From the NCBI GenBank assembly GCA_965198115.1, contig OZ240241.1, positions 6,112,001-6,176,000 on the forward strand: a DNA stretch of 64,000 nt, read 5' to 3'. The notes beneath the pieces were generated by a model, which was given only the letters and a program-made list of their open reading frames with translations, was not told the DNA's origin and did not search any database. The stretch's first letter is position 1; every line of letters begins with the position of its first letter. This stretch comes from Candidatus Latescibacterota bacterium. Its GTDB lineage: Bacteria > Latescibacterota > UBA2968. The translations under genes were made by a program, and so were the position numbers. This document shows positions 1 through 64,000 of this stretch, one piece after another.

Positions 1-1778
1 ACCGCAGCGGGGTGAAAGGGCCACCACGTCCATCGGTTTCGAAGTTGGATCAGAATGACGGCCTGGACGAATCCTGCTCCCCAGACCGCCCATTTTCAGG
101 ATCGAGGTGTTCGACTTTGGTCCCCTCGATGATCGGAACCATCTGTACGAGCCGAGTCCAATCCCCCAGATAGACGGGACCGTTCATCCCGCCGTCGACG
201 TAGCCCCTGTACATCGAATCGCCGACCGTCACGGTGCAGCCCACCACGTAGGCCAGGACAGCGGCCGACCAAACGAGGGGGTTCCGTCGAAAGTGATCCC
301 CCAACATCCTGAAGTAGTGTGGCACGGACATCGTCCCTGTCAGCCGGATCGGCATACCCGCGAGAGCGTTCCGGTTCACCATCCATATTGCCGTCAACGT
401 ACCTGGGGACATGTTTGCCGTCCCACCCAATTGCATCCAGACGGCACCGCCCTTGTCTGCGCCGAGCCCCGCGTTTCCGCCAGGGGACAGAAAGGTGAAA
501 CCCGTGGCCGCCGCGTATTTCGCCACTCCGAACAGGGCCACGAACATCAGTAAAAGCTGAACGACCATTGCCCAGAATTCCATCCCCGCGGCTACGCACC
601 AGCCGGCGAGAAATAAAACGGAGCACGTCAGCCCGAGCCACGCCGTTCGATACGTGACGGGAACGCCTTCGTCCGAGGATCGGTCGAGGTCCACGGCCTG
701 CCGAAACGTCCTCGCCAGGTGCGTCCGTGATACCCAGACCGACCAACCCACGAGAAACACGAGGGCGCCGTGCGCCTCGAGCATCAACATCTCCCCGGCC
801 CCAACTTGCTGCCCCTGCAGCCCGATGGAGAACCCGGACCGGTTGATCAGACCTTCCTTGACGATGTTCGCGATGTTGTAGAACCAGAAACTGAAGAGCA
901 GGTCGAGCGGGCAGAGGTAGGCCAACCCCATGATGACGGGCTGAATCCGAAGGTAGTAGTTGGGAAAGTGATAGCCGAGCGGAACGGCCATGCTGCGCCA
1001 GTGATCGAACAGCGTGATATGCGGAAGCGTGTGCACGAAGTAGCCGGCCACATTCCAGCACAGAATCCCGCCCGCGAACACGAAGCCGCCCCAGAAAAGG
1101 GGAGCATACATCACCGACGGGAGACGACGCCCTGGCTCTTCACGAAGCATATCGGCCGGGAAAGTCGCCATGGGAAACGTCAATCGTTCGATTTCGTGCC
1201 ATTGCTTGAAGAACAGCACGCTCCCGAAGAACCCCGCCATGACGATCGACATGCTCGCGGCCGACCACCAGAAGACGGGCCGCACCCACGGTTGCCAGGG
1301 AATAGCCACCTTCGGCGGAAGCCCGCTCAGAAGCCCACCGATGACCAGCGGATCAGGCTCCGGAAAAAGCCAATCGGCCAGCAGCGGTTGCACCACCTCG
1401 TCGACACGATTTTCAGGAGAGGCCAGGTAAAAGGGCGCCGAAATGTCGCCGAGGAGGTAGCCCGCCCATCCTGTCGTCGGGAGGTTGCCAACGAACCACA
1501 CCATGAAGAACACCGTCAGCATCTCAATTCTCGACAATGCTGCCCGTGGCCACACGAGTCGGAGGATCGCATTGAGCCCAATCCACGCGACGAACGGAAA
1601 TCAGTGCCGATACCGGCATGTAGTTCTTGATCAGATTCCACCCAAAGTGCGTAATGTAGAACGTCATCCCCACGATCGTCAGCACACCCAGAACGAGCGC
1701 CCGAAGGCTAATTCCTGGTTCTGCCGGTTGCGCTTCAGCGTGCGGTTGCTCGTCTATCTCAGAAATGGCCAGACTCAT
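1..1778 (-). CDS. DUF6785/DUF6784-type polytopic membrane protein (putative transporter); two apparent frameshifts; runs off the window start
   Basis: ORFs 1524-1778 and 50-1555 join by removing one base in AAA at 1598-1600 (gives LIPFVAWIGLNAILRLVWPR). Adding one base in T4 at 93-96 gives KWAVWGAG...RWTWWPFHP. Motifs KQWHEIERLTFP, DLLFSFWF and WWPFHP are typical of this family. Confidence 0.75.
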
Positions 1779-1849
1779 TCAGACCATCCCCTCGCGCGGT
1801 CCACGTGATCGACGCTCGAAGTTCAATACTCATGTTTGATATTCGATTC

Positions 1850-3124
1850 TCAATGCCTTCTCACGCCCCAGCGTACTGTTAGAGCCTCGGCGCAGAACCC
1901 ACAGAACAGAGCCGTGATTCCTCGTGTGGCTCCCTCGATTGCCATCATTCCGGTTACCGTTAGTGCAACCCAGGCAGCGAAGAGCCGGGCAGGACCACTT
2001 GGCGCCAGCGCTTCCGTTTTCCTCAGAACCAAACCCCTGCCGTGGTAATACGTACGCAGACTCACGGCCAGCGGGAAGAAGGTAATGATGTAAAGGGGGA
2101 CGATACAGAGCACGGCCAGGCTGGCGCTGATACCGATCAAATCTTCCAAAATCCACGTTCGAATCGCCGGGATCCAGAACAGGGTGAAGGCCATGATGAG
2201 GCCCAAAGCGCCGCACGCGACGATAAAACGACGGACGACCCGATCGTAACCCTTTTCATTCTGAAAGGCGGGCGCCAGGCTTCGCAGTTCGTTCAGCCAT
2301 CCGTAGTGGACGTGCCCGAGGGCGTAGACCACCGTCAGTACCGCAAGGGCTTCCGTCGCATCGCTTCCCCGAGAAACGTAGAGATTGATCAGGGGGCGCG
2401 TCAGCCCTTGCATCGCCATGATGACGACCAACGGCCAGAAGAATCGGAGAATGCTCGTGTAGTCGATCGATTCACCCTCTTCGGCGAGATTCGGTCGGAC
2501 CCACACGAAATGACCGAACAGCAGCACGAGCAGTTCGACCATGACGCCACCGAGCGTCGCTGCGACAGGGAGAAAGATGGGTCGCGCCTGGACGAAGGCC
2601 GCGTCGATCATCGCGAAGATGATGCCGATCCGTACGGCGATGCCCAGCAGGCTGCTGGCGCTGACGACCTCGGTTCTCCGCACTCTAGCGAGCAGACCGG
2701 AGTAGTAACGTACCCAACCGTTGAGCAGAGGAACGGGAGACATCACCCAGAGCGCCAGCTTGACCTCGCGCGCCAGGTCCGGATCGACACGGTGGAAATC
2801 CTGGATGACCCACGTTCCCACATCCGAGCCCCCGAGGAACCCCATCAGCATCGAAAGAGACAGCCCCGAAACCGAAACACACAGGGTCACGCGTCGTAAC
2901 TGAGGTCTGTTTTCGACGAGGACAAGCCCGAGTTGACGAGCCTGAGACAGGGCGTAGGTCAGAATCGTCGTCAGTCCGAACGCCAGACCGAATGCCGCGA
3001 GGGTCTCGGTCGCGTATGGAATTCGGGCCATGCCCCCGTTGATGAACTGAAGACTCAGCTCCTGGGCTGCCATCGCCAGAACGAGTGGCAGGAGGAATCG
3101 GGCAAATGCACTGTAGAGATTCAA
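1850..3124 (-). CDS. ANKH-like / MATE-fold (MOP superfamily) transporter
   Basis: Two-fold internal repeat (RFLLPLVL...INGGMAR / RFFWPLVV...INLYVSR) and about 12 hydrophobic segments. Likely TTG start at 3124; the ORF track extends to 3307. Confidence 0.75.
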   Translation of the reverse strand: MNLYSAFARFLLPLVLAMAAQELSLQFINGGMARIPYATETLAAFGLAFGLTTILTYALSQARQLGLVLVENRPQLRRVTLCVSVSGLSLSMLMGFLGGSDVGTWVIQDFHRVDPDLAREVKLALWVMSPVPLLNGWVRYYSGLLARVRRTEVVSASSLLGIAVRIGIIFAMIDAAFVQARPIFLPVAATLGGVMVELLVLLFGHFVWVRPNLAEEGESIDYTSILRFFWPLVVIMAMQGLTRPLINLYVSRGSDATEALAVLTVVYALGHVHYGWLNELRSLAPAFQNEKGYDRVVRRFIVACGALGLIMAFTLFWIPAIRTWILEDLIGISASLAVLCIVPLYIITFFPLAVSLRTYYHGRGLVLRKTEALAPSGPARLFAAWVALTVTGMMAIEGATRGITALFCGFCAEALTVRWGVRRH

Positions 3125-3317
3125 TTCGAGCTCGGAAAAAGAGAAACCCGCCCGGAGGGCGGGTTGACCATCAAAATCACACGGGTCGAGCCGATCACCC
3201 GAGGGCTCGCCGAACGTTGATCGCGCAGTGTAGAAATCCTTCGTCGTTAGGGTACGTCCTGTAGGCGTCCAGATCAGGGAAATACGGGACGACGTAGAGT
3301 GCTCCAATTCCCGATGC

Positions 3318-3470
3318 TCAATTTACCAGCTCCCCCAAGTCCGCCAGGTACACTCTCCGTACTCCCTTGTCGCACCCGTTGAATACGATCTTGCGATAGT
3401 CTCTGTCCCACGCCGGATGCGGATCGATTCGCAGCTCTCGCCCGGGGCCGGGAGGGCGAGAGCTGCGTAG
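3318..3470 (-). pseudogene. Orphan C-terminal fragment of a TolB/oligogalacturonate-lyase-like beta-propeller protein
   Basis: RELRIDPHPAWDRDYRKIVFNGCDKGVRRVYLADL resembles the last propeller blade of such proteins; no N-terminal part or good start is present. Confidence 0.5.
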
Positions 3471-3486
3471 CGGATCCTCTTTCACC

Positions 3487-5766
3487 TCAGAAATAGCAGG
3501 CAGGATCATCTTCAATCACACCGTCTCGTCCCTGGGAAATCGCACACAGCCGTAGCAGCGCCAGGGCGAGATCGGCGCTCCCCCCGCGGTTGCTGTAGGT
3601 TTCCCACCCAGTCAGGAACCCGTCGCGGAACCGGGGAACGGTCGGCGGACCGCACACGAACCAACCGTCACGGACGTAGCGGTCGTGAGCATATCGAGCC
3701 ATCCTCAGGGCCCCGTCGAGATAGCGTGGATTGCCCGTTGCCTCGTAGACATTGCTCCAAGCCCCGATCGCCTGTGCCAGCAAACCCGCCGAAATCGGAT
3801 AGACATCGTCCTGCTCGAACTGCGACAGCTCGAACAACGGTTCAAAACAATCGAACGACTCCAGCAGGTCCGGCTCCATTGTCACCTTGTAGGCATAGGC
3901 AAGACTGACCGCCGCTCGAATTCCCACCACTCCGCTCGCCTTCTCCGTCTCCCCGGCCTGGGGTGTCAGCTGCCAGCCATCTGTCACGCGGTCGAACAAC
4001 GGCGAACCCGTCAGAACGTTGAACGTCGCGAAAAAATGGCCACGTTCGTCGATCTCGAATCGACGCGTGAACGACCGAATGTATCCGAGCGCCTGATCGC
4101 GGAATGTCGTGTCGGTCGTGTCACCCAGCAGCCGCTGAGCGTGGAGCAGATTGACCGCCAGCCAATTCATCGGATCCAGGTGTTCCGTCCTGTTCGCCCG
4201 CTGGCGATGAGTCGGATCCTCGATCATCTCCGGATAAGCCGCATCCGCCGGGTGGGCCGCAAGAAGACCCGTCTCAGAGTTGCGGAGAGACCAGAGATAG
4301 TCGGCCATCGATCGGGCCCACGCCAGATACGTCGGCTCCTGGGTTTGCCTGTAGAGAAAAGTCCAGGCCACGATCCACGCCCCGGCCGACGAGCTCGCAC
4401 AATGAGGGGTTTCACCCGGCGGAAAGTGTCGGTTGAACGCCAGGGATCGGTCCTCGTCGATGATGTGCTTTCGAAGCGCGACGATCTGACGCCCCACGGC
4501 GACCGGGTCGATCTCGTACATACGATCCCAGAGCGGCAATGCCACCTTGAACTCCCCGTGTCCCTCGATCGCATCGTCTTCGAAAACATCGTATCCGCGA
4601 TGGTCGCCCCACGGAAAGTAGCCTGACGGCAACGGCAGGTTTTCCAGATAGTAGCTCAGGTAATCGTCAGCCGCGTCGCGGTACTTCCCATCTTCCGCCA
4701 GATCCGACAGACCGTAGAGCAACCTGAGCAATCCACCGTCGAACTGGAGGTTATTCGTCCGCGGGCCCGCTCCGCCACGCCGATCAGCCACGTATAGCGA
4801 CGTGGCCGCGTCGGGCGGTTTCTCTTCACGAATGTCGATCTGGCTCACAAACAGAGGGGTGTGGATATCGCCATAAACGTCACGACCCTTGGTGAGCAGC
4901 AGATCGGCGAACCCGATGATCGAAGCCGACCAGCTCTCAATCGGTATGCCGGATTCACCCTGGAAGACGCGATCGGTCGAAGTCAATCCGAGCAAGAGGA
5001 GCAGCACGCCCAGGGCATCCAACCAGAGGGGCTGGAAGTGGATGGGTCCCGACGGATCGCTCGTCAATCCGGGTACTTCGACACCCAACACCCCATACAA
5101 GAGAATCGGAATGCCATTGTAGAGCGCGTGGCCGAGGAGACAGGGCAGCAACGAACGAGAACGCACATACCACCAGCCGAAGATGGCGCCGACGGCAGTC
5201 GCGCCGGGAAACTGCCAGGGATTCAGATGGAAGGCGCCGAACAGAAGGGCGGAGATCAGAATAGCCCGGCCGGCTGAATAGTGGGCGAGGTATCCGCGTA
5301 GTATCACGCCGCGAAACAGACACTCCTCCGTGATCGGGGCGACGATCATGCCCACAAAAATCGAGAAAAGTATGTGGGAATCGCCACCGACCAGCCGAAT
5401 GAACGATTCGCGCATCGACTCCGGTACCGGCATCATCGACTGAATCACATTGTCGATTTCCGACACCAGGAACACGCAACCCAGGAGTGTCATCACCATG
5501 CCCGGCAAGAGGGCCGTCGGCACCGGCCGTACGGGAAGCACGAATCGCCACGCCATGCCGCTCCGACGAACGCCGAGACGTATGCCATAGCCCAATGCCG
5601 CGATGTTCACCACACTCAGGAACAGGGGATGCGTGGTCACCCACTCGGCATCCAGCCCCATCGCCGTGATCCCGATCGGGAAAGACACCAGCGTCATCAC
5701 AAAGACCACGAGCAGGAGCAGCCAGATCGACTGAGGTAGGTTGGGATAGCTGGGCGTCAGCGCCAA
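3487..5766 (-). CDS. CPBP (Abi/CAAX) intramembrane metalloprotease fused to a PL2 pectate-lyase-like alpha/alpha domain
   Basis: N-terminal 270 aa: EECLFRG, FGAFH, HALYN. C-terminal 490 aa: DVYGDIHTPLFVSQID, LLRLLYGLSDL..DGKYRDAAD, GYFPWGDH, AFNRH. Confidence 0.7.
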   Translation of the reverse strand: MALTPSYPNLPQSIWLLLLVVFVMTLVSFPIGITAMGLDAEWVTTHPLFLSVVNIAALGYGIRLGVRRSGMAWRFVLPVRPVPTALLPGMVMTLLGCVFLVSEIDNVIQSMMPVPESMRESFIRLVGGDSHILFSIFVGMIVAPITEECLFRGVILRGYLAHYSAGRAILISALLFGAFHLNPWQFPGATAVGAIFGWWYVRSRSLLPCLLGHALYNGIPILLYGVLGVEVPGLTSDPSGPIHFQPLWLDALGVLLLLLGLTSTDRVFQGESGIPIESWSASIIGFADLLLTKGRDVYGDIHTPLFVSQIDIREEKPPDAATSLYVADRRGGAGPRTNNLQFDGGLLRLLYGLSDLAEDGKYRDAADDYLSYYLENLPLPSGYFPWGDHRGYDVFEDDAIEGHGEFKVALPLWDRMYEIDPVAVGRQIVALRKHIIDEDRSLAFNRHFPPGETPHCASSSAGAWIVAWTFLYRQTQEPTYLAWARSMADYLWSLRNSETGLLAAHPADAAYPEMIEDPTHRQRANRTEHLDPMNWLAVNLLHAQRLLGDTTDTTFRDQALGYIRSFTRRFEIDERGHFFATFNVLTGSPLFDRVTDGWQLTPQAGETEKASGVVGIRAAVSLAYAYKVTMEPDLLESFDCFEPLFELSQFEQDDVYPISAGLLAQAIGAWSNVYEATGNPRYLDGALRMARYAHDRYVRDGWFVCGPPTVPRFRDGFLTGWETYSNRGGSADLALALLRLCAISQGRDGVIEDDPACYF

Positions 5767-5768
5767 GG

Positions 5769-6875
5769 CTATGCCCCGTCCAGAATGTTCAGATAAACCT
5801 CACCCGTGCGCGTCCACGAATATTCACCGTGGACATAAGTGCGTGCGTTCTCTCTGAGCGCTCGCTGTTCTTCCGGAGACAGATCCAGACACGACCGGAC
5901 TCGTTCCGCAAACGCTTCGTAGTCGCTCTCCGGAACAAGATAACCGCCCTCCCTCACGCTCTCTGTCAAGGCATCCACGTCGAACGCCACGACGGGCAGC
6001 CCTTCGTACATAGCCTCGAGAGGGGCGATCCCGTATCCCTCCACGTCGTTCGGATAAACGATGTTCGGCATGACGAACAGATCGCAGGAACGCCTCAGCA
6101 TCGTCGTCGTATCATCATCCACACGGCCCAGCACCCTCACTCGATTCCCCAGACCCAACCGGGCAACCGCCTCACGAATGGGCGCGTTTTCGGAACCCTC
6201 ACCGCAGATGACCACATAGATGTCGGGAAGTTCTGGAATCACCTGTTCGACGAATGGAACGATCCCTTTCCTCGGAATCTGACGACCGATGCTCAGAAGC
6301 ACGCGGTCTTCCCCGAACCGGATGCCGTGATCGGCCTCGAACGTGCCACGCAAGAGTTCGTAGCGATCCTCCTCGAGCGGATCGGGCTGGATCCCGTTGT
6401 AGGCGATCCGAATCCGGTTTGTCGCGACACCCGCCCTTGACGCCAGCTCTCCGGTGTTGCGGCTGACCACACAGACCTGGTCGCAGGCCAGCGTGCCACG
6501 TCGAATCAGCCCGCTGAAGATCGACTCCCCCAACGCCAACTCGGCACCGTGGATCGTCACGACCAGCCGAGCCGACGTAAAAGGCCGCAGATACGGCGCA
6601 AGACAGGCTGTCACGCCATCCGCGAAGTAAACCGCATCCGGTCGCCAGGCCAGACATCTCCATAGAGATCGTATGAAGGCAAGAGGAATGAACCAGGCAA
6701 GATGGATCAGAGGATCGGGACGGAGCGCAATCAGGTGCACGCGTCGGCCGGCATCCACAAGGTGGCGGTAGAGATGACCGACAAACCGCTGGATCCCCCC
6801 GACGCTGGGTGGGAATCTGCGCGTCAGAAACAGAATGCGCTCGGCTCTCTGGGAATCGACCAAGGTATTTCCCAT
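5769..6875 (-). CDS. Glycosyltransferase family 4 (GT-B, PimB-like)
   Basis: FPPSVGGIQ, TIHGAE, GRQIPRKG, EGYGIAPLEAM (Ex7E motif). Confidence 0.9.
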   Translation of the reverse strand: MGNTLVDSQRAERILFLTRRFPPSVGGIQRFVGHLYRHLVDAGRRVHLIALRPDPLIHLAWFIPLAFIRSLWRCLAWRPDAVYFADGVTACLAPYLRPFTSARLVVTIHGAELALGESIFSGLIRRGTLACDQVCVVSRNTGELASRAGVATNRIRIAYNGIQPDPLEEDRYELLRGTFEADHGIRFGEDRVLLSIGRQIPRKGIVPFVEQVIPELPDIYVVICGEGSENAPIREAVARLGLGNRVRVLGRVDDDTTTMLRRSCDLFVMPNIVYPNDVEGYGIAPLEAMYEGLPVVAFDVDALTESVREGGYLVPESDYEAFAERVRSCLDLSPEEQRALRENARTYVHGEYSWTRTGEVYLNILDGA

Positions 6876-6887
6876 CGGCTCCGGGGT

Positions 6888-7985
6888 TCAGGACTCTACG
6901 ATCTCCGAAAGTCGCTCCTCGAAGATCTCCCGCTCGGGTTCAGTGCCCACCGTCACTCGGAAGCATCGATCCAACGGAGGTGCACCCGGCTTTCGCACGA
7001 ATACACCACGTGACTGGAGGGCGTTCAGAATCGCCTCTGCTCGTTCACGACTGCCGGCATCGAACGTCACGAAATTCGTTCCCGATGGGAGCGTGGGCAA
7101 TCCCAACGAGGCTCCGATCCGATCGTAGTCCCTTCGCCCCGCCTCGACGCGCGTCACGACATCCTTTACGAACCCTGCATCGCCGAGCGAAGCCAGCGCA
7201 CCGGCTTGAGCGATGCGATTGACGCCGAAATGCAGACGCACTTTGTCAAAAGCCACGGCCACGTCCTCGTGGCAGATCGCATACCCCACGCGAAGTCCCG
7301 CCATTCCGTGGGCTTTCGAAAACGTCCGAAACCGGATCACACGACCATCGACGGGCCCGATCGGCGAGATTGCACCAGCCGGTGCGAACTCGGCATACGC
7401 CTCGTCCAACAGCACCGTGCACGAGGCCGGCAGCGCATCCAGCATCGACGCGATCTCCGAAACCTCACACCACGTGCCAGCCGGATTATCCGGATTGGAC
7501 AGATACAGCAGCCGCGCGCTCGACGCGTCCACCGCCTCGACGAGTGCCTCGAGGTCATTCCGATCCTCGCGATAGGGTCGTGTGACCAGTTCGCAGCCGA
7601 ATCCGTTCACGTGGTAAACGAACGTGGGGTAGGCGCCGAAAGAAGCGACCACCGCATCCCCGGCCTCCACGAAGAGACGCACGGCAAGTCCCAGAAGATC
7701 GTCGATACCGGCACTGACCGCGATTTCCTCGGGTCGAACACCGTGGTGGATCGACAGAGCCACCTTGAGGTCGTGGTTCTCCGGATCGTTGTAGTGGCAC
7801 ACGCGTGACGCTTCTGCTCGCATCGCATCCAGCGCCACGGGGGAGACACCGAACGCACTCTCGTTCGCTCCCAAACGGGCATCGAATCGTCGTCCCATAC
7901 GTCGCTCGATCGCCTCGGGGCCCACGAAAGGAATCGTCGCAGGCAGGGCGCTGACGATCGGCGTAAAGTTACGTTTATCAAACAT
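6888..7985 (-). CDS. PLP-dependent aminotransferase class I/II (HisC-like)
   Basis: LGANES, LSNPDNPAG, LDEAYAEF, RTFSKAHGMAGLRVGY. Confidence 0.9.
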   Translation of the reverse strand: MFDKRNFTPIVSALPATIPFVGPEAIERRMGRRFDARLGANESAFGVSPVALDAMRAEASRVCHYNDPENHDLKVALSIHHGVRPEEIAVSAGIDDLLGLAVRLFVEAGDAVVASFGAYPTFVYHVNGFGCELVTRPYREDRNDLEALVEAVDASSARLLYLSNPDNPAGTWCEVSEIASMLDALPASCTVLLDEAYAEFAPAGAISPIGPVDGRVIRFRTFSKAHGMAGLRVGYAICHEDVAVAFDKVRLHFGVNRIAQAGALASLGDAGFVKDVVTRVEAGRRDYDRIGASLGLPTLPSGTNFVTFDAGSRERAEAILNALQSRGVFVRKPGAPPLDRCFRVTVGTEPEREIFEERLSEIVES

Positions 7986-8143
7986 TTAGCATCCGGAGCT
8001 GAGGGGTTTCAGAGCCGCTAAGTAAACGCCGAACATCTCCCGCTGCAACCGTGTTGTTTGGTCATCATCCTCCAAATCGGTTAGGTTTGCTCCGATCGGC
8101 CCTTCGCACTTCATGATCCCAAAATCCTCGATCTCCATTCCAA

Positions 8144-10515
8144 ATGGTCCTGCTCGCGCTCATCCTGCTAGCCATCGATCTACACGCGTCATCGACGACC
8201 AATGTCATCGTCCGCGGAAGCGTGCGGGACGCGACGTCGGGACAGCCGCTCTCGCCCGCCACCGTTCGCGTCGATAACACCTATCTCGGAACGATCACCA
8301 GCCAGCAGGGTGAATTCGAACTGCGCATCGAACGGTTACCCGCGCGTCTGCTCGTGAGCCATATCGGATACGAATCGACCGATCTCACGATCTCCTCCTC
8401 CGGAAGCTACGACTTCCACCTCCTACCGGTAACTTACGAAATGGAAGAGCTCGTCGTCACGGCCGAAGACCCTGCGATCAGCATCATGCGCAAGGTGATC
8501 GAGCGGAAACGCCAGTGGCGGCAGGACCTGAAGACGTTTCGTGTCGACGCCTATAACCGGTTCACGCACCGCAAGGACTCGACGATCGTTTCCGTCATCG
8601 AAAGCCTGTCGGAAGCCTACTGGGATCACGAAAAGGGCTGGCGCGAAATCGTCAAATCCAGACGACAGACCAAGAACATCGACATCGAGGATTCGTTTCC
8701 GGCCGCCGTCTTTATCGACAACCTCTACGACGACAATGTCCTGGTCGCCGGGCACCGCCTTCAGGGCGTCACCCATCCCGACGCGCTCGATGTCTACGAC
8801 TTTACGCTCGCCGGACGACGCCGGATGGACGATCGAACCGTCTACGACATCGAGGTTCGCTCAAAGAGTCCGCGATCGTCCGCCTTCGAGGGCCGCATCG
8901 CCATCCTGGACGAAGCTTATGCCATGCTCGAGGCCGACCTTCGTCCGAATGACTCTTTCATCTTCCCGCCTCCGCTGCGTCTCTTCAAGGTCACCTATCG
9001 CCAGCAGTACAGCGACTTTGGCGGAGACTACTGGCTCCCCATCGGAAACCGTGCGACCATTGTCCTCGACATCGGCATCGTAGGTTTCGGATCCCCTCGA
9101 TTCGCGGAGAACCAGGTATCTCGTCTTTCAAACTACGAAGTCAACGTCTCCCTCCCCGATTCACTCTACCAGTCCGAGGACGTGACCACCGTTGACTCTG
9201 TGTCAGTGCAGGTCGATACACTCCTCGCCAAGGGTGGCTTGGCCCTCAGTCTCGAGCCCGAAGAGAAAGAAGCCTATGTCACCATCGACAGCACACAGAC
9301 GCTCGAAAAGGTTTTCAGCCGGAAGGGTTTCTCGCTCGGATTTTCATACGCGACGACGATGACGGGGGTGATAGCGGGAAAAGCGAGGGCAAAGACGGTA
9401 AAAAGAAGAACCGACCTCTCTCATTCGGGCTGAAACCCACGCTCTACTACAATCGCGTCGACGCAGCAAGACTAGGAGGGCGCCTGCTCTCGCGGTCGAA
9501 ATCACGAGATATCGAAGTCGGCGTCGGCTTCGATTACGGAACGAGGTCCAAATCGTGGAACCAGACTGTCAGGATCCACAAAGAATGGGGACCGCTCTCG
9601 GTCAACGCCACCTATTTCGATGGGATAGAACCCCGCTACAGCTCCGATCTTTACTCGCGATTCTCGGCCAGCATGCTTCCCCTCGTGGGCAAAGACGACT
9701 ACTTCGATTACGTCGACACGAAGCGGTGGCGTGGGGGGCTCAGCCTCACGTCGCGCAGGCTGGACGCGAGACTCGATGTCGAGCTGAACCACGAGAGGCA
9801 CGCTTCGGTCGCGAAATCGACGGACTACTCGATCGTCCGCACCTTCACACAACGTCCAAATCCGTCCATCGACCCCGGAAGGCTTCGCTCGGTCATCCTG
9901 CGATTGTCTCACAACCAGGAGGAAGGTCCACCCGCCCTTTTCGGTCAAAAAAAGCTCGAACTGGCGTTGGAACGGTCGCCTGGGGGCGTACTCTCGAGCG
10001 ACTTCGACTTTACGCGTCTTGCGTTCCGCGCGGTCTGGCGCTTTCCGACTTTCTACAGCCGTCGTCTGCTCCCGAACACGCTCGACGTGAGTCTGATCAC
10101 GGCCACGTCTTGGGGTCGTCTCCCTCGGCAGCGATTCCCGATCCTCGACGTCAGCCTCGACGGCTGGAACGAGCCGGGAGCCTTGCGCGCGCTCGTCACC
10201 TATCCCTACGAGGGAGAAAAGACCCTCGGATTCACGTGGGAACACAATTTCCGGACGCTCGCTTTCGAATGGCTCGGTTGGGACGCGCTCGTCAGACGCT
10301 CCATCGGCTTCATCCTCTACGGAGGTCACGGACGGACGTGGATCCCGGACGCTCGGCTCGCCGGACTGGCCGACACACCCCAGTACCAGGACCGGTTCCA
10401 CCACGAGGTCGGTCTCTCCGTCAACGGCATCTTCTCCCTGTTTCGGATCGACTTCACCCAGCGCCTGGATCGTTCTGACTTCGTCGTCGGGATGGGCATC
10501 GCCCGGCTCTTCTGA
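8144..10515 (+). CDS. Carboxypeptidase-regulatory-like domain + DUF5686 outer-membrane protein; one apparent frameshift
   Basis: Signal peptide, GSVRDATSGQPL...SHIGY. Adding one T in T4 at 9312-9315 joins 8144-9433 to the 9673-10515 frame through LYYNRVD. Ends in Phe (beta-barrel signature). Confidence 0.8.
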
Positions 10516-10612
10516 CGACCCCCCTCTCCCGCCGGTCCTGAGCATCGTCTAAGTATCGACCGAAGTTCGCTCTACCGAAGGGTAGCCTGCGTATATCGGG
10601 CTCCCCGTCTTT

Positions 10613-10635
10613 CTTCGTGCCTTCGCGACTTCGTG
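10613..10635 (+). repeat. Short tandem repeat, 3 x 8 nt (CTTCGYGN)
   Basis: cttcgtgc cttcgcga cttcgtg, directly upstream of the helicase start. Confidence 0.6.
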
Positions 10636-10651
10636 TTCGTTTTTTCTCTAC

Positions 10652-13624
10652 GTGAACCTCAACCCTCGACAACTCCAGGCTGTCCACGCGCCCATCGGCC
10701 CCGTCCTCGTCGTAGCCGGACCCGGGACGGGGAAGACCCGCGTTCTTACGGAGCGCATCCGCTATCTCGTCACCTGCCACGGGGCTCCTCCCGAATCGAT
10801 TCTGGCCCTGACCTTCACCAACCGGGCGGCCGGCGAGCTGGCGGACCGACTGACAGACATCCAGCCGCTCGATCAACCGATCCAGGCAGCGACGTTCCAT
10901 CGTTTCTGCCTGAACGTACTCCGAACACACGCATCGACGGCCGGGCTGCATCCTCGCTTTGCGCTGGCCGACCCCGATCTTCAGCGCACGGTGCTCTATC
11001 GATCGATTCCGAACCTGAGTGCGGAAGAAAGCAACCTTTTGAACACCGTCCGCCATCTCGAAGCCATCAAACGGAAGCGACGCGAAGACGACCACCCGCT
11101 CTCGACGGGCGACCGTGAACTCTACGAAGCTTACACCGAAGAAATGAAGCGGGAAAGACTACTCGACTTCGACGACCTCATCACGCTAAGCATCGATCTC
11201 TTTCGGAAAAACCCTTCCGTCCTGGCCGATTACCAGAATCGCTGCGCGCACATCCTCGTCGACGAATTCCAGGACACCGACCGGTCCCAGTACGAGCTCC
11301 TCCATCTCCTGGCAGAGCGGAGTCGAAGTCTGTTCGTCGTCACCGACGCTCGCCAAACGATCTACGCGTGGCGATCCGCCGACCCGGAAAACCTGGTCCG
11401 TCTCCGTCGTGATTTTCCGAAGCTATCACCCCCGCTGACCCTGGAAGAGAATTACCGATCCTCACGGAACATCCTCGCTGCGGCATCGGCCGTCATCACG
11501 CCCTCGAGCAACGAACCCTCACCCATCCGTTCGATGCGCGAAGGCGCACCGATCAGAGTTCTCGCCTTCCCATCGTCTCTCGACGAAGCACGGTTCATGC
11601 TCGGCGAAATCAAAAGCCAGCTGGGTCAGGATGATCTCCAACCACCTGACATCGCCGTCCTCTATCCCCAACACGCGATCGGGGACGAAATCGAGCGCGT
11701 CTTCATGGAAGGCACGCTCCCCTGTTCACTTGCTCATCAAAGAGGGACCTTCGAACAGCCCGTCATACGACACTGTCTCTCGGCGTTGCGATACGCCCTG
11801 AACAGCGAGAATGACGCCGGTCTCGAGGACTTCCTCCGCAAGGAGCTCGATGCGTTCGATCTCGCCATCTATCCGGCTATCCGCGCGCATCAACGCCAAC
11901 GAGGAACCAGCTTCAAACAGGCCGTCTTCGACTACATCCAAACCGCCCCACGAGAGACGCGTCGACTCGTAGAACGTGTCGTCGGACTCGCCGGATCGGC
12001 CGCCGGCGCCCTTCAGCACGGAAGTCGACAATCCTTCTCGAGTCTGGTTTCCGACCTGCTCGATCAGCTCCATCAGGAGACCGAGCCCACAGTGCGGGCG
12101 GAACTCGAGAGAGTCAGCGATCCAGCCGCCCTCTCAGAAGTCACCTCTGTTGCGCAACACGTGAGCACCATCCTCGACCGCAAGGGTCGAATCTACGTCA
12201 CAGGCGATGAAGTTCTCGCGCATCTGGTCGCACGCATCCTGCGCCGTGGTTTCAGGGGGAATGGGGCCGAAATCCTCGTTGCCTCCCGCGGTCACCGTAT
12301 GGACCTGAGCGACGAAGCGATCGCTCTTTCTGTCGATCGGAACCCGGTAGACCCACTCCTCTCCCTCACGAGCGACGGGATGGGACCCGTGCTTACGGCC
12401 TACAAGGTCGTACAGCTGCTCCTCACGCCTTCCGATCGAGATCTTCAGGACTACGTCGCCCTCGACGTCGAAACCACGGACATCGATCTCGACAGGGCCG
12501 AAATCATCGAGCTGGGCGCCGTACGCGTGCGGCGCGGAAACATTATCGGTCGTTTCCACACGATGGTCCGGCCCAGGGGCAAAGTCACACCCGGCGCCGT
12601 CGAGACACACGGCATCACGAACGCCGCACTGTCCGATGCCCCGACGTTTCGTGACGCCGGTCATCGATTTGTGAATTTCGTCGGGAACGACGTTCTTATC
12701 GCTCACAACGGTTATGGCTTCGATTTTCGGGTACTCAACCGCGAGTTCGATCGCAACGGACTGGCCCGGATCCCCAACGCCCGGTTCGACACGCTGCCCC
12801 TGGCTCGGAGCTACTACCCCGAGGGCCCCAACTCGGTCGACGCCCTGGCTGACCGATTCAAGATCGACATCGAGACCGGCCGTCACCGTGCGCTCCACGA
12901 CGCTCGATTTCTTCACCAGATTGTCCAGGGTCTGATGCGCGAGAGAGCGGCAAGGGCCCGCAAGGGCGCGCTCGAGAGTGCGCTCGACACAGTCGCGCTC
13001 GCTCTCCTCTTCCAACCTTCCGATTTCGACCGTCGCTGGACCCCCGAAGAAGAGATCCTCTACAACCTGGGCGGCATGCGACTCCTCGGTCCATCCAACA
13101 CGGAATGCGCGAGCCTTTGTCGCGCCTTTCCCAGATTGTCGCCCGAGACCCTCGCCACCCGCATCCGGAGCGCGCTTCGGGAAGAGCCGACCGCCTCGAA
13201 ACTCGCCTCCCAGGCGCCCGAGCAGATGCAGCGATTGAAGAACCTCTCGAAGACGTTCGAGCGAAGGACGTCGACCACGAGAGAGGCCATCGAACAGCTT
13301 CTGGACTTTGCGGGTCTGCATCGCCTGGAAAGCGATCGTCAACGTTCGAACGCGGTTCACCTCCTCACACTCCACGCCGCCAAAGGCCTCGAGTTTCGCC
13401 ACGTCTACATCTGCGGCCTGGAAGAGAAGACGCTCCCCAACGCCCGCGCAGTCAACACCGGCAACCGAGATGAAATGGACGAACAAAGGCGTCTCCTTTA
13501 CGTCGGCATGACTCGAGCGAAGGACCGACTGACCCTCACACACGCCGAGCGGAGACCGGGTCGGGCAAACCTCGAGCCGTCCCACTTCCTCGCAGACATC
13601 CTCCCTCATCTTCGCCAATCGTAA
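10652..13624 (+). CDS. UvrD/PcrA-like SF1A helicase with inserted DnaQ-like (DEDDh) 3'-5' exonuclease
   Basis: Helicase motifs AGPGTGKT, VDEFQD, QTIYAWRSA, LEENYRS, TLHAAKGLEF, RRLLYVGMTRAK. Exonuclease motifs ALDVETT, AHNGYGFD, HRALHDA at ~12450-12905. Confidence 0.9.
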   Translation: MNLNPRQLQAVHAPIGPVLVVAGPGTGKTRVLTERIRYLVTCHGAPPESILALTFTNRAAGELADRLTDIQPLDQPIQAATFHRFCLNVLRTHASTAGLHPRFALADPDLQRTVLYRSIPNLSAEESNLLNTVRHLEAIKRKRREDDHPLSTGDRELYEAYTEEMKRERLLDFDDLITLSIDLFRKNPSVLADYQNRCAHILVDEFQDTDRSQYELLHLLAERSRSLFVVTDARQTIYAWRSADPENLVRLRRDFPKLSPPLTLEENYRSSRNILAAASAVITPSSNEPSPIRSMREGAPIRVLAFPSSLDEARFMLGEIKSQLGQDDLQPPDIAVLYPQHAIGDEIERVFMEGTLPCSLAHQRGTFEQPVIRHCLSALRYALNSENDAGLEDFLRKELDAFDLAIYPAIRAHQRQRGTSFKQAVFDYIQTAPRETRRLVERVVGLAGSAAGALQHGSRQSFSSLVSDLLDQLHQETEPTVRAELERVSDPAALSEVTSVAQHVSTILDRKGRIYVTGDEVLAHLVARILRRGFRGNGAEILVASRGHRMDLSDEAIALSVDRNPVDPLLSLTSDGMGPVLTAYKVVQLLLTPSDRDLQDYVALDVETTDIDLDRAEIIELGAVRVRRGNIIGRFHTMVRPRGKVTPGAVETHGITNAALSDAPTFRDAGHRFVNFVGNDVLIAHNGYGFDFRVLNREFDRNGLARIPNARFDTLPLARSYYPEGPNSVDALADRFKIDIETGRHRALHDARFLHQIVQGLMRERAARARKGALESALDTVALALLFQPSDFDRRWTPEEEILYNLGGMRLLGPSNTECASLCRAFPRLSPETLATRIRSALREEPTASKLASQAPEQMQRLKNLSKTFERRTSTTREAIEQLLDFAGLHRLESDRQRSNAVHLLTLHAAKGLEFRHVYICGLEEKTLPNARAVNTGNRDEMDEQRRLLYVGMTRAKDRLTLTHAERRPGRANLEPSHFLADILPHLRQS

Positions 13625-13662
13625 GAGGTAGGCGGTCGGTCGTCGGAAAAGCTTCAGATAAT

Positions 13663-13693
13663 TTGTCCTCCTCCCAAACACGGGGCGTATAAT
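13663..13693 (+). promoter_or_regulatory. Possible sigma-70 promoter for lpxH-like/glpK
   Basis: Perfect TATAAT at 13688-13693; TTGTCC 19 nt upstream (spacer longer than ideal). Confidence 0.35.
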
Positions 13694-13733
13694 ATGTTTC
13701 GTCCCCACCGGAATCTTCCGGCCAGGGTTTTCC

Positions 13734-13760
13734 CTCCGTGTTCTCCGTGTCCTCAGTGGC
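13734..13760 (+). repeat. Short tandem repeat, 3 x 9 nt (CTCCGTGTY-like)
   Basis: ctccgtgtt ctccgtgtc ctcagtggc, intergenic. Confidence 0.6.
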
Positions 13761-13782
13761 TGCCTTGTCTTTCGGGGTTTTC

Positions 13783-14550
13783 TTGTCCAAACCGGTCTAC
13801 TTCATCTCCGACATTCACCTCGGCGAACCCTACCCACAACGGAATCCCCGCGAAAAGGAAGATGCTCTCATCGCGTTTCTCCAGCACGTGAGGGAGCGTG
13901 CCGACACGCTTTACATTGTCGGCGACCTCTTCGATTTCTGGTTCGAGTATAAACGGTCCGTTCCAACAACGGGTGCCCGCGTGGTCTTCGAACTGTATGC
14001 GGCCGTGCAGGGCGGACTGCGCATCGTCAGTCTCCCGGGCAACCACGACATCTGGATCGGTGATTACCTGTCGCGGCAGGTGGGTCTCGAACTGCCCGGA
14101 GGCCCCGTCGATACGGAAATCCAGGGGCGCAGGGTCCTCATTGCCCACGGCGATGAATTCCGCGAAGACCTGCCCTTCCGTATCAGCCGTGGCATACTCA
14201 AAAGTTCCTTCTGCATTCGCCTGTTCAGCTGGATCCATCCCGACGTCGGCGTGAGGCTGGGCCGATGGACCTCTCACCTGTCCGAGGCCAGGACGGGAAA
14301 CACACATGTTCACAACAGGCGAGTTTACACCAAAGCCGCGAATCGATTACTCGCTGGAGACGCCGACGTGGTCGTGTTCGGCCACTATCACGCGCCGATT
14401 GTCGAACAGCTCGACGGAGGCACGTTGATCGTCCTCGGCGACTGGGTCATCGAAGACAGCTATGCTGTTCTGGAAGATGGGACGTTCAGACTCATGCGGT
14501 GGGAAAACGGCAAGGGCGTGGAAGTCTCATCGACGGTCGCGACAGCGTGA
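13783..14550 (+). CDS. lpxH: UDP-2,3-diacylglucosamine diphosphatase (LpxH-like metallophosphoesterase)
   Basis: FISDIHLG, VGDLFDFWFEY, PGNHD, AHGD, FGHYH, LGDW. TTG start at 13783 is inferred. Confidence 0.8.
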   Translation: MSKPVYFISDIHLGEPYPQRNPREKEDALIAFLQHVRERADTLYIVGDLFDFWFEYKRSVPTTGARVVFELYAAVQGGLRIVSLPGNHDIWIGDYLSRQVGLELPGGPVDTEIQGRRVLIAHGDEFREDLPFRISRGILKSSFCIRLFSWIHPDVGVRLGRWTSHLSEARTGNTHVHNRRVYTKAANRLLAGDADVVVFGHYHAPIVEQLDGGTLIVLGDWVIEDSYAVLEDGTFRLMRWENGKGVEVSSTVATA

Positions 14551-14569
14551 CGACGCCGGCGTTCAGAAA

Positions 14570-16050
14570 ATGATCCTCGCCATCGATCAGGGCACGACGG
14601 GAACGCGGGCCGTCATCGTCGACGCCACCGGGCGCTACGTGTCATCAGCCTACCAGGAGTTCCCCCAGATCTTTCCCCAGCCCGGCTGGGTCTCGCACGA
14701 CATCCGCGAGATCTGGACCTCCACGACCGACGTGATCGACAAGGCTCTCTCCGACGCCACCTCGTCCGAAATCGTCGGAATCGGCATCACCAACCAACGT
14801 GAAACGACCGTCATCTGGGACCGCAGGACCGGCGAGCCGGCTCACGACGCCATCGTCTGGCAATGCCGTCGCACGACCGACCTGTGTCGGGCGTATCGCG
14901 ATGCGGGACTCACGGACACCGTCGCCGAGAGAACCGGACTCGTCATCGATCCCTATTTCTCAGCCACTAAAATCGTATGGCTGCTCCAAAACGTGAAAGG
15001 GCTCCGTCAACGAGCCGATGCAGGGGAGCTCTGCTTCGGAACGATGGACAGCTTCCTCCTCTTCAAGCTGACGGGGGGCGCAGTTCACGCGATGGACGTC
15101 ACAAACGCGTCTCGTACGATGATCTTCAACATTCACGATCAGCGATGGGACGACGATCTCTGCGAAGGCTTCGACATCCCGCCATCCCTTCTTCCCGAAG
15201 TCTACCCGTCAGCCCACGCTTTTGGAGTCACGGTGAGCGGCCTCGGTTCGCTGCCCGCCGGGATCCCCATCGCGGGAATGGCCGGAGACCAGCAATCGGC
15301 CCTCTTTGGACAACGCGGAACCTCCATCGGGGACATCAAGAACACTTACGGAACGGGCTGCTTTACCCTCTTCCAGACGGGTGATCGTGCGATCGCATCC
15401 CACAACGGGTTACTCACGACCATCTCCTGTGGCGCCAACGGTCTACCTGCCTATGCACTCGAAGGTGCTGTCTTCAGCGCGGGTTCGGCCGTTCAATGGC
15501 TCCGCGACGGTTTGGGGATCATTCAAAACGCCGCCGATACCGAGGATCTTGCCCGCTCGATTTCCAACACCGATGGCGTCTACCTGTCCCCGCTTTCACC
15601 GGCCTGGGCGCGCCGCACTGGGACCCGGACGCCAGGGCAACGCTCGTCGGCATCACGCGCGGCACCGAACGGGCCCACATTGCGCGCGCGGCTTTGGAAT
15701 CGATCGCCTACCAAACCGCCGACCTCATCCACGCCATGTCCGCCGACGCCGGCAGCCCCGTTACATCCCTTCGTGTCGACGGTGGCGCGTCGGCCAACGA
15801 CTTTCTCTTGCAGTTTCAGGCCGACATCCTCGACGTGACTGTCGTTCGGCCCAGGAACATCGAGACCACAGCCATCGGCGCAGCCATGCTCGCTGGCCTC
15901 GTCACCGGCGTCTGGCAGTCGTCGGACCTCTCGGACCTCAATCCTCCGGAAAGAACCTTCGACCCATCAATGGATGCCGACCGACGCGCCTCATTGCTCC
16001 ACGGTTGGCATCGTGCGGTCGACACCGCTCGCCGCCACGGATCGCTGTAG
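14570..16050 (+). CDS. glpK: Glycerol kinase; one apparent frameshift
   Basis: [47 protein letters not shown]. Restoring a G near 15586 gives [15 protein letters not shown] and continues to [15 protein letters not shown]. Confidence 0.92.
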
Positions 16051-16174
16051 CCACCACACGCATAAGACCGCTTAAGTTGTGGCTACGCGTCCCTGTGCAC
16101 AATACAGGGACGAGGGGATCGCATCGTCTATCAAAAACCCGCGCCACGCCTCGCCCTCGTGCTCTGCACGAGGG
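16047..16174. repeat. Three consecutive inverted repeats between convergent genes (REP-like or bidirectional terminator)
   Basis: GTAGCCAC 16047-54 / GTGGCTAC 16079-86; CGTCCCTGT 16088-96 / ACAGGGACG 16104-12; CCCTCGTGC 16154-62 / GCACGAGGG 16166-74. Confidence 0.6.
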
Positions 16175-16198
16175 TGCTGTTCGGCGTAACCCTGATGC

Positions 16199-17369
16199 TC
16201 AACCCGAGTAGGGCGCAATCGCTTTAGACCGCAAGTATTCGACATTCAGATCGAAGCCCAGGCCCGGCCGACGTGACAGATGCAGATGTCCATCGCGAAC
16301 GTCGAGCGGATGATCGACCAGGACATCATACGCGTTGAGCTTTGCGCGGCTCGTCTCGAGCTTGTAGAAATTCGGAACCGTCATCATCACGTGGGCGCCG
16401 GCAACGACGTTGATCGGGCCGCTCGCATCGTGAGGCGTGATCGGAACATAGTAGGCTTCAGCCAATGTCGCGATCTTCTTCAACTCGGAAATGCCACCGG
16501 CCCAGGTCACGTCGGGCATCACATAATCGGCCAGTTTGTTCTCGAAGATGGGGACGAACTCATAGCGGGTATGGAGTCGTTCCCCTACACAGATGGGCAC
16601 ACTGATATGCTCGCGGACTTGAGCCAGCGCGTTGTAGGACTCGACAGGAACCGGTTCCTCGAACCATCCGATCTTGTAGGGTGCGAGCCGGTCCGCGAGA
16701 CGGATCGCGGTTGCTACGTCGAACCGACCGTGACAGTCGATCAGGATCTCCGTTTCGGGACCGACAACCTCACGAACGGCGGCAATCAGGGCGACACCGT
16801 GCTCCTCGCCCCCGAACGACATCTGTCCACTCAGATAGCCCCGCGATTCTTCGGGTTGCGTGGGGGAAAGGATCCGTCTTGAGCGCCGTGTGTCCCGTAT
16901 CGACGATCGCCTTGCAGTGAGCGGCCGTCGCGTCGATTTCCCTGCGGCCGCCCGGATGCGTATAAAGGGCAATCGATTCCCGAACAGGACCCCCGAAAAG
17001 GTCATAAATCGGTTGACCCAATTCTTTCCCGCGGATGTCCCAAAGGGCAATGTCGATCGCGCTGACAACGTTCGAAGTCGCCCCACGCGTACCCATATAC
17101 GTGAAAGCGCGGAAAACCTCGTTCCAGATCGCCTCGATGTGCGAGACGTCTTTCCCCTTCAGAAGATGCTCGCACTCTCCTAGGATCGCGCAGACCGCAC
17201 GGTTGGCGTATCGGTAAGTGCCCGTAATCTCACCCCAGCCTGTCAGACCCTCATCCGTGTCGATCTGGAGAAAGACGTATTCTCGTTCGTAACCGAGAGA
17301 TTCACCTGCCGTATCCAAGTAGGGTGCTTGGGATTGAATAAGCCAGGGAACAACGCGTGAAATTTTCAT
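16199..17369 (-). CDS. Mandelate racemase / galactonate dehydratase-like enolase-superfamily enzyme; one apparent frameshift
   Basis: TDEGLTGWGE, SAIDIALWDIRGK, KTDPF, IDCHGRF, WFEEP, GERL, PDV, PHD. Frames join by removing one base from G5 at 16863-16867. GAGGAGG RBS before ATG 17369. Confidence 0.88.
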
Positions 17370-17468
17370 GCACGTCCTCCTCAAATTTCCATCCACAACG
17401 CTCAACCATTCCCGGTAAACATCCTCGAACCGGTTTGTCAGCCTCGCTTTACAGCTCGACCGTACACG

Positions 17469-17500
17469 AAAAAACCGCCGACGCGGTAACGTCGGCGGTT
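17469..17500 (-). terminator. Intrinsic terminator
   Basis: AACCGCCGACG / CGTCGGCGGTT stem followed by a T-tract on the minus strand, just after the 17519 stop. Confidence 0.8.
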
Positions 17501-17518
17501 CATCGATTCTCCAAGGGG

Positions 17519-17731
17519 CTAACCGAGCAAATCCACACGCCCCCCAACGCCTTCCTGCCGCCCCGCGTTGATCTGCCGAAAGGTATTGTTCAGCAGACCT
17601 TGACTCGCGCGTCGCGGCGTTTCGACGCTTCCCTCTGCGTTCTTTGGTGCCGGAAGAGGCCCCCGAGGCATCGCGAAGTTCTGAAGCAGCATCTTCGGGC
17701 TGAGATCGGGGCCTGCTACGCGTCCGGGCAT
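17519..17731 (-). CDS. Small 70-aa hypothetical protein (C-terminus GGRVDLLG, YjfB-like ending)
   Basis: GGAGG RBS 5 nt before ATG 17731 and its own terminator downstream. Confidence 0.6.
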   Translation of the reverse strand: MPGRVAGPDLSPKMLLQNFAMPRGPLPAPKNAEGSVETPRRASQGLLNNTFRQINAGRQEGVGGRVDLLG

Positions 17732-17987
17732 GGAATCCTCCAGGAAAAGGGGTGGTCCTTTTCCATCCATGGGGTCGGACGTCAATCCTTGACTGCTTCA
17801 AGAATAGCGCATTTCAAATGTTGGTGCAAGCACCTTTTTTGACATTACTTCTTAATCTACTCGACTTACGATCTGTGGAAATGGGGTGGCGATCGCAGAC
17901 GGTTGTGGCTGCCCATGTTCCAGCCACCCTATCACAGGCTGAGTCGGATCAGGACAGAAACTCGGACTAACTCTCAGAAGATTTGTC

Positions 17988-20900
17988 TTGGACAGAACCA
18001 GGAACATACTCATAGGCCTGTTCGCTGCGGCCACGGTAATCGGGTGGCTCTGTTTCGACGAACGGTTGTTCCCGATCGGCGACAATGCCGAATTCATCGT
18101 TCTGGCACGCAGCATCCTGCAGGGCGAGGGACTCTCCTACATCAATGGTCCGATCCCGGAGCCTTCCAGCAAATATCCACCCGGATTCCCTCTGATCCTC
18201 ACCATCCCCGAGCTGATCAGTCCGGGGAATCTCGACCTGATGAAGTCGGTCAGCATCTTCTTTTTCGCCCTCGTCGTTCCGCTCACGTGGATCCTCATCC
18301 GCAAAGTGGATTCCGAGGAAATGGCGTGGCTCGGACAGGGTGTGTTCTGGCCTCCACTCACCTGATCGATTACTCCCACATGATTCTGTCCGAGATGCCC
18401 TACGCGGCCTTCTCGCTAGCGGCGCTATGGGTCGTGATCGAGTCGCGTCGACTCATCGACGACCGACGCGCTGCCGCCTTCATCGCGCTGGCGGTCGTCC
18501 TGACCTTCTACATACGGTCGATCGGAGTGGCGCTCGTCGTGGGGGCCATCGTGGCACAGTTCCTCGACGGGCGCACCAGGCGGGGTCTGCTCCTCACCGG
18601 AGCGTCCTTTCTGCTTGTCCTTCCCTGGATGCTCATCAGCGGCGTTTACTTCGATCAACTCACCCACGTCAACCCGTACCAGACTGAGCAGAGTACCTCG
18701 GTCTCGGTGAACAGCCTGCTCGACCGCCTCGGTACGAACGCCCTGGCCTACGGCCTGGGACACCTGCCGAACGCTTTGATACCTTTCCAGCACTTCTCCC
18801 GGGAATCCGGTTGGATCACGAAGACGGTGGCGATCTTTCTGGACATCCTGATCGCCTATTTCTTCGTCAGTCGGCTCAGACAGGGAAAGCAGCGCGTGGT
18901 AGGGATCTACCTCGGTGTCTACCTGGGGGTCGTTCTCTTCTGGCCCGAGGTCTGGGGTGACATCAGGTTTATCGTACCCGCCATTCCATTGTTCATCTAT
19001 GCGGTCTTATGCGGAATGAAAGAACTCCTGTCCGCAGCGGGCCAGGAGAAAGCTGGACGCTGGGCGTTCATCGCCCTCGGTATTCTGTTGTTCTCGTCGA
19101 ATGCCTTGGCCAGTTGGTGGAAGTTCCCTGACGATACGTCCTATCACAAGGCCTGGCAGCACTACTTCGCTGCGGCAACCTGGGTCCGAGCGAACACCCA
19201 TCCAGATGCGATCGTCGCGTGCAGGAAACCTTACCTCCTGCACGTCGTCTCGGGCAGGAGAACCATTTCGTATCCCTGGAAAGAACCCAAAGAAATCCTC
19301 TTTGCTTTCGAGAAACAGAACGTCGATTTCGTCGTCCTCGATCAGATTTCCAAATCCTCGCAGGAATACCTGGCACCTACAATCAGGCAGAACAGGAAGA
19401 ACTTCCTGGCCGTTCAGGTCTACGATCGTCCTCAGACGATGGTCCTGGAGTTCTTTCCTGATTCACCAAAAGACTCGAACAACCGGATACAGAGGAAGCT
19501 CGCAGCTCTGAGGAAGGCCCTGGGTTACGCGCCATCGAACAAAAGACTATGGAGACAACTCTTCTCCGTTGGGACGATGCTTCAGCAGAGAGGCAGCCTT
19601 GACCAGGCCCTCGAAGTCTACGAGGAGGTCTCACTCGAAATGGAGAACAACTCGATCCTGTTCCACAACCTCGGGCTCCTCTACTCTGCACGCGGCCGCT
19701 ACGATGAGTCGGCTGTAGCCTTCGAGAAGGCAGTCGCCATGTCGCCGGAAAGGGCGGCCGGCCACCTCGGGCTGGCTCAAGCCTATGAGAAGCTGGGAAA
19801 GGATACCGAGGCGGTAGCCGCGGCTCGAAGATCGATCGCCGTGAACGCGACGGCTAAAGCCCACCGATTCCTCGGGAGAACCGAACGCCGGGCGGGTAGC
19901 CTTGAAGCAGCGGAGAACGCCTATCGGAAAGCACTGGAAATCGACGCCGGAGACAATCAGTCGTGGTACGGCTTGGCTTCCCTTCTATCGGAAAGAAGGG
20001 AATTCGACGAAGCGGCCCAGATCCTACACGACCTGGTCAGGAAACTGGAGCATCAGCCTAAAATAAGGCTCTATCCGGGTTTCTCAACGGTGAAACTATA
20101 GAATGACAAGGTCATAGATCGTTCCCTACGCTTGGTTGTGTGTGTAGGACAATCAAAGCGAAGGGGGTGCAACCTATGACCGGGAGCAGATTACTATCGA
20201 AACTGCTGAGATTCAAGGGGTTCCGTGTTGTCAGCTGGTGGTTTGAGGGGAGAAGCTGCTTCGTCATCGCCGTAAAGCCACATAAGAATGGTTGTTGTTG
20301 TCCGGAGTGCGGCCGTCGAGGTAAAATCGTCCGCACAATGCCCATCTGCGTCGGTGGCGTGACATTCCGGTGTGCGGGTGGAGGGTCTGGCTTCTCTACC
20401 ATCCTCGGGAGATTCGGTGTCCTACCCACGGTCGTGTGGTCGAGGAGATTCCGTGGGCGGAGCGGTTCTCTCGGGTGACGTATCGCTTCGAGTATGCCAT
20501 GCTGCGCTACTGCCAGACCATGACGCAGAAGGCGGCGTCCGAGTTGCTGCGCATCTCTGCCTCGACGCTGTCGGATCTCCTTCACCGATCCATCACGCGG
20601 CTTCGTGAAGGTCATCGTATCCGAGGGCTCAAAACCATCGGGATCGACGAGATCTCCTACGCCAAGCGTCACAGGTACGCCACGCTCGTTTACGATCTGG
20701 ACCGCTCCTGCGTGGGTGTGGGTTGGCCGCGGCAGGGCGCGTAAAACGATCGATCGGTTCTTCACAGAGGCTCTCAGTCCCTACCAGAGATCCAAGATCG
20801 AGTGGGCCTGCTGCGACATGAGCGAAGCTTACATCGGAGCCATCCAGGAATATTGTCCGAATGCCAAGCTGGTCCTCGATCGCTTTCACATCGTCAAGGC

Positions 20901-21691
20901 TCTCAATGCCGCCGTTGACGAGGTCCGTAAGGACCAGTGGCGTAAAGCTGCCCCGGATGAGCGCAAAGCCATGAAGGGCCTCCGATGGCTCCTCTACCGG
21001 CACTCAGCGACACGCTCCAGAGGGGATACTCGGACACTCAAAGCACTGGAGAAGGCGAACTACCGAATCTATAGAGCCTGGAGACTCAAGGACGAGTTCG
21101 AGCAGTTCTGGGAATACAAAGCGCCCTGGGCTGCCGAACGCTTCCTGAAATGCTGGACGACGTCCGCACTCAGAAGTCGACTTGAACCCCTGCGAAAGTT
21201 CGTCAGGACCCTGCGACAGCACTTCTTCGGCGTCCTCGCATTCGTGAACACGCGTCTTACCAACGCCATCGCCGAAGGCCTCAACCGAATCGTCCAAATC
21301 GTCAAGAACCGAGCCAGCGGATTCCGCACACTCGACGCATTCAACGATATGATCTTCCTTACCGTCGGAGACATAAACATCCCTGAGCAGATTCCGAAGA
21401 GGTTCCGCACACTCTAACCGCGCCCCCATGCCAGGAACCACGGCACCTTCACCCACTTCATCTCGTTGAGAGATCCGGATATAGCCTAAAATAAGGGCGG
21501 ACCTGGTCGACGTTCTCCTCCATATAGGTCGCACGGAAGACGCAGACCGAAATTTTCGAGTCCTAGTGAACAATCACGCCGAGATGACTCTTCGGGGTGA
21601 CCTGTCTCAGAGAACTCGAGCGCTCGCCGATCGACTGGGGGCCCAACTCGGTGTATCGGCCGTATCACTCCTGCCGGGGAAGGGGAACTGA
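17988..21691 (+). pseudogene. GT-C (ArnT/PMT-like) membrane glycosyltransferase with C-terminal TPR repeats, interrupted by ISL3
   Basis: GDNAEFIVLARSI, KYPPGFPL, ILSEMPY, RSIG, RFIVPAIP, then TPR helices. Apparent frameshift near 18333. Removing the IS restores HQPKIR|ADLVDVLLHIGRTEDA to TGA at 21691. Confidence 0.8.
20067..21486 (+). mobile_element. ISL3-family IS, copy 1 (1420 bp); transposase has compensating -1/+1 indels
   Basis: 23-bp IRs GGCTCTATCCGGGTTTCTCAACG / GGCTATATCCGGATCTCTCAACG; 8-bp TSD TAAAATAA at 20059-66 and 21487-94; indels near 20342 and 20715. Confidence 0.95.
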
Positions 21692-21817
21692 TCGCGGAAG
21701 AATTCGTTCAGCGATCAGTCTTGGAATAGACAAGTCGATCGACAATGTGCAGCGTGCACAACAGCGACGGATGACTCTATCATTCAACCACACTCGCCAC
21801 CCAACACATTTCAGCCT

Positions 21818-22459
21818 GTGCACACGATCTACACACTCCTCGTAGTGCTCGCTCTTCACCCCGCAAAAGCGGAGGACCGAAAACCTCTTACCGTCCTCTT
21901 CTTGGGCGACAGCATCACCGCGGGTTACGGTCTGGCCAACGTAGACGATGCGTTTCCCGCTCTGCTCCAGAGCCGTATCGACAGTCTCGGTTGGGACGTC
22001 AAAATCATCAACGCGGGACTGAGCGGCGAAACATCCTCGGGTGGACTTCGCAGGATCGACTGGTTGCTACGACGTCACATCGACGTGCTTGTCCTCGAAC
22101 TCGGAGCGAACGATGGTCTGCGAGGCGTCGCTCTCGACCTGACGAAACAGAACTTGCTCGCGATCGTGAAAAAAACGAAGGCGGCCCTTCCCGATGCCCG
22201 CATCATCATCGCGGGAATGGAAATGCCGCCCAATCTGGGTGAGGATTACGCCTCTGCGTTTCGTGAAATATTTCCAGCGATCGCGCTCGAAACCGAGTCT
22301 GACCTGATTTCATTCCTGCTCGAAGGCGTCGGAGGCAAACCGGATCTCAACCTCGCCGACGGCAAACATCCCAATGCCGCTGGCCACCGTCTCGTCGCCG
22401 AAACAGTGTGGCCCGTGCTCGCGCGCCATCTTCGCGAACTAACAACGTCATCTCCCTGA
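21818..22459 (+). CDS. tesA: SGNH/GDSL arylesterase (TesA-like)
   Basis: LGDSITAG, GLSGETS, ELGANDG, DGKHPN; signal-peptide-like N-terminus. Confidence 0.85.
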   Translation: MHTIYTLLVVLALHPAKAEDRKPLTVLFLGDSITAGYGLANVDDAFPALLQSRIDSLGWDVKIINAGLSGETSSGGLRRIDWLLRRHIDVLVLELGANDGLRGVALDLTKQNLLAIVKKTKAALPDARIIIAGMEMPPNLGEDYASAFREIFPAIALETESDLISFLLEGVGGKPDLNLADGKHPNAAGHRLVAETVWPVLARHLRELTTSSP

Positions 22460-22535
22460 CAAGACCCCATCGCTTTTTATCCCCCAGCCAGGAAGAGATC
22501 GTCGACCCGAACATTTTTCCCCCGCCGCTGTAGAC

Positions 22536-25109
22536 TCAATACTCCGCACGGAGCACTTCGAGGGGCGGCCGTGACGCAACGCCTCGACTGTTTGCAGCCC
22601 CCACGACGACTGTCAAACCCGCCACGATCGCGAAAACCGCGAACACCTCCACACCAGGCCGCACGAACCCCACGTCGAAAACGGTCACTGAAAGCGCCCA
22701 GGCGGCGCCAACGGCAAGGCATCCCCCGGCCAATCCGGCCAGGCTACCCAGCAACAGATACTCGAGAAGCAGGATACGATGGATCTGTTTTCTCGACGCG
22801 CCAATCGTCCGCAGCAAGACGCTTTCCCGGATCCGTTGATAGCGACTCGAAATCACGGCCGCCGTGAGGACGATCAACCCTGTACCGACGCTGAACAGAG
22901 CCATAAAACGCATGACGAATCCCACGCGTGACAGGACATCGTCGGCCGTTTTCAACACTAGCCCCAGATCGATGACGGAGACGTTTGGAAAGCGCTTCAC
23001 CAGACGGCGTTGCATCAGCGCGGACACCTCCGTCGAAGACACGCGCGACGTTACAACCTCGAACTGTGGCGCTCCTTCGAGCACCCCGGCTGGAAAAACG
23101 ACCCAGAAATTCGGTTGAATTCGCTGCCAGTCGATCTGTCGGGTGCTGGCAACGACACAATCGATCGGCACACCCTGCACGTCGAATGTCAACGAATCAC
23201 CCAGTTCCAGCCGCAGATTTCGGATCAGACTCTCACCGACCGAAATAGGGACGGGCCCCTGATCGGGATCGTGATCCCCAATCCACTCACCCTCAGTCAC
23301 CGTCTCCGAATCGAACAGAAAGGATCGGTATGTCGAGCGATATTCACGTGTCAGCACCCAGGTAGAAGGCCGACGCTCCCTATCCATCATCGCCTGGATC
23401 GCTTCCCCTTTGACCGAAGCCAGTCGCATCGTCACCACCGGCACCTTGTGCACGACCGGGAGACCCTGATCTCTCAGAACCCCGATCACGTCCTCTGTCT
23501 GATCCGGTTGCACATCGAACAGAACGACATTCGGTCGATCGCCCCCGCCGGCCAGAGCGACCTGGTTCAAAAGCGTATCCTGCATCAGGTAAAGCGTCGA
23601 AATCAGGAAGGTCCCGAGCCCCAGCGACAAAACCAGCACGTGAGTTTGATTCCGAGGCCGGTAGAGGTTCGCTGCTCCCTGGCGCCACACATACGGCCAC
23701 GAACGAGGCAAGAGCCGGCGCACAATACGAGTCAATGCATAGGCCGCGGCGGCCAGAACGACGAAAGCGGCGACCATCCCGGCGGTCAGACCCAACCCGT
23801 TCCTGAGTCCCCCCATGTGCGCGATCGACAGCGTCGACACGATCGCAAGAACCAGCCCTGCGATCACGAACTGCGCAGGATCAGGGCGTCGGGTCCCTTC
23901 GTACGAAGCCCTCAAGCTCAACAGGGGCGATACTCGACGAACCGCAATCAACGGGAACATCGCAAAGAGCAACGACAAACCCGTTCCGATTCCCACTCCC
24001 TGAATCACGGCCTCGACATCGACTTCCGTATCCACGTCCACTGGCAGCAAATCACTCAACACGTAAGGCAGGATACCCTGTAGCACCGCTCCGCCCACCG
24101 CCCCCATCGACGAACCTAACGCTCCCAGCCCCAACGTCTGAACCACGTAAACGGCCAGAGCCTGCGTGGGCTGAGCACCCAGACAACGCAAGACAGCGAC
24201 CGTCGACAGCTTCTGACGGATGTAGACGTGGATGGCGCTCGCTACACCTACACACCCCAGCAGAAGAGCCGCGAAACCGGACAGACTCAGATACCGATAG
24301 AGGTTGTCCAGGGTGCGACCCATCCTTCTGACGCGGCGGGAAACCGTCTCATACCGAACCCCGTGCTTCTCGCGGAATCCCCGGAGATACCGCGTCAAAG
24401 CTGTCATATCGGTCTCAGCTGGAAGCTCGAACGTGACCCGATAGGACACGATGCTACCGTGTTGGATCAGCCCCGTCGCATCCAGATCCCTCATCGGTAT
24501 GAACACACGAGGCGCGGCATCCATTAAGGCAGCCGATTCACCCGACACGGCCTCGACACGTCCCACGATTTCGAACGTAGAAGTGCCCAATCGCAGAACA
24601 TCACCGACGTTCACGTCATACTGGATCATCAGTGCCGCATCGACCAGGGCCGTTCCCGAACCGAATCGCGTCGCACGTGCATCGGACGGCGTTGTACGGA
24701 ACGTCCCGTAGAACGGAAACTCACCCTGAATCGCGCGAGCCTGAATCAGCCGCGTCCCGTCAACCCGGGGGAAGTAGACCATCGACGCGAACCGCACTTC
24801 CCTCGCCTGGCGACCCCCGAGGGAATCGATCAAAGCCTCAGTCGCGTCGTTAAACGGTCGCTGACTCGACAGCTCGAGATCCGCACCCAGAAGAGCCTTC
24901 GCCTGCGTCTGAACCGCCCGTTCCAGATGACCACCCACCGACCGGATTGCTACCAGGGCGCCGACGCCCATCGCAATACACGAAAAGAACAACAACAGGC
25001 GTCGTCGATACGTCCGCGTATCGCGCCACGCCATTTTCCACACCCACGGATCGAGAAAAACAGTCATTTCAATGTTCTCACCTTCCCCTGCGGGCTCCAC
25101 CTCCGCCAC
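22536..25109 (-). CDS. ABC transporter permease, YbbP-like (two FtsX domains)
   Basis: KMAWRD, LLGADL, AVLRCLGA, LFDVQPDQ, REYRSTYR, LLRTIGAS. Start may be the ATG of MTVFLDP. Confidence 0.88.
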   Translation of the reverse strand: MAEVEPAGEGENIEMTVFLDPWVWKMAWRDTRTYRRRLLLFFSCIAMGVGALVAIRSVGGHLERAVQTQAKALLGADLELSSQRPFNDATEALIDSLGGRQAREVRFASMVYFPRVDGTRLIQARAIQGEFPFYGTFRTTPSDARATRFGSGTALVDAALMIQYDVNVGDVLRLGTSTFEIVGRVEAVSGESAALMDAAPRVFIPMRDLDATGLIQHGSIVSYRVTFELPAETDMTALTRYLRGFREKHGVRYETVSRRVRRMGRTLDNLYRYLSLSGFAALLLGCVGVASAIHVYIRQKLSTVAVLRCLGAQPTQALAVYVVQTLGLGALGSSMGAVGGAVLQGILPYVLSDLLPVDVDTEVDVEAVIQGVGIGTGLSLLFAMFPLIAVRRVSPLLSLRASYEGTRRPDPAQFVIAGLVLAIVSTLSIAHMGGLRNGLGLTAGMVAAFVVLAAAAYALTRIVRRLLPRSWPYVWRQGAANLYRPRNQTHVLVLSLGLGTFLISTLYLMQDTLLNQVALAGGGDRPNVVLFDVQPDQTEDVIGVLRDQGLPVVHKVPVVTMRLASVKGEAIQAMMDRERRPSTWVLTREYRSTYRSFLFDSETVTEGEWIGDHDPDQGPVPISVGESLIRNLRLELGDSLTFDVQGVPIDCVVASTRQIDWQRIQPNFWVVFPAGVLEGAPQFEVVTSRVSSTEVSALMQRRLVKRFPNVSVIDLGLVLKTADDVLSRVGFVMRFMALFSVGTGLIVLTAAVISSRYQRIRESVLLRTIGASRKQIHRILLLEYLLLGSLAGLAGGCLAVGAAWALSVTVFDVGFVRPGVEVFAVFAIVAGLTVVVGAANSRGVASRPPLEVLRAEY

Positions 25110-25117
25110 CGGGTGAC

Positions 25118-25840
25118 TCAGGTCGTCCCTTCGGCCTTCCTTCGTGTCTTCGTGTCTTCGTGGTTCAGCTTCTTGTTTCCCGTAAGCTCGCCGCCGTGCA
25201 GGCGAATCACCCGATCCGTTCGGCCGGCCAACTCCAGATCGTGTGTCGCCATCAACAGCGTCGTTCCGGCTTCCCGGTTCAGATCGAACAGAAGATCCAC
25301 GATCGTGTGACTCGTATCCGCATCCAGGTTTCCGGTCGGCTCATCCGCGAACAGAATTCTCGGACGGTTGATGAAGGCTCGGGCAATCGCGACGCGCTGC
25401 TGTTCTCCGCCCGACAACTGCGCCGGGTAGTGATCCATTCGATCCCCCAGACCAACGCGATCGAGAAGCTCTGCGGCCTGGCGCTCGACCTGACGTTCCC
25501 CACGCAGCTCCAACGGTACCATCACGTTCTCGATAGCCATCAACGTCGGGATCAGCTGAAAACTCTGGAACACGAATCCCACGCACATGCCACGAAGATC
25601 CGAAAGCTGATCTTCCGTCAAATCATTGAGCGCCACATCGAGCAGAAGGATCGACCCGGCCGTCGGCCTGTCCAGCCCGGCACAGAGCCCCAGCAACGTC
25701 GTTTTACCGCTTCCTGATGGTCCCACGAGCGAACACGCCTCGCCCTGTGTCACATCGAATGTCACGTCTTTAAGCACCACCAGCTCGTGCGATCCGGTCG
25801 AATACCGCTTCGTCAGATTCTCTACTCGAAGCATCCTCAT
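25118..25840 (-). CDS. ABC transporter ATP-binding protein, YbbA/LolD-like
   Basis: [35 protein letters not shown]. Confidence 0.92.
25140..25163 (+). repeat. Short tandem repeat, 3 x 8 nt (CTTCGTGT)
   Basis: cttcgtgt cttcgtgt cttcgtgg, read on the minus strand as the HEDTKTRR tail of the ABC ATPase. Confidence 0.7.
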
Positions 25841-25862
25841 TCCTTGGTCGAGACATTAAAAA

Positions 25863-27282
25863 GGCTCTATCCGGGTTTCTCAACGGTGAAACTATAGAAT
25901 GACAAGGTCATAGATCGTTCCCTACGCTTGGTTGTGTGTGTAGGACAATCAAAGCGAAGGGGGTGCGACCTATGACCGGGAGCAGATTACTATCGAAACT
26001 GCTGAGATTCAAGGGGTTCCGTGTTGTCAGCTGGTGGTTTGAGGGGAGAAGCTGCTTCGTCATCGCCGTAAAGCCACATAAGAATGGTTGTTGTTGTCCG
26101 GAGTGCGGCCGTCGAGGTAAAATCGTCCGCACAATGCCCCATCCGCGTCGGTGGCGTGACATTCCGGTGTGCGGGTGGAGGGTCTGGCTTCTCTACCATC
26201 CTCGGGAGATTCGGTGTCCTACCCACGGTCGTGTGGTCGAGGAGATTCCGTGGGCGGAGCGGTTCTCTCGGGTGACGTATCGCTTCGAGTATGCCATGCT
26301 GCGCTACTGCCAGACCATGACGCAGAAGGCGGCGTCCGAGTTACTGCGCATCTCTGCCTCGACGCTGTCGGATCTCCTTCACCGATCCATCACGCGGCTT
26401 CGTGAAGGTCATCGTATCCGAGGGCTCAAAACCATCGGGATCGACGAGATCTCCTACGCCAAGCGTCACAGGTACGCCACGCTCGTTTACGATCTGGACC
26501 GCTCCTGCGTGGTGTGGGTTGGCCGCGGCAGGGCGCGTAAAACGATCGATCGGTTCTTCACAGAGGCTCTCAGTCCCTACCGGAGATCCAAGATCGAGTG
26601 GGCCTGCTGCGACATGAGCGAAGCTTACATCGGAGCCATCCAGGAACACTGTCCGAATGCCAAGCTGGTCCTCGATCGCTTTCACATCGTCAAGGCTCTC
26701 AATGCCGCCGTTGACGAGGTCCGTAAGGACCAGTGGCGTAAAGCTGCCCCGGATGAGCGCAAAGCCATGAAGGGCCTCCGATGGCTCCTCTACCGGCACT
26801 CAGCGACACGCTCCAGAGGGGATACTCGGACACTCAAAGCACTGGAGAAGGCGAACTACCGAATCTATAGAGCCTGGAGACTCAAGGACGAGTTCGAGCA
26901 GTTCTGGGAATACAAAGCGCCCTGGGCTGCCGAACGCTTCCTGAAATGCTGGACGACGTCCGCACTCAGAAGTCGACGTGAACCCCTGCGAAAGTTCGTC
27001 AGGACCCTGCGACAGCACTTCTTCGGCGTCCTCGCATTCGTGAACACGCGTCTTACCAACGCCATCGCCAAAGGCCTCAACCGAATCGTCCAAATCGTCA
27101 AGAACCGAGCCAGCGGATTCCGCACACTCGACGCATTCAACGATATGATCTTCCTTACCGTCGGAGACATAAACATCCCTGAGCAGATTCCGAAGAGGTT
27201 CCGCACACTCTAACCGCGCCCCCATGCCAGGAACCACGGCACCTTCACCCACTTCATCTCGTTGAGAGATCCGGATATAGCC
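25863..27282 (+). mobile_element. ISL3-family IS, copy 2 (1420 bp)
   Basis: Same IRs; TSD ATTAAAAA at 25855-62 and 27283-90. Confidence 0.95.
25936..27213 (+). CDS. ISL3 transposase (E-to-K change in TNAIAKGLN)
   Basis: CPECG...CPTHG zinc finger, IGIDE, CCDM, LDRFHIVK, TNAIA(K)GLN. Confidence 0.9.
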   Translation: MCRTIKAKGVRPMTGSRLLSKLLRFKGFRVVSWWFEGRSCFVIAVKPHKNGCCCPECGRRGKIVRTMPHPRRWRDIPVCGWRVWLLYHPREIRCPTHGRVVEEIPWAERFSRVTYRFEYAMLRYCQTMTQKAASELLRISASTLSDLLHRSITRLREGHRIRGLKTIGIDEISYAKRHRYATLVYDLDRSCVVWVGRGRARKTIDRFFTEALSPYRRSKIEWACCDMSEAYIGAIQEHCPNAKLVLDRFHIVKALNAAVDEVRKDQWRKAAPDERKAMKGLRWLLYRHSATRSRGDTRTLKALEKANYRIYRAWRLKDEFEQFWEYKAPWAAERFLKCWTTSALRSRREPLRKFVRTLRQHFFGVLAFVNTRLTNAIAKGLNRIVQIVKNRASGFRTLDAFNDMIFLTVGDINIPEQIPKRFRTL

Positions 27283-27285
27283 ATT

Positions 27286-27314
27286 AAAAAGAGGGACCAG
27301 AAACCCGGTCCCTC
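27286..27314 (-). terminator. Intrinsic terminator; its T-tract is the ISL3 copy 2 target
   Basis: GAGGGACC 27291-98 / GGTCCCTC 27307-14 followed by TTTTT on the minus strand. Confidence 0.7.
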
Positions 27315-27466
27315 CAGACATCGAAATTTACACAATCTTCATTCAGCGTCTACCCTACTAACCTGAATCATGCATGAATTTGAGTTTAGGTTGTTTTGGA
27401 ATGATGTGATCACGCACAGGATTTGTTCTCGGCTTCTTCGGATGTCCAAGGTCCCGTAAGCGGTTT

Positions 27467-28854
27467 GGTGAGGTCCCTATCCTAGTTGAAACTTAAAGGG
27501 CTCCAAACTTACGTTGTGGGTAGACGTGTGAGAGCGTGTACCCGTAAGAAAGGAGCCCACGATGGAGAAGCTATTTGCAGGGGATGGCGAAGTCAAGGTT
27601 GGGTCAGACGTTATGGATTTGGAGACGCGTTTATCGGTGATCCGGGCGCTGATTCCGCTGGGTCTGGAGGCCGTTGCCGACGTGCTCCAGCAGGAGGTGG
27701 AGCAGCTCGCAGGCGTTCGGTATGCGCGTAAGGGTTCAGAGCAGTCGCATCGTCGATGGGGAAGCCAGAAAGGGTCCGTGTATCTGATGGACCAGAAGCT
27801 GCCGGTGGCCGTTCCCCGTGTGCGCGACGTCGAGTCCGATACGGAGGTTTCTCTGGCCGCATACCGGGGGATGCAGAGGCCCAGAGCGATGGATGAGAAG
27901 CTGCTGCTTCGTGTGCTCAAGGGAATCTCCTGTCGCAACTACAGAGCCTGTGCAGAGTCGGTACCCGAAGCGTTCGGAATCTCGGCATCCTCCGTCTCGC
28001 GACGGTTCATCAAAGCCACCGCAAAGAAGCTGAAGCAGTTCCAGGAACGACCGCTCGACGACTACGACTTGGTCGCCCTGTTCATCGACGGAAAGAGCTT
28101 TGCCGACGAAGAGATCGTGATCGCTCCGGGCGTCACGACGGACGGCCAGAAGATCCCCCTGGGCTTCGTCGAATCGGCGACGGAGAACGAACGGATCTGC
28201 CGTCAGCTGATCCAGGATCTCATCCGGAGAGGCCTGTGCTACGACCAGGGCCTTCTCGTTGTGCTGGACGGCTCAAAGGGACTCCGCTGTGCCGTCACCA
28301 AAGCCCTCAAAGGGGATGTGTGCGTGCATCGCTGTCAGTGGCACAAGCGCGAGAACGTCGTCAGCTACCTCCCGGAGGCAGAACGTCCAAGAGTTCGACG
28401 GAAACTTCAGAAAGCCTATGACTGCGACACCTACGAGGAGGCAAAGGCCGCACTCGAATCACTCAAACCCGAACTCAAGCTGATGAATCAGTCTGCCGTG
28501 GCAAGCCTCGAGGAAGGACTGGAGGAAACCCTGACCCTCCACCGGCTGGGGATGCTCCCGTTCTTGAAGCGAAGCTTCCGAACCACCAATTGCATCGAGG
28601 CGCTCAACAGCATGACCGGCAACCTGATACGGAAGGTCAACCGCTGGAACAACTCTCCTCAGCGACACAGATGGGTCGCGGCCGCACTCCTCGACATCGA
28701 ACCACGCCTGCGACGCGTGAGCGGATACAAACACCTCCCGCTGCTCAGGCAAGCACTGAAAAACAACCTGAATCTCGGCGACAATCAAGATGCTCGGCAG
28801 AGAGCATGAATACCACGGAGCCCGATGAGTTTCAACTGACTATGGGACTTGACC
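27467..28854 (+). mobile_element. IS256-family element nested in IS1380
   Basis: Imperfect IRs GGTGAGGTCCC...AGTTGAAACT / GGTCAAGTCCC...AGTTGAAACT; flanking near-direct repeat AGCGGTTT / AGCGGTCT. Confidence 0.85.
27562..28809 (+). CDS. IS256-family (Mutator-type) DDE transposase, intact ORF
   Basis: VPRVRD, LFIDGK, VLDGSKGL, HRCQWHKREN, RTTNCIEALN. Confidence 0.92.
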   Translation: MEKLFAGDGEVKVGSDVMDLETRLSVIRALIPLGLEAVADVLQQEVEQLAGVRYARKGSEQSHRRWGSQKGSVYLMDQKLPVAVPRVRDVESDTEVSLAAYRGMQRPRAMDEKLLLRVLKGISCRNYRACAESVPEAFGISASSVSRRFIKATAKKLKQFQERPLDDYDLVALFIDGKSFADEEIVIAPGVTTDGQKIPLGFVESATENERICRQLIQDLIRRGLCYDQGLLVVLDGSKGLRCAVTKALKGDVCVHRCQWHKRENVVSYLPEAERPRVRRKLQKAYDCDTYEEAKAALESLKPELKLMNQSAVASLEEGLEETLTLHRLGMLPFLKRSFRTTNCIEALNSMTGNLIRKVNRWNNSPQRHRWVAAALLDIEPRLRRVSGYKHLPLLRQALKNNLNLGDNQDARQRA

Positions 28855-28950
28855 AGCGGTCTCTACGAGTCGCAAGAGTCACGATTTTCGTCCGGAACAG
28901 GTGTTGTTTTGCGACGTGTACATAGCTGTCCCCGGTATAGATCGGCGTTG

Positions 28951-30229
28951 TTACTGCGTGTTCGTTTCGAGCCTGGTGATGATTGACACCAAGACGTTTT
29001 TGAGTGGATACGATGTTGGAAAATGGAATCGGATTCTTCGTGCGCTTTCAATGACTCTCGCGCCGATTTTGAGGAAACGGTTCTGTATCGTGTTGACCTG
29101 AGGTTTGGTCCACGCGGTGCCCTTGAGTCCCTGTGATCGGAGTGCGTGAAGCAAGGCGTATGCAGCACTGTGTAGAAAGAGTCGGAACTGGTTGGCTTCA
29201 AACTTGTGGCACGATGTTCGATCGGATACGATCATAGATAAAGCCGTCTCGATTACTCTGTAAATTGGTCACGCGGTATCTTGGATTTGCTTCGCCGTTT
29301 GTGACTTCAGCCTTGTGAATGATCCGGCGAGGCTGCCGGTAGGTGCCAGCCTGATATGAGAAGGATGAGAACAAGCGAATCGTCTCCTTATGCTCGCTCA
29401 GACGTAGCGCTTGGTCCATCAGGTTTTGTCCAGCCGCTTTGAGCTTGGAGTTGGCGCCCTGGCCCAGAACGTAGTAGATACCGTTGTCTTCGCAGAAATC
29501 GTGCATCTCTGGTGAGCTGAACTTTGAGTCTGCGCGAACGATGATCTCCACGTTTGGCCAAGATCCGCGTAGGTGTTCCACCAAGCGCTTGAGAATAGAA
29601 ACGACCTGTTTACCGTTCGTCGGATGCCCGGGTCTCAAGATCGTCGTAATGAGCTTGCCGCTTTGGCCTTCATAGATATGTAGCGGCATATAGCAGTGTT
29701 CATTGTAATACGCGTTGAAGAGTGAAAATTGTTGCGCACCGTGCGTTGGGTCATCCGTGTCGTCGATATCGAGAATGATGCTTGGGGGTGCCTGGTCATA
29801 CGATGCGATGAACCCGTCTACAAAAGCCCGTGCGAGCCGATACAAATCCGAGCGTCGCACATCATTCTCAAGTCGTGTCATCGTTGATTGGCTCCCGAGA
29901 TCAGGACCGGAAAGAGGAAGCCGATCGCAGGCAGCCTTGACGCCCGGATCGTGGCGCAAATCATCACAATCGACGGCATCTTCATAGCCGCAAGCGATCT
30001 GAAAAACACGCTGCTTCACAAGATCCAAAAGCGTGTGATCGATATAGCTTGGGTGACGACGATCTCGCAAAGCATCTACCATTCTGGCGATCAATCCCAT
30101 CTGAGACTCAAGGGCGCGAAGCAACAGAACTCCACCGTCACTCCTGACGGCGCCACCGGCAAAATCAGCCTCAACTACCTTGCCCGAAATGCTTGCGAAT
30201 GGTAACCGGATCTGACTAGGTTCTATCAT
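28951..30229 (-). pseudogene. IS1380 transposase with internal deletion/frameshift
   Basis: SDGGVLLL, ACGYED, LDIDDTDDPTHGAQQ, VRADS, DRTSCHKFEANQFRL. The segment with the catalytic Glu is missing near 29222. Confidence 0.88.
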
Positions 30230-30315
30230 GGTAGTTCCTTCCAAGTGTTGTTTTGATGTGTCAGCCCTAATGTAGGGAAAAACAAACACTTGTACAAGGA
30301 GACTACCTTTTTTAT

Positions 30316-31735
30316 GGCTATATCCGGATCTCTCAACGAGATGAAGTGGGTGAAGGTGCCGTGGTTCCTGGCATGGGGGCGCGGTTAGAGTGTGCGGAAC
30401 CTCTTCGGAATCTGCTCAGGGATGTTTATGTCTCCGACGGTAAGGAAGATCATATCGTTGAATGCGTCGAGTGTGCGGAATCCGCTGGCTCGGTTCTTGA
30501 CGATTTGGACGATTCGGTTGAGGCCTTTGGCGATGGCGTTGGTAAGACGCGTGTTCACGAATGCGAGGACGCCGAAGAAGTGCTGTCGCAGGGTCCTGAC
30601 GAACTTTCGCAGGGGTTCACGTCGACTTCTGAGTGCGGACGTCGTCCAGCATTTCAGGAAGCGTTCGGCAGCCCAGGGCGCTTTGTATTCCCAGAACTGC
30701 TCGAACTCGTCCTTGAGTCTCCAGGCTCTATAGATTCGGTAGTTCGCCTTCTCCAGTGCTTTGAGTGTCCGAGTATCCCCTCTGGAGCGTGTCGCTGAGT
30801 GCCGGTAGAGGAGCCATCGGAGGCCCTTCATGGCTTTGCGCTCATCCGGGGCAGCTTTACGCCACTGGTCCTTACGGACCTCGTCAACGGCGGCATTGAG
30901 AGCCTTGACGATGTGAAAGCGATCGAGGACCAGCTTGGCATTCGGACAGTGTTCCTGGATGGCTCCGATGTAAGCTTCGCTCATGTCGCAGCAGGCCCAC
31001 TCGATCTTGGATCTCCGGTAGGGACTGAGAGCCTCTGTGAAGAACCGATCGATCGTTTTACGCGCCCTGCCGCGGCCAACCCACACCACGCAGGAGCGGT
31101 CCAGATCGTAAACGAGCGTGGCGTACCTGTGACGCTTGGCGTAGGAGATCTCGTCGATCCCGATGGTTTTGAGCCCTCGGATACGATGACCTTCACGAAG
31201 CCGCGTGATGGATCGGTGAAGGAGATCCGACAGCGTCGAGGCAGAGATGCGCAGTAACTCGGACGCCGCCTTCTGCGTCATGGTCTGGCAGTAGCGCAGC
31301 ATGGCATACTCGAAGCGATACGTCACCCGAGAGAACCGCTCCGCCCACGGAATCTCCTCGACCACACGACCGTGGGTAGGACACCGAATCTCCCGAGGAT
31401 GGTAGAGAAGCCAGACCCTCCACCCGCACACCGGAATGTCACGCCACCGACGCGGATGGGGCATTGTGCGGACGATTTTACCTCGACGGCCGCACTCCGG
31501 ACAACAACAACCATTCTTATGTGGCTTTACGGCGATGACGAAACAGCTTCTCCCCTCAAACCACCAGCTGACAACACGGAACCCCTTGAATCTCAGCAGT
31601 TTCGATAGTAATCTGCTCCCGGTCATAGGTCGCACCCCCTTCGCTTTGATTGTCCTACACACACAACCAAGCGTAGGGAACGATCTATGACCTTGTCATT
31701 CTATAGTTTCACCGTTGAGAAACCCGGATAGAGCC
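30316..31735 (-). mobile_element. ISL3-family IS, copy 3 (1420 bp), inserted next to the IS1380 left IR
   Basis: Same IRs; TSD TTTTTTAT at 30308-15 and 31736-43. Confidence 0.95.
30385..31662 (-). CDS. ISL3 transposase (same protein sequence as copy 2, E-to-K)
   Basis: 425-aa ORF with the same translation as 25936-27213. Confidence 0.9.
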   Translation of the reverse strand: MCRTIKAKGVRPMTGSRLLSKLLRFKGFRVVSWWFEGRSCFVIAVKPHKNGCCCPECGRRGKIVRTMPHPRRWRDIPVCGWRVWLLYHPREIRCPTHGRVVEEIPWAERFSRVTYRFEYAMLRYCQTMTQKAASELLRISASTLSDLLHRSITRLREGHRIRGLKTIGIDEISYAKRHRYATLVYDLDRSCVVWVGRGRARKTIDRFFTEALSPYRRSKIEWACCDMSEAYIGAIQEHCPNAKLVLDRFHIVKALNAAVDEVRKDQWRKAAPDERKAMKGLRWLLYRHSATRSRGDTRTLKALEKANYRIYRAWRLKDEFEQFWEYKAPWAAERFLKCWTTSALRSRREPLRKFVRTLRQHFFGVLAFVNTRLTNAIAKGLNRIVQIVKNRASGFRTLDAFNDMIFLTVGDINIPEQIPKRFRTL

Positions 31736-31871
31736 TTTTTTATGCATAATTCAGGCTAATGCACGAGTAAGTACCGAGTTCCGATTGATCCCGAAATGCG
31801 ATTGAAAGAGACTGTGGTCTCTGGATGCAATCCTGTATCATCTGTCTTCTGTTACTCAGCTCACAACAGGT

Positions 31872-31895
31872 TCGCGGTCGGGAAACCGCTCCCAC
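31872..31895 (-). repeat. GTRG-type REP-like palindrome
   Basis: GTGGGAGCGGTTTCCCGACCGCGA: GTGG tetramer followed by a GCGGT/ACCGC hairpin, downstream of ilvD. Confidence 0.55.
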
Positions 31896-31948
31896 CGGTC
31901 ATCGAGCGAAGCCATACCGCACACAGCCCACCGCCGACCGCCCACGTT

Positions 31949-33652
31949 CTACTCATCCGTCACGCACCCCTCGCTCGCTGTCTTCACGTTCTTGATGTAC
32001 TTGTAAAGCGTCCCACGCTCAGCTTTGTAAGCAGGTTTGCTCCACTTCGCCCGACGTGTCTCCCACTCGGCGTCATCGATGCCCACGTTGATTTCTCCAT
32101 TCTCGGAATCGATCGACACCGGATCGCCCGTCTCGACGAGCGCAATCGGCCCGCCCTCGATCGCCTCCGGCACAACGTGCCCGATCAGGAATCCGTGCGA
32201 ACCTCCGCTGAAGCGGCCATCCGTAATCAGGGCGACATCCTTGACCAGTCCAGCGCCCGCAAGAGCCGACGTCGGTGTCAGCATCTCAGGCATCCCGGGC
32301 CCGCCCTTCGGCCCCTCGTAGCGAATGATGATCACGTCGCCCTTCTCGATCTTCTTCTGCTCCAGCGCGGCGAGCATATCCTCCTCGCTGTCGAACACGT
32401 TCGCCCGACCGCTGAACTCCTCGCCTTCCTTCCCCGTGATCTTCCCCACCGCACCCTCCGGCGCCAGGTTTCCGCGTAGAATTTGCAGGTGCCCGGTTTT
32501 CTTGATCGGCTTGTCGAAGGAGTAGACGATGTCCTGCTCGTCCTCGGCCGACCCGAACGGTGCGATCGTCTTCACATCCGCCAGATTCTCCGCAATCGTC
32601 TTTCCCGTCACTGTCAGCTGTTCCCCGTCGATCAGGTTCGCATCCAACAGCATTTTCATCAAGCCCGGAGTCCCACCGATCTCGTGCAACTCCTCCATCA
32701 CATATTTGCCCGACGGCTTCAGATCGCACAGCAGAGGCGTCTCGTTCGACACCTTTTGGAAATCATCGATCTCGAGCTCGACCCCGAAGGCTCTGGAGAT
32801 TGCGAGCATATGCAGAACCGCGTTCGTCGACCCACCCGTCACCATCACGAGTCGCATTGCATTCAGGAACGATTGCCGCGTAATGATGTCCCGGGGCTTC
32901 AGATCTTGTTCGAGCAGATTCCAGATCGCAGCCCCCGCTCGAAAACACTCGTTCAGCTTTCCCTTGTCCTCCGCCGGAGTACACGACGAGTAGGGGAGTG
33001 TCAACCCCATACACTCGATCGCGCTCGCCATCGTGTTGGCCGTATACATCCCCCCACACGCCCCGGCACCCGGACAGGCGTGCTCCACGATGTCCAGCCG
33101 CTCGTCGTCCGTGATCGCGTCCGTCAGAAACTCACCATAGCTCTGGAATGCCGACACGATGTCGAGCTTCCGATCTTCCCCTTGAATCTGCGTGCACCCG
33201 GGCTTGATCGTCCCACCGTAAACCATCATCGCAGGCCGGTTGAGCCGACCCATCGCCATCACCACACCCGGCATATTCTTGTCGCACCCCGGCAGAGCGA
33301 TCAGCGCATCGTACCACTGCGCACCCATCACCGTCTCGATCGAATCCGCGATCAGGTCGCGACTCTGGAGGCTGTAGGACATCCCATCCGTCCCCATCGA
33401 AATGCCATCCGAGACGCCGATCGTGTTAAAACGCATGCTCACGCAGCCGGCGTCGATCACACCCTTACGCACTTCCGCGGCCAGATCGTTCAGATGCATG
33501 TTGCACGAATTACCCTCATACCACATCGACGCGATACCCACCTGGGGCTTCGTCATATCCTCGCGCGACAGACCCGTCGCGTGGAGCATTGCCTGCGACG
33601 CCCCCTGCGACTTTCGCTGGGTAATCGTCTGACTATATGTATTCAATGCCAT
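31949..33652 (-). CDS. ilvD: Dihydroxy-acid dehydratase
   Basis: [63 protein letters not shown]. Confidence 0.97.
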
Positions 33653-33866
33653 ATCGCCCTCTGCTTCCCTCATCTATTGTATACCACGGGTTTTGCTATC
33701 TTATTCTGGCGCCCTAATTTACACGCGCGATCGATACCGATCAACCATAGGGCTTTCCATTGTCGCTCCGGGTGAGCCTTCACTGCGCGAGACCCTGGAC
33801 CCATTCGCTTCGTCGAGATAAGTAGACCCCGGCCAAAAAGCACACCGGGGTGCCAAGTCGCCGTAA

Positions 33867-34430
33867 ATGGTTCTTCCTATGTGCCCGCCCACCGCCGACT
33901 GCCGACCGCTAACAGGTTCGTTGCCTGATCTCCTCAAGCCTGGTCTCGACCTCGTCTTCGTCGGTCTGAACCCGAGTCTCAAATCCGCGCAACTCGGACA
34001 TTACTACGCCGGACCCGGCAACCAGTTCTGGCCCTTCCTGTTCGAAGTCGGCTTCACCGATCGCCTACTGACGCCTCAGGAGGACGCATCACTCCTAGGA
34101 TACGGTATCGGTCTGACCGACGTCGTCAAACGCCCGACCCGAGGGGTCAACGATCTCTCCAGCAAAGAATTCGCGCCCGGATTCGCGGGCCTAAAACAGA
34201 AACTGGCCACCTATAGACCGAGAATGGTGGCCTTCAACGGTAAGACTGGCTACCAGACCGCCCTCGGGGTCCGCATCGACTACGGCCTTCAGTCAGACGT
34301 GCTCGAAGGCATTCCGGTTTTCGTCTGCCCGTCCACGAGCGGCGCGCTACCCATTCCTCGAAAGGAAAAACTCGATTACTTCCGCGAGGTCCACCGCCTG
34401 AGTCTTCCGAGTGATCGGAGAGGAGGGTGA
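33867..34430 (+). CDS. mug: Mismatch-specific uracil/thymine DNA glycosylase (UDG family 2)
   Basis: VFVGLNPS, HYYAGPGNQFW, GIGLTDVVKRPT, CPSTSG. True start may be TTG 33921. Confidence 0.9.
   Translation: MVLPMCPPTADCRPLTGSLPDLLKPGLDLVFVGLNPSLKSAQLGHYYAGPGNQFWPFLFEVGFTDRLLTPQEDASLLGYGIGLTDVVKRPTRGVNDLSSKEFAPGFAGLKQKLATYRPRMVAFNGKTGYQTALGVRIDYGLQSDVLEGIPVFVCPSTSGALPIPRKEKLDYFREVHRLSLPSDRRGG
33885..33912 (+). repeat. Heptamer tandem repeat (CCGCCSA-like x4); a related x3 copy lies at 31924-31944
   Basis: ccgccca ccgccga ctgccga ccgctaa; cagccca ccgccga ccgccca. Confidence 0.55.
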
Positions 34431-34509
34431 TCGATCGGATCTTGGTCCCTGTCATCGGCCTGGCGCTGTCGGTCGTCTTCCTCTACGCCCTCATCAGGAG
34501 GAGTTCACC

Positions 34510-35979
34510 TTGAACGAATACACAAAGGCGGAATCATTCTCCGACCTTGCTTGTCTCTGCTATTCACGCGATGAAGATGTTCGACGGCGTGAGCGGGCCA
34601 TCCAACTCCTCGAAGACGATCCCGGTCTGACATCGAACGACGTCTACGCTGCGAGCGCCGCGTGCGACGTCGAAGCCGTCCGTCGGCTGATCGACAGGGA
34701 CCCCGGCTGTGTCAACCGGCCGGGCGGACCCCGCGACTGGCCCCCGCTGATGTATCTGGCCTACAGTCGCGCATATGAGGTTCCACCGGCCCGAGACGCG
34801 GTGGCCGTCGCCCGGTTGTTGCTCGACTCAGGCGCTGACCCGCGGTTCTACATCGCTGGCGCCTCGAACCTCGGCGGATGGCGGTGGACGGCACTCACGG
34901 GCGTCATCGGTGAGGGCGAAGGCGGTGTCGTTCAGGAGCCCCCTCATCCAAGAGCACGTGAGCTCGCCGAAATGCTCCTGGAGGCTGGCGCAGACCCGAA
35001 CGAAGGCCAGGGCCTCTATAACAGTATGTTTACGCCGGGTAACGAGTGGCTGGAACTGTTGTTGTCACACGGTCTGACGAAAGAGGCGATTGCCGACCGT
35101 GACGGGGATTCCCCTGTCACGACCCTGAACTACCAATTGTCGTTCGCCGTCAAGTCAGGTTTCGTCGAAAGGGTCTCGCTGCTTCTTCAGCACGGGGCCG
35201 ATGCCCGTGGCAAGGACAACTGGTACCAGGAAGGCTCCCATCTCGAACAGGCCATACAGAATGGCTTCGGTGCCATCGTCGACCTGCTCGTCGCACACGG
35301 CGCGCCCGAACCCGACCTGTCGACTTCCGACCGATATCGCATCGCCGTGATGTCCGGAAATGAGACCGAAGCGAGACACCTTCTCGCCGGAGAGCCAGAA
35401 CTGAGGAACCAGGCGAACCTCCTGGTGAATGCAGCCCATCAAGGGCGGGTCGATCCGGTTCGGCTGCTCCTTGAACTCGGCACCGATCCGAATGAACTGG
35501 CCGAAAGTGGCCGCGGTGCGCTGCACGAAGCCGCGTGGGCCGGTCACGAAGAAGTCGTGCGGCTGCTATTGGCCAAGGGTGCCAACTGTGAGGTGCGAGA
35601 TAGCCACCACGACGGAACGGCCGTCGGGTGGGCAAACCACGCGGGTCGGTTCGATATGCGCGATCTACTGCTCGATCGCTCCCGCGACGTGTTCGACCTC
35701 GTCAGGTTCGGCAAAATAACCCGACTTAAAGCCATCCTCGATGCGGAACCGGCCCTGGCTACGATCAGCCGACCGAACGGCCAGACGCTCCTTCATACCG
35801 TGACCGCCAACGAGGCCGGTGCTCTCATCGACCTCCTTCTCGCCCACGGCGCGGACATCGACGCAAAAACCGATGACGGAGCGACACCGTTGTCTTCGTC
35901 CCTCGATCGTAAAGATGACGTAGTTGTCGCGCTATTGAAAGAACGTGGCGCCAAGAGATCGGACTCGCAGGCAAATTGA
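34510..35979 (+). CDS. Ankyrin-repeat protein
   Basis: Repeats such as PPLMYLA...LLLDSGADP, GALHEAAWAGHEEVVRLLLAKGA, LLLAHGADIDAKTDDGATPL. AGGAGGAG RBS before TTG 34510. Confidence 0.9.
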   Translation: MNEYTKAESFSDLACLCYSRDEDVRRRERAIQLLEDDPGLTSNDVYAASAACDVEAVRRLIDRDPGCVNRPGGPRDWPPLMYLAYSRAYEVPPARDAVAVARLLLDSGADPRFYIAGASNLGGWRWTALTGVIGEGEGGVVQEPPHPRARELAEMLLEAGADPNEGQGLYNSMFTPGNEWLELLLSHGLTKEAIADRDGDSPVTTLNYQLSFAVKSGFVERVSLLLQHGADARGKDNWYQEGSHLEQAIQNGFGAIVDLLVAHGAPEPDLSTSDRYRIAVMSGNETEARHLLAGEPELRNQANLLVNAAHQGRVDPVRLLLELGTDPNELAESGRGALHEAAWAGHEEVVRLLLAKGANCEVRDSHHDGTAVGWANHAGRFDMRDLLLDRSRDVFDLVRFGKITRLKAILDAEPALATISRPNGQTLLHTVTANEAGALIDLLLAHGADIDAKTDDGATPLSSSLDRKDDVVVALLKERGAKRSDSQAN

Positions 35980-35988
35980 AGGTCACGG

Positions 35989-37122
35989 ATGGACCTCACA
36001 ACCCACATCAACCAGAATCTCACGGACACGGCCTGTCTGAACTGTCGCAGCCCCGTGACCCTCACGCCTTCCCCTGGCCTTCTCACGTGTCCGGCCTGTC
36101 AGCACACGTATCCGGTATTCGATCACATCCCCATCCTGCTCCAGGACCCGGAATCGAGCCTGGCCGCTGCTCACGGGCAGCATCGGGCACTGGCCGAATC
36201 GAACGAGAAAATGATCGAAGACATCCGCGATGCCCTCGGTCGCCAGCCGAATCGCTCCGATTTGCTCGACCTGGCCATCCGCGGCTACGAATCGAACAAC
36301 AGGTATCTTCGCGAACTCCAGACAGCGATCGAGCGTCATTTGCCCCCGGCCGAAATCGACGAAATACGCGAGAACGACCGGATGCCGCGCCAATACGACC
36401 TCGACGAGGGAATCGTCTTCTTCCACAGAGACTGGTGCTGGTCCGAACGTGCCGAAGCGGAAATCGGCAAAATCGTCAACACGATTCAGGATCTGATCGG
36501 GGACTATGCGGAAGACGTCGATCGCGTGCTCGTGCCGGGCGCGGGAGCGGGTCGGTTTGCGTGTGAGTTGGCGGCCACCTATGACAGCTGTTTTGCGTTC
36601 GATTACTGCATACATATGGCTCAGATCTTCTACGATCTCCTGGCTCGGGATGTCACCCTTTACAAGATCAACCTCCGTAGCAACGTCGTGAAGACCCAGG
36701 ATATCGTCGTCGAGGATTCCCTCTCTCTCGATGCGCCTGGCGACAATCGCATTCGGTCACAGTTGAAAAACGGCACCCTGTCCTACTTCATCACGAATGC
36801 ACTCGATCTCCCGGTCTCCGGCAGCAACCTTTCCGCCATCGTCTGCGTCTACTTCATCGACATCGTCCCCATCAAAACCCACCTGAACGAAATCCAACGC
36901 ACGCTCAAACCCGGTGGGCTCTTCATCAACATCGGACCGCTTCGCTACATGAAGGGTGACGTGGCCAACATGTTGTCCGGCGAGGAAATCATGACCCTGT
37001 TCCGGGAATCTGGCTTCGACATCCTCGCGGACGGCACGGTCACGAACACCCAATTGACGAGTTCACCGGTCATCACATCGGTCCTCAGCCACAACTTCAT
37101 GTTCGTGGCGCGCAAACGATAG
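35989..37122 (+). CDS. Trm112-like zinc ribbon + N2227 (carnosine N-methyltransferase-like) SAM-dependent methyltransferase
   Basis: CLNC...CPAC..YPVFDHIPILL; RDW; RVLVPGAGAGRFACEL; YFID; LKPGGLFINIGPL; FVARK. Confidence 0.8.
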   Translation: MDLTTHINQNLTDTACLNCRSPVTLTPSPGLLTCPACQHTYPVFDHIPILLQDPESSLAAAHGQHRALAESNEKMIEDIRDALGRQPNRSDLLDLAIRGYESNNRYLRELQTAIERHLPPAEIDEIRENDRMPRQYDLDEGIVFFHRDWCWSERAEAEIGKIVNTIQDLIGDYAEDVDRVLVPGAGAGRFACELAATYDSCFAFDYCIHMAQIFYDLLARDVTLYKINLRSNVVKTQDIVVEDSLSLDAPGDNRIRSQLKNGTLSYFITNALDLPVSGSNLSAIVCVYFIDIVPIKTHLNEIQRTLKPGGLFINIGPLRYMKGDVANMLSGEEIMTLFRESGFDILADGTVTNTQLTSSPVITSVLSHNFMFVARKR

Positions 37123-37179
37123 CGGGTTCAGACTTCCCCGGAGTCACCGATCGCACCTTCCTACGATTGCACGCGTCCG

Positions 37180-37743
37180 ATCCAGATCGACGAGCATCTC
37201 CGAATCCGACCCTACACTCACGAGGATACCGAAAGCCTCTACCCCAGGCTTCTCGCAGAGCAACAGGATCTTTTCATGATCGGGTCGATCGACGGCATGC
37301 GGTCGATCCACGATCTGGACCGAGAGATCGGACGTGTCAGGGGTCTCCTCGAGAACGGCGAGCGGTTGGGCGGTGCGATCGAATGGCGAGGACGTATTGT
37401 CGGCTCGGCCAAGATTTCACACATCACACAGCGTGAAGAAGGCGACCTCGGATACTGGCTCTTCAAGGAGGCCCGTGGACAGGGACTAGTCACACGGTGC
37501 GGGCGCGCATTGATCGACGCCGCCTTTCACCATCTCGATCTGAAAGCCGTCACGATTTTCGCGGCCGTCAAGAATCATAGCAGCTGCGCCGTAGCCGAAC
37601 GACTCGGTATGACCCTTGAAGAAATCAGACCGCAGTCTCTTCTTCGTGGAGGACGTAAGTACGACGGAGCCCACTACCGTGTCACCCGGGACGACTGGTC
37701 ACATCCATATGATCAAAAAGAAGAAGGGCGCTTCTCGGCCTGA
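37180..37743 (+). CDS. RimJ/RimL-type GNAT N-acetyltransferase; start unresolved
   Basis: GDLGYWL..EARGQGLVT, NHSSCAVAERLGM. The domain begins (IQIDEHLRIRPY) upstream of the first in-frame ATG at 37276. Confidence 0.8.
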   Translation: MQIDEHLRIRPYTHEDTESLYPRLLAEQQDLFMIGSIDGMRSIHDLDREIGRVRGLLENGERLGGAIEWRGRIVGSAKISHITQREEGDLGYWLFKEARGQGLVTRCGRALIDAAFHHLDLKAVTIFAAVKNHSSCAVAERLGMTLEEIRPQSLLRGGRKYDGAHYRVTRDDWSHPYDQKEEGRFSA

Positions 37744-37784
37744 GAAACACCCCATTTGCAACTTCCATTTTGCCCGCTTGAGAC

Positions 37785-38768
37785 CTACTCGACGATTCTC
37801 TGATCGAACGAAAACACATTCGGACTTCGGGGATCCACGAACACCTCGATCCAATGCACGTCAGACGACCCGAACGTCTCTACGCGCGTGAAATTCGTCA
37901 AACGTTCATTCGTCACCGGATGTTTCAGCGGTTTATCGATGATGAAATAGTGGGAATCCCCGCGTGCCAGGATCACGGGCCGTCCGAACGCCACCGTCTC
38001 CTCGATCAGGGCGGTAATGAACGTGCTAAAGGCAGCCGGCACCTCGTCGGCTGTTTCCATCCGCGGGTTTCCGTGAATCGTGATGAAAAGACCACGCGCG
38101 GATTCCGTCGTCGCCTCTCGAAAGGCATTTCTGAGCCATTCGATCCCAGCCAGTGTCCGGCGCTCTACCTCCTCGTCATTCGCCGTCGTCCGTCCCTCGA
38201 ATGCGGCTGTCGCGTTGAGGCTGCCGACGATGTGAATCGTCACGAAATGCGCCCCGCCTCGCGTCCAACGAACGTTCTCCGGGAATTCGCGCCAGGCCTC
38301 TGTCGCGGTCTCGGCCTGGGACTCGACATCCATTCGCCGCTGACCGAGCGTCCGTCCCACGATCGGGTAGAATAGCGATCGCAGCTTTGCCAAACGCTCC
38401 AGAGGATCGAACCCGCCTGCCGACGCTGTGTGGCAGTCCGTCCATTCATTATCGCCCGGCGTAAGGATCAACGGATCCTCGAAACGGTTCAAAATGGCGA
38501 GCCTTCCTTCGAGAATACCATCAGAACACGACTGGGCACCCTTTTTGATATCGCCGGCGTGAATCACCCACTCCACGTCCTCGTCGGCGTTGACCTGGCC
38601 GATGAGTGCTTCGTATCTCAAACTGTCCTCGCTGGCGTAAGGTCCATCACCGATCAGCGCGAACGAATAGGTCTCGGACGCACGAGTGCATCGACCCGCG
38701 AGCAACAGCACTCCAGCCACTACGATCAATCTCATCCTCATGCCAGACCTCAGTATCGAAAGCCTCAT
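37785..38768 (-). CDS. Exported calcineurin-like metallophosphoesterase
   Basis: LIGDGPY, HAGDIK, TPGDNEWTDCH, GDSH; signal peptide. Start may be ATG 38735 or 38741. Confidence 0.85.
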   Translation of the reverse strand: MRLSILRSGMRMRLIVVAGVLLLAGRCTRASETYSFALIGDGPYASEDSLRYEALIGQVNADEDVEWVIHAGDIKKGAQSCSDGILEGRLAILNRFEDPLILTPGDNEWTDCHTASAGGFDPLERLAKLRSLFYPIVGRTLGQRRMDVESQAETATEAWREFPENVRWTRGGAHFVTIHIVGSLNATAAFEGRTTANDEEVERRTLAGIEWLRNAFREATTESARGLFITIHGNPRMETADEVPAAFSTFITALIEETVAFGRPVILARGDSHYFIIDKPLKHPVTNERLTNFTRVETFGSSDVHWIEVFVDPRSPNVFSFDQRIVE

Positions 38769-38876
38769 GCTCGGTCGAATGCGAGAAGATTAGCGATCCC
38801 TCGATGGAACGTCAAAGAAATTGGGCGCCTCGATGGCGAGAGGCGCCCAATTCTATGTTCCTCTGACGTCTACCGC

Positions 38877-39575
38877 CTAGTCGGTGGTGTCTGCCCCCAC
38901 AGCCTCGACGACGTCCTCATCTGGCAGGGCTGGTCCCGCGGCCTCCGGCTCATCCTCACCCATCACGGTCAGCGTGTCTCCCAGAATCTTCGCGACTCCC
39001 TCGACCCCAACGTTGGACAGATCCAGAGCAGCGCTGTCGGCAGCGGTCGTGTCGGGCTTCGGCTTCTCTCCCCAATACGACGCGCGCGGGTAGAGCAAGT
39101 GGATCACGCTCTGGTTCGTCAGAAACACCTCTTCCTCGTCTTTCGTGCGAACGTAGTTGTGTGACCAGTCCCTCGATGACCGGCCGAATACCGCATAGGC
39201 CATCTCGCTCCCGTTGGTATCGAGCAACTTGATGTGGGTCCCGCTCGTATCATCGATCGAATATTTGGCCCAATTGTCGGGATTCCTGGAGATCATCGTC
39301 TCCTTCTTGACCTCCAGCACCCGTTCGAAGAAGGGATCCATCTTGTTCGGACGGATCTCGAGCGAGTCGTGTCCGGCCAGGGTCCAGTCCTCACCTTGCT
39401 TCTCAAGCGTCAGCGTATCGTCCTTCGTCCACAATTCAATCGTCTTGATGGTCTGCGTATTGGCCGGAAAAACCGCATCGGCCTGCGTACTGTAGCCACT
39501 CTGCTGCATTCGAGACACGAAAAACAGAACGATCAGGACGGCGAGTGCGATCAGGACGTACTTCAAGTTATCCAT
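38877..39575 (-). CDS. DUF4340-type protein (partner of GldG-like ABC systems)
   Basis: N-terminal TM helix, TLEKQGEDWTL, YVRTKDEEEVF; overlaps the gldG-like stop. Confidence 0.75.
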   Translation of the reverse strand: MDNLKYVLIALAVLIVLFFVSRMQQSGYSTQADAVFPANTQTIKTIELWTKDDTLTLEKQGEDWTLAGHDSLEIRPNKMDPFFERVLEVKKETMISRNPDNWAKYSIDDTSGTHIKLLDTNGSEMAYAVFGRSSRDWSHNYVRTKDEEEVFLTNQSVIHLLYPRASYWGEKPKPDTTAADSAALDLSNVGVEGVAKILGDTLTVMGEDEPEAAGPALPDEDVVEAVGADTTD

Positions 39576-41064
39576 AGAGCTCCTCCAATCGCCTCGTCCG
39601 ACTCCGTTCCGCCCGCCACTGAAGCAACCCGTATCCGAGGACCAGCAAGGCCGGCACTACGATATTGAGCGACTTCCACGTCGCCCGCGAGCCATCGTCG
39701 AGCGTCACCAGCGGGCGCGTCGTGATCTCCCGCGACCGAAGCGCGACCAGGTCGCGATCGCCGATCAGCACGTCGGCCGCGTTCATCGTAAAAATCACGT
39801 TCTCCGGCATTCGACCACCGGCCTCATCCAGCAAAAACGACGAATCGGACACGTAAACCAGTTGGCTCGTGGCTGTCTCCGTGGGCGACGTCGAATAGAC
39901 GGCGACGACCTTCGCGCCCTGGGTAAGTGTACTAAACGCTGGATTGTCGATCGGGGTCAGGTTGTAGAAACCCGCCATCGTCGACGATCGGCCCGACGTA
40001 TAGAACAGGGGCTCGACAGTCGACATCGAATCCGCCTCATCCCAGGTGATTTCGCTCGGAAAAATCGTATGGACCTGCTCCAGGCCCCTGACCATCACGT
40101 GATCTCCGAACGAACGAATCAAAGGAAAGAACGGATACGGAACGGCAGTGTTGATTCGAAAGAACCCCCGCTGCTGAGTCACGGTGATGTTGTTGCAACG
40201 CTCGTCCAGAACCAGGTTCTCTTCGACCGAGACGCCGTACTTGTCGAGTATGCCGAGCAAGTTCGTCGTAACCGGTGTTCCCCGCTGCGTGTTCAGACTT
40301 GCATCGATCCGGCTTTGTGTCAGGAAGAGATTGCCCCCTCGATCGACGTAGCTCTCGAGATGCTTGTATTCGTCCTCGGTCACCGAATCGGCCACACCAC
40401 TCACGAATAACAGCGTGACATTGGAGGCGACTTCCTCGTCGAGACTCACGTCCTGCACGTTGTAAGATTCGCCCAGCTGCGTCCGTATCGACTCGGTCGC
40501 GGGTTTCTGTTCACCGAAAGACACGAACCCGATGATCTGCTTCTTGTCGTCCACCATCTTCTTGATCTTGCTCGTGATCTCGTACTCGAGCCCTGTCGTT
40601 GTTTGGACCACGGGAATCGTCTCGCGCTGATCCTCATAGAGAAAAACAAGACCCATATAGACCCGCTTGATCTCGAGCTTGTCATTCTCGATCACCTGAA
40701 GCTGGACGGGCTGAATGCCATACGTCATCGCATCCTGCAATTCCTCATCATCATCCGGAGTATAAAATTCGAACCGCATATTCCCGTTCGAATAGGCGGC
40801 GTACTCTTCGAGGATATCCTGTAGAAAGCGCCGGTTGTTCCCGTATTGGCCCGGCAGATTGTCCGAGAAATAGACTTTGGCCGTGAGCAGATCATCCACT
40901 TTGTTCAACACCGCCTTGCTCGATGACGAAAGCGAGTAGACCTGGCCGCTCGTCAGATCCACACGGACGAACCAGTTCCTCGAAATGACGTTCAGCAGTG
41001 CGACCGCCGCAATCGACACACAGACGTAGATCCCGAAGGTTTTTCGACTCGTCACGTTAGCCAT
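39568..41064 (-). CDS. GldG-like ABC auxiliary component
   Basis: RVDLT...YSLS, DILEEY, LEYEIT, YVDRGGNLF, C-terminal TM helix. Confidence 0.85.
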   Translation of the reverse strand: MANVTSRKTFGIYVCVSIAAVALLNVISRNWFVRVDLTSGQVYSLSSSSKAVLNKVDDLLTAKVYFSDNLPGQYGNNRRFLQDILEEYAAYSNGNMRFEFYTPDDDEELQDAMTYGIQPVQLQVIENDKLEIKRVYMGLVFLYEDQRETIPVVQTTTGLEYEITSKIKKMVDDKKQIIGFVSFGEQKPATESIRTQLGESYNVQDVSLDEEVASNVTLLFVSGVADSVTEDEYKHLESYVDRGGNLFLTQSRIDASLNTQRGTPVTTNLLGILDKYGVSVEENLVLDERCNNITVTQQRGFFRINTAVPYPFFPLIRSFGDHVMVRGLEQVHTIFPSEITWDEADSMSTVEPLFYTSGRSSTMAGFYNLTPIDNPAFSTLTQGAKVVAVYSTSPTETATSQLVYVSDSSFLLDEAGGRMPENVIFTMNAADVLIGDRDLVALRSREITTRPLVTLDDGSRATWKSLNIVVPALLVLGYGLLQWRAERSRTRRLEELYG

Positions 41065-41070
41065 ACCCGA

Positions 41071-41784
41071 TCACCTCCACTTCCGAATTTCGACCGTTCG
41101 GACGGAAAGCGTCAGAAACAGCCAGATCATCGAACCGAAGTAGATCAGATTCCGCGAGTCGACCACGCCACGCGAGATGTTCGACAGATGATGATCCACC
41201 GCCAAATACTGCACGGCGGCCGCGAACGTCGACGGTACGAACATCAGCAGCTTGTCCAACAGATAGAAGATCAAAACACCAATCGCACCGATGATGAACG
41301 CGATCACCTGGTTGTCTGTCGTCGAGCTCGCGAACGTCCCGATCGCAGCGTAGAAGGCTCCCACGAGAAGAAGACCGACATAACCACCGAGATTGGCACC
41401 GATGTCGATGTTCGACCCGACCGCGAGCAGCGTCAGAAAGTGCACGAATGTGAAAGCCAACCCCGCTGCGATCAACGTCACCGCAGCCAGATACTTGCCC
41501 AACACGAACTCGTGATCCTTGATCGGCAGGGTTGCGATCAATTCCGCGGTACCGGTGCTGTTCTCGCGCGCGATCAGTCCCATCGTCACCACCGGGCAGA
41601 AAAACAGGTAGACGAGCGGCACGATGTTGAACAGTGCACGCATATCCGATTGGTTGATCAGGAAGAACGTATTGGAAAAGAAATAGCCGTTCAGTAGAAC
41701 GAACGAAACGAGAAAGATGTAAGCCATCGGACTCTTGAAGTAGCTGGTCACTTCCTTCGTGTAAATCGTTCGGATGTTATGCAC
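41071..41784 (-). CDS. GldF-like ABC-2 permease
   Basis: KEVTSYFKSPMAY, ENSTGTAELIATLP, VLGKYLA, TDNQVIAF, RGVVDSR. Confidence 0.88.
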   Translation of the reverse strand: MHNIRTIYTKEVTSYFKSPMAYIFLVSFVLLNGYFFSNTFFLINQSDMRALFNIVPLVYLFFCPVVTMGLIARENSTGTAELIATLPIKDHEFVLGKYLAAVTLIAAGLAFTFVHFLTLLAVGSNIDIGANLGGYVGLLLVGAFYAAIGTFASSTTDNQVIAFIIGAIGVLIFYLLDKLLMFVPSTFAAAVQYLAVDHHLSNISRGVVDSRNLIYFGSMIWLFLTLSVRTVEIRKWR

Positions 41785-42727
41785 GTTCCGGCCCTCCTTC
41801 CGCGGTCAGGTCACGGAACACATCCTCCAGTTGGACGCGGAATGGACTCATTTCCAAAATTACCCATCCCGATGTCTTCGCGTAATTGAAGATCGCTTCA
41901 CGCGGGTCCGTCCCGCGATCGTACTCCAGCGACAGCACGAATCCTCCGCCTCCGGCCGGGGTCGACTCTTTCACGTCGACGCCCTCAACCTGCGTCGGCA
42001 GCCCGCTCACGGTCTCATCTGAAGCGTGAATCACCTCGAGCGTCAACTGCGTGCGACCCTGGAAGCTCGACATCAGCATCTCCGTCGTCCCATCCGCCAC
42101 GATCTCTCCGCGGTCGATGATTACGATGCGGTCGACGGTCGCGGCGATCTCCTGCAGGATGTGGCTCGACATGATCACCATCTTCTCTCGTCCGAGATCC
42201 TTGATCAGCTCACGAATCTCGACGATCTGATTCGGATCGAGACCGGACACCGGCTCGTCCAGAATCAGAATCTTGGGATCGTGGATCATCGCCGCCGCCA
42301 GACCCAGACGCTGACGGTAACCTTTGGAGCACTCGGCGATCGGTCGGTGCACTACATCGGACAGACCGCATTGCTCTACCACGCGGCCAAGCGCCTGAGT
42401 CCACGACTTCCCTTCGAGTCCCCGAATCTTCGCTGTGAACTCCAGATAGTCGAAGACCTTCATCTCGGTGTAGAGCGGGTTCGATTCGGGGAGGTAACCG
42501 ATTTGCTCGCGTATCGCCAGCGAGTTCTCGACGACGTTCATGCCGTCTACCAGAACGTTGCCGGCCGTCGGGGCAAGAAAGCCCGTCATTACCTTGAGTG
42601 TCGTGGACTTCCCTGCACCGTTAGCACCCAGAAAACCGAGGATTTCCCCATCCTGAATCTCGAAGGAGATTCCTTTGAGCGCCTCGAAATGCCCGTAGTG
42701 CTTGACGAGATTATCGACTCTGATCAT
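41777..42727 (-). CDS. GldA-like ABC ATP-binding protein
   Basis: GANGAGKST, SKGYRQRLGLA, LDEP, SSHIL. AAGGAGG RBS before ATG 42727. Confidence 0.92.
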   Translation of the reverse strand: MIRVDNLVKHYGHFEALKGISFEIQDGEILGFLGANGAGKSTTLKVMTGFLAPTAGNVLVDGMNVVENSLAIREQIGYLPESNPLYTEMKVFDYLEFTAKIRGLEGKSWTQALGRVVEQCGLSDVVHRPIAECSKGYRQRLGLAAAMIHDPKILILDEPVSGLDPNQIVEIRELIKDLGREKMVIMSSHILQEIAATVDRIVIIDRGEIVADGTTEMLMSSFQGRTQLTLEVIHASDETVSGLPTQVEGVDVKESTPAGGGGFVLSLEYDRGTDPREAIFNYAKTSGWVILEMSPFRVQLEDVFRDLTAEGGPERA

Positions 42728-42987
42728 ACTCGATGACTCCTCCTTACACAGACAAATTGAAACGCGGACCATCGATCGCGGTCCAGACCTTGACAGACGG
42801 CTTAAGAAATAAAAAACCGAGGATCGGAACAAGCAGGAACTCGGTATAAAACAGCAGGTTCTACGGGTTTCCCTGCCGATTGGACGCCGAAATCCGGCGA
42901 ATTTGACCAAATGATCCCAAATCCATCATTTCTTGCATATCGAAATTCTAACCCTGCGTCGACGTGCCCTGACAGCCGGAGATTGAA

Positions 42988-44067
42988 TTGGACCCCGATC
43001 AACTCCTCTCACTAACCCTCGCTCGGCAGGCCATCTCTATTCCTGTGGCGCGACCCCGGTCGGTTTTCGAGCGGCTGGTTGCCATTCAGGCCCAGTACAT
43101 CGCCTCCGTCCCCCAGTCGGTATTCTCACGGTGTCCGACGGCCAGTCCCAGTTGGTTCAAACGCGCGATGGACCGCGACCGTTCCATCGGAAAAACCTGG
43201 AATCTCCGCAGGACCGTCCACGTCACCACCGTTCGCGATCACGGTCTCCTCGCCCACGCCGTCTGCCCCTGCCACGTCGAAGGACAGGCCGATTTTCTGC
43301 AGCGAAGAAGAGCGTGCGGTCCTGAAATGCTCGCAAGGATGGAAGCCGGCATTATCCGTGCGCTCCAGAACGGTCCGTTGACCCGCGCCGAGCTCGAGGC
43401 CAGAGTCGAGGAACTGGATGAGGTCCAGGGCGGCTACTGGGGATTGGGCATAAAGGTGCCCGCGATGCGCGGAGACGTCGTCTTCGCTGGTCTGGGTGAC
43501 GGAGAGGTGCGTATGGCGCTGACCAAAACCTGGTTTAAGACCACGCCGGAGCCACCCGAGGACCCGTTAGGGGCGCTCGTCGTAAGATATCTCAAGGGCT
43601 ACGGCCCCGCGACGATCGGCGACTTCGCCTACTGGACGGGAATGACGATCAGGGAATGCAAGGAAGGATTCGGCCGTGTCGAAAATCGGATTCGAACGAT
43701 CGAGGTCACCGGAACAAAAGACCTTTACTACGATGCCCGGAAGCGTGTGAAGGAAGCGGCCATTCCAAAAATTGCCATACTTCCAAAATTCGATGCCCTC
43801 GTCCTCGGATACCGCGACAAAACGCGTGTCCTCGCCGAAGCCGATCGCACACGTGTCTTCCGCCCCGCGGCTCAGGTCGAAGCCGTGATCCTCATCGACG
43901 GTCGCGTCGGCGCAACCTGGCGGCTCAAAGCGCGAACCCACGGAATCCAGTTCACGGTCGAGCCTTTCAGACGAATCTCAAAGACCACGCGAAGCGACAT
44001 CGAGGACGCCTTCGGACCCCTTGCCTTGTTCTTGGGACGCGACGGTCACAGCGTGACACTCACTTGA
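42988..44067 (+). CDS. AlkZ/YcaQ-family (HTH_42) winged-helix DNA glycosylase, QxQ type
   Basis: AIQAQ, WNLRRTVH, LVVRYLKGYGPATIGDFAYWTG, LPKFD..VLGYRD, LIDGRVGATW. Confidence 0.88.
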   Translation: MDPDQLLSLTLARQAISIPVARPRSVFERLVAIQAQYIASVPQSVFSRCPTASPSWFKRAMDRDRSIGKTWNLRRTVHVTTVRDHGLLAHAVCPCHVEGQADFLQRRRACGPEMLARMEAGIIRALQNGPLTRAELEARVEELDEVQGGYWGLGIKVPAMRGDVVFAGLGDGEVRMALTKTWFKTTPEPPEDPLGALVVRYLKGYGPATIGDFAYWTGMTIRECKEGFGRVENRIRTIEVTGTKDLYYDARKRVKEAAIPKIAILPKFDALVLGYRDKTRVLAEADRTRVFRPAAQVEAVILIDGRVGATWRLKARTHGIQFTVEPFRRISKTTRSDIEDAFGPLALFLGRDGHSVTLT

Positions 44068-44126
44068 CGACTTTCTAACGTGACACACGAACGTCGCTCC
44101 AGACCGCTTTTCCTTCGAGGTCATTT

Positions 44127-44413
44127 ATGAACGAACCCGTCGACTTTCCGACGATGTCCGATCGTGAGAAATACCTCTTCGACCTGCAGGGGTTTCTCGC
44201 CGTCGAGGGGATGCTGTCGCCGGAGGAAGTTCACGCCTTGAACGAGGCCCTCGAGGCCAACCGCAACAAAGGAAGGGACGACCCCAACCGCAGTGCGCCC
44301 GGTCCCCTCGCCGGAGATCACGTCCGTGGCCTCTACGAGGGCATGCTCACCTGGGAGAAGCCCTGGTGCCTGCCCTTTCGCGATCTCCTCGCCCACAGGA
44401 AAATCATCCCTTA
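44127..44413 (+). pseudogene. Phytanoyl-CoA dioxygenase (PhyH) family, 5' third only, truncated by ISAzo13
   Basis: EKYLFDLQGFLAVEGMLSPEEV..LN, PFRDLLAHRKIIP; the frame ends at the IS boundary. Confidence 0.8.
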
Positions 44414-45708
44414 GGGTTTGCCACGAAATAAGTGCTGCACTTTTCAAGGTAATGATCTTACGCTCGGAGTGTGGACGTCGAAACTCTCCGAACGAAGTAT
44501 GAAGCCTTGGCTCCGGTGCTGACGGAACGCACGCGTCGTCTGTGGGCCGCCACGGAAGCCGAAGCGTTGGGTCACGGTGGGATCGCGATTGTGGCTCTGG
44601 CGACAGGAATGTCCAGAGAGCGGATCTTTCGTGGCATTCAGGAGTTGAGGTCGGACGAACCTTTGGACCCGGCTCGCATCCGGCGTCCAGGCGGCGGTCG
44701 TAAGCGGAAGGCCGACACGGACCCGACGCTGTGGCAGGACCTGAATGATCTGGTCGAGCCAACGACTGCGGGGTCGCCTGACGACAATCCTCTGAGATGG
44801 ACATCGAAGAGCACTCGCAAACTGGCCGCCGAGTTGCAAGCGATGGGGCATTCGGTGAGCCCCAGGATCGTTGCCAATCTCCTGCACGAACACGATTACA
44901 CGCTGCAGGCGAATCGGAAGACAAGGGAGGGATCTGCACACCCGGATCGGGACGCTCAGTTCGTTTACCTCGATGATCGGATTAGCCAGCAGCAGCAGCA
45001 GGGCCTTCCCGTTATCTCGGTGGACACCAAGAAGAAAGAGTTGATCGGCGACTTCAAGAATCCTGGCCGAGAATGGCGACCCAAGGGAGACCCGGAGCGT
45101 GTGAAGGTACACGATTTCATAGTGCCTGCTCAGGGCAAGGCGATCCCTTATGGAGTGTATGATCTGAGCCGTGATGAAGGCTGGGTAAGTGTCGGTATCG
45201 ATCACGACACGGCCAGCTTCGCCGTGAATGCGATCCGAAGTTGGTGGAAGAACATGGGACGGCCCGCCTACGGCACTTCGACGCATCTGCTAATCACGGC
45301 GGACGCAGGCGGCAGCAACGGCGCCAAGACGCGGCTGTGGAAGTGGGAGCTGCAGCGCTTTGCGAATCGCACTGGCCTGACGATCACCGTATGCCACTAC
45401 CCTCCTGGCACTAGTAAGTGGAACAAGATCGAACATCGCCTGTTCTCCTTCATCGCTATGAACTGGGCGAGGCAAGCCCCTGGTCAGCCTGGCTGCAACC
45501 GTGAATCTCATTGCCGGAACGACCACTCAAGCCGGTCTCCGAGTACGCTCCGAGATCGACAAGCGACCCTACCCTAACGGGGTCAAGGTGACCGATGAAC
45601 AGATGACCCAAATCGATCTCACTCCGCACGATTTCCACGGCGACTGGAACTACACGATCCGGCCAATGGCTCAACATTGAGATCGACCGTTTATTTATTC
45701 GCGAACCC
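44414..45708 (+). mobile_element. ISAzo13-family IS (1295 bp)
   Basis: Imperfect IRs GGGTTTGCCACGAAATAA / GGGTTCGCGAATAAATAA; TTA on both sides (44411-13, 45709-11). Confidence 0.88.
44471..45680 (+). CDS. ISAzo13 transposase; one apparent frameshift
   Basis: RRPGGGRK, PLRWTSKS, ISVDTKKKELIG, ITADAGGSN, PPGTSKWNKIEHRLFS. Removing one G near 45466 gives NWRGKPL...FHGDWNYTI to TGA 45680. Confidence 0.9.
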
Positions 45709-47018
45709 TTATGTCTCCGACGGTAAGGAAGATCATATCGTTGAATGCGTCGAGTGTGCGGAATCCGCTGGCTCGGTTCTTGACGATTTGGACGATTCGG
45801 TTGAGGCCTTCGGCGATGGCGTTGGTAAGACGCGTGTTCACGAATGCGAGGACGCCGAAGAAGTGCTGTCGCAGGGTCCTGACGAACTTTCGCAGGGGTT
45901 CACGTCGACTTCTGAGTGCGGACGTCGTCCAGCATTTCAGGAAGCGTTCGGCAGCCCAGGGCGCTTTGTATTCCCAGAACTGCTCGAACTCGTCCTTGAG
46001 TCTCCAGGCTCTATAGATTCGGTAGTTCGCCTTCTCCAGTGCTTTGAGTGTCCGAGTATCCCCTCTGGAGCGTGTCGCTGAGTGCCGGTAGAGGAGCCAT
46101 CGGAGGCCCTTCATGGCTTTGCGCTCATCCGGGGCAGCTTTACGCCACTGGTCCTTACGGACCTCGTCAACGGCGGCATTGAGAGCCTTGACGATGTGAA
46201 AGCGATCGAGGACCAGCTTGGCATTCGGACAGTGTTCCTGGATGGCTCCGATGTAAGCTTCGCTCATGTCGCAGCAGGCCCACTCGATCTTGGATCTCCG
46301 GTAGGGACTGAGAGCCTCTGTGAAGAACCGATCGATCGTTTTACGCGCCCTGCCGCGGCCAACCCACACCACGCAGGAGCGGTCCAGATCGTAAACGAGC
46401 GTGGCGTACCTGTGACGCTTGGCGTAGGAGATCTCGTCGATCCCGATGGTTTTGAGCCCTCGGATACGATGACCTTCACGAAGCCGCGTGATGGATCGGT
46501 GAAGGAGATCCGACAGCGTCGAGGCAGAGATGCGCAGTAACTCGGACGCCGCCTTCTGCGTCATGGTCTGGCAGTAGCGCAGCATGGCATACTCGAAGCG
46601 ATACGTCACCCGAGAGAACCGCTCCGCCCACGGAATCTCCTCGACCACACGACCGTGGGTAGGACACCGAATCTCCCGAGGATGGTAGAGAAGCCAGACC
46701 CTCCACCCGCACACCGGAATGTCACGCCACCGACGCGGATGGGGCATTGTGCGGACGATTTTACCTCGACGGCCGCACTCCGGACAACAACAACCATTCT
46801 TATGTGGCTTTACGGCGATGACGAAACAGCTTCTCCCCTCAAACCACCAGCTGACAACACGGAACCCCTTGAATCTCAGCAGTTTCGATAGTAATCTGCT
46901 CCCGGTCATAGGTCGCACCCCCTTCGCTTTGATTGTCCTACACACACAACCAAGCGTAGGGAACGATCTATGACCTTGTCATTCTATAGTTTCACCGTTG
47001 AGAAACCCGGATAGAGCC
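45709..47018 (-). mobile_element. ISL3-family IS, copy 4; right end (~110 bp) lost at the ISAzo13 junction
   Basis: Left IR ends at 47018. The transposase (45695-46945) breaks off after LTVGDI. No right IR and no TSD partner for flank AGAAAAAG. Confidence 0.92.
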
Positions 47019-47104
47019 AGAAAAAGGCAGGTCCGAAAACCCGCCGTGACTACTCCACTTCTGACGTTTACACGCAATGTTTTAATTCATCTACGCTCCA
47101 TCCG

Positions 47105-47131
47105 TTCTGCGTGCTCTGTGTGTTCTGTGGT
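47105..47131 (+). repeat. Short tandem repeat, 3 x 9 nt
   Basis: ttctgcgtg ctctgtgtg ttctgtggt. Confidence 0.55.
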
Positions 47132-47136
47132 TCCAC

Positions 47137-47680
47137 TCACCCATCGTCGCAGGAAGCACACACCCAGGCGGCGCGAGATCCACCAGCGCCCGGGATTTCC
47201 GTGTCGAAGTCGTGCCGAACCGGAACGTTGTCATCCCCGCAGAAATCGCATTTACCGCGATCGAGATAGTCGCCGATCACTTTCACGTCGAGTTCGATCT
47301 TCTCGCGTTTCTCCCGTCCCTGCGTGAACAGCCTTAGAAAACTGAGCACTTGCTTGTTCGTTTCCGTTTCCCACGCGCGATCGAAGATCGCCATCAGCTC
47401 GGGATCGTCCGGGCGGCCCCCGTCCTCCAGCGTATGGTAAGCTGCTGCCCGAACTTTCTCGTCGGGATCTTCCATCATCCGGTAGAGCGCCTCCCAGACT
47501 TCGTCGACTCGCCGGCGGACGTGACACGGGCAAAGGTTCTTCGCAGCCTCCAGCCGGTCGGCAGAGTTGTCGCTCTTGGACAGTTCGACGTAGTAGCCAA
47601 ATCTCGTCGGTACGAGTGCGTTTCTCTCCGGGCTTGAAAGCTCGCTTTTGAAACCGATTCAGATCCTTAATACGTGGCAT
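47137..47680 (-). CDS. HEAT-repeat protein with LCPCH motif and C-terminal CxxC..CxxC zinc finger, paralogue B; one apparent frameshift
   Basis: MPRIKDLNRFQK... joins near 47597 to VELSKSDNSADRLEAAKNLCPCHVRRR...CDFCG...CASCD. Confidence 0.75.
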
Positions 47681-47709
47681 GTGGTTCCGTCCGCAAACGA
47701 TTCGAACTG

Positions 47710-48257
47710 CTATCCGTCGCACGCTTCGCAAACCAACGACACCCTCGCGCCCGAGTCACCCGGTATCTGCGTATCGTAGTCTTCCCTCACGGGCCCATCC
47801 TGACCACAGAAGTCGCATTTTCCTTTTACGGCGTAGTCCGAAACCACCTTCAGCTCCAGTTCGATATCCGCCCGGGCGCTTGCCCTCGTTTCGCGATCTC
47901 GCAGGAATCCTTCGATTCTCCGGCGAAGTTTCGGATCGGTCTCGTTCTTTACCGCCCGCTCGAAACGGTGTCCAGATCCGGATCGTCGGGGTTGCCACCG
48001 TCCGTCAACGTATGATAAGCGGCCTTCCGGACGCGCAGATCCGGGTCCTCGAGCATTCGATATAGAGCCTCCCACACTTCATCGATCCGCCGCCGAACGT
48101 GGCACGGGCACAGGTTGTCGGCAGCCTCGAGACGGTCGGCCGGGTCCTCGCTCTTTGAGAGATCGACGAGTCGCCAGATCTCGTCACCGCTGATACGGGG
48201 TTCGCCCTCCTTGAATGCGTTTCGCTGGTGCTTGTTCAACCCCTTTACTCTCGCCAT
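47710..48257 (-). CDS. HEAT-repeat protein with LCPCH motif and C-terminal zinc finger, paralogue A; one apparent frameshift
   Basis: MARVKGLNKHQR...DRLEAADNLCPCHVRRR...EDPDLRVRKAAYHTL joins near 47964 to FERAVKNETD...CDFCG...CEACDG. Confidence 0.75.
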
Positions 48258-48403
48258 TGTCTTTCGCTCCGGTGCTTTCTGGTGACCTGAGAATGTGCCT
48301 GGTCTTCTACTTTGACGAGGCCGCAGGGGGCATCGTTTCGAGACCGAGGATCCCTCGACGATCGGAGCTTCCTATCCCGTGCGGGCCGCCTTCAGGCAGT
48401 GCC

Positions 48404-48874
48404 CTAGTTTCTCTCGGGTGCAAAAAGCTCGATTTCGAAAATGAGCGTCGAATTCGGCGGGATCCTTCCTCCGCCGGCGCTACCGGACCCGTAGGCCAGA
48501 GCGGGAGGAACGACCAGTTGGCGGAGCCCGCCGTAGTGCATCGTGGCGACCCCTTCGTCCCATCCCGGGATGACCCGTCCGACACCGACCGGAAAGATGA
48601 ACCGTTCACCGACATCGCGCGAACTGTCGAACTTCGTGCCGTCACTCAGCCATCCTTCGAAGTGGACGGCTACGTCGAACCCGAGTCGAGGAAGCGACCC
48701 TGTTCCTTCTCTTATATCGAAGATCTTGAGTCCCGACTCTGTCACCGTGTACTCTGTCTCCGAGATGAGCAGGGGACTCGTATCCGACAGCTCGATCGTG
48801 GGCGGACTTCCTGTACAGGCTGAAAGGGCCCACAATACGGCGAAAGCAAAAATGATTCGCACAATCTCCTCCAT
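48404..48874 (-). CDS. FKBP-type peptidyl-prolyl isomerase (lipoprotein)
   Basis: LSAC lipobox, TESGL, VHFEGWLSDGTKFDSS, VIPGWDEG, LAYG, IPPNSTLIFEIEL. Confidence 0.93.
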   Translation of the reverse strand: MEEIVRIIFAFAVLWALSACTGSPPTIELSDTSPLLISETEYTVTESGLKIFDIREGTGSLPRLGFDVAVHFEGWLSDGTKFDSSRDVGERFIFPVGVGRVIPGWDEGVATMHYGGLRQLVVPPALAYGSGSAGGGRIPPNSTLIFEIELFAPERN

Positions 48875-48909
48875 TTCCGTTGGCCCGGCACGTGTCCATT
48901 CAGACCGAT

Positions 48910-49443
48910 CTACGGAATAACGTCCAGCAGTTCGACCTCGAAAATCAACGTTGCACTCGGGGGGATACCCCCACGGCCCCTCTGGCCATAGGCCAACTGG
49001 GACGGTATCACGAGTTGACGCTTGCCGCCCTCACGCATCGACATCATCCCCTCATCCCATCCGCGAATCACCCGGCCGACCCCGATGGGCGTTAGCAACG
49101 GCTGATCTCGGATCACCGAACTGTCGAATCGCTTCCCATCCGTCAGCCACCCGGTATAATGAACCTTGATGTGCTGCCCTTTCCTGGGTTGGGCACCATC
49201 CCCCACGACGAAATCGTAGTACATCAATCCGCTCGGAGTGATCGTATAGTCGTCATCCGCAATCTTTTGCGGTGCTACCGTCGACAACTCATCGGTCGAT
49301 GCGATACGTTTGACAGACGGTTTCGCCTCTGCGCCAGCCTGCGCCTGGGCGACAGGCTTCTCAGCCGCATCTTCGACCCGGGGTGTCTCGCTCGAACATC
49401 CGCACAAGACGATACTCACCACCACCCAACCGAATCGATTCAT
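48910..49443 (-). CDS. FKBP-type peptidyl-prolyl isomerase (lipoprotein)
   Basis: LCGC lipobox, TPSGL, VHYTGWLTDGKRFDSS, VIRGWDEG, IPPSATLIFEVEL. Confidence 0.94.
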   Translation of the reverse strand: MNRFGWVVVSIVLCGCSSETPRVEDAAEKPVAQAQAGAEAKPSVKRIASTDELSTVAPQKIADDDYTITPSGLMYYDFVVGDGAQPRKGQHIKVHYTGWLTDGKRFDSSVIRDQPLLTPIGVGRVIRGWDEGMMSMREGGKRQLVIPSQLAYGQRGRGGIPPSATLIFEVELLDVIP

Positions 49444-49675
49444 TTCATCCCCATAAAAGTGTCCAATTTTTGTGCACGGGTAAAGGGCCCGAAGCTATCC
49501 CCGGACCCTTGGCATCGACGTTTTACCTGACTTTCTCTTTGCGGTCACCTGTATCGAATCTAATGAACCGTATCCACGGAATTGAACGACACGATGAGAT
49601 GTAGCAGCCTCGACGAATGACAACTGGTTCCTCACCGAAGCCCCGCAGGGCGAGGGTGGGAACACATCGGTTCGC

Positions 49676-50461
49676 TTACTGATGATCCGATAACACGAAC
49701 GGCGCAGGATCCGTGAAGACCGCCTCAGGGAGGTTCGTCAACACCGCAACATCGGTGTGCTTGCGTCCACCGTGGTCGTCAGTCAACATGATCGCTCCAA
49801 ACTTCCGCCAGTCCTGCCACGGCCCGAGCGATCGAGATTCATCGACGTCGCGATCTTTCCAATAGTCCCAATGCGTGACCAGTCTCGACGCCCCGTCGAC
49901 GAACACGTGATACTTGTTCTTGGGTGTTCGCCCGACATCCTTGAACGTCAACTCGAGCACGTCACACATCGCGCCGGCTTCGTCCGCCCGCTCCCCATGA
50001 TACTTCAAGGTCACACCCGAATCCTTGAGCTTGTAGGGCATCACCAACCAGTAGGAATCGTTGATCCACGCGCTTTCGGCACGTCGAAGTGCCTGTTCGA
50101 GTTCCTCCGAAGCGGTAACCTCACTGCCGTTCTCCCACGCACGTCCCTTCTTGTCGTGCAGATTCATCAGCGCGACGTATTGCTTCTCACTCCGCCGGTC
50201 TTTCCACTCGACTCGGATGTTCCCCGTGTGTTTGTCCCAGACGTGAAGACGCCTGCCGAAGAACCGCCACGTGAGATACCGTGTTCGATCCCACGCCGCC
50301 CGTCCGCCCAACGTGGCCATCACCTCATCCGCAATCTCGACCGCCCGCACATCGGACCCGACCGCATCGAACCCCGGAGCCGCCGGATTCACGTCTGCCC
50401 AAGCTGCAAAGGGGAAAGACAACGCGCCGAGCAATGCCGCGTGCGAGAGCACTTGACTCAT
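49676..50461 (-). CDS. Exported hypothetical protein
   Basis: Signal peptide (AAWA); IADEVMATLGGRAAWD, WINDSYWLVMPYKLKDSGV; coherent long ORF in line with pepC. Confidence 0.75.
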   Translation of the reverse strand: MSQVLSHAALLGALSFPFAAWADVNPAAPGFDAVGSDVRAVEIADEVMATLGGRAAWDRTRYLTWRFFGRRLHVWDKHTGNIRVEWKDRRSEKQYVALMNLHDKKGRAWENGSEVTASEELEQALRRAESAWINDSYWLVMPYKLKDSGVTLKYHGERADEAGAMCDVLELTFKDVGRTPKNKYHVFVDGASRLVTHWDYWKDRDVDESRSLGPWQDWRKFGAIMLTDDHGGRKHTDVAVLTNLPEAVFTDPAPFVLSDHQ

Positions 50462-50462
50462 T

Positions 50463-50490
50463 TTCAATTTTCGATCCTCAATTCTCGATA
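50463..50490 (+). repeat. Heptamer tandem repeat x4 (YTCRATH)
   Basis: ttcaatt ttcgatc ctcaatt ctcgata, spanning the pepC stop. Confidence 0.5.
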
Positions 50491-51893
50491 TCCCTGGCGA
50501 GCGCCCCCATCGGGTCCCAGGGCGGCAGGACGATCGGATCTTCTTCGAAAGCGGTCAGGAGAGACTCCGGAACGTGATCTTTACGCGCGGCGATCTCGAA
50601 CATGTACTGATCGAACCAGGTGTCGTTCATCAGGTAAAATCCCTTCCGACCGCTCTTGTCGCCCCAGCTGTTCTCTACGCGCCACCGTCGCGGAATGTCC
50701 TGTCCGTCCTCTCGCTGCACGTCGACACCCGTGAAGAGCATTGCGTGGGTCATCTGCGTCTGGTGAAACTGAAGACGATCGGCTTTGTCCAGCGTGAAGG
50801 CACAATCGTAGATGCTCTCGTAGTCGAACAGTTTGGCATCCCATAACCCCAGTTTCCGGTCCATCATCTTTCCAACGTCGCAGCCCATCCAGACGGGTTC
50901 GCCCTCCACGATCGCTTTGGCGGCAATACGCTTCATGGTGTCGATGTCGACGTTCAGATACTTCACCAACCGGCCGCCTTCGACATTGCCCAAACATTCC
51001 ACGGTGTAAGTCTTGCCAATAGGGCTCGAAGGACGTGGATCGTGCACCAGACACACGTAGTCGTCGAACGGAATCGTGACGTATTTCTCCGCGAATTCCT
51101 TGGGTGTCATCATCCCGTCGCGATGAAATTTGCCATCTTTGTCGTTCCACTGCCAGTCGAAACTCGTCGGTGGCGTTCCGAGGTGAATGGAAAGAATCCG
51201 ATAGATGATTTCGAGGATCGCGTTCTTCTCGGACTCAACCGCTCTGTCGTCGGCACCATCCGCAATCGTATCTCGTAGCAGGAGGGCACCCTCCCGGAGT
51301 TTGAGCAGGAGCAAGCCGTTCATCTTCCTGGAATTCGATGAACTTTCCGTTTCCGGCATGACTGCCTGGGGTACGAGCCCGTGTTTGTTGACCAGATTGA
51401 CGAACATGTTCCACTGTCCGCCGTCGTCCAGGGGGCGCTCCAGCAGGAATGCGACGATGCGGTCGTCCACCGATCGGTCGGCCGTCTCGATCACACGCTG
51501 GAGAAAGTAGTTCGCCCGTTCGAGCTTGTCCCAGAAAAAGCAGTAGTTCTGGCTGAACTCGAAAGACTTCAGGTTCATCTTCCCCATCGCGCCGACACGG
51601 AACAGATTCAGCCCTGCGAACATCCAGCAACGCCCGGTCTGCTTCTGATTCGTCACTTCCCAATCGTCCAGAACGTGGCTGAACGTGAAATCACTGCTCG
51701 TGACGATGCCGCGATTCAGGGCCACCTCATCGACAGGATGCTTGCAAACAGCATTCTGGGCCATGCGGGCATTCGGACTGCCCTCGAACCGGGCTCGCAT
51801 CTCACCCACCCGAAGGAGGCTGAGTGCACCCGTCTCACTCGTCTGAACCGTCGTCACCACCTCGTGCTGGAGGGTGGAAGGGGGTGTTGCCAT
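50478..51893 (-). CDS. pepC: Aminopeptidase C / bleomycin hydrolase (C1B)
   Basis: NQKQTGRCWMFA, FWDKLERAN, DGGQW, MTHAM, WRVENSWG, LPPWDPMGALA. Confidence 0.95.
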   Translation of the reverse strand: MATPPSTLQHEVVTTVQTSETGALSLLRVGEMRARFEGSPNARMAQNAVCKHPVDEVALNRGIVTSSDFTFSHVLDDWEVTNQKQTGRCWMFAGLNLFRVGAMGKMNLKSFEFSQNYCFFWDKLERANYFLQRVIETADRSVDDRIVAFLLERPLDDGGQWNMFVNLVNKHGLVPQAVMPETESSSNSRKMNGLLLLKLREGALLLRDTIADGADDRAVESEKNAILEIIYRILSIHLGTPPTSFDWQWNDKDGKFHRDGMMTPKEFAEKYVTIPFDDYVCLVHDPRPSSPIGKTYTVECLGNVEGGRLVKYLNVDIDTMKRIAAKAIVEGEPVWMGCDVGKMMDRKLGLWDAKLFDYESIYDCAFTLDKADRLQFHQTQMTHAMLFTGVDVQREDGQDIPRRWRVENSWGDKSGRKGFYLMNDTWFDQYMFEIAARKDHVPESLLTAFEEDPIVLPPWDPMGALARDIEN

Positions 51894-52125
51894 GTCATAC
51901 TCCTTACGATCGTCGTGGGGAAAGTCCCACAGCAGGCCTAAAGATAACGTATCGACCTACATCGGTCACGCCCAAGAATAGACGGTCGTAGGCTCTCCTC
52001 CGTGCTCGTCCCGCTCGGCGTGACAAGTCTTTGGTGTTTCGAGTATTTCCCCCGGATGGTTTGTGATTTGCGGCCCATCTGCACACAGGGCTAAAAAAAT
52101 AAGGTCCATCCACCGGGGAACGACT

Positions 52126-55100
52126 TTGCAGATCATCCTACGATTCTTGCTCCTTGTTTTCGCATCGACTTCGGCCGTGGAAGGCGCGGAGCCTTATACA
52201 CCGAGCCATCCGAATCCCCTCCTCGAGCCGTGGCGCTGGCGGTCATTCCCGCAGATCCGAGGACGTGAGCTCCAGTGTATGGCCGAAGATCTCGACGGAA
52301 ACATCTGGTTCGGCACCGAAGAAGGCGTCTGGCGATACGACGGCATTGGATGGTTCGAGTACGGGCCCGATCAGGGACTCGATGGAAAGCCTATCGTCGC
52401 CATTGTCGTCTCGTCTTCGAACGTGGTCTCCTGCGCGACGACACTCGGATTTTACACTTTGTCCGAGGAGCGTTGGACGCGTCGTTTTCCATCCGACGGG
52501 GACATGAATTGGTTCGTGAGGTCTCTGGCCATCGGAAACGATGGGAGCCTATGGGCAGCCACGACGTGGGGACTTCTCCACGTCGAGGACCATACTCAGA
52601 CCCTCTACTGCCTGGAAGGCGTCGCCAGACATCTTCGTAAGACAACACCTTTCGTCGAATACGTGCCTGTGCCCGCTGATCTGGCTGCCACCGAAACGGT
52701 CGTCTACGGCGAGCTGGGTATCGAGCGCATTGGGGACACCGTCTTGTGGGTTATATCCGGAAGCCCGGCCGATTCGGCCAACATCCACGTCGGGGACCGA
52801 ATCCTCACGACGGATTCCACAGGCAGTCACCGAAGGCTCACCATCGTCAGACAGGGTCTTGAGGAACCTATCGTCGTAGATATATACCCTCGTCAGGACC
52901 AGGGCGATCTCCGTCACTTCAGCTTTCACGATCTGATACTATCGAGGGAGAACACCGTCTGGCTGGCTACGTCGCCTGGCGAGATCATTCGATTCGATCC
53001 AGCATCGGGTCTCTGGCGTCGATATACCGACGAGGACGGTCTGACCATCGGTGGGCTCGTAACTCTGATGGAAGCCAGGAACGGATCCATTTGGGCGGTC
53101 TCCGACGATCGGGACGGTGGAATCAACCGATTCAACGGACAAATCTGGACATCCTTCCGGTTGTCGACCGAGGGGGGCATCGATCTCAACCCTTCCATTC
53201 TGGAAGCCAACGACGGAACCATCTGGGTCGGAGGCCACGAGGGAATCCTCCACGCCTATCGACGAGATAGATGGGAAATCTATCGATCGTCGAAAGTCCC
53301 TGTGCCGACCACCCGTATCATTGACCTTCTCGAAAGCTCGGACGGTGCACTCTGGATGGTAGGTCGTGGACAAGAACCCATTCGGTTCGACTTTGGATCC
53401 CGACGCTGGCTGCTAACGTGCGAGAACCTGAACTTCGCGTGTGAAGATCTCGAGGGAGGCAAATGGTTCCTCGAAGTTTCAGGCAAAGTCGTTCGAAAGA
53501 AGGACGAAACCTGGACCAGATTCGACTCGCGCGACGGTCTGATGGATACGCCGACCGGCATCATTGCGACTCGCGACGGATCTGTCCTGTGTGTAGGCAG
53601 CCACGCGCAGGCGGCGGCCTCGGCCAGATTCGACCAGGGCAATTGGCATCTTCGGACCTTTCCAAGCCTGTCGTGGGGCATCGACGGCCGCGCTGCATTC
53701 GAGGCGAAGGACGGTGCCGTCTGGATGGGCGCAGCCGTAGATTGGGATATGCGTCTGGGGCATCGCGGAGGTGTACTCCAGGTTTCAGGTGAGACGGTTC
53801 GTCACCACCGACCTCCCGACGTGTTGAGATACATCTATGGCATCGGGCAAACAGCGGACGACCACATATGGATCGGTTCTCGTCGTGGACTCCATCACTT
53901 TGACGGCACCTCGTGGAAGCAGGTATACACTCCCGAGACCCTCAGATCCCGCATCGACGCGGTCCACTCTTCCAACCGAGGAGATCTCTGGCTGGGGCAT
54001 CGATCCAGAGGCATCTTTCACCACACCCCCTCAGGATGGGACCAGATGGATGCCGGACATGGCCTCGCGGACAACGCGGTACGCGAGATCCTAGTGTCCA
54101 GCGATGGGTCTGTCTGGGCGGTTTCCGATCGCGGGACAAGCCGATTCGACGGGCAGACCTGGACCCCTGCATTGCCATCTCACTTGCAGCTTGGTCCCAG
54201 AGGTACGTTACGTGAAACTCGGGACGGGTCACTCTGGATCAACACGGCCTCGGAAACCTGGCATCGAAGGGCGTGGCCTTTCAACCGATCAACACGAGAG
54301 CAAGCTGAAATCTTCAAGACCATCCTACATAAACCAGATCCGAACCCTCCCGAAACCAACATCGCCTTCGCACAGCAGGAAGTGTCTCAGCCGGGCAACA
54401 CGACCATTTCCTGGACGGGAGCCGACCCCTGGGGAGAGACAAAAAGGGCTGACCTTCTGTTTTCGTGGAGGCTCGACGACCAGACCTGGTCACCATACTC
54501 TCCAGAAACGAGTCACCTATTCCAGGCGCTTGCCAGCGGGCCCCACCGATTCGAGGTTCGTGCACGAGACCGGGATTTCAACGTCGATCTCACCCCCGCT
54601 TCTATCACTTTCTCGGTCACCCCACCGGTCTGGCGACAAACCTAGTTCATCACCCTCGTCATTCTCTTCTCGTGCGCCGTCTCGGTCCAAACGGTGCGTC
54701 TGCTACGTCGGGATCTTGCGCTTCGCCGAAGCAATGAGGCTCTCCAGGAGAGTAACACCAAACTGACTGCCTCCAATCGCGAACTCGAGGAAACACGTGA
54801 TCAGCTCGTCATGAGCGAAAAAATGGCTTCCCTTGGCAATCTCGTTGCAGGAGTCGCACACGAAATCAACAATCCCATCGGTGCCTTCAACAGTGCGGCC
54901 GACACGCTGAAAAGATGCGTTGAGCGGGTCAAGGAAATCGTCAATCAGAGTGGCTCGACCGAAGAGATTCGCGAAAACAGTCAATATCAGCGTGCGGTCC
55001 AGTTACTGAACGACACGACGGACAACGCGGTCGTGGCAGGTGGACGTGTCACGCGAATCGTCGAGAGCTTAAGAAACTTCGCTCATCTCGACGAAGCCGA

Positions 55101-55557
55101 CTTTCAGCAGGCAGACCTTCACGAATCGCTCGACAGCCTGGTCACTCTCAAGGAACACGATCTCGGAGAAAGAATCTCGGTCGCGAAATCGTATGGTGTC
55201 CTTCCCCTCGTCACGTGCTATGCGAGCGAACTCAATCAGGTTTTTATGAACATCTTCAGCAACGCGGTCGAATCGATCGAGGAATCCGGCGAAATCACCA
55301 TCCGGACCGAACGGAGAAACGAAGAGGTCGCCATATCGATCGGGGATACGGGATCGGGGATTCCCGAGCAGGACAAGGATCGTATCTTCGACCCGGGATT
55401 CACGACGAAAGGCGTGGGGGTCGGTGTTGGCTTGGGGCTGTCAACCGCATACCGAATCGTCCAGAAGCACGGTGGACGTATCGACGTAGAGAGCCAAGAA
55501 GGCAAAGGGTCGACCTTCGTCGTCACCGTCCCGATCGTTGCCCGAGGGAGCGAATGA
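52126..55557 (+). CDS. Sensor histidine kinase with beta-propeller/Y_Y_Y periplasmic domain; one in-frame TAG at 54643-54645
   Basis: Repeated DGxxW blades, GPHRFEVRARD, PPVWRQT*FITL (TM helix), EKMASLGNLVAGVAHEINNP, LNQVFMN, DTGSG, FTTK, GLGL. Both ORFs are in one frame. Confidence 0.88.
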
Positions 55558-56306
55558 AAGCCATCATCATTGGTGCAGGTCGTGGCGAGCGGCTCATGCC
55601 ACACACGGCCGATGCGCCCAAATGCTTTGCCGAAGTCGGAAATCGCCGCATTCTCGACTGGGGTCTGGAGGCCCTACGCGCGAGCGATCTGACGGAGGTG
55701 GTCTTCATCGGAGGCTATCGCATCGACGCCGTCAAGACGGACTACCCCGATTTTACCTACTGTCACAACGCCGACTGGCCCGACAACAACATCCTCGAGT
55801 CACTCATGCACGCGGAGTTCCACATGGCTGATGGATTCGTCTGCGCCTATTCCGACATCCTTTATACAGGGCGCGTCGTCTCCAACCTGATGGAAAGTGA
55901 ACACGACATTACGCTCGTGTGCGACACAGAGTGGCGCTCTCGTTACGAAAAGCGAACGGAACACCCCGAGGAAGACGGCGAAAAGATGCGCGTTATCGAC
56001 CACGTCGTGGATGCGATCAACCGCACCATGCCCAGTGAGGATGCCGACGGCGAATACATCGGCGTCACGCGCTTCACCCCGGACGGTGCCCTGGCCTTGC
56101 GGGAGGCCTACCACGAGGCTCGGGAGACCTTCGGGAACGGCCCGTTCCAGGCCGCCACGACCTTCCGAAAGGCATATCTGATCGACCTCTACCAGCACAT
56201 GATCGAATCAGGTCACCGAATGCACGCATCCTTTACGGAGGGCGAGTACATGGAAATCGACACGAACCAGGATTTTCAAATAGCACGCGAAGAGTGGAAT
56301 CCATGA
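55554..56306 (+). CDS. Nucleotidyltransferase (phosphocholine cytidylyltransferase/LicC-like)
   Basis: MKAIIIGAGRGERL, PKC, YSDILY, GEYIG, EIDT; ATGA overlap with the kinase stop. Confidence 0.85.
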   Translation: MKAIIIGAGRGERLMPHTADAPKCFAEVGNRRILDWGLEALRASDLTEVVFIGGYRIDAVKTDYPDFTYCHNADWPDNNILESLMHAEFHMADGFVCAYSDILYTGRVVSNLMESEHDITLVCDTEWRSRYEKRTEHPEEDGEKMRVIDHVVDAINRTMPSEDADGEYIGVTRFTPDGALALREAYHEARETFGNGPFQAATTFRKAYLIDLYQHMIESGHRMHASFTEGEYMEIDTNQDFQIAREEWNP

Positions 56307-57364
56307 GTCGACCGATCCCCCTTTTCCCCGCCAGTGTCGTCGGGAGCATGCCCAGATCGCAATACGTTCGCGATCTGCTCGACCCCGACAAAAGACCTGA
56401 AGACCCGTCCGTCTTCGACAAGCGAATGAATGCGGCCGTCGACTACATCGTCTCCCTTCAAGAAGCGGCCGGACTCGACGTCATTTCCGACGGCGAGTAT
56501 CGCAGACGTTCCTACATCGGCATCATTGCCGACGTGGCCGACGGATTTCTCCTCGAGCGAAAGGACGGCCTGTGGTGGCACACGGTCGTCGATCGGTTGG
56601 AACACGCGAAACCCGGGCTCGCTGCCGCGGAGGCCGCCTACCTCAGATCGCAAACGGATCGATCGATCAAGGTCTGCCTGCCGTCTCCCTACTTGCTCGC
56701 CCAGCGGATGTGGGACCCCGATCGATCGGCTTCGGCCTATCCGACGCGCGTGGACTTCATGGATGCCCTCGTACCCATCCTGCGTCGCGAAGTCGAACTC
56801 CTTCGAGAATCGGGTGCCGACATTATCCAGTTCGACGACCCCCATCTCTGTCTCTTCGTCGACGAGAGAGTTCGATCCGGCTGCGACGATCCCGACGCTG
56901 AAATTGCCCTGTGTGTCGACCATCTCAACCAGATCCTGAAGGATGTTGACGGCATCATCCGCTGCATCCACCTGTGTCGACGCAACAAAGGACGGTCCGG
57001 CTGGGTCGGCGAAGGCGGCTACGAACCTATCCTGCCGGCCCTCCAGTCGCTGCAAGTCGATCAGTATGTGATGGAGTTTACGATCCCTGTCGCTGGGGAC
57101 CTGGATGTACTTCGGGAGTTGCCGGAAGGATCACACGTTGGCCTGGGGTGCGTCGACTGTCGTGGAGAGGTGATTGATTCCGTCGAAGATATCGTGACTC
57201 GGGTCGAGAGTGCGCTCGAACATATCGAGCCGAGCCAGATCTATCTCAACCCGGACTGTGGCTTCGCCCCCGGCAATGCGGCTGACATCCCGATCGATGA
57301 GGCCTACGCGAAACTGTGTAATGAGGCGAAGGCAGCTACGCTCCTGCGAGAACGACACGGTTGA
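56303..57364 (+). CDS. Cobalamin-independent methionine synthase II family (single-barrel MetE-like)
   Basis: VVGSMPR, QEAAGLDVISDGEYRR, IQFDDP, IHLCRRN, NPDCG (zinc ligands H, C, C); ATGA overlap. Confidence 0.88.
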   Translation: MSRPIPLFPASVVGSMPRSQYVRDLLDPDKRPEDPSVFDKRMNAAVDYIVSLQEAAGLDVISDGEYRRRSYIGIIADVADGFLLERKDGLWWHTVVDRLEHAKPGLAAAEAAYLRSQTDRSIKVCLPSPYLLAQRMWDPDRSASAYPTRVDFMDALVPILRREVELLRESGADIIQFDDPHLCLFVDERVRSGCDDPDAEIALCVDHLNQILKDVDGIIRCIHLCRRNKGRSGWVGEGGYEPILPALQSLQVDQYVMEFTIPVAGDLDVLRELPEGSHVGLGCVDCRGEVIDSVEDIVTRVESALEHIEPSQIYLNPDCGFAPGNAADIPIDEAYAKLCNEAKAATLLRERHG

Positions 57365-57977
57365 CTCGAATTGTCCGTTTACGCTCCGCAAGACCAGAAT
57401 TCCCTTCTCTTGCTTCGCCTACCGAGTGAACACCGTTCACACAGCTGCAGGCGGTTCGCCCACGTCAGCGACCGAACGCAAATACAAAGTCGATATACGG
57501 TATCCCCGGGAAGATCGTTTCCTGGCCGATCGTGTTGAGAAACGCGAAGTCCACCGTCATCTTGTCTCCCATGAAGCGGAATCCGTATGAGATCAGCTGT
57601 TCACCAAAGAACCAGTTCTCCGTGATGAATGCGATCCTGCGAGAAACACGAGACTCTCCACCCACCATCAGGATGGCCCGATCCGATCCATCGGCGGACC
57701 CGTATCCCAACCCTACTGTGAGATGGCGATCAGGAGATCCCATCGTGGACACACCGTAGTAGATCGCGGCTACACCGCCGTCGTCGAAATCGGCGTCCGC
57801 CGGTGCCCGCACCACAAGGGCTCCCGCTGCGAGATTGAAAGACTCGCTCTGGCTGAGTCCAACTTTGGGGTTGAAATACATCAGTTGATCCTGAAAACCG
57901 ATACCAGGAAAGATGGAAAGACCCCCACCGATCGTGACTCGATCTGTTACCCCGACAGTCACACTCGGGAAAAAAAA

Positions 57978-59397
57978 GGCTATATCCGGATCTCTCAACG
58001 AGATGAAGTGGGTGAAGGTGCCGTGGTTCCTGGCATGGGGGCGCGGTTAGAGTGTGCGGAACCTCTTCGGAATCTGCTCAGGGATGTTTATGTCTCCGAC
58101 GGTAAGGAAGATCATATCGTTGAATGCGTCGAGTGTGCGGAATCCGCTGGCTCGGTTCTTGACGATTTGGACGATTCGGTTGAGGCCTTCGGCGATGGCG
58201 TTGGTAAGACGCGTGTTCACGAATGCGAGGACGCCGAAGAAGTGCTGTCGCAGGGTCCTGACGAACTTTCGCAGGGGTTCAAGTCGACTTCTGAGTGCGG
58301 ACGTCGTCCAGCATTTCAGGAAGCGTTCGGCAGCCCAGGGCGCTTTGTATTCCCAGAACTGCTCGAACTCGTCCTTGAGTCTCCAGGCTCTATAGATTCG
58401 GTAGTTCGCCTTCTCCAGTGCTTTGAGTGTCCGAGTATCCCCTCTGGAGCGTGTCGCTGAGTGCCGGTAGAGGAGCCATCGGAGGCCCTTCATGGCTTTG
58501 CGCTCATCCGGGGCAGCTTTACGCCACTGGTCCTTACGGACCTCGTCAACGGCGGCATTGAGAGCCTTGACGATGTGAAAGCGATCGAGGACCAGCTTGG
58601 CATTCGGACAGTGTTCCTGGATGGCTCCGATGTAAGCTTCGCTCATGTCGCAGCAGGCCCACTCGATCTTGGATCTCCGGTAGGGACTGAGAGCCTCTGT
58701 GAAGAACCGATCGATCGTTTTACGCGCCCTGCCGCGGCCAACCCACACCACGCAGGAGCGGTCCAGATCGTAAACGAGCGTGGCGTACCTGTGACGCTTG
58801 GCGTAGGAGATCTCGTCGATCCCGATGGTTTTGAGCCCTCGGATACGATGACCTTCACGAAGCCGCGTGATGGATCGGTGAAGGAGATCCGACAGCGTCG
58901 AGGCAGAGATGCGCAGCAACTCGGACGCCGCCTTCTGCGTCATGGTCTGGCAGTAGCGCAGCATGGCATACTCGAAGCGATACGTCACCCGAGAGAACCG
59001 CTCCGCCCACGGAATCTCCTCGACCACACGACCGTGGGTAGGACACCGAATCTCCCGAGGATGGTAGAGAAGCCAGACCCTCCACCCGCACACCGGAATG
59101 TCACGCCACCGACGCGGATGGGGCATTGTGCGGACGATTTTACCTCGACGGCCGCACTCCGGACAACAACAACCATTCTTATGTGGCTTTACGGCGATGA
59201 CGAAACAGCTTCTCCCCTCAAACCACCAGCTGACAACACGGAACCCCTTGAATTTCAGCAGTTTCGATAGTAATCTGCTCCCGGTCATAGGTCGCACCCC
59301 CTTCGCTTTGATTGTCCTACACACACAACCAAGCGTAGGGAACGATCTATGACCTTGTCATTCTATAGTTTCACCGTTGAGAAACCCGGATAGAGCC
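57978..59397 (-). mobile_element. ISL3-family IS, copy 5 (1420 bp), intact
   Basis: Same IRs; flanked by A8 at 57970-77 and 59398-405. Confidence 0.95.
58047..59324 (-). CDS. ISL3 transposase, intact DDE
   Basis: 425 aa with IGIDE, CCDM, TNAIAEGLN. Confidence 0.92.
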   Translation of the reverse strand: MCRTIKAKGVRPMTGSRLLSKLLKFKGFRVVSWWFEGRSCFVIAVKPHKNGCCCPECGRRGKIVRTMPHPRRWRDIPVCGWRVWLLYHPREIRCPTHGRVVEEIPWAERFSRVTYRFEYAMLRYCQTMTQKAASELLRISASTLSDLLHRSITRLREGHRIRGLKTIGIDEISYAKRHRYATLVYDLDRSCVVWVGRGRARKTIDRFFTEALSPYRRSKIEWACCDMSEAYIGAIQEHCPNAKLVLDRFHIVKALNAAVDEVRKDQWRKAAPDERKAMKGLRWLLYRHSATRSRGDTRTLKALEKANYRIYRAWRLKDEFEQFWEYKAPWAAERFLKCWTTSALRSRLEPLRKFVRTLRQHFFGVLAFVNTRLTNAIAEGLNRIVQIVKNRASGFRTLDAFNDMIFLTVGDINIPEQIPKRFRTL

Positions 59398-59920
59398 AAA
59401 AAAAAGCATATGATCGGCAAAGTAACCTTCACCTTTTTCTAACATTCTCCCTGTTGGAGCGAACAGCAATCGGCTCCCGTTCGGGTTTGGGGCCAGTACT
59501 CACCATCTTTGAACCTTCGGTCCGAGACATCCCTGATGCTTCGAATCGACGAAGTCGACAATCGAATCACTCCGTGTCTAGTCCTGAAAGCGACGGTATC
59601 CCCTTCGACCTGCTCAATTCGACCGTAAAGGGTTGATCCATCATCCGTCTCGAGGAGTTGCAGTGTCTCCTCGTTTGCTACCGCGATGCCTATGTCCGCC
59701 AGGACAGGACACGCGGCTCCCGTCACGAGTGCAACTATCAACAGCGAGAAATGGAGCATCGAGATTTCATGGTGTCTCCTGACGATTATATATCCAACAC
59801 AAAAACAATGTCTTACTCGATCTGTGTACTCCATAACTTCGCACGACATCACTTGTCCGGACGCCCGGACAATTGGCATTATCTCCCCACGACCCCCCGA
59901 ATCAGACGTGGAGTTGCTTT

Positions 59921-60652
59921 TCAAAACGTCACACCCGCGTGCAGACCCGGATCTGAACCCCACCCCACCGGCCCGACACCGAACGACAATCGGGGCCGAT
60001 CTGCGTAGCCTCGTTCCCGGTTGATCCTTTTAGCCGATCTGTGTGCATCGATGGCCGCCGTGGCAAAGCTGGCCGCGTTGGACACCAGCCCGATGATGGC
60101 CCGACGCTTCGCTGCGCTGTAGCTTTCACCCCGGCTCTGATCGCTGAACCACATCACTTTGCTCACGAAGCTCCACGCAAACAGAAGACCGGCTTTTCCG
60201 TGCTCTCCGTTGTAGACCTGACCCGCACCGTCGAAAAGGAAGAGCCCGACAACTGTTGAGAGTGCAAGAGCCGTCTGAGGGTTCTTGCGACCAGGGCGCG
60301 AAGTCGGCGTGTTTCGGGACGTCACGTCATTCTGCTCTACGATCACGTTCCTCTGGATCAATTGCAGATCCCAATGAGGACACGACTCCGAATGTGCGTT
60401 GCGAACGACCTTGATGTCAGAAACGGAAACTCGAAACACACCCAACTGCGTTTCGAATGCGAGCGTGTCATTTTCGATCGAAGCGATTCGTCCCACGGAC
60501 GTCGAGCCATCCATCGTCGTCAGAATCTGCCCGACAACGTGATCCGAGAGAGCCATCCTACACCCGATCCCTACGTCTGCGTTGATCTCGGGCGCGGAGA
60601 AAACCAGAGCGACTATGGCTGTGGCAAAAGTTTGAAGGATGCGTGGGATCAT
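59921..60652 (-). CDS. Exported/membrane protein with DGST..GRI module and C-terminal TM2/DUF5683-like segment
   Basis: Signal peptide; KNPQTALALS...GAGQVYNGEHGKA...AAIDAHRSAKRIN; GGGAG RBS before ATG 60652. Confidence 0.7.
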   Translation of the reverse strand: MIPRILQTFATAIVALVFSAPEINADVGIGCRMALSDHVVGQILTTMDGSTSVGRIASIENDTLAFETQLGVFRVSVSDIKVVRNAHSESCPHWDLQLIQRNVIVEQNDVTSRNTPTSRPGRKNPQTALALSTVVGLFLFDGAGQVYNGEHGKAGLLFAWSFVSKVMWFSDQSRGESYSAAKRRAIIGLVSNAASFATAAIDAHRSAKRINRERGYADRPRLSFGVGPVGWGSDPGLHAGVTF

Positions 60653-60695
60653 TACGGGCTCCCAGTTGTGGTTGGGTGCGGTCACTATGGTCATT

Positions 60696-60711
60696 TGCAA
60701 CAGCCGTGCCC
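60696..60711 (-). promoter_or_regulatory. Sigma-54 (-24/-12) promoter
   Basis: GGGCACGGCTGTTGCA versus consensus TGGCACG-N4-TTGCW; ~45 nt upstream of ATG 60652; divergent from a GAFTGA activator gene. Confidence 0.8.
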
Positions 60712-60750
60712 CATCTCCGCCTAGCGAAGATTATTTCTCAACTTTATTAA

Positions 60751-60763
60751 AATCAATAATTTA
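60751..60763 (+). promoter_or_regulatory. IHF binding site
   Basis: AATCAATAATTTA matches WATCAANNNNTTR exactly, inside an AT-rich tract between the promoter and the UAS. Confidence 0.7.
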
Positions 60764-60810
60764 CAATTCTGTCTCTGGTGAGATTGAAGCCATCCAGAAA
60801 AAACTACTTT

Positions 60811-60851
60811 GCTGCGCAAGTTTGCGTGATATTGCTCCTGTCGCTGCGCAA
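60811..60851. promoter_or_regulatory. Candidate upstream activator sequences
   Basis: GCTGCGCAA at 60811 and 60843 (32-bp period); the first overlaps palindrome CGCAA-GT-TTGCG. Confidence 0.55.
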
Positions 60852-60869
60852 AATTCCCTGAGGGGCTTC

Positions 60870-62840
60870 ATGCCGACCGAATCCGAACTGCTCGTCAAGC
60901 TCCGAAAATCCATCCGTCTCACCGGTCTGAACGCCGACCTCGCGACACTCGACCCACTCCAGCAGTCGATGGTCGTCACCAACCGACTTGCCCAGACCAC
61001 CCTCCGCTATCTCACCAACGAAGTCGATGCCGTCGCCGGCCAGCGACTGTCCGAGGAGTTGCGGACGCTTTCGAGCCCGGAAGAGTACGAGCTTCTTTTC
61101 GATGAAAGTGGTTACACGTTTTATCACGTCGTTCAGTTTCTCTACGAATTTGCCAAAACCTACGCCAACACCCCCGATCGCGAGTATTTCTGCGCCGGCA
61201 TGGGACGAGGAGGCGGAGGACTCGAAGTCGCACCGCATACCGAATTCATTAGCCTGATACGTCTGCTCATCTCGGCGCTGCCTGAAACCAACGACGAGCA
61301 ACATCTCCAGGGATTGTTCCAGGAACTCGGCCCTACCTTCCTCGGTCGCATCTTTACTTCAGGTCTTCTCGAAATCGACGTAAACCAGGAAGGTGAGCGC
61401 CGCATCGACATCACGCTGCGGTATTCGGAGGGTGAACAGTTGGCGGAGGGTCTGCGCGATCTCGGTCACGAGCAAGACGCCGGTGCTTTCTTCATCAACT
61501 CGGCCCTACACATCCAGGGACTCCTGCAACTGGCCTGGATGACCTTCACGCGTGATACGAATTCTGTGGCGATGGAGAGCCTGATCGAGAACCGCGACGA
61601 AGAAGGCGTCCGGGAAATCGCGGAGACCTGCCGTTGCACGTGGCCTGTTCGTTGGGATGCGAGTGTCCAGCTCGACCGCACACCCGACGCCGAGATCATC
61701 TTCGCCCAAGCGCGGGGAATCATTGAAGGTCTTCAAAGGAAGGATCTGGAGTATTATCTCCAACGCATCAAAACGCTCGAGGTCCAGGTCCAAGCGTTGG
61801 AGGAAGGATCGCGCTTTCACGACTTGATCGGTGGAAGCAAGCAAATGCGTCAGGTCTACCAGACGATTCAACAGGTTGCAACAACGGGTCTAACCGTCCT
61901 GATTCGTGGAGAGACTGGAACGGGCAAGGAGCTCGTCGCCAGAGTGGTACATCAATGCAGCGACCAGCGTGAAGGACCGTTTGTCCCCGTTAACTGTGCC
62001 GCTTTTCCCGAAGCGCTCCTCGAAAGCGAGCTCTTCGGCCACGAGCGTGGCGCTTTTACGGGTGCCGACCGCGGAAAACCGGGCCGTTTCGAAATGGCCA
62101 GTGGAGGAACACTGTTTCTGGACGAAATCGGCGACACCTCCACGACGACTCAGATCAAGCTGTTGCGTGTTCTGGAAGATCAGACCTTCGAGCGAGTCGG
62201 GGGCACTCGATCGATCACGACCGACGCACGCATCGTGTCTGCAACGAACCGGAATCTCGAAGAGATGATCGCCACGGGTGACTTTCGGGAAGATCTCTAC
62301 CTCCGCCTCAACGTCCTGCCCGTCAACATTCCTCCTCTACGGACACGACGCGAAGATGTCGCGGTGCTCGCCCAGCACTTCCTCGATCGAAGCGCTACGC
62401 GATCGGGCAAGGAGATACAGGCCATCTCTCGTGGCGCAATGAAACGTCTCGTCAGCCATCCGTGGCCCGGAAACATCCGCGACCTCCAGAACGTCATCGA
62501 ACGTGCGGTCATCGTCCACGCGTCCGGTCGCACGCTGACCGAGACACACATCACCCAGGCCCTCGGTCTCCAGCCGAGCGAGGGTGTCGCGAACGATGAA
62601 CCCCTCAATGAAAGACAACGCCAAATTCTGTACGTGATGGATGGATCGGAGACCTGCGTCATCCAGGACCTGGTCGATCGAATCGGAACCACCGGAAGCG
62701 GGGGGGCGTCACGACGCACGCTCCAGAACGACCTCCGCAGTCTCGACAGCCGCGGCCTGGTCGCGTGGACCAAGCGAGGAAGCGCCCGAGCCTACCGCCT
62801 CACACCAGACGGCGAAGAAGCTGCCAGAATGAATGCTTGA
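60870..62840 (+). CDS. Sigma-54 enhancer-binding protein with non-REC N-terminal sensor and winged-HTH C-terminus
   Basis: [54 protein letters not shown]; tail LNERQRQIL...[16 protein letters not shown]. Confidence 0.92.
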
Positions 62841-64000
62841 CGGATCAACTGTGCGACCTCGGAAACTCTACACGACAAACTTCCGCTCCATCGACCCCGG
62901 CTGGGTCGAGCCAGATCCCGACGACTCCCGCGTGAGCCAAACGTCGGACGGTCTCATTCTCGATGCAGGCGACCTAATGGTCACTCTCGACGGCCCCGGG
63001 ATCCATACCAGAAACGGCGACATCATCGAATTGGGTTTCGAGATCGTCGGCGGTACGCGTGGCCGTATTTCGTTCGGCTTCACAGGCGGCATGGAATCAG
63101 CCGTCGCGACACTCGACCTCGCCAAACGGACCGCCGAGCTGCGAACCTCCGATTGGTCCTCACCTCAACCCGCCGATGCTCAGCGAACAACCCTCCGCCG
63201 AGTGAAACCACACATCCTCCGAATCGAGAAACGGGAGGGTGTCGGTAATCTCGTCAAAATGGCCGACATCAAAGTCATCCTGGATGATCGGGCGATCCTG
63301 AACGCGTCGGACGTCAACGTGCTACCCGAAATGGGTGTCCGGATCGGTGTCGAAGGATGTGCCGTCAGAATCAGGCACTTTACGCATCACGGAATACCGT
63401 CGCCCGTTCCCGAGTATCTGCACGTCGCGGGATGGCAGATCCTCAACCGGCCAGACATCGCTGCAAACGCAGCTTCACTCATCCGTGGCATCGAGGTCGC
63501 GGCCGAACGAGGCATTCGGCTTCTCGTCACTCCCGAGACCTCCCTAACCGGTCTCTTCCCTCGCGACGCGGTCACCCAGAGGCGGAAACCGATCGAAGCA
63601 GCCGAATCCAAACTTCGCCAGACCATCGGAGGAATCCGGAACGCCCCTTATTGTGTGGTCGGACTGCCCGTCTGGGAATCCCGCACCGACCACCGTCGCC
63701 GATCGACACGCTACAACGTCAGCCGCGTCTACGCCCCCGACGGCCACATTGTCGACACGTATCCCAAAATCCACTCCTGCGAGACCGAATTCTGGCACGG
63801 GTATCGACTCCAGGAGTTCGACGTCGACGGGGTCCCGATCTCCATGCACATCTGTCACGACGGACGTTATCCGGAAACCTGGACGCTCCCCGTCATGTTC
63901 GGAGCACGACTCATTCTCCATCCATCGAACGGCGGAATCGTCACCGGCAGTGTCGACGCCTTCGAGAAAGACGCCAGCCGGTCGACATCGACGTCACACG
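62833..64000 (+). CDS. Carbon-nitrogen hydrolase (nitrilase superfamily) with extra N-terminal beta-rich domain; runs off the window end
   Basis: Own translation from ATG 62833 (not in the ORF track) stays open: LVTPETSLTG (E), YNVSRVYAPDG...YPKIH (K), ICHDGRYPE (C). Start overlaps the activator's last codons. Confidence 0.88.
   Translation, partial: MLDGSTVRPRKLYTTNFRSIDPGWVEPDPDDSRVSQTSDGLILDAGDLMVTLDGPGIHTRNGDIIELGFEIVGGTRGRISFGFTGGMESAVATLDLAKRTAELRTSDWSSPQPADAQRTTLRRVKPHILRIEKREGVGNLVKMADIKVILDDRAILNASDVNVLPEMGVRIGVEGCAVRIRHFTHHGIPSPVPEYLHVAGWQILNRPDIAANAASLIRGIEVAAERGIRLLVTPETSLTGLFPRDAVTQRRKPIEAAESKLRQTIGGIRNAPYCVVGLPVWESRTDHRRRSTRYNVSRVYAPDGHIVDTYPKIHSCETEFWHGYRLQEFDVDGVPISMHICHDGRYPETWTLPVMFGARLILHPSNGGIVTGSVDAFEKDASRSTSTSH

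Follow-up and report, generated by a model that had tools for sequence, protein, structure and literature searches.

The window, a 64,000-nucleotide stretch of a Candidatus Latescibacterota genome, encodes at positions 10652–13624 (+) a UvrD/PcrA-type helicase of 990 residues (P0002) with a nested insert: one loop of its 2B subdomain holds the remnant of a RecJ DHH lobe, and that remnant in turn holds a DEDDh 3'-5' exonuclease domain. We are nearly certain of this three-layer architecture and of the RecJ origin of the segments flanking the nuclease. Helicase–nuclease fusions are already known, and a UvrD with a RecJ-nested DEDDh domain is a new variant among them; the open-access literature, to which our search was confined, yielded among the titles listed no paper on a UvrD with an internal DEDDh domain or on a RecJ-DEDDh protein. 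The case is of broader interest as a double domain nesting whose donor (RecJ-DEDDh), eroded intermediates and twice-dead end state can all be traced in sequence data. Annotation pipelines label the family as plain UvrD or DnaQ, and the RecJ part is overlooked.

The helicase motor and its interrupted 2B subdomain

The frame is open and intact from a GTG start, and Pfam recognises UvrD-helicase at residues 3–256 (1.6e-70), RNase_T at 602–754 (1e-31) and UvrD_C at 850–966. Subdomains 1A and 1B with the first half of 2A (aa 1–357; 10652–11722) carry Walker A K28, Walker B D204/E205, Q235 and R269; these and R955 are kept in 78/78 rows of a broad family set (66 full-length sequences picked by hand plus 12 earlier ones), and the start of motif III is divergent in P0002. 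The first part of 2B (aa 358–483; 11723–12100) is followed, beyond the insert, by a linker and the last 2B helices (13187–13336; 2B resumes at aa ~854, with PcrA 505–646 as the counterpart) and by the remaining half of 2A, which carries motifs V and VI (13337–13621). An hhalign comparison with ordinary UvrD covered the first 2B part over 353–492 (98.9%) and, after the insert, resumed from 500 onward (99.7%). The 1A/1B/2A/2B fold is present, in a predicted model that reaches a pTM of only 0.58. The initial annotation had rightly assigned the insert to 2B, where it occupies one loop of an otherwise complete subdomain; its proposed length of ~330 residues falls short of the ~370 found (about aa 484–853; window ~12101–13210). 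A 199-base contig from an RNA library matches 13220–13418, which is not in itself a sign of expression.

By its catalytic motifs and fold the protein is a UvrD/PcrA/Rep SF1A motor, for which ATP-dependent unwinding and 3'-5' translocation are predicted. It shares with UvrD, PcrA and Rep (1pjr, 2is1, 1uaa) the four-subdomain motor, the catalytic motifs and both 2B halves, and differs from them in the 370-residue insert, in the missing GIG motif and in the missing C-terminal tail. A GIG-like 2B pattern occurs in 0/78 family members versus 38/48 ordinary UvrDs. The residues after motif VI number 27–59 in 63 of the 64 measurable family members versus at least 105 in 38/42 ordinary UvrDs, so that the tail is missing throughout the family with one possible exception; P0002 itself ends 34 residues past motif VI and has no C-terminal Tudor tail. 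The protein scores 384 bits against the PcrA equivalog HMM, versus a cut-off of 911, and lies below every UvrD/PcrA/Rep equivalog cut-off (TIGR01073-5). An assignment to Gabija GajB or another defence helicase is not supported: the PADLOC matches cover the motor domain only, no GajA partner lies beside the gene, and its conserved neighbours are housekeeping genes.

A DEDDh nuclease within a decayed RecJ lobe

The N-terminal flank of the nuclease (aa ~476–600; 12077–12451), whose start overlaps the last helix of the first 2B part, comprises in order the DP motif (12104–12124), a helix, beta1 with a dead motif I (12191–12208), a helix, beta2, beta3 with a motif II remnant (12320–12337), a short beta4 without DHH, and the helix that precedes the nuclease (12395–12421). 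The DEDDh domain (aa 601–762; 12452–12937), of RNase-H-like fold and a predicted metal-dependent exonuclease, follows with all 5/5 catalytic positions present, namely D605 and E607 of ExoI (D-x-E; 12464), D691 of ExoII (12701–12724) and H745 and D750 of ExoIII (H-x4-D; 12884–12904). The C-terminal flank (aa 763–~845; 12938–13186) contains the motif-IV helix without its Asp (12983–13006) and the next helix (13046–13072); its RecJ assignment is firm to aa ~811, and the last two helices are only tentatively RecJ. Every motif quoted in the initial annotation was recovered at its claimed position, and its description of the insert's centre as a DnaQ-like nuclease with intact motifs agrees with the five residues listed above.

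HMMs built from the flanks alone ranked RecJ first among 11,212 genome frames, and did so for each flank independently. The N-flank profile matched the two RecJ genes of the genome at E values of 1e-7 and 8e-4, with the next unrelated frame at 1, and neither a control stretch (aa 395–475) nor reversed profiles gave any match among the same frames. Alignment to RecJ by hhalign gave probabilities of 88–93% for the N flank and 81–85% for the C flank (reversed, at most 0.2%); the middle of the N flank taken alone (536–600) gave no significant RecJ match. A first hhalign mapping from a narrower profile, in which strands 2 and 3 appeared deleted, was superseded by the broad-profile mapping, and the latter places the IALSVD segment at the third strand, exactly as had been proposed. 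Structural comparisons agree with RecJ but are more equivocal. In a VIA fold search RecJ (Z 7.1–7.7) tied with sugar-isomerase (SIS) domains (8.2), and Foldseek returned no E under 0.001, with RecJ-Cdc45 and GAN among the top-probability fold matches. A search with the whole model did not place RecJ in the top 50, as expected where two other domains dominate, and the ESM Atlas search on aa 476–600 was uninformative (best 0.83, to UvrD_C clusters).

A further link to RecJ comes from intact RecJ-DEDDh proteins, which occur in Elusimicrobiota. BLASTP aligns the family member P0245 with one of them, L144, in a single continuous stretch that begins at the pre-nuclease helix and takes in motif IV; the nuclease enters at the same site, with junctions mostly of 20/30 residues in RecJ-DEDDh versus 20/29 in the helicase insert. 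A search for RecJ proteins with a DEDDh insert at this place, suggested by the initial annotation, thus succeeded, and its reading of the flanks as a RecJ DHH domain in order is borne out jointly by HMM ranking, hhalign, less eroded relatives and these donors. Among the RecJs of Breznakiella and Elusimicrobiota (L143:1429-3549; L144-L173), the insert forms a series from an intact DEDDh domain through a decayed relic to near-complete loss.

In RecJ the metal ligands are Asp and His residues from motifs I–IV, and the DHH fold is described as a parallel sheet of order 21345 with helices around it (PMC4846377). The family is without these ligands, as the initial annotation had stated for DxDG and DHH: the motif-IV pattern occurs in 0/78 members, and DHH and DxDG strings appear only out of register. 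The DHH core is also shortened, with 66 residues between motif I and the pre-nuclease helix versus 116–117 in the 18/31 RecJs measurable by pattern. Pfam DHHA1 and OB domains are found neither in P0002 nor in the 10 family homologs scanned, and the donor L144 has both. Compared with bacterial RecJ (TIGR00644; 8y30, 5f54, 2zxo), the family retains the DHH-lobe elements in collinear order, starting with the DP motif and ending with the helix that follows motif IV, and differs in the lost metal ligands, the shortened core, the absence of DHHA1 and OB, and the embedding in a helicase.

The five DEDDh residues are kept in 75/78 diverse members and in 35/55 closer homologs (58 gathered, from which a filter removed L092, L099 and L106). 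The 20/55 with a dead DEDDh domain all belong to one sub-lineage, which also misses about 15 residues. In the twice-dead genus g6, dN/dS is 0.08 for the N flank, 0.12 for the DEDDh domain and 0.15 for the C flank, versus 0.03–0.075 for the helicase parts (15 sequences compared pairwise, the pairs not being independent), and D490, P491, K585, Q588 and D779 are kept in 52–55 of the 55 close homologs. Such purifying selection on dead parts indirectly supports the earlier proposal that the RecJ–DnaQ module was kept as a scaffold, and the dead RecJ part has probably been retained as a structural brace.

Distribution and genomic setting

The architecture recurs in at least 78 full-length homologs from several phyla, as the search proposed at the outset revealed. 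In the host's phylum 33/168 genomes match at E <=1e-25, all within the host's order, and the same query did not find the gene in 20/53 genomes of that order. An insert-region search gave 65 matches of which 28, self included, share the architecture, three of them labelled Gemmatimonadales. A locus search with profile A1 returned mostly ordinary UvrD, with one family member among 80 loci (the Planctomycetota locus L006, which has the nested architecture); among the best 150 representatives for this profile, 88 have a DEDDh domain. Other named members come from Anaerolineae, Chloroflexi, Herpetosiphonaceae and Thermomicrobiales bacteria, and the cultured carrier Salisaeta longa (WP_022836910.1) makes the family open to study. 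A single origin is compatible with an unrooted FastTree of the helicase core, in which both family subgroups lie on one side of a branch with support 92 (comparison set: 22 ordinary UvrDs plus P0059), and weakly compatible with a quick DEDDh tree (support 84). Among the best 120 of 3489 proteins longer than 1281 aa we found no intact UvrD::RecJ-DEDDh intermediate, which is weak evidence; these 120 were PolC plus two multi-RecJ proteins. As separate observations, P0067 and P0068, each of 1850 aa, combine a Toprim domain with three DHH and three RecJ_OB stretches, and P0059 (829 aa) is an apparently independent UvrD-DEDDh protein with the nuclease earlier in 2B, a GIG-like motif kept and no RecJ flanks.

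The host genome also encodes an ordinary UvrD (a 770-codon frame with a long tail), two ordinary RecJs, MutL, ExoVII, LexA, RecA and one DEDDh-DinG, so that the nested helicase is an extra gene. Across 12 loci its conserved neighbours are an LpxH-like phosphoesterase (8/12), GlpK (5/12), a TPR protein (5/12) and unnamed frames; no repair gene lies near it, and the context gives no pathway. The 15-base word common to the lexA and recA upstream regions is absent upstream of the nested helicase, and no palindrome is shared by the upstream regions of lexA, recA, uvrD and the nested helicase. That word, upstream of lexA (G000:C1 3418137) and recA (2136483), may itself represent a LexA box that overlaps the promoter.

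Several features of these genomes were noted in passing. The host's complete genome (G000) has no stand-alone DnaQ-type gene, and the best RNase_T match in the host's order lies mostly in a ~955–990-codon frame, being DinG-like in G000. One open frame (L001:1495-4116 (-); G000:C1:~2693256-2695967) joins an RrnaAD domain to a full RecJ, which may be a fusion or a stop lost in assembly, the RecJs of the listed relatives mostly having 550–650 codons. Within the window, the glycerol kinase gene is broken into two frames (14462–16050), whereas it is whole in the relative L179, suggesting a frameshift or assembly error, and upstream of the helicase a DUF5686/carboxypeptidase-regulatory outer-membrane-type protein is apparently split into two ORFs (8144–10515).

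Proposed function and its alternatives

With a probability of roughly 0.5, we favour the reading that the protein acts as an accessory single-chain repair enzyme, which would translocate 3' to 5' along ssDNA, unwind duplexes and trim free 3' ends. The terms 'live' exonuclease and 'single-chain helicase-nuclease' used in the initial annotation are, likewise, predictions from conserved residues. Historically, a RecJ would first have acquired a DEDDh domain between its motifs III and IV, a RecJ-DEDDh of this kind would have donated its DHH lobe to the 2B loop in a single capture, and the 5'-3' RecJ site would have decayed after capture. In E. coli mismatch excision, UvrD is described as working with RecJ and 3'-5' exonucleases (PMC1616947), and it is our speculation that such teamwork was the reason for the ancestral fusion.

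Mechanistically, the 5'-to-3' path of ssDNA leads from 2A to 1A, and contact between 2B and the duplex through GIG characterises the inhibited UvrD monomer (PMC11912403); monomers become active when 2B is removed or bound by a partner (PMC13238157). Loss of GIG together with a 370-residue mass on 2B would plausibly relieve this contact, and the de-repressed helicase would then need neither a dimer nor a MutL-like activator. The DHH remnant would serve as a pedestal, such that rotation of 2B could bring the DEDDh site up to a flap close by or to the 3' tail as it emerges from 1A. Since DEDDh domains are 3'-5' exonucleases (PMC11981726, PMC11194089), the likely substrate is the 3' tail tracked by the motor, or a flap, no other end of suitable polarity lying close to a motor that has just loaded; trimming appears not to be needed in every lineage, given the sub-lineage in which the domain is dead. 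Transcription-coupled roles would be left to the genome's ordinary, full-length UvrD. As a natural GIG-less 2B variant, the family offers a direct test of the model that 2B–duplex contact inhibits UvrD monomers.

Among known systems, AddA, RecB and AdnAB also place an SF1A motor and a nuclease on one chain, and their motors match weakly. In these enzymes, which work in complexes, a RecB-type domain at the C terminus provides the nuclease, whereas the nested helicase has no partner gene beside it. ExoDinG (S. aureus 8zef/9ii8, B. subtilis DinG) and MrfA/MrfB likewise combine a helicase with a DEDDh 3'-5' exonuclease (PMC11981726, PMC11194089); however, they either carry the nuclease at the N terminus of an SF2 motor or divide the functions between two proteins, in contrast to the SF1A motor and doubly nested nuclease seen here.

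A possible but clearly less probable alternative is that the insert is mainly non-catalytic and Cdc45-like, binding DNA or a partner or locking 2B in an active state, with the nuclease secondary. Genus g6, where both nucleases are dead yet the insert stays under purifying selection, and the five near-invariant flank residues speak for it, as do the precedents of CDC45, a RecJ orthologue without activity that is part of a helicase complex and binds ssDNA there (PMC4846377), and of inactive RecJ homologs proposed as structural parts of archaeal replisomes (PMC3307487). However, DEDDh is intact in nearly all diverse members, low dN/dS may merely reflect the folding need of an inserted domain, and DHHA1, which forms the DNA groove of RecJ, is gone. 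Marginally more doubtful is the idea that the captured dead RecJ lobe is a built-in Cdc45-like activator, the monomer unwinding and feeding its own 3'-5' exonuclease as the relic of an ancestral machine; if true, that one-chain machine would have united UvrD with exonucleases of both polarities. Cdc45 and the inactive archaeal RecJ homologs resemble the insert as dead DHH domains tied to a helicase, but they keep the C-lobe and belong to a hexameric replicative helicase as subunits of their own, whereas here half a RecJ is embedded in a helicase of the repair type; the resemblance is one of analogy and does not make the protein a member of that group.

We consider it unlikely that the enzyme acts on RNA/DNA fragments (R-loop clearance, turnover or salvage) or substitutes for a missing stand-alone DnaQ proofreader. 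DEDDh domains do include RNases (PMC11981726), and the only two PF00929 matches in the host genome are the nested helicase and the DinG fusion; however, the order's genomes without the gene or with a dead copy mostly show no extra stand-alone DEDDh, which argues against an essential proofreader, and the RNA-polymerase-binding tail is absent. Still less probable is a role in processing ends for the Ku/LigD end-joining pathway: monomers of Mtb UvrD1 are activated by Ku (PMC13238157), but the host genome has no Ku match, Ku occurs in 3/33 carriers versus 22/135 non-carriers in the phylum, and neither ligD nor ku is among the named neighbour clusters.

Finally, we strongly disfavour the view that the flanks are a generic alpha/beta linker in an ordinary UvrD-DEDDh insertion: a Pfam scan of P0002 gave no DHH match, the narrow N-flank profile found no RecJ among PDB sequences, and the Foldseek and VIA results noted above are indecisive, but RecJ is the top-ranking match for each flank taken separately, with order and register both correct, the P0245–L144 alignment is unbroken, and the truly flank-less P0059 looks different.
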